This document shows positions 1 to 64,000 of a stretch of DNA of 64,000 nt, one piece after another. Position numbers and translations under genes: made by a program. The number at the start of each line of letters is the position of its first letter. Within the stretch, counting starts at the first letter, position 1. Source of the DNA: Eledone cirrhosa (Eukaryota); contig OZ024748.1 in assembly GCA_964016885.1 (NCBI GenBank), positions 6,324,001-6,388,000 of the forward strand. Direction: 5' to 3'. Below the pieces are notes generated by a model. That model saw only the letters and a program-made list of their open reading frames with translations, had not been told where the DNA came from and did not search any database.

Positions 1-201
1 TTTTTCTGTTAAATTTATTTACTTAATTTGATTATGTACAACGCAACATGTATGTATTGTATGTATGGCCCCGTAACTCTTGATAGAGTCGTTGGAGCGC
101 CGTAATAAAATATGGCGTTGCTTTACCATTTTTAAAGCCAAGCTGGAGCCCGTCTCTTTCCGGGCCTGAGTACGGTAGATTTCTTCCAGAGAAAGACACA
201 A

Positions 202-202
<1 letters not shown>

Positions 203-272
<70 letters not shown>
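203..272. repeat. (GA)n microsatellite
   Basis: Pure GA dinucleotide run. Confidence 0.95.
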
Positions 273-276
<4 letters not shown>

Positions 277-477
277 AAATGAGAAAGAGATATAGAAGAA
301 GAATCGACCGCAGGACCTGACTGGTATATTTTTATCGATCTCAAAATCATGAAAGGCAAAGTTGACCTTGGTGGGGTTTTAACTGAGAGAGCAGAGAGCC
401 GGAACGAGTAGTATAAAACATTCTCTCTCACGTTCCAACGATTCTGCCATTTCGCCACATTACAACGCAACATCGCC

Positions 478-615
478 GTATGGTTAAGGAGTTCGCCTTG
501 AAATCACTAGGTCCTGAGTTCGATTCCCATGTGGGACATTTTGGGGCAAGTGTCATTTACCATAGCCTCAGGTCGACCCATGCCTTGAGAATCTAATTGG
601 GGAGACGGGAACTGT
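478..615 (+). mobile_element. tRNA-derived CORE-type SINE, degraded
   Basis: A-box-like tggttaagg, B-box gagttcgattcc, then CORE-like ttggggcaagtgtc. Related copy at 19205-19520. Confidence 0.6.
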
Positions 616-851
616 CTCATGCTGAAACCGTCTGTGTATTAACTTATGTATACACGTGTCTGTGGTATGTTTAAGCTACTTATGCATATATTTCAGGAGT
701 GGGGCATTCCATTAATTGAACATCTAGGAAAATCATCGTCTAATGTGACGGAGGTCCATTCCATTCTATCTAAAGAGAAATAACAACATTATCATCATCA
801 TGTACATTATCATTGTCGTTATTATCTACACTATTAGCATTGTCTCCATAA

Positions 852-1036
852 TAATTGTTTCTAAGTTTGGCACAAGGCCACCAAATACCCAGTGCATTAC
901 TGGTACTTTATTTTATCGACCCCGTAAGGATAAAAGGCAAAGTTAACCTCGGCGGGATTTGAACTCAGAATGGCAAGGGCCGTAACTCTATACGTCAAAG
1001 CATGGCGTCCGACTCTCTACCTATACTGCCAATCCA
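852..1036 (-). mobile_element. tRNA-derived SINE (family S1)
   Basis: Minus strand reads tggcagtatagg...ctgagttcaaatcccgccgagg...ggccttgtgccaaa...gaaacaattatt. About 10 copies in the window. Confidence 0.85.
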
Positions 1037-1094
1037 ACATAATAATGAAATTCGTGATGAGCGTGCTATATATTTCACAGTGTCTATATATATA

Positions 1095-1214
1095 TAAACA
1101 CAAATATATATGTAAACACAAATATATATGTAAACACAAATATATATGTAAACACAAATATATATGTAAACACAAATATATATGTAAACACAAATATATA
1201 TGTAAACACAAATA
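1095..1214. repeat. 18-bp tandem repeat (tgtaaacacaaatatata), about 7 copies, at the junction of a family C element
   Basis: The unit core is the reverse complement of the element start. 1201-1230 is a perfect 30-bp palindrome. Confidence 0.9.
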
Positions 1215-1470
1215 ATTATTTGTGTTTACAACAAATTTTAAACAATCCTCTTGACAACTACAATCTTCCCATATAAGGAAGTACCCCCTTGAAAAGTTCG
1301 GCTATTTAATCACCAGGCTAAAAATTCTAATTTAGTCCAGAAATAGCCGTCGAAACGGCTTGAGCTCTGCCGTCGGGGTCATCCTTTTTCTTATTTCCCA
1401 CTCTACTACCCTATGTATTGAGTACTCCGGTGCGTTATGGTCCATCTGGTTCCTTACCACACTTCTTTAG
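1201..1470 (+). mobile_element. Family C putative Penelope-like terminal fragment in (TA)n
   Basis: Homologous to 10471-10590, 11665-11848, 14433-15308, 18258-18398, 29729-29917 and 31451-31700. Ends in (TA)n. Confidence 0.75.
1284..1379 (+). ncRNA. Type I hammerhead ribozyme, U3-A8 core variant (family C)
   Basis: cccc-TTGAAAA-g..cggctattt/aaatagccg.c-GAAA-cggc/gccg-TC-gggg. Predicted cleavage after 1374. Confidence 0.7.
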
Positions 1471-1726
1471 TTATATATATATTTATATATGAAGGACGGC
1501 GGTTGTATGTGTATATATGTGTGTGTTTCCTCATGTGGGTGTGTGTATGTTTGCGCCTGTATGTATGTGTGTATATCTGAAGGACATTGGTTGTATGTGT
1601 ATATGTGTGTGTTTGTTTGTATGGATGTATGTATGTGTGTATGTACCTGTATGTATGTATGTGTGCATGTCGTTATGCATGTGTACATGTGTGTATTTGC
1701 GTGAGTATATGTGTTTGCACGTGTGC

Positions 1727-1764
<38 letters not shown>

Positions 1765-2524
1765 ACGTCTGTGTGTATGTATTTGTGAGGGTTGGGGGAT
1801 ATATGTGTTTAAGTGTGTTTGTGTTTGTATGTGTGTATATGTGCACGCGTGATGTTCTGTGAGAGTAAGTGTATGTGTCTATGTGTATGTGCGTTTGTGT
1901 GCGTGTACTTGTTGTTCGTGTTGTTATCGTGTGTTCGATATTGTTAATTAACCCGTGAATATAGAGAAAAAAGAAAGGAAGAGACGGAGAGAGAGATAGA
2001 GAGAGATAGAGAGGTTGAGAGAGAAAGAGAGAGAGGGGGGAGAAAGAAAGAAAGAAGGAAGGAACTTTATCTGATGTAAAGTAAAGTGTAATATGATAAT
2101 CTTAGTCTGTTAGTACAAATATCAGAGTGGCATGTTATATACATATATACATACATATATACACACACGCATATATACATACATGCATATATGCATACAT
2201 ATATACATAAACACATACATACATATATACATACACGCATATATGCATACATACATACACACATACATACAAACGTACATATATACACACACGCATATAT
2301 ACATATATACATACATACATAAATACATGCACGCATATATACACACATGCATATAAGCATGTGTGTACATATGCGTGCATAAATACACGCTTATATGCGT
2401 ACATAAATACATATATACATTCATACAAACATACATAGATAATTGCACACATACATACACACGTACACATATACATACATACATACATACATACATTCAT
2501 ATATACACATGCATATGTATAAAC

Positions 2525-2565
<41 letters not shown>

Positions 2566-2712
2566 CATTACAAAACCACACACTTGCCACCATCACCGCC
2601 TACACACAACTTTATATATATTCAATGGAAATACGATCATATCATAATAAAAAACAATACTACTAATTTGTAGTTCGCCATTATTGCTACCATTGTAGTG
2701 TTTTTTTTATAT

Positions 2713-3520
2713 CATGTTGTTGTTGTCGTTATTGTTGTTGTTGTTGTTATTGTTGTTATTGTTGTTATTGTTGTTGTTATTGTCATAGCTCTTGTTCTTG
2801 ATATTGTTGTGGTGGTTGTTGTTGTCGTTATTGTTGTTATTATTGTTGTTATTGTTATTACTCTTGTTCTTGCTATTGTGGTTGTTGTTGTCAATTCTTG
2901 TTGCCGTTTTTATTGTTGTGCTTATTGCTCTTGTTGTTGTTGTTGTTGTTGTTGCTGGTTCGCTTCTTATTAATATTACTGTGCCTGTTGTTAATGTTGA
3001 TGTGTTTTTGGTGGCGGTGGTGTCTTGCTGCTGGTGTCTTTCGTGGTGGTGGTGGTGTTGTCTTTGGTGGTGGAGGTGGTGGTTTTACAGTTGTCTTTGG
3101 TGATGGTGTTGGTGGTGTTGTTTTTGTTGTTTTTGGTGGTACTTCTACTGTTGTTGTCTTTGGTGGTGGTGGTGTTGTCTTTGGTGGTGGAGGTGGTGGT
3201 TTTACAGTTGTCTTTGGTGATGGTGTTGGTGGTGTTGTTTTTGTTGGTACTTCTACTGTTGTTGTCTTTGGTGGTGGTGGTGGTGCTTTTACAGTTGTCT
3301 TTGGTGATGGTGTTGGTGGTGTTGTTTTTGTTGGTACTTCTACTGTTGTTGTCTTTGGTGGTGGTGGTGTTGTCTTTGGTGGTGGTGGTGGTGCTTTTAC
3401 AGTTGTCTTTGGTGATGGTGTTGGTGGTGTTGTTTTTGTTGTTTTTGGTGGTACTTCTACTGTTGTTGTCTTTGGTGGTGGTGGTGGTGGTGGTGGTGGT
3501 GGTGGTGGTGGTGGTGTTGT
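2713..3520. repeat. (GTT/ATT)n and (GGT)n low-complexity tract with higher-order duplicated blocks
   Basis: Repeated block ttttacagttgtctttggtgatggtg...ggtacttctactg, 4 copies in 3080-3480. Confidence 0.9.
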
Positions 3521-3843
3521 TTAGACACAATGTTTTTGGATGTTACTATGGTGACTCATTGTAATTATATCATTGCACAGTCTGACCGCTGTTCATTGAA
3601 ACTGTACTTAGCTCTAGTATTATTGGAGCAAGATAGATATTGATTTTAAAGTGTGACTATCTACAATGTAGGCTAGGCAGGAAAGAGACGAGATAGGGAG
3701 CTAAACAAAGGGAGAGGATAGAGTTGAATTACACAGATATGGTCTTCAGATAAACATACTCTTATACTAAAACATATGTAGGAAGCTAGATAGATTACAC
3801 ACACACATAAACTCTCTCTCTCTCACACACACACGCACACAAG

Positions 3844-3902
<59 letters not shown>

Positions 3903-3908
<6 letters not shown>

Positions 3909-3990
3909 GGTAAATAGAAATAACAACACAAACGGTACAGTATATGGAAGGAGTACATTAGTTTAACACTTGAAATAGTAGGAAAAAGTA
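3903..3990. mobile_element. Family J microsatellite-anchored short repeat
   Basis: gtaaaaggtaaa.agaa.taacaacacaa.cggta.a.tatatggaag also at 11406-11470, 11549-11615 and inverted at 56436-56495. The same end always abuts (GT)n or (AT)n. Confidence 0.7.
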
Positions 3991-4089
3991 TATATATATA
4001 TCTATATACTGTTTGGGCAGGGAAGGAGAAGCAATGCCAATGGCGCTTTTCAGAATATTTAAGAGGAAAGTGAGTGATTTAGTATGGTG

Positions 4090-4350
4090 TATTACTGGTA
4101 CTTTATTTTATCGACTCCGTAAGGACGAAGGCAAAGCTAACATCAACGGGATGGATTTGACCGTAAAGGGCCGCAACTCTATACCGTAAAGCATACTGTC
4201 CGATGCTCTACCGATTGCTGGCAATCCACTGTCCTTATATTAAAGTATAATAATCAAATATATATGTCGCTCGGCGTGATTTGAACTCAGAATATAAAGG
4301 TTAGAAACTTGATAAAGGTTGGCATTTTATCCGATCTCCTAAAGTTTCAA
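4090..4350 (-). mobile_element. S1-type SINE fragments, degraded
   Basis: attactggtactttattttatcgac... and gatttgaactcag match S1. Confidence 0.65.
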
Positions 4351-6014
4351 CCAATCTTGTGTTATGGCAAGAATGAATATTAAAAAATCGATATTGTTTA
4401 CAGCGAGAAATGGATAAAAATTATTAGATTTATAAAATGATTTAATGTTGGCAGGACAAGGAGAACGACTGTCAGTGTTAGAGGGCAAGAGGAATGTCTC
4501 GCATACATGGAGATATTTTAAGGTGTTACTCTATAAACACTCACACATGAATATCACCGCTCCTATACACATATATAGACATATACAAGTACATATATAC
4601 ATACATATATATATATACATACACACATCAGAAACATGCATATACATACATGCTCATATATACATGCTTACTTAGGAACGTACACCACCTCCCCACCCCC
4701 ACCCTCACACACACACATATATATATATATATATGAAGCAAATAAGGAAGTACACATTTATTTGAGTGCTGGAGTGAATGTGTCATTGATATGAGTGTGT
4801 ACGTGTATATGAAGGTTAAGTAGGAATTTATAATAATTCATTCATTGAAAAGTGTATTTTTAGCATTAGTTCTATTAGGGTTGGGTTGAATATATATATA
4901 AAGATACCCTTTCGTCAAGAAAGACCACGGAATTTGTACCTTGAAAGTTCCTCTCCAACATACAAGTCTGGACAAAGTTGTTTGTAGAAGACCAGCAGTT
5001 GCCCATGTATCCGAGTCACCCAGCTCCATTCCATCGATGTTGTCCAAGAGAAAGGCAATGGCCGATAGAGCTTGGCACCAGAGACATCGTACCTCATTTC
5101 TACAGCTGAGTAAACTGGAGCATATTAGGATATGCTATCCTCTTAAGATCAAAAGACGTTCGAGTAAGCAACTGATTTGTCAATTTGTATATCTGAGTTG
5201 AAAGTCATCGAGATTATGGAGGCAATTAGTACAGGAAACTTTTGTTTAAAATCTAGAAAAACCAACATCAAGGGGGAATAATTTCAATAAGATCAACTGA
5301 TCAATCATATTGCACATTGGAATAATTTTGTTTTTGGAAAGCCAATTGATTAAAGCAAAGGATATGTTTGAATCTTTATATCTTTCAATGTTCACTTCCC
5401 TTTTATTAAAATGCTACGATTTAACATAAAGAAGAATATAGTCGTTATTTCCTGTAGATCGGTCTACCAAGCAGAGGTTTTCCCATTAGTTCATATGCAC
5501 AAGATAGATCTTCGTTGGAGAAGCATTTTGATATAAATCAGCAGAAAATATAAACGTTTTCAAATTTCATAGACTTCAACCCAATGGTTAAACCAAGTAG
5601 GTATTACTTGTAAGAACACAAGAGGTAACTTTATCTACTGATTGCTGCTTTAGCTACTAAATGTTTTTTGATAAACATTGAGGATTCGTGAAACCCTATA
5701 TGTCTAATGTGAAACAAAAACTGTTCGTTGTCTGACGAGCGCGTGGGTTTCGTGAAACCTTAGGTTTTGACAGTGAGTCAAAATCTAGTTGATTGATAAA
5801 TGTGGGGTAAAGGAAATCTTAGTAAATGAGAGGTTGTCATTTGACATTTTGTTGATTCATATATCATCTTCACATCCTACATAATGCCATCACATCAGCA
5901 TCATCATCGCCATAATCATTAATACTATATTTATTCATTGTTTTAGAAATTTATCAGTTGTTCCCTTTCTTAAAACAAGAATCAAATACATCTTGGGGAA
6001 CATGCATATATGAA

Positions 6015-6077
<63 letters not shown>

Positions 6078-6078
<1 letters not shown>

Positions 6079-6265
6079 TATCCCGGGTTCAATTAGGGGT
6101 AACCACAGTAAGTAAGTTACTCAATACATAGCAGAGTATAAATATTTAATATATAATATAGAAATGGCTTCTGCAGGACTAGAACTGTTTCATTCGGAGT
6201 AAATCACCAGAAAGCCTGATTTACACCGAAAGAGACAATTCTAGTCCTGTAGAAGCCATTTCTTT
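6078..6265. mobile_element. Family E fold-back element
   Basis: Tail 6078-6158, arms about 6159-6206 and 6217-6263 inverted. Second copy 31007-31197, fragments 11078-11113 and 30630-30675. Confidence 0.8.
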
Positions 6266-6290
6266 ATATATATATTTATATATATATACA

Positions 6291-6357
<67 letters not shown>

Positions 6358-7136
6358 TCTGAACTACACACCTCTTCCCCTAAGAAACTTTACCCGCCAG
6401 AAACATTTCGAAATAAAAATATTTTATTTAAAATAAATAAAGAAATGAACTGAACACTTCATGTCACTTCCTCCGAAGATCCCTTTTCCCCCTACACCTA
6501 TAAACCGTGTGAAATAAAATCACCATGTATCATGTTTTCCTTATGAAATATTCGAATTATAATTCGGTTTAATTAAAATAACGGAAAAAAATAACATGGC
6601 ATTATAGAAAAATAAAGTTGAATAAAATAAAATAATAAATAAATACTATACATTAACATCTGCTGGAGAAAATGTCGGAAACGTTAAAATAATTGTTTTG
6701 CCGACAATACATATAGTAATGGCTGCTTAGAACTTTTCTAACACCTAACAACACTGCCATCACTGATGAAATATGGAGACACGGTGATGGCTATTGTTGT
6801 TGCTATTGTTGCTGTTATTTTTGTTGTTGTTATTGTTGTTTGGTTCGTTGTGTTAGTAGTAGTGTTGGTGGTGGTCTTGGTGGTGTTGTTGTTGTTGTTG
6901 GCGATGTTGGTGGTGTTGGTGGTGTTGGTGGTATTGGTGGTGTTGGTGGTGTTGGTGGTGGTAGTGTTGGTGGTGTTGTTGGTGGTTGTGTTGGTGTTGT
7001 TGATGTTGAGGGTCGTGTTGATGTTGCTGTTGTTGTTGTTGGTGGGGGTATTGTTGTTGTTGGTGATATTGTTATTCCTTATGAGAATGAACCAGCACCC
7101 CCAAAATCGGGCAAATTACGCATACACACACACATA

Positions 7137-7194
<58 letters not shown>

Positions 7195-7564
7195 CATGTG
7201 TGTGTGTGTCTGTGTCTTTGTATGTTTAAGTAATGTGAAGAAAGGTTGCCATGAAGAACAATACAAAAAACAAAACCTATTGCCAGAGATAGAAAATATC
7301 TCAACCCAAAGACATAGTCTTCGGTGACAGGAGTGTAGCAATGATAATTAAAGAGAAAATAAAATTAGCGTTTAAATTTAAGTTTAGATTTACATTCAGT
7401 TTTGATCAAAGATTTCATTTAAATTTAAGTTTAGATTTTGGTCTGGTAAAATGGCGTCTTGAAAAATAAAAAATGGTTGACACTATAAATGGAATCAGAG
7501 ATAAAGAATGGTTAAATAGCTTGAATGGTCACGAGCTCTCTCATTCTCTATCTGTCTGCTCATG

Positions 7565-7662
<98 letters not shown>

Positions 7663-7687
7663 TATATATATATACAGATATATATAT

Positions 7688-7717
<30 letters not shown>

Positions 7718-7718
<1 letters not shown>

Positions 7719-7922
7719 TGTTATACTTTGGAAGGGTCATGTTGCCAATAAGAAACACACTCACCAGTTGCTTTCACTTCAATTTATTATAAATTAAATT
7801 TATAAATTTAGGAATTTATACATTTCCGGTTGGTTGGTTGGTTCCACAACCAGACGATTGTTCATATATTTTCAAAGTTCTTTCGTCACACATTCTGTGA
7901 CCTCTTCACAAATTCAGAAACG

Positions 7923-7926
<4 letters not shown>
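7718..7926. mobile_element. Family A (Penelope-like) short arm joined to an inverted tail tip
   Basis: Matches 23072-23260. Ends in acaaattcagaaacgaaa, the reverse complement of the tail at 50653. Confidence 0.8.
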
Positions 7927-7974
<48 letters not shown>

Positions 7975-8441
7975 TGTCTCACTACCTATCTATCTATATA
8001 TCTGTCTGTCTGTCTTTTTATCGATATATTTGTCAGTGAGTCTTTTCTGACTATCTATCTAACTGAGGAACTACCTATCTATCTGTGAAAATATCTATCT
8101 AAATATATATATTTCTCTCTCAGAAACTCTCCCACTTTTTCATGTTTTTATCTACTTCTCTCTCGATATGTTTGATATAACTATATTTTTCTTACTTTCG
8201 CTACCGCTAAATAAACCTCTCTCTTCTCTCTTCTCCACCATCATCTCTCAATCTCACATTTCTTCTCTCTCTCTCTCTCTCTCCCTTACTTTCTAATTTA
8301 TTCTTCTCTCCAACTGACAATCTCAACACAAAACCAAACGAAATCACGCATGTGTTCGGTAAAAATAACAATAAAACAAAACAAACATAAAGACAGAGCT
8401 GAAACCGAGTCCGTTTGTATATTCATATGTTTAGTCTGACC

Positions 8442-8543
<102 letters not shown>

Positions 8544-8702
8544 TCATCTATCCATCCATATATCATTCCGTCTTTCCATACACGTTTCCATCTCAGAAAT
8601 ACTTTACTGACGCTGGTCAGGCGAGAATCAGAGGCTTGCATGGTTTCAAGTCGCTATCATAAGATATGTAAAACTATAACAGAACACACACTATACGATA
8701 TG

Positions 8703-8759
<57 letters not shown>

Positions 8760-8836
8760 CATACTTGAACCTAATATAGCTGTGTAATTTTGCTTTGTGT
8801 TTTGTTTTGTTTCGTTTATTAACTATATACACATAT

Positions 8837-8918
<82 letters not shown>

Positions 8919-9331
8919 TTATATATATGTATATATATATATGCGTGTGTGTGTGTGTGCATATGCGTAATAAATTGTGTATATGTGTGTCGAAATGATT
9001 CTACAATTCTCTATATGTTTATGAAGCGGGAAACTACAGGAAGGATGAGAAAAAGAAGATGAAAATACAGCAACTAAAGGTAAAAGAGAGTGATAGAGTG
9101 AGTGATTGTATAGGAAAGAGAATGAGAAAGAGACAGGGAAGAGCTGGGAAGAAACAAATGGTGCGTTTTGTTGTGAATTGGTGTCGCGAAAGTTAATGTA
9201 GATTTGAAAATCTGAACACAAAGGGAAATTGATATATTTTAACTTGTAATTTGATGTTGAAATTTACAAGAACACATGTAGATATGTGTCTAGAAAAGTG
9301 TATATTAATGTATACACAAAATCACACACAC

Positions 9332-9422
<91 letters not shown>

Positions 9423-9430
<8 letters not shown>

Positions 9431-9625
9431 TAACAGATGAAAGTTTAAGCAAAGAATCGGTGCTTCAGAAGATCCCGTTAAGGGTGAAAGCAGCAATTCT
9501 TTGCTTAAACTTTAATCTGTTATTTTAATAAATATTTGCTCTACGGTTCTTATATATTTGATATATATTTATCCTTATCGAGCCTTCTTTGGATTTTAGT
9601 CTTCAAATTTATTATTATTACTATG
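9423..9625. mobile_element. Family D fold-back element
   Basis: Short arm 9423-9457 inverted against 9496-9530, then a tail of about 95 bp. Copies at 19886-20142 and 12251-12312. Confidence 0.8.
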
Positions 9626-9676
<51 letters not shown>

Positions 9677-10349
9677 ATGTATGTGTATATATGTGTGTAC
9701 GTATATATATAAACATACATATGCCCACACACACCTATATCGATCTATCTGCCCCCCCCCCCCCCCCCCACCCGCTCTCTGACACTCATTCGCTCTCTCT
9801 ATATATATATGTATATATGGAGAGAGAGAGAGACAGAGTGAGAGAGAGAGAGGAGCTTAAGAAAAATAGCAAAGAGAGGACAAGACAAGGAACGAAAAAC
9901 CTTCTCCATCGAAAACGATTCACACCACCACCACCATCTCCATCCAACACCATCCACAACACCACCATCAGTATCCTATACTCCGACCCCCAAAACTAGG
10001 GTATAACTACAGTTATTCAAAGGAAAGCCATTTATTTTGGACATTAGAGAAAGCTTTATTCCAACTCAGTCCCTTAATGGTTGTAAACCACAGATTCTTT
10101 GCCGTAACAACTAATATTTTCTTGGGGCTGGAGCAACGAAGAGGGGCTGAGTGGTGGTGTTGGTGATGGTGGAGGTTGTGGTGTTAGTGGTGGTGGCGTT
10201 GGAGATGATGATGGTGGTTGTGGTATAAGTAGTGGTTGTGATAGTTTAAGAGATTGAAAGCAAATAGAAAAGTTAAAGATGATCTTAAGAAGAATCTCTA
10301 TCTCTTTCCATCTATCTATCTCTCCCCTCACTCTCACTCTCTCTCCTCT

Positions 10350-10428
<79 letters not shown>

Positions 10429-10470
10429 ATATACACTTTATATATACTTAATAGATATATATATATATAT

Positions 10471-10585
10471 AACGAAGGAAATGTGATAAGGAACCAGGTG
10501 GGCCATAACGCACCAAAGTACTCAATACTTAGGGTAGTAGAGTGGGTAATAGAAACGAGTAGGACCCCGGGGTCCTACTCGTTCC

Positions 10586-10590
<5 letters not shown>
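10471..10590. mobile_element. Family C fold-back element with axis at the predicted ribozyme cleavage site
   Basis: cgagtaggacccc|ggggtcctactcg, axis 10568/10569. Confidence 0.85.
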
Positions 10591-10659
<69 letters not shown>

Positions 10660-10733
10660 AGCTAACAAGATACTGTCACAAGTAGTACACAGTACGGGTG
10701 TGGGGTTTTACACATACGTTCTGCTATCTAACC

Positions 10734-10850
<117 letters not shown>

Positions 10851-11187
10851 AGATAGATAGATAGATATTTGAAAAGACAGATTTTTTTTCTCCTGTCTAT
10901 TTGTTCAGGTAATCCGCTCTAAGCCATTCATCACAACCTAGTAACTACGTAGATAAGTATTGCTGCTGTAATCCTGTTGGACTGTTGCTGTGTGTGTATC
11001 TCTTGTTACACAGCGACTTAACTTGGATTAGTGAAACACACAGTCATCATACACACCTACATATATATATATAACATATAGAAAAGTCTTCTACTGGACT
11101 AGAACTGTTTCACTTATATATATATATATATATATATATGCAAAAGTTCAATTTAAATTGTTGGGATACAACAAGCAAAACTGTTAT

Positions 11188-11263
11188 ATATTGTATTTTG
11201 TCTGATGAAGGCATACCATGATTTAACTTGGTATCCTTGAAATATATATAATGAAATAAATAT
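11188..11263 (+). ncRNA. Minimal type I hammerhead ribozyme (family B)
   Basis: atattgtattttgt-CTGATGA-aggcatacca..tggtatcctt-GAAA-tatata-TA-atgaaataaatat. Stem III is palindromic. Confidence 0.75.
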
Positions 11264-11300
11264 GGTTTTATAAATATAGTTTCCATTTATTAATACTGTA

Positions 11301-11407
<107 letters not shown>

Positions 11408-11483
11408 AAAAGGTAAACAGAATTAACAACACAATCGGTATAGTATATGGAAGAGATATATTAAGTTAACATATATATATATG

Positions 11484-11550
<67 letters not shown>

Positions 11551-11626
11551 AAAAGGTAAACAGAATTAACAACACAATCGGTATAGTATATGGAAGAGAT
11601 ATATTAAGTTAACACATATATATATG

Positions 11627-11664
<38 letters not shown>

Positions 11665-11666
<2 letters not shown>

Positions 11667-11848
11667 AAAATGTTTAACCCCGACGGCTATTTCTGGACTA
11701 AATTCTAATTTAGTCCAGAAATAGCCGTCTAAGCGGCTTGAGCTCTGCCGTCGGGGCTAAACATTTTCCTATTACCCACTCTACTATATTAAGTATTGAG
11801 TACTCTCTTGTGCGTTATGGTCCATCTGGCTCCACACTTCCTTCGTTA
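11665..11848. mobile_element. Family C fold-back element
   Basis: gacggctatttctggactaaatt ct aatttagtccagaaatagccgtc palindrome, with tail to ttccttcgtt(at)n. Confidence 0.8.
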
Positions 11849-12033
11849 TATATATATATATATATATATGCATAGTGCAGCTGTAATTTCGGGTATGCTC
11901 ATTATTATTATTATTATTATATATATCTACTTTGTGATACAGTCTTTATATTTTTTTGGTACTCCCGAAGAGTCGACACGTCGACCTTTCTTTCCAGTTT
12001 TCTATATAAACCATGAACAAAAGTATATGAGGG

Positions 12034-12069
12034 CTTCAACGTATCGGATATAAGTCCTTCTTCAGGAAC
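12034..12069 (-). ncRNA. Degenerate minimal hammerhead-like motif (family H)
   Basis: Minus: gttc-CTGAAGA-agga cttata tcc-GATA-cg-TT-gaag. GAAA is mutated to GATA. Confidence 0.4.
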
Positions 12070-12206
12070 GTGCAGTGAGGATGTTCGGGGAGACAGAGAG
12101 AGAAAGAGGGTGGGTTCAACCGAGGTCGGAAAGATGGAGAAAAAAGAAAAATGATTTAAGATGACTGATAAAAGTAGATACACATACACACACATATATA
12201 TATGCC

Positions 12207-12258
<52 letters not shown>

Positions 12259-13317
12259 TAACAGATTAAAGTGTAAGCAAAGAATCGAGCCCTCTTTGGA
12301 TTTTAGTCTTGAAATGTATGTATGTATATAATATATATATAAATATATATAATATATATATAAACACACACACATATATATATATATATATACATACATA
12401 AATATATGTATAAATGTTTGTGTTCGCGTGTGTATGCGTAGATAGGACACTGGTTAGAGATAAATATGTATATAATAGGTAGGTAGGTTGCTATATCCGT
12501 AAGTAGGTAGGTAAGTTAAAATACCGGTAATTACTACAAAGGAGAAGCCGACAGAGATCAGACAGAAGCCCAGAGAAGCAGGCAGGAAGACAGAATACGA
12601 GAGGTTATAGTGACATCCATAAGTCAGAAATAATTCACAATAATTCTCCTCAATAATAAATTATAATAAAATTACAATAAAATTATAATAAATTATAACC
12701 CCACGTCATATCCTACCACATTATTTATTTGCTTGCTATTTTATTTCATATATATTTATCTATTTCTTATATATTTGTTTCTATATTTGTATAGTTATTT
12801 CAACATTAAAGTAAATCTCGTGTCCGTTCAGTCGTTTGGCTATCTTTAGTGATGCTGTTTCCTTTGACCATTCCGCCATTACAGATATTAACACACAATA
12901 AAACAGACAGTAAATATTAAAGCTAATATGCTAGAGAGAGAGAGAGAAAGGGGGAGGAGGAAAGGACAGTAGAGAGAGCGAGAGAGAGAGAGAGAGAGAG
13001 AAGTAGAGAGGAAGGGAGAGTAAGATCAAGCGAGTGAAGGGAAAGGAGAAGTAGGAGAAAGGAGAAGAAGACGAGCAGTAACAACAACGACAAGGACAAC
13101 AATAGCAATTGTAACAACAGTAACAAGAAAAACAGTTGACATGAAAGAGAAGATAATAATAAAAAAAATATGAAGGAAGCGGTAAGCCTTTGGCCTTTGT
13201 TAAACTTTATTTATGGACAAGAAGTTTGAAGGTGCTGTCCATAAATAACATCAATGCTCCTTCACTGTCGGCCTAGGTCTTTCTCATGATATATATATAT
13301 ATATAGGTGTGTATGTT

Positions 13318-13436
<119 letters not shown>

Positions 13437-13468
13437 CTCATTTGCAACTCCGCAGCGCTCTTATTATC

Positions 13469-13546
<78 letters not shown>

Positions 13547-13735
13547 GGGTGTGTGTATGTATGAGTAGTTGTGTGGGTTTGTATGCAAAAACCCCTGGTA
13601 ACTAAGCCATCCGTGACCAAATTCAACCGTTCCACCGTCCACGCCATTTGACTTTCCAACTCTTTCGTTCATTTTCTGATATATTTTATCTCTCTTTTTT
13701 CGTATATTAATTTTTTTCTCATTTTCATGCAACTT

Positions 13736-13792
<57 letters not shown>

Positions 13793-13805
13793 CATATATA
13801 TATAT

Positions 13806-14074
13806 CCAGGGAGTGTAACTTGGAGTTACTGTAGGTTCACCCAGGTGTGCACTCGAGACTTAGGTTCACTTCAGTGTTGAGGTGTATAGCTAGACAGAGT
13901 GAATTATAGTGAAATAAAATAAAATAACAAGGACGATTGGTTACTCCTTCATTACGCTTATTGATTGGTGACGCGCGTTTCGCCACTCATCAGCTCAAGG
14001 TTCGATCTGTATCGATCTAGCCCGACTCTGTAATCCGCGGTTCGTCAGACCCCTTACAATGGTAATGGAAAAAT

Positions 14075-14085
<11 letters not shown>
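13806..14085 (-). mobile_element. Family F insertion in (TA)n with minimal hammerhead core at about 13969-13993
   Basis: Minus: CTGATGA-gtggc-GAAA-cgcgcg-TC. Homolog at 22555-22650. Stem I is poor. Confidence 0.5.
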
Positions 14086-14114
<29 letters not shown>

Positions 14115-14124
14115 ATATATATAT

Positions 14125-14416
14125 AAAAGAAAATTATCGTTCTACATGACAGAATACAATAAATGTAATCTGAGTTTTTCGAACATCAAAAATAACATTG
14201 GATTCGTTTGCAATTATGCAAACAAGCCTCAATTTTATAGCCATGTCAGTAGAATGAACCCTTCATTCTTGCTCTTGTGAACAGAACTCACATGCCAACA
14301 CAAAACCAAAAATGAAGGGTTCATTCTACTGACATGGGTATAAAATTGAGGCTTGTTTGCATAATTGCAAACGAATCGAATGTTATTGTTGATGTTCGGA
14401 AAACTCAGATTACATT
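14125..14416. mobile_element. Family K fold-back element
   Basis: Tail of about 36 bp, arms of about 110 bp (14162-14271 and 14307-14416), flanked by (TA)n. Confidence 0.85.
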
Positions 14417-14432
14417 ATATATATATATATAT

Positions 14433-15308
14433 GAAAAAGTATGATCCCGACGGCAGAGCTCAAGCCGTTTTGACGGCTATTTCTGGACTAAATTAGAATT
14501 TTTAGCCTGGTGAATAAATAGCCGAACTTGTCAAGGGGGTACTTCCTTATATGGGAAGATTGTAGTTGTCAAGAGGTTTGGTTAAAATTTGTTGTAAACA
14601 CAAATAAGTCTATCATGGCATTTGGTGGGTGGTAGGGGTGGCTGAACTTGCCTGTAGAACAATAGGGGAGTGAGTGGAGCGGTCAAGCGTTGAAAGTGAT
14701 ATGTATACAGCAGATTCTAAGGATAATGTATGAAGTGGAGGAGGGAGGTTATAGAATAGGTAAATCGAATGAGAGTAGGAGACAATAAAAGATAATAGAT
14801 AGAAATAAAAATATATATAAAATTAGATAGTGAGAAATGAATAAAAAAAATCACACTGCTATCTTACAATTACAGGTTAATAAGGTGAGAATAGAAAAAA
14901 ACTTGTAGTAATTGAGTAGTACCAAAACTGATACAAAATTAAAGGGGTTTAACACGTCTGCTATAAGTAGATAGTAAAACGTATTCGGCCAATTCTATTG
15001 TTCTACAGGCAAGTTCAGCCACCCCTACCTCCCACCAAATGCCATGATAGACTTATTTGTGTTTGCAACAAATTTTAACCAATCCTCTTGACAACTACAA
15101 TCTTCCCATATAAGGAAGTACCCCCTTGACAAATTCGGCTATTTATTCACCACGCTAAAAATTCTAATTTAGTCCAGAAATAGCCGTCGAAACGGCTTGA
15201 GCTCTGCCGTCGGGGTCATACTTTTTCCTATTTCCCACTCTACTACCTTAAGTATTGAGTACTCTGGTGCCTTATGGTCCATCTGGTTCCTTAGAATAAT
15301 TCCTTTAT
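14433..15308. mobile_element. Family C long fold-back element
   Basis: Arms of about 230 bp (14433-14666 and 14995-15226), spacer of about 330 bp, tail to 15308. U3-A8 hammerhead in both arms (14445-14539 minus, 15121-15216 plus). Confidence 0.85.
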
Positions 15309-15397
<89 letters not shown>

Positions 15398-15828
15398 GAA
15401 TGTAAAGCTATTTTCTAAAAAAGTTGTTTGACAATGAGAAAAAAATTAATATACATAGCGCTGACCGATTTGAAAATGTTCAAACTGTAGGAATCCCAAA
15501 GGTAAAAAGGATCTGTAAAAAGAGTCGATCATTATAAATATATAATAGCCTCGAGTCACAATCAACCGCTACAAGGAATCGAACCCTTACCTCTCTAATT
15601 CCGGCCGAGTGCTCTAAATATTAATCTAAGGGACAGCTAAACACAGCTTCCATCAAATTTAGGTAGCGGCATAAAACCTGCAGCTCAGTAGTTACCGATG
15701 ATGTTGATCTTTTCTTCTTTTCTTGTTATAGATACTGTCGCTCAGAGAGTGGGATTGGCTCAGTGCACAGTCTTTCTTCACTTTAAAGCAAAATCTTCAC
15801 GCACAGGCATTGCACGATAGAATTAATT

Positions 15829-16013
15829 AATTGTTTCTACTATTGGCACAAGGCCAGCAATTACCCAGTACATTACTGGTACTTTATTTTATCGACCCCG
15901 TAAGGATGAAAGGCAAAGTTAACCTTGGCGGGATTTGATCTCAGAATGGCAAGGGCCTTAACTCTATGCGTCAAAGCATGGTGTCCGACCCTCTACCGAT
16001 ACTGCCAATTCAC
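15829..16013 (-). mobile_element. S1 SINE
   Basis: Full-length match to 852-1036. Confidence 0.85.
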
Positions 16014-16081
16014 CTAGAATTAATTAATAATTATTAATAATGGTATATCGTGCAATGGCCATACTCGATACCGAGTAGGCA

Positions 16082-16238
<157 letters not shown>

Positions 16239-16360
16239 CCAGTTCAAAACGATTTAAAAGTGCATTATTTATCTTCTATAATTCTATGGAATTATAGATA
16301 TATACACACGTAAATATATACTTACTTGTAGATATATACGTACACACACATCATGTTTAT

Positions 16361-16391
<31 letters not shown>

Positions 16392-16403
16392 CATATATAT
16401 GTA

Positions 16404-16506
<103 letters not shown>

Positions 16507-17282
16507 GGGATAGAATATTTATAAAGAAAACGTATAATCTCAATGATTTCCTTCTTCAATACAGCAATCCTTCCTTCTCACTACATAAATAATATCCTGA
16601 GGTAGCAGATGTGACGTCATTGAGTGCAAATCATTGATATATCTTGTAAACATCCTCGCATACACACTCAGTACATCTCCACTCAACTCATATACCTCCA
16701 CTCTACACTCACTGCCCTCAGTCACATACCCCATTTCACCCCACAAACCTAATTGATTTTATTTTTAGAAATGGAAGTATTTGTGTGACCCACGTAATAA
16801 ACAATAATAAAGAGACAATAATAAGAACAATATAAATAACTTTGATTTATTTTTTTACTATTGCTGGTCTTTTAGGTGTTTTTCATATACATGTATTTTC
16901 AGCTAGTTCTATTTATATGTATATATATATATATATATATGTGAGTGTGTGTTTGTGTGTGTATGTGTGTGTCTTTGTGTACATAGATTCACACACACTA
17001 GCACGGACACGCTATCTTAAGGTAGCGTAATTAGCTGATCCATAGGAGTTTTTGTATGGTATACAGTGATTATTTAGTGCTTGTCTGAATCGCTCGTGTT
17101 TATTTATACGCTACTTCAAGAAGTATGAATTGGTATCCGGGGAAGATATATAGAATGTATATTCTCTATATTATTCAATTTGTATAACAAATCGTTTTTT
17201 CTTCGAGTGTCCAGAGTTTTACCAATATTTATCGTTGTTGTTGTTATTATTATTATTATTTTTATTATTATCATCATCAGTA

Positions 17283-17475
17283 GGACGGTGAATTGGCAGT
17301 ATCTGTAGAAGGTTGGACGCCATGCTTTCCAGCATAGTTACGTCCCTTTAAGGTCTGAGTTCAAATCCCGCCGAGGTTAACTTTGCCTTTCATCCTTACG
17401 GGGTCGATAAAATAAAGTACCAGTAATGCACTGGGATAATTGCTGGCCTTGTGCCAAAAGTAGAAACAATTATTA
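17283..17475 (+). mobile_element. S1 SINE, full length
   Basis: A-box tggcagtatctg, B-box gagttcaaatcc, tail gaaacaattattat. Confidence 0.85.
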
Positions 17476-17799
17476 TCATCATCAGAGAGGGAGAGAGATA
17501 GATAGAAAGATAGAGAGAGTGAGAGAGAGAATGGATTGGAAGATATATATTTTATGTCGCATGGTGTATGGAAGAATTTACGTTATACTGACACAGAGAT
17601 CTTCCTCGCCATAAAAACTATCTCTAAACACACACAGATGTATATAGAGAGAAATGTATATAGATGCATATCTACGTGCGAGTTTCTGTACGTGTATGTA
17701 TTTATACCTTCGTTCGTATATTTCCGTAAATGCTTAAATAACCGCATTTTTGTATATATGCCCTGTATATATATATATATATATATATGTGCGTGCGTG

Positions 17800-17861
<62 letters not shown>

Positions 17862-17873
17862 AGTGCGTGCGTG

Positions 17874-17920
<47 letters not shown>

Positions 17921-18257
17921 AGATAGAAAGGAATTTGGTGTTTATACAGATAGACACAAGACGTATTTTTTGTTGATGCAAAAGATAATAGAGTTTATAG
18001 TTTAATTAATGCTTGATATACAGTATAAAGAGGGAAGTTAGTACAGACAGCTGCAAACATTGTAGACCATTCTTCATACATTAGAAGTCTATTTACATCA
18101 CCGTGTGTGGTGTGTGGTAGGAATTTAGGTCCACATTGACAGACGTGGTGCTAATATAACTGAGTTATTCTAGTATTTTCTCTCCTCAATAGTTACTCTA
18201 TGGAAACGTTCTATTTGTTGTGTGTATATAAAGAGATATGTTCATATATATATATAT

Positions 18258-18397
18258 AACGAAGGAAATGTGGTAAGGAACCAGGTGGACCATAACGCAC
18301 CAAAGTACTCAATACTTGAGGTAGTAGAGTGGGTAATAGGAACTAGTAAGACCCCGACAGCTGAGCTCAAGCCGTTTCGACGGCTAATTCTGCAGAA

Positions 18398-18398
<1 letters not shown>
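18258..18398 (-). mobile_element. Family C single arm with tail
   Basis: aacgaaggaaatgtggtaagg...gccgtttcgacggctaattctg between (TA)n tracts. Confidence 0.8.
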
Positions 18399-18429
<31 letters not shown>

Positions 18430-18431
<2 letters not shown>

Positions 18432-18621
18432 ATTGTTTCTACTTTTGGCACAAGGCCAGCAGTTATCCCAGTACATTACTGGTACTTTATTTTATCGACT
18501 CCGCAAGGATGAAAGGTAAAGTTAACTTCGGCGGGATTTGAACTCGGACCATAAAGGGCTGTAACTCTGTGCTGTAAAGCATGGTGTCCGACCCTCTACC
18601 GATACTGCCAATCCACCGCCG
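18430..18621 (-). mobile_element. S1 SINE
   Basis: Full-length S1 match. Related partial copies at 18682-18835 and 19015-19160. Confidence 0.85.
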
Positions 18622-18627
18622 TTTATT

Positions 18628-18673
<46 letters not shown>

Positions 18674-19296
18674 GATAATAATAATTGTTTCTACTTTAAG
18701 CACAAGGCTAGAGATTTTGGAGGAGGGGAAGTCGGTTAAGTCGACCCCAGAGTATTACTGGCGCTTTATTTTTATCGACCGCGTATGGATGAAAGGCAAA
18801 GTTAACCTCGCTAGGATTTGAACCCAGAATGTAAATACTACAACTACTAATAGTGATAATCAAGATGCCTATACTCTAACAACGTATTGAGTACTGTGGT
18901 TATCCCCCGAGACAAGTCCGGTGAAAGGAGGTGAGCACGCTGACGTGTGGAATGACCGGTAGTGTTGTCGGGCCACCTGAGGCAGGTTGATCAGCCAGAT
19001 GTCACACAGATGTTCGATCCCAGTATTTGACTGATACTTTATTTTATCGATCCTGAAAGTTTGAAAATCAAATTTGACCTCGGGGCTATTTGAACTCAGA
19101 AAATAAAGAAATGAAACAAATACCACAAGGTATTTTATTCGACGTCCTAACAATTCCTCCAACACATCATCTCATTTTTATCTATGTATCAATACGGAGC
19201 GTTCCATAGGCGAATGGTTAAGAGGTCCACTTCACGATTATTAGGGTCTGGGTTCGATTCAACTGCGTGTCATCGGATAGACCCATGAATTGTGAT

Positions 19297-19463
19297 CAGT
19301 GCCGTATTTAGAACAAATGAGACTCTTTGATAGTTAAGTTATGAGGGCTCTTACTTGGACCCTGGTGGAGGAAAATCATCGTAAAAAAAAATGTTCTTTG
19401 GCGGGAAGATGGGCCCTTCTTGGCCAACGGGGTCACCTAACATCAATGGCAAATGCCGCACTA
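19297..19463. mobile_element. hAT-type MITE nested in a SINE
   Basis: Imperfect TIR cagtgccgtattt / aaatgccgcacta. 8-bp direct repeat attgtgat at 19289-19296 and 19464-19471. SINE sequence on both sides. Confidence 0.7.
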
Positions 19464-19885
19464 ATTGTGATTGAAACAAGATAGACGAAAACCGGAAACT
19501 GTTTGAAGCCTGTCGGAAGGATTGCATCTGAAATTCAGAGGGTTTGTCTTAGCATACAATCTGTCATACTGCATCTACCTAATAATTACGTTAAGGATAC
19601 TCGTGTCTGTGGAAACCTTAACCATTTAAACGTAAATTTTATGAGCAGACTGTTCCTTTGATTGACCAACTGAAGCAGGTCCATCGATCCAATATATTGA
19701 TTCAATATATTAATGTGTCAATATTGTTGTTGTTATATAGAGTTCTATCTTGCCAGGTTTATTTAGTATCAGATATATGTTAAATGCCTATATTGTTACT
19801 ATTGTTATTCTCACAATTTTACTACATGTAAATAACACACAGATTTCCTGTTTGTTAGTTCCTTTATATGTATATATACATATAT

Positions 19886-20142
19886 AGTAATAATAATAAA
19901 TGTGAAGACTAAAATCCAAAGAGGGCTCGATAAGGATAACTATATATCAAATATATAAGAAACCTAGTGCAAATATTTATTAAAATAACAGATTAAAGTT
20001 TAAGCAAAGAATCACTGCTTTCACCCTTAACGGGATCTTCTGAAACTAAAAAAATCAGATTGATATTTTTTTAGTATCAGAAGATCCCATTAAGGGGGAA
20101 AGCAGTGATTCTTTGCTTAAACTTTAATCTGTTATTTTAATA
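19886..20142. mobile_element. Family D fold-back element with CAGAAGA hammerhead-like motif in each arm
   Basis: Tail 19886-19977, arms about 19978-20056 and 20064-20142. Confidence 0.8.
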
Positions 20143-20159
20143 TATATATATATATATTT

Positions 20160-20265
<106 letters not shown>

Positions 20266-20476
20266 GTATATTGATTGCTTTCTTACTGTTGCCAGGAATT
20301 GGACCCGCGTGCCCAATAAAACAGACCATTTATATTATTATTATTGTCCTTATTATTATTGGACACCCACATAGCGGACGTAGTAGATGAGGAGGAACGA
20401 CCAATGGGGAATAGGGAATAGGGGGGGGGGGGGAAGAGAATGAGAAAGATGGGTAGACAGATAGCTAAAAGACGGA

Positions 20477-20520
<44 letters not shown>

Positions 20521-20761
20521 AGAGGGGTGAGATCAGTAGAGAGGTGGAGAGATTATGGGTGGGAGAGATGTTACAGGAAGGGTTAAAGAGAATGGAAAAT
20601 GAGGGAAATCATTTAGGACTCTGGACATAATGTGTTTATACAGGGAGGAGGGGGTCACCGTGGTGGTTTAGTGTTTATATGAAGGGATATGGGGATAGGT
20701 GGCGAATGACTGTGTAATTAAGGGAATGGCTGTATAGAAGTAGTTATATACTTTGGTGACC

Positions 20762-20825
<64 letters not shown>

Positions 20826-20827
<2 letters not shown>

Positions 20828-20847
20828 ATAAAGACATATAGGTGAGC

Positions 20848-20905
<58 letters not shown>

Positions 20906-20929
20906 ATAAAGACATATAGGTGAGCATAA

Positions 20930-20982
<53 letters not shown>

Positions 20983-20999
20983 AAGTCATATAGGTGAGC

Positions 21000-21066
<67 letters not shown>
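20826..21066. repeat. Three tandem units of ataaag.catataggtgagcataa plus (TA)n(TG)n
   Basis: Unique 24-mer repeated 3 times between compound microsatellites. Confidence 0.85.
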
Positions 21067-21076
<10 letters not shown>

Positions 21077-21221
21077 CAAAGACACAGAGAGCTAGGGGTA
21101 ACTTACACAGACAGAAAGACAGAGATACACACATGATGTCCTGTAAGTAAAGTTCATTTCATAAATTTTAACAATGCGGTTGATGAGTATAAATTATATA
21201 CATACATATATATATGCATAT

Positions 21222-21265
<44 letters not shown>

Positions 21266-21299
21266 GATATTAATAAATGGAAACTATATTTATAAAACC

Positions 21300-21375
21300 A
21301 TATTTATTTCATTATACATATTTCAGGGATACCACATTAAATTATGGTATGCCTTCATCAGGCAAAATACAATAT
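21300..21375 (-). ncRNA. Minimal hammerhead ribozyme (family B)
   Basis: Minus: CTGATGA-aggcatacca..tggtatccct-GAAA-tatgta-TA. G.U of the 11188 copy is G-C here. Confidence 0.75.
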
Positions 21376-21446
21376 ATAACAGTTTTACAAATAGCTTTGA
21401 CGTACCCTTTTAAAATGCAACCATTACTTTTGGAGGCTGTCTGGAG

Positions 21447-21490
<44 letters not shown>

Positions 21491-21580
21491 TCATATATAC
21501 ATACATATATATAAATTGTCAGAGAGAGATGCAGATACGCATGCATCTATTCGTATCCATCCCCATCTATATATGCATTT

Positions 21581-21636
<56 letters not shown>

Positions 21637-21873
21637 TACATACATTCAGGAGGAAATGTGGTATTTAATAAGTGGCATAATTCAAAATTACATTTGCAGG
21701 AATGATGTACGGATTAAAATTGTCCTTTTAGATTTTTTTCTTCGGGGTAGATAAATCAAAATTTACCAGGAAATGTTAAATATTTTATATTTTCTATAAA
21801 ATAAATTTTTAAATAAATGCGGCACTGATGACAATATATGTGCATGCGTGTTTACATATATGTAAGTATTTCT

Positions 21874-21910
<37 letters not shown>

Positions 21911-21918
21911 CATTTAGG

Positions 21919-21975
<57 letters not shown>

Positions 21976-21978
21976 ATA

Positions 21979-22103
21979 TTTGAAAAAGTGAGGTTGCCCC
22001 CACACGAGTGAAAGTATAAGGAAAAAAGACGAAATCGCACAAGAACTGCGAAACGGGTAAAAAAAAAAAGACTCCAGTTGCATTTTCGATTTCATCTTTT
22101 TTC

Positions 22104-22110
<7 letters not shown>
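21979..22110. mobile_element. Small fold-back element (family L)
   Basis: tataaggaaaaaagacgaaatcg / cgatttcatcttttttccttata inverted, with a left tail of about 36 bp. Confidence 0.65.
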
Positions 22111-22161
<51 letters not shown>

Positions 22162-22240
22162 TATACATTGGGAGGTTCATATTGCCAATAAGAATAATCA
22201 CAAAACAAATTCAAAAAAGAATTCTATATATATATGAGAG

Positions 22241-22321
<81 letters not shown>

Positions 22322-22679
22322 ATAATTAGGTATATATATATATATATATATGTCTGTGTGTGTGTATATATATATATATATTCCTAGTGAAAGTATATTG
22401 ATGCTTTTTTATTTACTATTGCGCTATTGCGCAGTTGTGGATGCTGAATTCTACGTCTTGTATTACACCATGGTCATTATTCTTAAGAAGCAGAGTGTTT
22501 ATGATACTAATAATAAAGAGCAGGAAAGAAGTATATATATATAGCATCAATATGGCATCATTATGTTTATTTACATATGACGCACGTTTCGCGATCGATC
22601 AGCTCAAGGTATGATCGTTGTTGATCGCGCTGAATTCTGAAATAGATAGCTGTCACCTTCCCATCTTCTGGTACCTTCG

Positions 22680-22962
22680 TGGAGTACTAATGAGGGTTTC
22701 CAATCCTAGAGATTCTGGCAGCGTTCATTAAACCATCCTGCTATGCTATGGGCCGTCTCACCTATTTAAGCGTGTTCCTTCTCCTACAATGTCCCTTTGT
22801 ACATCTTATGTTACATGCTATGTTCCTAGTTTTACAGTTAATATGCAAACTATACACTTTCTGTCAGTTCATGGTAACATGGCCCTCCCGAATTATAACA
22901 AAATATGTTTCATCACAGGTTTTCAGGTACGAAATCTTGCAACACAAATACAAAAAACGAAG
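22680..22962 (-). pseudogene. Old degraded family A GIY-YIG fragment with inverted end and tail
   Basis: Minus translation [33 protein letters not shown] with stop and frameshifts. 22875-22962 resembles the family A end and tail. Confidence 0.7.
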
Positions 22963-22966
22963 CATA

Positions 22967-23052
<86 letters not shown>

Positions 23053-23223
23053 CATATATATATATATATATATTGTTATACTTTGGGAGGGTCATGCTGC
23101 CAATAAGAAACACACGCACCAGTTGCTTTCACTTCAATTTATTATAATAAATTCATAAATTTAGGAATTTATAAATTTCCGGTTGGTTGGTTGGTTCCAC
23201 AACCAGATGGTTGTTTATATATT

Positions 23224-23266
23224 GTCAAAGTTCTTTCGTCACACATTCTGTGACCTCTTCAGTGAC
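23224..23266 (-). ncRNA. Minimal hammerhead ribozyme (family A)
   Basis: gtca-CTGAAGA-g-gtcaca/tgtgac-GAAA-gaac-TT-tgac, on the ORF strand. Confidence 0.7.
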
Positions 23267-23467
23267 TGTGGATTCTTTTCTTTGTTTTTGTGCCTCTCCT
23301 TTGTTCTGTCCTACGCCATCTTGTTTTTGTGTGTGTGTTGTGTGCTTAGTTTGCGCATGTGTTACATCCGGGTGTCTGTGTGTGTTTATATTCGTTTATT
23401 TATTTGTTTATTTACATGTTACTGGTTGGTTGTTTGTTCTATGTGCGTATGTGTTTTCATTTTGTCC

Positions 23468-24129
23468 TTAATTGTAAGTTGTGATGTTGCTGTTCCACTC
23501 ATGTTTTCTATTTAATTTTGGTTGGAGTTCATTTACGTTTATTTCCTCTGTGATTTGTCTAAACATTGCGTCTTTTCTGTGTGTAGATTCTATTTTTATT
23601 TCTATGTTCTCTAATTTACCCTTATGTTCTATTTTAGCATGTTGGGAGAGTAAAGATGATTCTTTACTATCTTGAAGGTCTCGCCAGTGTTCATTTATCC
23701 GTTCCCCTACACTACGAGCTGTCTCACCTATGTACACTATATTTTTATCTCTACATTGTCCTTCAGTACATCTTATGCTATACACTACATTTCTAGTTTT
23801 ACAGTTAATATGGGGGCTTAATTTACAGATTATACATTTCTTATCTATACAGGGAGGTCTTTGAAAAGGTATGTCTTGCTAATAAGTGTTTTTATGGAGG
23901 TACCTGGTCTTTCTACTATCTTAATATTGAGTTTATGTTTATCTAGGGCCCTTCTAAATTTATAAGCTAATTCACCTCTAGGGGTTGTATCGATGAACAT
24001 TACACTCTGGTATTTATTGCTATTATAGCATGAGTTTATTCTATTAGCCTTATTCCTAGTTCTCTCTATTCTATTCCAAAATTTGCTCCTATACAAGGGG
24101 CAGGTCCCATTTGTGTCATTATTTACCAT
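23468..24129 (-). pseudogene. Penelope-like polyprotein C-terminus: linker, Cys motif and GIY-YIG endonuclease, frameshift near 23855
   Basis: [16 protein letters not shown] / [28 protein letters not shown]...VYIGET..R..EH...H...H...KLN. Confidence 0.85.
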
Positions 24130-24149
24130 TTTTTCCCATTTGGTTCTGG

Positions 24150-24358
<209 letters not shown>

Positions 24359-24440
24359 GTGTGTGTGCGTGTGTGTGTGTGAATGAAAAATGGCGTGCTG
24401 TGTTGTTGCAAATGTGATATACAAATTAAATGAAGAATCT

Positions 24441-24480
<40 letters not shown>

Positions 24481-25376
24481 TCATAGATACGTACACACAT
24501 ACAGATACATATATCTGTATCTGTGTATCTGTATCTGTATATATATGTGTGCGTGGTTGTGACTCTCTGTCTGTGCACCTGTGTGTGTATGTGTGCGTGG
24601 GTGTGACTCTCTGTGTGTCTGGGCACCTGTGTATGTGTGCGTGGGTGTGACTCTCTGTGTGTGTGCACCTGTGTGTATGTGAGTTTATATTGAATGATAT
24701 CTGTTGTATGTTGCCCTTCTGTTGATTAAAGTGTGACCCAAGATGTCTTCTTCCTTGTATACAACTCTCAGGTGGGTCACCTCTACATTTCCGACGATCA
24801 TTGTAAACAAATCAATATCTAGTTTACTTTACATTACTTCAATTCGACAATTAAATCGAATTTACATTTGTGTAATCTCAATCGATCAATCAATAACGTA
24901 TCAGATTTATTGATTTCCATGGTGTTTTTCCCTGTTCTTTCTATATGTCAGTTGACTTAGGTGGAATCGGTAAATTGCTATATTCCCAAGGCATACACCA
25001 TTTTAATCTAACTCTTGTTTGCCATATTCTTAATAATCATCAACATCGTCATTATCGTCGTCCTCATCATCGTCGCCATCCTGACGATCGTCGTCTTTGC
25101 CATCATCATTTGTGTCGTTTCCTTCATCACCCTCATTGTCATCACATTGCCACTGTCATCAATATTATCGTCATCGTCATTATCATCGTCGTAATTATTA
25201 TTATCATCATCATCATCATCATCATGGCCTTTCTTGTCATCGTCACCACGACCACCAACATTATCATCATCATTAGCATCATCATCCCTCCTTCACTAAC
25301 CCAACAATCTGGGTAGAACACGTCTCAAATAATTTGACAGGGACGAGATTTTAATAAATTGTTTTCTCACATGTTC

Positions 25377-25722
25377 TTACTTTATCCTATAAAACCTTTT
25401 ATTTGTTCCATAAAACCTTGAATTTATCATATGAAACATTGTATTTATCATATAAGAGCATGAATTTATCCTATGAAATATTGGATGTATCACATAGGAA
25501 CGTGGATTTATCCTATAAAAGGCTAGAGATATCACGTAAGAGCATGGATTTATCCCGTAAAAGGCTGGATGTATCACGTAAGAGCTTCGGTTTATCCTAT
25601 AAAAGGCTGGATATGTCACGTAAGAGCTTGGTTATCCAATAAAAGGTTGGATATATCACGTTAGAGATTCGTTATCTAATAAAAGGTTGAATGTGTCACG
25701 TAAGCTCTTGGTTATCCTATAA
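25377..25722. repeat. 40-42 bp minisatellite, about 8 degenerate copies
   Basis: ttatcctataaaaggctggatatatcacgtaagagc recurring. Confidence 0.85.
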
Positions 25723-25948
25723 AGTCATTCATTTCCCAAAGAATATCTACTTTTTATAATATGTATAAGTACCAGAATGTCGATTTGAGGTGCCTGACAT
25801 CCTAAAACTCTTTCTATTATATCATATTATATTATCCACCCCAAGAAAATATTGCTATGGCCACTGACCAATACACCTATATATATATGTGTGTGTGTGT
25901 GTGCATATATATATATATATATGTATATAGTTGTATTGGTCAGTGGGC

Positions 25949-25991
<43 letters not shown>

Positions 25992-26746
25992 GCATATGAA
26001 GAGATAGAGAGAGATTGTGCAGCATGAATCTAATCTTAGAGATTAAAGCAATAAATAATCGGTGACATTTATTTCTCTTGGAAACGAATGAATGACATTA
26101 GGGAGTTAGGTCTAAAATCTAAGCCACACACTCACCCCAACACCCTGGCCTTACTTTCTACTACATCGACACGCTAGAATTCCCTCCTTGCTCATTTCAT
26201 TCCGATAACATTCGACATGCAACTGTTTAAGTGGAACATTAACCGAATCAAACTTACCGGTCTTGGGGTAAGCAGGAGTTGTTTAAGGACTTGGGTACAA
26301 CCCTTTCCTACATAGACAGCAAATATTAAATATACATCACCTATAGTGGAAATCTCTGTCTGGTTATTTGACCTGTTATAAATAAAAGTTATATCACCCT
26401 CATACAGTTCCATTCAAAGATATATTAAATGTTGCAAATCTGGATATGGATAAACAAGAATACGATATGCTTACATCTAAAATGTGTTTATCTTATGAGT
26501 GATCGATGAAGTCTAACATGTTGCAACAAATGACCAACTACATCAGCTCTTGTTCTTTCTTCTTCTACATATTTATACTGTTGAGGTCTGTTGACCACAG
26601 ACATCCACTACTCCACGAAATAAAGCTGACTAAATCCGGGGACACTCTTTGCTCCTGTTCAACTGTCTCACGATATATAAACGCACATAAACTAATAAAC
26701 CTTTGTTTGTACTGCCGTTCCATTTTGTTTGTTCCCGTTCCATTTT

Positions 26747-26788
<42 letters not shown>

Positions 26789-27529
26789 ATATATGAGTGT
26801 ATGTGTGTGTGTCTGTGTATATGCTATGTATAAGTATGCATTCGTTACAAATATAGGAAAATATAGGAAAATATAGGAAAAATTGTAGTTTTTAAGAAGG
26901 TTTACTTGCAATAATCTATTGTAAATGAATATATATATATATATAAATATATATTATATATATATATCATATATATATATGTGTGTGAGTGTGTTTGTGT
27001 GTCTGTTCGTAAATTGTATATATATATATATACAATAGCACATATGAGGTTCAGACAACACATTGGGGAGAGTTCACAGCATAACTATTTGATGTTTAAA
27101 AAACACACTAGCAATTGCTTACATTAAGTAAATAAACAAGGTAACTGGGAGGAGATAGAATGAAGTTGATTTGAACTTGCCTACCCCTCGGGAGTTGGTT
27201 GATAATGATTTGACTTTGTGCGTTCTGAGTTTTGCCACAACATTTCAGTCACGGAAAGAATTATTTACTTTTAACCACCTGATCATCACCTATACTTTTT
27301 CCATTTTGTATAAAACTATTATGTGGGATTAGACAAGAAAATACTTTCAACCAAAGTATAGTTTGAAATCAGACTCTACTTGAATGAAATTGAATTTAGT
27401 ACTATGTTTAGATGGTGGTTAATAATTTTTTAAGATAATAAGACAACATCGTTTATTTATCTGTTAAAAAAGTACACCTGTAGAATTTAGTTTCTAAATG
27501 AAACCGATATATATATATACATATAAATA

Positions 27530-27576
<47 letters not shown>

Positions 27577-27855
27577 GGAATAGAATGAAACGAAATTTCA
27601 TTTCTCACTCTTAGTACGGCACTTACTTAAATGTAACTATGTATGTATGTATACGTACATACATATATGTATACAGACGTACAGTAGTATGTATATATAT
27701 ATACATACATGCACACATATATATATGCACGTATCGGTTTACCGAACATTTATTATAATGCTCGGTTTGTTTGTTTGTAAACAAACAAACACCCCAGATT
27801 ACGCCGTACAGTGTTTAGGCAACCACGTCACCTTTTTGTTCAACACTGACACAGG

Positions 27856-27900
27856 TACGATGTACTAATTTCAAGCTTATTAGCTATCGTCAGCATCGTA
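27856..27900 (-). ncRNA. Minimal hammerhead ribozyme (family P, left arm)
   Basis: tacgatg-CTGACGA-tagc taataa gctt-GAAA-ttag-TA-catcgta. Confidence 0.8.
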
Positions 27901-28082
27901 TACCTTCCTGCCAGATGGTTGAACGTCTGAAAGTATATACTTTCCTTATGCATATTAAGGGCTGAGCAGCCTAATTTGCATACCGACTGAACTCACTCGA
28001 TATGCAAATTAGGCTGCTCAACCGTTAATATGCATAAGGAAAGTATATACTTTCAGACGTTAAACCATTTGGCAGGAAGGTA

Positions 28083-28127
28083 TACGATGCTGACGATAGC
28101 TAATGCGCTTGAAACTAGTACATCGTT
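28083..28127 (+). ncRNA. Minimal hammerhead ribozyme (family P, right arm)
   Basis: acgatg-CTGACGA-tagc taatgc gctt-GAAA-ctag-TA-catcgt. Palindromic stem III ACTAGT, GUA cleavage after 28120. Confidence 0.82.
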
Positions 28128-44217: not shown

Positions 44218-45230
44218 ATGTATGTGTGTGTGTTTGTATATATATGTATGCTTGTATATATATATATATATATTTATGTGTGTTTGTGTGTGTGTGTGTG
44301 TCTGTGTGTGTCAGTGTTTGTGTGTGTATGTGTGTGTGTGTGTCAGTGTCAGTGTGTGTGTGTGTGTGTGTGTATGTCTGTCTGTGTCACTGTGTGTGTG
44401 TGTCAGTGTCAGTGTGTGTGTGTGTGTGTGTGTATGTCTGTCTGTGTCACTGTGTGTGTGTGTCAGTGTCAGTGTACCTGTGTGTGTGTTTAAATGTCCT
44501 TCCTTTCCATATCGTCTTTTGTCTTTACTTAAACGATGTAAAATGATTTCTTGATCTTTGAACCTGTTCATACATAGATACAGTTATGTTGCTGGAATTA
44601 GGGTCAACAGGTATGCAACCTCTAGCGTGTCTCAGGCAAACCCTGTTAATTTCATTACAGTTGGAAGCACAACAATGTAGGGGCAAAATCATTTAGCTCA
44701 CGAAATATTGAATAACAGACTTCATAGATGTGATAGAAAAAGGGGATAAAGTTATTAGATGGCGCCTGTATTGGCGTGGTTTGTCTAAATTGTATAATGT
44801 TATGTTTTCTTAACGTGAGACAACTAATTTCACTCACCACCACCTTGATAGCGAGTGGCGTTGAGCAGGGATCTCAATTTACTGGCAATCTGAGATGATG
44901 ATGAGTAGGTATCAATCGGTTCTTCTGTCTATGGGAAAGGCATGAATGACTTTCACTCATCTACTATTATTGTTGTTTATATTTTGTTGGTTTTTGTTTA
45001 GACCAAGATGAGTACTGATCGAGATGTTTCATCAGCAGCATCCAACCGTGACCATCCAGTCCTTCTTATCCAGAGTTTAGCTCATTTTACAATATCTAAT
45101 ATATTCTTTAATTCTTTCTTTCTTTTGGGGCCTATACCTACTGTCTGAAAAAAAAAACACGGGAGAGTCATGGTTGGATTTCGTTTGAACATACGTTTAC
45201 TCAATCAAGACATACGTGAAGACAAATAAT

Positions 45231-45582
45231 GATTTATTTATTAACCACAAGGGTTTACATAAAGTAGACATTAAGGACAGTGCAGGACAATGCAGGACGG
45301 TACAAATGGGCATTTCTGCGTGTAAAAAACAAAAACAGAGGATGTAACAAAAAATAACAATGAAAAATTCCCCAATAGGGGGGAGACTTCGGAGGGACAT
45401 TTGTGGAGAAAGCCCAGTAAAAAGCCACAATGACCCTGACCACCAAGGCAAGTGCCCTCTCCCAGTTTTCCACCTTTAATTTACAGATATATGCTCAGAG
45501 TAGGCCCATTCACTCGGGCCATTCTTGCTTCTCTCACCCATCTTTGTTGAAAGATGGGTGAGAGAAGCAAGAATGGCCCGAG
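45231..45582 (-). mobile_element. 5'-truncated LINE (probably L1/Tx1-type) 3' end with terminal hairpin and TSD
   Basis: Minus ORF end FQQRWVREARMARVNGPTLSIYL*, 3' UTR ending aataaataaa, direct repeat agacaaataat at 45220-45230 and 45581-45591. Confidence 0.7.
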
Positions 45583-45699
45583 ACAAATAATACCACTGCC
45601 CCTAGCAACAACAATAACAAGAGTAGCATCAACCACAGCCACAACAACATCTACATCAACAACACACACCACGACAAGCACAGCCACAAGTACAGTCTC

Positions 45700-46640
45700 A
45701 AGAACAACAACAACAGCAGCAATAATACCCATACTAACAACCAGCAGAGATACAACAACCACAACAACAAGAAGCTCAGTCACCACAACAACAACAACAC
45801 TCACAGCCACTACCACAATCATAACAACCACAACAACAACAACAACAGTAGCAATAATACCCATACCAACAACTAGCAGAGCCACAACGACCACCACAAC
45901 AACAGCAGCAATAATACCCATACCAACAACTAGCAGAGCCACAACGACCACCACAACAGCAGCAGCAATAATACCTATACCAACAACTAGCAGAGCCACA
46001 ACGACCACAACAACAACAGCAGCAATAATACCCATACCAACAACTAGCAGAGCCACAACGACCACAACCACAACAGCAGCAGTAATACCCATACCAACAA
46101 CTAGCAGAGCCACAACGACCACAACCACAACAGCAGCAGTAATACCCATACCAACAACTAGCACAACCACAAAGACCACCACAACAACAGCAGCAATAAT
46201 ACCCATACCAACAACTAGCAGAGCCACAACGACCACAACAACAGCAGCAGCAGTAATACCCATACCAACAAGTAGCAGAGCCACAACAACCACCACAACA
46301 GCATCAGTAATACCCATACCAACAACTAGCAGAGCCACAACGACCACAACAACGGCAGCAGCAATAATACCCATACCAACAACTAGCACAACCACAAAGA
46401 CCACCACAACAACAGCAGCAATAATAGCCATACCAACAACTAGCAGAGCCACAACGACCACAACCACAACAGCAGCAATAATACCCATACCAACAACTAG
46501 CAGAGCCACAACGACCACAACCACAACAGCAGCAGTAATACCCATACCAACAACTAGCAGAGCCACAACAACCACAACAACAACAGCAGCAGTAATACCC
46601 ATACCAACAACTAGCACAACCACAACAAGCACAACAACAT
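45700..46640. repeat. 57-bp minisatellite, about 14 copies, open as Thr-rich AAIIPIPTTSRATTTTTTT repeats
   Basis: 57-bp periodicity (45851, 45908, 45965...). Coding status unsupported. Confidence 0.85.
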
Positions 46641-47261
46641 TGCTAGTAAAATACTAGTTTCAATTCAATTGACGATATCCACTCCCTGGGAATGTTTGAC
46701 AGTGTGCCAAGTCAAAGGAGATGGTTTCAAAGTCGGAATTTATATATCTCTGCAAAAATTTTCTAAGCAAAGCTGAATTATGTATGTAACAATATGATAA
46801 ATCTAGCAGCTACATGAACCGTTTGTCTTCATTATCCACACACGGCCATCTTCACTACACCGCCTTCTTCACTACATCGCCTTCTTGGCAACACCACCAT
46901 CTTGGCGAGAGACATCTTGACTATAACGCCATCTTGGAAACACCGCCATTTTGGCAACATTCACATTCACACGCTCACAGAAACACATACTTATATTATA
47001 CACCCACACGCATTTATACACATTAACTCTCATATATGCATATCACCCACACTATATTGACGGGACCTGCACTATATCTTTCTTAACATTGCTACCTTGA
47101 TCTGACATACACACACCACACACACAGACAAAGAACACATACACACACATACTCAAACACACACTTAGCTGCATTTACACAAACAGGCATCTGTGTATAT
47201 ATATCTATATATATATATACATATATATACATGTGTGTATGTGTGTATGTGTGTGTATATG

Positions 47262-47307
<46 letters not shown>

Positions 47308-48093
47308 TATATATATATATATATATTTATATAAATATAAGCATGCACGTATGTATATAAACACATCAGCTGTGTGCATTCTTCGTGTACATTCACACAC
47401 TCACACACACACACACATACATATACATACATGTTGAAGTAAGTTGACCATTAATAAAAGACCAATCTTCTAGCAATGCCATCATCCACACAGCAGCCGC
47501 CATTCCATCACCGACATGTCCCCGCCGCCACGGACTATAACACTCTCCTCTTTCAAACAGGTATGACTCTAGATTACATGGTACGGCTTAGGAAAAACTT
47601 TCCAATGACAGGCGTGCGTGAGGAATATGCAAGAGTGTTATATAAGGCCTTGTTTGCCAAATGGAAACATCTAGTTGGGAGTGGTTGGAGAGATTAGGGG
47701 GGGGGGGGGCTTTTAGTGACGTCATTAATCATGGGGTACCACAGAGAGCATTCTCGACTGTGCTATGAAGCATGAGGAAGGATGGATAGTGGTTGTTATG
47801 TTTGTTGTTATGGAGTTTGAGGTGCCGCTGGTGATGTTGGTGAGGCGACTGGTGGTTCTAGTTGTATGTATACTCTTAATATATTTGTGTGTGTGTTTGT
47901 GTGTTTGTTTATATATAGTTGGTTTATGTGTCTATATGAATATGTGCGGGATGTGTGTGTATCTGTTATGTGGTTGTGTGTATGCGTGTGTATGTATGTA
48001 TGGTTGTGTGTGGTTCTGTATGGTTGTATGTGGTTATGTATGCATGTGTGTGTCTGTGTAAAAGATAGGTTTTCTGAGTTTGTGTATGAATGC

Positions 48094-48563
48094 GTGCATG
48101 TGTGTAAATCTATATATATGTGCATGTGTGTAAATCTATATATATGTGCATGTGTGTAAATCTATATATATGTGCATGTGTGTAAATCTATATATATGTG
48201 CATGTGTGTAAATCTATATATATATGTGCATGTGTGTAAATCTATATATATGTGCATGTGTGTAAATCTATATATATGTGCATGTGTGTAAATCTATATA
48301 TATGTGCATGTGTGTAAATCTATATATATATGTGCATGTGTGTAAATCTATATATATGTGCATGTGTGTAAATCTATATATATATGTGCATGTGTGTAAA
48401 TCTATATATATATGTGCATGTGTGTAAATCTATATATATGTGCATGTGTGTAAATCTATATATATATGTGCATGTGTGTAAATCTATATATATGTGCATG
48501 TGTGTAAATCTATATATATATGTGCATGTGTGTAAATCTATATATATGTGCATGTGTGTAAAT
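48094..48563. repeat. 26-28 bp minisatellite gtgcatgtgtgtaaatc(ta)n, about 17-18 copies
   Basis: Invariant core with variable TA count. Confidence 0.92.
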
Positions 48564-49026
48564 GTATATACATGTGTATGTGTGAGTATTAGTATCCTGG
48601 TCGATAGGTGTGCTCCAACACACCTGATGATGTTACTACTTTTCTAAATATTATATTCTAGAATCAAAACAATTACTACGTGTTAGTCAATCCTCTAGTT
48701 TGATCTTAGTTGGTCATCTGGTACAAGTAACAGAGTTTGTATATGTTACTCTGTTAGTGAAAAGAAAGGGAACAAATTTAATAATCGAACCAAAAGACGA
48801 ATCTTTATAGGATCGGTATCTAGGTGAAAAAGCAGCAAAGATGGCACAAAAACGCATTTTAACAATTGAAGAACACATAAAAAACCTGTAATCGTCTTTT
48901 ATTTATTTACAAAAATATGTTTAGCACTGATTCCTGTCTTTGTGGCTCGATATTCCCCAAATATTTCACTCGGATAAAAGGTTTCAAAATGTATATGCGT
49001 GTTTCAACTGGCAATTGGGTTTAACG

Positions 49027-49059
<33 letters not shown>

Positions 49060-49082
49060 TTATTAGTGAGTGTATATTAATG

Positions 49083-49121
<39 letters not shown>

Positions 49122-49144
49122 TTATTAGTGAGTGTATATTAATG

Positions 49145-49196
<52 letters not shown>

Positions 49197-49683
49197 GGGG
49201 GGGGGGTATATATTGAAATGATGAGAGATATAGTATAGCTCCGATCATTTCTCCAAGTATAGATACACACACGGAAATACATACACACAAACGCACACAA
49301 ACATACGTAAACACATAGACACACTCACACATAGACACATATAACCATACATAGCATTAAAATTATAGACCACAAGAACACCAAAGACAAGAACAACAAC
49401 AGCAACAACAACAACAACAACAACACAGAGACGCTCTGTAATGATTGACTGATGTATGCCCTTCATATATTTCGATCAGATGTCAAATGAACTGTACAAT
49501 CGATGGTCCCAATTCAACAAAGAGACTTGCATTACTGGGACAACTTAATAATGGAGCAGAGGTCTTCGTGAGAAATGGTAGTCTGAAGTAGTTTCTTTCG
49601 TGTTGGTAGATGTGGAGCGTGAGGTGCAAGATGCAATATTTAGAAAGAGGGGCTGGGTGAGCAGGAGATAGTGGGGCAAGAGG

Positions 49684-49781
<98 letters not shown>

Positions 49782-50073
49782 CAATAGGGAAAGAGAGAGG
49801 GGCAGCAGGGTAAGAGCGTATTGCAGAAGAGAGAGAAAGAGTGAGAAGCAAATATATATATAGAGAGATAGCAAGTACGAGAGGGAGAGAAATTCAGGAG
49901 TGTGAGAGAGAGGCGCAATAGTGAGAGAGAGAGAGAGAGAGGGGTATAGGAGAGAGATAGAAGGAACGGAGGAGGGTAAGAAAAATATAATAGGTGAATG
50001 GTAAGTGAAATATCTTCATCTCCTTCACCCATTCTACCTACTTAGAGATTTTTTCACTGTCTGTATATTACTG

Positions 50074-50130
<57 letters not shown>

Positions 50131-50318
50131 ATATTAGGGGCTGTATATAAAAACATGTATTATATTCTTGCATTCTCAGCGGGTATTGAGTTATCTGTGA
50201 CATGTTCAAAGAATAAAAGAGACAAAAATATGTTCTGCATGACGACAAAATATTTTTCTTTGATAGTCAAGTTCTCATAAATATACACCCGTATTACGCT
50301 ATCTTAGTGCTACTGCCC

Positions 50319-50382
<64 letters not shown>

Positions 50383-50596
50383 GGGCATATATATATATAA
50401 TTATATATAATTATATATATAATGGGCATATATATATATATAATTATATATAATTATATATATAATGGGCATATATATATATATAATTATATATATAATG
50501 GGCATATATATATATAATTATATATATATATATAATTATATATATATATATATATATATATAATTATATATATATATATATATATATAATTATATG

Positions 50597-50642
<46 letters not shown>

Positions 50643-51217
50643 TATATATATATTTCGTTTCTGAATTTGTTTAGCAAGATTCTTTATCTGAAATCGTGTG
50701 TTGAAACCGATATTGTTATACTTTGGGAGGGTCATGTTGCCAATAAGAAACACACGCACCAGTTGCTTTCACTTCAATTTATTATATATTTATAAATTTA
50801 TAAATTTACAAATCTACAAACTTATAAATTTCTGGTTGGTTGGTTGGTTCCACAACCAGATAGTTTATATATATAGTCATAGTCCTTTCGTCACACACTC
50901 TGTGACCTCTTCAGTGACTGGGGATTCCTTTCTTCGTTTCTGTGCCTTTTCTTTCTTCTATCCTAAGCCATTTTGTTTCTGTGTGTGTGTTGTGTGCTCA
51001 GTTTGCGCATGTGCCACATCCGGGTGTCTGTGTGTGTTTGTGTTCATTTTTCTATTTGTTTATTTATTTATTGTTGGTTGGTTGTTTGTTCTATGTGTGT
51101 GTGTGTTTTCATTTTGTCCTGTGTGGTTTTCATTTTGTCCTGTGTGTGTTTTCATTTTGTGTGTGTTTTCAATTGTAAGTTGTTTGTTCTATGTGTGTGT
51201 GTGTTTTCATTTTGTCC

Positions 51218-51535
51218 TTAATTGTAAGTTGTGATGTTGCTGTTCCACTCATATTTTCTATTTAATTTTGGTTTTAATTCTTTTATGCTTACTGCCTCTG
51301 TAATTTGCCTAAACATTGCGTCTTTTCTGTGCGTGGATTCTATTTTTATTTCTATGCTCTCTAATCTACCCCTGTGTTCTATCTTAGCATGTTGGTAGAG
51401 CACAGATGATTCTTTATTATCTTGGAGGTCTCGCCAGTGTTCATTTATTCGTTCCCCTATACTACGAGCTGTCTCACCTATGTACACTATATTTTTGTTT
51501 CTACATTGTCCTTCAGTACATCTTATGCTATACAT
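51218..51535 (-). pseudogene. GIY-YIG endonuclease domain, 5'-truncated but uninterrupted
   Basis: YSIRC...C...VYIGETARSIGERINEH...H...H...EAVSIKELKPKLN. Confidence 0.85.
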
Positions 51536-51620
51536 GTATAGCATGTACATCTTATGCTATACATGTACATCTTATGCTATACAGTACATCTTATGCTATA
51601 CAGTACATCTTATGCTATAC

Positions 51621-51938
51621 ATGTATAGCATAAGATGTACTGAAGGACAATGTAGAAACAAAAATATAGTGTACATAGGTGAGACAGCTCGTAGTATAGG
51701 GGAACGAATAAATGAACACTGGCGAGACCTCCAAGATAATAAAGAATCATCTGTGCTCTACCAACATGCTAAGATAGAACACAGGGGTAGATTAGAGAGC
51801 ATAGAAATAAAAATAGAATCCACGCACAGAAAAGACGCAATGTTTAGGCAAATTACAGAGGCAGTAAGCATAAAAGAATTAAAACCAAAATTAAATAGAA
51901 AATATGAGTGGAACAGCAACATCACAACTTACAATTAA
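51621..51938 (+). pseudogene. GIY-YIG endonuclease domain, inverted duplicate
   Basis: Same translation as the left arm in the ORF track. Confidence 0.85.
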
Positions 51939-52419
51939 GGACAAAATGAAAACACACACACACATAGAACAAACAACTTACAATTGAAAACACACACAAA
52001 ATGAAAACACACACAGGACAAAATGAAAACACACACACACATAGAACAAACAACCAACCAACAATAAATAAATATACAAATAGAAAAATGAACACAAACA
52101 CACACAGACACCCGGATGTGGTACATGCGCAAACTGAGCACACAACACACACACAGAAACAAAATGGCGTAGGATAGAAGAAAGAAAAGGCACAGAAACG
52201 AAGAAAGGAATCCCAGTCACTGAAGAGGTCACAGAGTGTGTGACGAAAGGACTACGACTATATATATAAACAACTATCTGGTTGTGGAACCAACCAACCA
52301 ACCAGAAATTTATAAGTTTGTAGATTTGTAAATTTATAAATTTATAAATATATAATAAATTGAAGTGAAAGCAACTGGTGCGTGTGTTTCTTATTGGCAA
52401 CATGACCCTCCCAAAGTAT

Positions 52420-52490
<71 letters not shown>

Positions 52491-52572
52491 TATATATATA
52501 TATATATATATAATTATATATATATATATATATAATTATATATATATATATATAATTATATATATATATATA

Positions 52573-52651
<79 letters not shown>

Positions 52652-52877
52652 GTGTGTGTGTGTATATATTGTTAAAAGATCGGAGACCATGATCAGTTGA
52701 CTCAGGGTTATTTTTTTTAAACACCTTTATACATACTTCCTGAGGACTATCAGTTATGGTAGCCTGTGCTCTTCAGACGGCAAAACCTATAAAAACCTGA
52801 AAACAGTGAAAGTTCCCTAAATGAAAAATTATATTTATTTTTTAAAAATCCAATGACTTCCTCAAAAAAGATTTTCT

Positions 52878-53367
52878 TTTCTTGATACAAGGGGCCAGCT
52901 AGCCGTGTGGTATCGTTTCTTGATACAGGCGGCCAGCTAGCCGTGTGGTTTTGTTTCTTGATACAAGGGGCCAGCTAGCCGTGTGGCTTTGTTTCTTGAT
53001 ACAAGGGGCCAGCTAGCCGTGTAGTATCGTTTCTTGATACAGGGGGCCAGCTAGCCGTGTGGTTTTGTTTCTTGATACAGGGGGCCAGCTAGCCGTGTGG
53101 TATCGTTTCTTGATACAGGGGGCCGGCCGTCGGTGTGGTGTTGTTTCTTGACACAAGGGGCCAGCTAGCCGTGTGGTTTTGTTTCTTGATACAAGGGGCC
53201 AGCTAGCCGTGTGGCTTTGTTTCTTGATACAAGGGGCCAGCTAGCCGTGTGGCTTTGTTTCTTGATACAGGGTAGCCAGCTAGCCGTGTGGTTTTGCTTC
53301 TTGATACAGGGGGCCGGCCGTCGGTGTGGTGTTGTTTCTTGATACAAGGGGCCAGTTGGCTGTGTGG
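52878..53367. repeat. 38-bp GC-rich minisatellite, about 13 copies
   Basis: gtttcttgatacaaggggccagctagccgtgtggtttt. Confidence 0.93.
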
Positions 53368-54065
53368 GATTGTACCTTGGCCATATACACACACACATAT
53401 ATACACAAAAACATACACACAGACAAAAGACAACACTGTTTTACTCTTGCTAAGGTCACCACAACTCTTTCATCGATATATTTTCGGCCCAGCAAAACAG
53501 CCAAGATAAAAATATTCTATGATTTATATATTCGATAGAAAATTAGATGATTTAAGAGAAGCTGTATAGATCAAAATCGATTGCCAGTGATGTTAGCGAG
53601 TGTTTCCAACATTCAAATAAAGATATTGAAACTTATACATAGGTCCCAGGTGTAATTATTATTCCTTGATCGAAAACAATTATTTATGTAACTGGGATTT
53701 AACCAGCACATATATACATGTATGTTTTTATAACCTTATGTCACAATCTTTCTCCCTCACAGTCTCTCTCTCACAGTCTCTCTCTCTTTCTGTTTCTCTG
53801 TATATATGTATATACATGTATGTGTGACTGTGTCTCTGTGTGTGTCTGTGCGTGTGTGTGTGTGTGTGTATTTATGTATGAGTGTATGCAAGCATGTAGA
53901 TGCATATCTATGTATGTGCGCATGAATACATGTATATCTATGTATGTATGTGTGTAATATATATATATATATATGTATATAACCGCGTTTATATACCTGT
54001 GTATACATACATACGTAAACATGCATGTATGCGTAAATATACGCGTGGCTTGTGCATATGAACAA

Positions 54066-54116
<51 letters not shown>

Positions 54117-54207
54117 TATATACGTGTGTATATAAGTGTGTATATTACATATACTGAGTAAGCAAGGGAGAGAATATGAAGATAGATGCACGGTTAAGAA
54201 AAGCTAA

Positions 54208-54270
<63 letters not shown>

Positions 54271-54724
54271 ATATATATATATATTAGTCATTGGAGACAC
54301 TTGACATGTCTCACTTGCATTAGCTTCTTTTTACATAAAGAAAGAAACTGAGATGTTTACCATATATCATCTAATGAGGTATAACTGTAGTTAAAAAATA
54401 CCTGGATATTTTTCCTCAATATTTCAAAATAATTTCCACTGCGTCAGTTTCTTTTCTTTTTTTTTCTTTTTTTTTTGTGACGCCATATTGCGAATTCCAA
54501 GAATACATTTACTTAATAATTTCTAACATACTTACAGGATACAAAAAATGTTGTTAGAGCTTAGTCTATAATATCGACCTCTGTAATTGAATGGTACCTT
54601 ATTTAACTACCCAAGGAGGATAAATGTTTATATGTTGATTCAGTTGGCTGTTTGGTTTGGTTCAAGTTGTGGTGCTCTAGTCAGTACATATCTCAGATCT
54701 AGGTGGAGAAGAGCCGTAACTGAA

Positions 54725-55125
54725 ATAACTCCTGTAATAATTGTTTCCACTTTTGGCACAAGGCCAGCAATTACCCAGTTCATTACTGGTACTTTATTTT
54801 ATCGACCCCATAAGGATGAAAGGCAAAGTTAACCTTGACGGGATTTGAACTCAGACCGTAAAGGGACGTAACCATGGCGTCCGACCCTCTACCGATACTG
54901 CCAATTCACCGCCCTATAACTCCTGTAATAATTGTTTCTACTTTTGGCACAAGGCCAGCAATTTCTCAGTGTATTACCGGTACTTTATTTCATCGACCCC
55001 TAAAGGGAAAATTAAGCTCGGCGGGATTTGAACTCAGACCGTAAAGGGATGTAACTCTATGCCTCAAAGCATGGTGTCCGACTCTCTAGCGATACTGCCA
55101 ATCCACCGTATAACTCCTGTAATAA
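54725..55125 (-). mobile_element. Two tandem S1 SINEs punctuated by a triplicated target-like sequence
   Basis: ataactcctgtaataat at about 54725, 54917 and 55109. Confidence 0.85.
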
Positions 55126-55580
55126 TGAAAGAAATACTCACAAAGTAGCAGAATATTAAACTAACTTCAAAATCCTATTAAGTCCATCCTTTCTAGACCA
55201 AATCCTTCAGTTTAAAATAAAACAAAATATAAAAGTGAAAATATCAACATAGATTAACTTTCTTAAATATCAGCTACATTTTTATTATTTCTATTCTTTA
55301 GGGAACAAAATATTCTTACAAATTATGAACATTATTATAATAGATGTTATTATTTTATATTTTATCTGATTGTTTATTATATTTTCCATTGGTTTAGAAC
55401 ACGTTTCAGTTAAATTCAATTTGGCACAAAACTTGTTGAAAAACAGAACTACGTTATTTGGTAAAGTCTGTCTTTTGAAGTTACATATCTATTGAACCAT
55501 TTCTGTTGCTGCCTCAATTGATGTGTAAGATATATATATACATATATATATGATATATTTGTATATATATATATATTTGT

Positions 55581-55645
<65 letters not shown>

Positions 55646-56069
55646 TGTGTGTGTGTTTATATATATATATATATACAATAATTTACTAAATTATTGTATA
55701 AAACGTCATATTGCAGAAGAGTGCAAGTAACTATAATTCTCTCTCTCTCTCTATCTATCTATATATATATATAAACATACATACATATATATACATATTA
55801 TATGCATATATATATATATATGGTTGAGTGTATGTTTATGATTGTGTATTAAAATTATTGTTGTGTGCCAACAGTTAGTAAATTCAATGTATATACACTG
55901 TATATACAATGTATATTCAATATATACAGTATATACAGTGTATATACAGTGTATATACAAAGGCAACATAAGTGGTAAAGAAAATGAAACGAAGAGAAAG
56001 AAATATACTGAACTCAGCCATAAAACTAACGACTGTGACATTTTATATCAGAATAGTGGGGTTGTGGTG

Positions 56070-56130
<61 letters not shown>

Positions 56131-56494
56131 CCCAACAACATATATATATATGTAACCCAACAACATATATATATATGTAACCCAACAATTTAAATATAAC
56201 TTTCCATATATATATATATATATTATTCAAAATGTTAACATTTTGAATAATTTTAAAAGCTCCAGGAAAACTTAACAGTTGAGTGCTTCTAATCTATTGT
56301 AAAACTGTATTCGTTGAGTAATCAACGAACCATATTAATCGTTGGTTATATATATCTATATATATCTATATATATATATATATATATATATGTGGTGTGT
56401 ATGTGTGTGTGTGTATATATATATATATGCTATATCAAATATATACCTTCCATATAGTGTACCGATTGTGTTGTTATTTCTGTTTACCTTTTAC

Positions 56495-57375
<881 letters not shown>

Positions 57376-57912
57376 AGAGCTATACATATCTTCGTACGTA
57401 TTTGAGTACAGTTTTCAATGTCTTGAGGCGAGGTTTTGACGTACGGACAAAACGAACAGGTTATTTTCCTCCCTTAAACATGTCCGATCATTAATTAAAT
57501 AACCTAATTAAACAATAGTATCCATCATAATATAAGAGAGTGCAAAGCAATAATTCTTGGAGCAATCTTTCACAGTTTATTCAACACACAAGTATTGTAT
57601 ACGATCAAGTCTTCGATAGTTTACACTTTGCACTCTCTGTCTCCAAGACATCTAGTGTGTTTTTAGATAAACACATCGCCATGAAGAGATACATTACACG
57701 GCTAACATAGAAATGATGGGAAATATATTGTTTCACGTGTTACACACACACACACTTTCACTCACAGCTACACACACACACATACATACATACATACACG
57801 TCCTCACACTCACACACACATACGTACACACACACATGCAGAGAGAGAGAGAGAGAGAAAGAGAGAGGGGGGAGAGGGAGAGAGAAAGAGAGAGAGGGGG
57901 AGAGCAAGAGAG

Positions 57913-57947
<35 letters not shown>

Positions 57948-58233
57948 TTTCTCAACAGTTTCTAAAGGTTTAAATGTGCTGAGAGAGAAAAAAAAACACT
58001 AAAACAAGAAACGATCTCTTCATTTCTTCGATATTTACTTTGTTTTATGTTGTTTTGGTAGGGTATTGTTATGTGTTATTGTTTTTTGTGTTTTTTACTT
58101 TATTTTGGTTTTGTTGTTGTTGTTGTTGTTATTGTTATTGTTGTTGTTGTTATTGTTATTGTTGTTGTTGTTGTTGTGCGCTTTAAAAGTGTATCTTTGT
58201 ATTGTTGTTGTTTTGTGCTGTATTGTATATAAA

Positions 58234-58269
<36 letters not shown>

Positions 58270-58538
58270 TGTATGTATGTATGAATGTATGTATGTATGA
58301 ATGTATGTATGTATGTATGTATGTATGTATGTATGTATGTATGTATGTATGTATGTATGTATGTATGTATGTATGTATGAAAGTATGTATGAAAGTATGT
58401 ATGAATGTATGTATGTATGTATGAAAGTATGTATGTATGTATGTATGTATGTATGTATGTATGTGCGTGTGTGTGTCAGTGTGTGTGTCAGTGTGTGTGT
58501 GTTGTTGTTGCCGTTGTTGTTATGTGCTGTAATGTATA

Positions 58539-58584
<46 letters not shown>

Positions 58585-58675
58585 ATTCCATACACTGGTG
58601 GATTTTTCCCTGTTTCATTGATAGCGCACTGTATAGCTCTCTCTAGTGTGTTACCTTTTCAACATATTGTGTATG

Positions 58676-58710
<35 letters not shown>

Positions 58711-59434
58711 TTGTGTGTCTCTGTGTGTGTGTATGTGTGTGTGTGTGAGTGTTTGTGTTTGTGTGTGTGTGTTATGTGTGTGTGTGTGTGTGTGTGTGTG
58801 TTTGTGTGTGTCTCTGTGTGTGTGTATGTGTGTGTGTGTGAGTGTGTGTGTTTGTGTGTGTGTGTGTTATGTGTGAGTGTGCGTGTGTTGTTGCTATTGT
58901 GTGTGTGCGTTCTTTCTTCCCATCGTTCACCTTATGTAGACCAATCCCAGTAATAAATGGACCGTGTATGTTGGCAATGGGTTAAATCATCCGTGGTGGG
59001 CGATTTATTCACTTTAGAAAACTTATTTTCTCTTTCTGCCCTACCCTAAATCTCTAAGCATGTCTCTATGTCCATTTGTATATCAATGCATCTCTCTCTC
59101 TTCACAAATTTGTGTATGTATGTATGTATGTATGTATGTATGTATGTATGTATGTATGTATCTATGTATGAATGAATGAATGAAAGTATGAATGTATGTA
59201 TGTATGTATGTGTTGTATGTATGTATGTATGTATGTATGTATGTATGTATCTATGTATGTATGAATGTATGTATGTATGTATGTATGTATGTATGTACGT
59301 ATGTATGTATGAATGTATGTATGTATGTATGAATGTATGTATGTATGTATATATGTCTATCTCTATATGCAAAGCACACCGGGGTGGGAGTTGAACCCAG
59401 AACCTAAAACAACATAACTATAAGCCATTCTTTC

Positions 59435-60552
59435 GTCAATAAGGTTCTTGAGCCGACAGCTCAATGTATGTTTATTAAGTGTTGTACATATCTCATAAGA
59501 TTCTTGAGCCGACAGCTCAATGTATGTTTACTAAGATGTCAATAAGATTCTTGAGCCGACAGCTCAATGTATGTTTACTAAGATGTCAATAAGGTTCTTG
59601 AGCCGACACTCAATGTATGTTTACTAAGATGTCAATAAGGTTCTTGAGCCGACAGTTCAATGAATGTTTACAAAGTTGTCAATGTATGTTTACTAAGCTG
59701 TCAATAAGGTTCTTGAACCGGCAGCTCAATGTATGTTTACTAAGATGTCAATAAGGTTCTTGAGCCGACAGCTCAATGTATGTTTACTAAGTTGTCAATA
59801 AGGTTCTTGAGCCGACAGCTCAATGTATGTTTACTAAGTTGTCAATAAGGTTCTTGAGCCGACAGTTCAATGAATGTTTACAAAATTGTCAATGTATGTT
59901 TACTAAGCTGTCAATAAGGTTCTTGAACCGGCAGCTCAATGTATGTTTACTAAGATGTCAATAAGGTTCTTGAGCCGACAGCTCAATGTATGTTTACTAA
60001 GTTTTCAATAAGGTTCTTGAGCCGACAGTTCAATGAATGTTTACAAAGTTGTCAATGTATGTTTACTAAGCTGTCAATAAGGTTCTTGAACCGGCAGCTC
60101 AATGTATGTTTACTAAGATGTCAATAAGGTTCTTGAGCCGACAGTTCAATGAATGTTTACAAAGTTGTCAATGTATGTTTACTAAGCTGTCAATAAGGTT
60201 CTTGAACCGGCAGCTCAATGTATGTTTACTAAGATGTCAATAAGGTTCTTGAGCCGACAGCTCAATGTATGTTTACTAAGTTGTCAATAAGGTTCTTGAG
60301 CCGACAGCTCACTGTATGCTTACTAAGTTGTCAATAAGGTTCTTGAGCCGACAGTTCAATGAATGTTTACAAAGTTGTCAATGTATGTTTACTAAGCTGT
60401 CAATAAGGTTCTTGAGCCGACAGCTCAATGTATGTTTACTAAGATGTCAATAAGGTTCTTGAACCGGCAGCTCAATGTATGCTTACTAAGTCGTCAATAA
60501 GGTTCTTGAGCCGACAGCTCAATGTATGTTGACTAAGTGTTGTACATATCTC
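59435..60552. repeat. 47-bp minisatellite with 22-bp half units and higher-order structure
   Basis: gtcaataaggttcttgagccgacagctcaatgtatgtttactaagat, about 22 copies. Confidence 0.93.
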
Positions 60553-61750
60553 TCATCTTGCTATGATTTACAGTCCCCCCCTCTCTCTCTCTCTCTCTCT
60601 CTCTTTCCCTGCTTCTCTGTGTCTCTATCTCACTCTTCCCTTTTCTCTTTACAAGATTCACCCCCCCCCCCCTGCCACATCTTCTGCCTTTCTCTTCTCC
60701 ATTGATTTTTCTCTCCCTTTCCCTCTCCCTCACCATCTTCCCGCCTTTTTACACCAACATTCACCTTCCTAACAAAAAGGGTTATCTCCCCTTTCGCTTG
60801 ACACCGAAATCGATGCACGTAATAATAAGGATGGGAAATAGGCGGGTTATAGGGGTGGTTTGGTGGGATGTGGCATGGAGGATGGTGTTGGGAGGGTAAT
60901 GGAACGTAGGCGGCGGTGGTACTGATAGTGATGGTGGTGGTTGTTGGTGTGTGGAGAAAATGGTGATGTGGGTGAGGGCTATTAAGGGAGGGTACTGGAC
61001 TAGGCAAGCTGTAAAAGCTGTGAAATTTTGATTGATGCCTTATAGGTAAAGATCAATCGGCGATCAATAATTCATGTATTGGTGAGGATGGTAAGGTTAG
61101 TTCGGTGTTAAATAATGAATTCACCGGACAAAATCACTAACATAATGGGCTTTCATTAAGAAAATTGCCCCCAATAACATTACCATCAATACCACTCCCA
61201 CCTCCACCATTATTACCACCACCACCACCACCACCACCACCGGAATCTCTACTACCACTACTACTTACAGCTAGCACCAACATACTAGCAATGCAACCAT
61301 CGCAACCATCACCCCAATAAACATTAACAACCCCAGCACCATGGCCAAAAGCCCTCCCCTAATCACCAAAACCTCCAACTATATCATCATTACTACCATC
61401 AGCATCTCCACCACTACCACCAACAAGAACCTCTACCACCACTAACTTTAGCACCACCACCACCAACAACAACAACAACTACATCATCATCACCATCATC
61501 AGCATCTCCAACAACAACCCCACCACTACCACCAACAACACCACCATTACCACCAACAACAACACCACCACTACCACCAACAACAACACCACCATTACCA
61601 ACAACAACAACCTCCACCACTCCTAACTCCACCCACAGATTATGATAAACGCTTCAAGGTCAATTTGACGAATAAAGATACACTGGACACACTTAACTGT
61701 TCTATTTTATATGCTTACCCACTCCCTCCATACATATATATATATATGTA

Positions 61751-62264
61751 TATTGTTATACTTTGGCAGGGTCATGTTGCCAATAAGAAACACACGCACC
61801 AGTTGTTTCACTTCAATTTATTATAATAAATTTATAAATTTAGGAATTTATAAATTTCCGGTTGGTTTGGTTGGTTCCACAACCAGAGGATTGTTTATAT
61901 ATTGTCAAAGTTCTTTCGTCACACATTCGGTGACCTCTTCAGTGACTGGGAATTCTTTTCTTTGTTTTTGTGCCTACGCCATCAAAACAAGATGGCGTAG
62001 GACAGAACAAAGGAGAGGCACAAAAACAAAGAAAAGAATCCCCAGTCACTGAAGAGGTCACAGAATGTGTGACGAAAGAACTTTGACAATATATAAACAA
62101 TCATCTGGTTGTGGAACCAACCAACCGGAAATTTATAAATTCCTAAATTTATAAATTTATTATAATAAATTGAAGTGAAAGCAACTGGTGCGTGTGTTTC
62201 TTATTGGCAACATGACCCTCCCAAAGTATAACAATATCGGTTTCAACACACGTTTTTAGATAAA

Positions 62265-62268
<4 letters not shown>
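61751..62268. mobile_element. Family A non-coding fold-back element
   Basis: Axis about 61987, HHRs at 61904-61946 (minus) and 62045-62087 (plus), right tail 62237-62268. Confidence 0.9.
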
Positions 62269-62305
<37 letters not shown>

Positions 62306-62309
62306 TGTA

Positions 62310-62378
<69 letters not shown>

Positions 62379-62657
62379 CGTATATACGTGTATGTATGTA
62401 TATGATTTAGTTAGCTTTACATTTGTTTGTCATAGTTGTATTATGGTTTTCTGAGTTTACATGAGGTATATTGTTAGATATTTGTTTTATATATATATAT
62501 ATATGCATACATGCGTGTATATATATACATATATGCATGCATACATGTATGTATATATGTATGTCTGCCTGTATGTATGTATACATGTATGTATGCATGT
62601 ATGTATGTATACATGCATGTATGTATACATGTATGTAAGTATGTATGTATATATGTG

Positions 62658-63270
62658 TCCCAGGTCACCAGTTGGTGCTACTGGTAACATGTATCCTAGT
62701 ACAACCTGTCTCATGGTCGGGTCGTTGGCGACTAAACTGGCAACCCCACCAAGGTTTCTTGGTGAGGAGGGTGACTTTGGACATCCTGCAGGACTAAAAA
62801 CAAAACCTGTCAAAGGGCAAAGGAGCCCTTAAGTGTCAAAGGCCATCCAAAATCACCGGGAGAGATGACCCCTTAGCCTTTGTCAAGGCAGAATTCTAGA
62901 AGGAAAACTCTGATATAACACCTGCAACCCTGATGGTATCCAATGATGTTGACTTGTTCTTCTTTTTGGTAAATATCATCTTGGCTAAGAGAGTGGGATT
63001 GGCTTTGTGCAGTGCCTTTGCTCACTATAAAAGCTTCACGGCACAGGCATTGCTTTATATCTGGAGATCTCTCTGCACTTGTCGTCACATGGTACCATGG
63101 GCCAAGCACTATGTGTCAATAATTGTCACAAGTGTAGTGTTTGTACCAGAGTTTTCAAGTCGCTGGCTGGACTAAAAAGTCACACTCGTTCAGTGCATCG
63201 GTAGGGGTTCTCCTACATGGATATAAAGTAGTGGCCGTACTCGAAAACGAGTTGGCAGCCATCATATATG
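62658..63270 (+). mobile_element. Internally deleted RTE-like non-LTR element
   Basis: 63115-63204 encodes VNNCHKCSVCTRVFKSLAGLKSHTRSVHR* (C2H2-like ORF terminus). 3' end ggcagccatcat. The 5' part resembles an RTE 5' UTR from recollection only. Confidence 0.6.
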
Positions 63271-63438
63271 TGTCCAGTCTTCCATTTACAGATATATGAG
63301 GATCTGACCCTGTATTTTTATCTGAGTAGCAATGGTTGCTCAAACATATATATATATATGTATATATATATATATTATAATAAAATGTGGAGAGGAAGCA
63401 CATATTTTTCTTCCTAATAATCGTCTCTTTCTCCCTGT

Positions 63439-63497
<59 letters not shown>

Positions 63498-64000
63498 GTT
63501 TCTTGTTTTGTTCTATATTTTTTTTATTTATTTGTTCATTTATATATTATTTTAGCTTATTGATCTGAGCTGCGTTATGCGTTTTGACTGTTGATATTTG
63601 AAAAAAAAAATGAAAGGAAGATATGGAAGTGGGTGCGAAATATTATGAGAGAGAGGAGAGGGGGGAGTGATAGGAGGAAAAGTGAGAGAGAGAAGGATGG
63701 GTGAGGAAGGATGTAGAGAAAGAGGGAGTGACAGTGGGAGAATGAAACACAAAATATGAAATATATAAATAAATATGTACATGCAAGAAAAATATTACAT
63801 AAATAGTTAAAGAGAGAGAAAGAAAGGAATATGAGTGCAAAAGAGAAACAAGGAGAAAGTAGAAGAAAGTAAAAAGAAAGAAGGATAGGAGGCAGAGAGC
63901 GAAAGAGTGAGAGAAAGATAGGAGACAGAGAGAGTGAATGAAAATATGAGAAAAAACGGTAAAGGTGGAGAGGGAGGAAGATGAAATATAAATTTATCGT

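Follow-up and report, generated by a model that had tools for sequence, protein, structure and literature searches.

Hammerhead motifs with U-A, C·A and U·G 3-8 pairs in the end repeats of a Hydra-clade Penelope-like retrotransposon of Eledone cirrhosa

Hammerheads of Penelope-like elements

The role of the hammerhead in Penelope elements is stated as unclear by Craig et al. 2021 (PMC8557442). The Hydra hammerheads of that paper (File S2) read CUGANGA in 26 of 26 rows, and the clade itself is marked by RWK, DKT, a CxCX5C linker, CxxC and CxH round a conserved E and N, a C-terminal endonuclease and (TA)n targets. A natural U3-A8 core was first reported by Perreault et al. 2011 (PMC3088659), as a compensated pair in several examples. 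About 1,300 U3-A8 hammerheads are described in the Penelope end repeats (pLTRs) of Schistosoma mansoni by Cervera and De la Peña 2014 (PMC4209133), a paper that also proposes dimer pairing for Penelope hammerheads and describes fungal Penelope hammerheads with a large helix III that cut as monomers. The PAc hammerhead (Poseidon, Anolis carolinensis) cuts only when the element protein is added; C3G or G8C abolishes its cutting, and dead mutants still insert in vitro (Frangieh et al. 2024, PMC11167929).

Here we describe a type I hammerhead at 1284 of a 64-kb window from E. cirrhosa (the whole stretch of DNA analysed, 64,000 nucleotides of contig OZ024748.1), where it sits in the pLTR of a Penelope-like retrotransposon of the Hydra clade. 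The initial annotation of the window missed this carrier, the family being the pLTR of a Penelope-like retroelement, and put a natural U3-A8 pair in its headline; such a pair is not new, having been published in 2011 (PMC3088659) and, for Penelope elements, in 2014 (PMC4209133). A U3-A8 core would surprise no specialist, and the value of the locus lies in the history of the family. Our literature search, which covered largely open-access papers and only the main texts of PMC4209133 and PMC3088659, found no account of this family or of amplified C3·A8 Penelope hammerheads.

Like the Hydra-clade hammerheads of PMC8557442, the motif belongs to an element with the protein motifs of that clade and (TA)n targets, lies near the element 3' end and has a short palindromic helix III; unlike them, with their CUGANGA cores and short helix II, it has a long helix II and a 3-8 pair that is U-A, C·A or U·G. 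Its U3-A8 covariation is identical to that of PMC3088659, in the accessible part of which no family passing through mismatched states is described, whereas mismatched subfamilies occur here. With the Cercyon hammerheads (PMC4209133) it shares the type I form within a pLTR, U3-A8, G10.1-C11.1, a palindromic helix III region and thousands of scattered truncated copies. The Cercyon motif is minimal, lacking helix III and carrying an extra base between 9 and 10.1, whereas the present one combines a 5-bp helix III and a 56-nt helix II with a Hydra-clade host and has no extra base, thereby departing on both counts from the minimal metazoan Penelope hammerhead. PAc (PMC11167929) resembles it in being a pLTR hammerhead with AT-rich targets and copies apparently made from uncut RNA, and the two ends of the present element match the two tail-defining reverse-transcription starts of PAc. 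In contrast, PAc has a canonical C3-G8 core that overlaps the start codon and a tail of 30-40 nt (about 80 nt here), and was assayed in vitro, whereas the present family is known from sequence.

The motif at 1284 and its host element

The named bases, triplet and helices of the initial annotation are all where it had put them (Table 1), as are two further cores reading TTGACAA, at 15126 and at 14534-14528 (minus). Likewise borne out are G12A in the copy at 14445, which also has a G-to-A change in helix I, and G10.1A in the copy at 15121. In the fold, three helices surround the core and both the 5' and 3' ends lie in helix I, the layout of a type I hammerhead; U4, G5, A6, A9, G12, A13, A14, the A15.1-U16.1 pair, an NUH triplet and a free N7 are all in place, as read from the sequence, a tally of 100 matches and alignment columns over 134 copies. 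The three-helix junction is both the minimum-energy and the centroid fold of 1275-1390 (-34.1 kcal/mol, z -3.18, 0 of 200 shuffles equally stable), with helix I continuing beyond an internal loop in the model; the bare motif gives z-scores of 0 to -2.5 in single copies.

The fifth C in the 5' strand of helix I, typical of subfamily A, permits a slipped register. For the 1284 copy the folding model favours ACCCC/GGGGU with C1288 unpaired, giving the core-adjacent cccc/gggg register (pair 2.1-1.1) a probability of 0.03, as against 0.97 in subfamily C, and G10.1-C11.1 a probability of 0.09. This copy had been described as the intact one, which holds for its core bases, but it is itself a truncated passenger: the 1216-1477 fragment, about 260 nt long and 5'-truncated, carries eight private changes (none in the core), its helix I register is predicted to slip, and genome copies of this pLTR are 96-97% identical to it. 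Two copies could pair through the palindromic loop III: in a model, the 19-nt helix III taken from subfamily B scores -30.7 as a dimer and -7.1 as a monomer. CGGCU/(U,A)GCCG recurs in helices II and III (1299-1303, 1346-1349, 1356-1360, 1369-1372), so that a rival hairpin can bury GAAA. Its model probability is below 0.02 in subfamily A, 0.24 in C and 0.62-0.83 in two B-type copies, and the hairpin may possibly act as a folding switch.

Table 1. Features of the motif, its host element and related copies in the 64-kb window
Feature	Position	Strand	Basis
18-bp tandem repeat	1086..1230	.	self-inverted match 1201-1230; sequence
5'-truncated copy of 3' pLTR, Hydra-clade Penelope-like element, subfamily A, ending in (TA)n	1216..1477	+	BLAST against other window copies and full-length L041
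Helix I 5' strand, ACCCCC	1283..1288	+	sequence, fold
Core strand U3 U4 G5 A6 N7 A8 A9 (UUGAAAA); U3=1289, N7=1293, A8=1294, A9=1295	1289..1295	+	sequence, genome-wide states
Helix II, 56 nt: G10.1-C11.1 (1296/1351), U.U and bulge, 9-bp stem (1299-1307/1341-1349), internal loop, distal 7-bp hairpin	1296..1351	+	fold
G12 A13 A14 A15.1 (GAAA)	1352..1355	+	sequence; subfamily-level change absent
Helix III, 5 bp, self-complementary GAGCUC loop (1362-1367)	1355..1373	+	fold
GUC triplet, predicted cleavage after C1374	1372..1374	+	hammerhead numbering
Helix I 3' strand, GGGGU (GGGG at 1375-1378)	1375..1379	+	sequence, fold
Tail, start of 5' UTR in tandem elements	1380..1474	+	end mapping; L041 and L093 continue into ORF
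Tail fragment, same Hydra family as 1284 motif	10466..10569	-	sequence match
Short end, older A-type subfamily	11700..11852	+	sequence match
Inverted 5'-truncated arm of subfamily A insertion, short end, hammerhead with G12A	14429..14998	-	inverted-repeat and self matches
Forward arm of the insertion begun at 14429, long tail, hammerhead with G10.1A	14995..15314	+	inverted-repeat and self matches
Short end, young subfamily C, 98.6% to L093	18253..18392	-	sequence match
Inverted pair, short subfamily B ends	29728..29921	.	sequence matches
Inverted pair, short subfamily B ends, 3' half of hammerhead only	31450..31716	.	sequence matches
Family D ends (also at loci L113-L132, L300-L309)	9334-9624, 12194-12287, 19884-20233, 63116-63383		hammerhead-like layout with A4 (CAGAAGA)

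The first DNA search of the species' own genome (3.0 Gb) returned 2,567 candidates, of which the 40 scored were 96-100% identical. Longer copies carry pieces of an ORF upstream, with reverse transcriptase (RT) and a C-terminal endonuclease; locus L041 has the order motif, ORF, motif (pLTR-ORF-pLTR), and searching with the protein recovered numerous intact frames, part of them arranged in tandem with a period of about 3.53 kb. The ORF encodes 717 amino acids from its ATG, an RT/GIY-YIG protein with YRDD and YIG present, and in tandem copies this ATG lies 191 nt past C17, which places the motif upstream of the start codon. Protein P0001 carries RWR, DKT, YRDD, CNCPDRSIC (CxCx5C), YIG, CNLCSE (CxxC.E) and CKH (CxH); the Hydra-clade motifs are present in 37-40 of 40 aligned proteins. 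It has 2,049 homologues at E<=1e-30, and a search for its Pfam family gave no match. The copies lie in (TA)n, often with an inverted 5'-truncated arm, and pLTRs, tandem arrays, such arms and an optional tail are all traits of Penelope elements. The protein motifs and the TA flanks together indicate membership of the Hydra clade. A retrozyme, defined in abstracts as a small non-coding repeat without an ORF of its own, is ruled out by the intact ORF in the family.

When the seven core bases were left free, the pattern matched 6,716 times in the 3-Gb genome, with the arms of inverted pairs counted twice, and a reversed control matched 0 times; the motif is not due to chance. The earlier reading of a hammerhead motif in a multi-copy eukaryotic family is supported. 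The prediction that standard searches would miss it also held: Rfam gave no hammerhead family for 1230-1450 (two matches up to E=10) and none among the best 150 of 411 matches, mostly false microsatellite ones, for the whole window. By hand count, the first 100 matches listed of the 6,716 have U4, A6 and A8 in 100, G5 and A9 in 99, and at N7 61 G, 17 A, 12 U and 10 C. That only position 7 varies, as the initial annotation had it, is true of the three window copies and their subfamily; it fails genome-wide, position 3 being C in 24 of the 100 and G8 occurring in one old subfamily.

Conservation of the core against its flanks had been set beforehand as a test. In an alignment of 125 copies, a second base reaches 5% at 0 of 13 core sites, 1 of 28 helix sites and 10 of 39 sites of loop II. 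Upstream it does so at 20 of 54 sites; downstream the figure is 11 of 91, the 3' flank being well conserved too. Subfamily-level variable sites are fewer in core plus helices than in the flanks (1 of 41 versus 31 of 145, p=0.002), whereas the core alone, a weak test, gives 0 of 13 versus 31 of 145 (p=0.051). Position 3 lies outside the 13 core sites, the G8-selected loci L073-L092 were dropped, the subfamilies are non-independent through shared ancestry, and patterns with fixed helix bases were used to fetch part of the loci. Apart from position 3, the core (12 positions) does not change between subfamilies. U4, G5, A6, A9, G12, A13, A14, A15.1, U16.1 and C17 are constant at that level, whereas all four bases occur at N7. 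Changes within helices tend to retain pairing: at 1371 G-C becomes G.U, at 1368 a U-A pair arises, and subfamily C has gained a new 10.2-11.2 pair. Over the helix II stretch, subfamily changes fall mostly within loops.

History of the 3-8 pair and a second Hydra family

The exact U3/A8 pattern, which leaves out subfamily C (A at 10.2), matched 3,085 times, the C3·A8 pattern 1,708 times (subfamilies B and B2), and the G8 pattern 43 times, including 10 with C3-G8; with its own diagnostic bases, the old subfamily E shows U3·G8 in 22 of 29 matches. A Watson-Crick 3-8 pair, U3-A8, is present in the 1284 copy and in subfamilies A and C, and absent from B and B2 (C·A) and from E (U·G). The 3-8 pair does not covary cleanly, and uncompensated subfamilies have amplified as well. 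Of the covariant U3-A8 pair claimed at the outset, the part that stands is that U3-A8 occurs where relatives have C3-G8; clean covariation does not survive the amplified C3·A8 and U3·G8 subfamilies.

Trees from the core-masked pLTR and from the ORF agree in placing A (U-A) on one side, followed by B2 and B (C·A). Inside B, the ORF trees nest C, the youngest subfamily, together with its kin (U-A), at UFBoot of 100 and 94-95, and the return to U-A is a single event. On these trees, subfamily C, with its intact ORF, regained U3-A8 from within the C·A clade. Mean pairwise differences are 0.013 in C, 0.030 in B, 0.036-0.048 in A and 0.087 in B2, the samples for A and B being partly top-scoring matches. 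Rooting with the outgroup family D (below) gave differing roots at 50-79% support, and two orders of four steps each fit: U·G, U-A, C·A, U-A, or C·A followed by U-A twice. Both remain, and both, starting from C-G, pass only through pyrimidine-purine states; the former is slightly favoured because E has the most divergent ORF (one copy, 79% to C).

Relatives point to the starting state. In metagenomes, 77 loci at 35-46% identity contain 15 sense descriptor matches in 14 loci, all 15 with C3-G8, by a descriptor open to either pyrimidine at 3 and to either purine at 8 but requiring a Watson-Crick 10.1-11.1 pair; 63 of the loci have no sense match, two antisense matches occur, and shuffles gave 0. 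C3-G8 hammerheads thus occupy the end repeats of relatives, a homology of place that supports the identity of the present motif as a hammerhead. Because Hydra-clade relatives elsewhere carry C3-G8 (these 15 of 15 sense matches and the 26 of 26 rows of File S2), U3-A8 is the derived state here. We considered whether an ancestral C3-G8 subfamily survives and rejected it, as the 10 such matches occur at about the rate of point mutation and those sampled are scattered among C3·A8 copies. An N7-deleted register (CUGA-GA) was likewise considered for the C3 copies, since G7 dominates them, and ruled out: A7 and U7 also occur with C3, and G7 is common to U3 subfamilies and is explained by descent.

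A second Hydra family, D, has a protein 53% identical to that of the 1284-motif family. Its motif was recognised by eye, the hammerhead descriptor giving no match for it, and lies 162 nt before the ATG in the layout of published Hydra hammerheads, with U.U at 10.1-11.1 and A at position 4. The family D pattern matched 20,369 times; the first 100 matches listed contain CAGAAGA in 94, A4 in 100 and U4 in 0. The hammerhead fold is not of minimum energy (-14.7 when forced, versus -18.6), which makes the hammerhead reading weaker there. CUGANGA descriptors and Rfam together miss about 27,000 hammerhead-type matches in this one genome (6,716 plus 20,369). A sub-threshold Rfam hairpin, MIR9486 at 20004-20116, corresponds to an inverted pair of family D ends. 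Canonical CUGANGA minimal-hammerhead matches flank family D loci (L113:379, L126:642, L130 (minus):42 and L131 (minus):552), indicating that other elements with ordinary-core hammerheads exist in the genome.

Element ends, cleavage and the explanations weighed

The (TA)n run starts 16-17 nt past C17 in 61 of 161 copies and 97 nt past C17 in 56 of 161, so that the element has two fixed 3' ends, about 17 and about 97 nt beyond C17. None of 92 copies, picked by their 5' core, ends at C17: 79 run through it by script, six that were flagged continue on inspection, and seven have no matching 3' half. This suggests that the template RNA was uncut or re-joined.

We favour, with a probability of about 0.6, the reading that the motif is a weak self-cutter, assisted by protein or by dimerization, that would trim tandem transcripts after C1374 and would be unneeded for any single insertion. 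Under this reading, tandem arrays would be transcribed, the element protein, or a second copy acting through the palindromic loop III, would aid folding of the core, and cutting would yield unit-length RNA, while reverse transcription would begin downstream of the motif on RNA that is uncut or re-joined. Under weak selection for cutting, the fold and 12 core bases would be kept even as the 3-8 pair moved from one pyrimidine-purine state to another; the same selection would also account for the return to U-A in the youngest subfamily. Against this reading count the at least 1,708 C3·A8 matches and the approximately 20,000 U4A matches, which fit no cutting at all, as well as the weak outcome for the core alone, the conserved 3' flank, the low model probabilities of the core-adjacent helix I register and of G10.1-C11.1 in the 1284 copy, and a return to U-A that happened once. 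In the main rival reading, the hammerhead would be catalytically dead, cutting having been lost in the lineage, and kept for its shape as a landmark for protein binding or for the start of reverse transcription. C3-G8 occurs in no sampled subfamily and its 10 matches are scattered as by point mutation, the C·A and U·G subfamilies were amplified, family D has A4 in 100 of 100 matches listed, no copy of the 92 ends at C17, and catalytic mutants of PAc still insert in vitro (PMC11167929). We nevertheless regard a dead fold as rather unlikely. Core bases without subfamily-level change around an N7 that takes all four bases are what catalysis would enforce; every 3-8 state pairs a pyrimidine with a purine, and Watson-Crick pairing came back in the youngest subfamily. 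The motif likely retains weak self-cutting.

Two further explanations fare worse. A fully active, self-sufficient monomeric ribozyme, with U3-A8 as a required compensatory swap, would suit the real 5-bp helix III and long helix II, which set the motif apart from minimal Penelope hammerheads, as well as the minimum-energy junction and the monomeric cutting of the fungal hammerheads with a large helix III (PMC4209133); it is made improbable by the spread of uncompensated C·A (1,708 matches) and U·G (22 of 29) subfamilies, by copies that always span the cleavage site, and by the GAAA-burying hairpin at 0.62-0.83 in two B-type copies. That transposon-end hairpins merely happen to hold GAAA and GUC, a chance resemblance for which the Rfam searches without a hammerhead and the single-copy z-scores of only 0 to -2.5 might speak, is largely refuted by the canonical hammerheads in the end repeats of clade relatives, by the position-7 pattern and by the helix-preserving changes, and we hold it to be very improbable.

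A bolder and more tentative proposal, which we consider possible but do not expect to prove correct, is that the core has come loose, masters having moved thousands of times with C3·A8, U3·G8 or A4, after which the 3-8 pair was repaired to U-A in the youngest subfamily. Cores with C3·A8, U3·G8 or A4 should cut poorly or not at all. Were the proposal true, the family would be a dated natural series in which either mobility can do without cleavage, although cleavage is under weak selection, or the protein rescues mismatched cores. The U-A, C·A, U·G and A4 variants can be ordered on a tree, with copy counts, and an intact young ORF is at hand for the protein; the question whether Penelope hammerheads must cut thus becomes testable with natural sequences.

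The other copies in the window are collected in Table 1. The two arms at 14429-15314 are one subfamily A insertion. Next to this insertion, at 14162-14416, lies another palindromic element, about 255 bp long and with arms 89% alike. The tandem repeat at 1086..1230 looks, from its sequence, to have been built from the inverted 5' end of the 1284 copy plus TA, and a short interspersed repeat at about 900-1020 presumably resembles octopod SINEs. This repeat and the microsatellites would suit an octopod cephalopod as host. Near-perfect long inverted repeats lie at 51126-52030 (419 nt, 100%) and 27694-28289 (297 nt, 96%). A Pro/Thr/Lys-rich repetitive open stretch on the minus strand at about 2950-3520, with PPPPPKTTTVEV-like units, is possibly an exon of extensin or mucin type, or else a triplet repeat. 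A similar G-rich repeat lies near 42000-43300.
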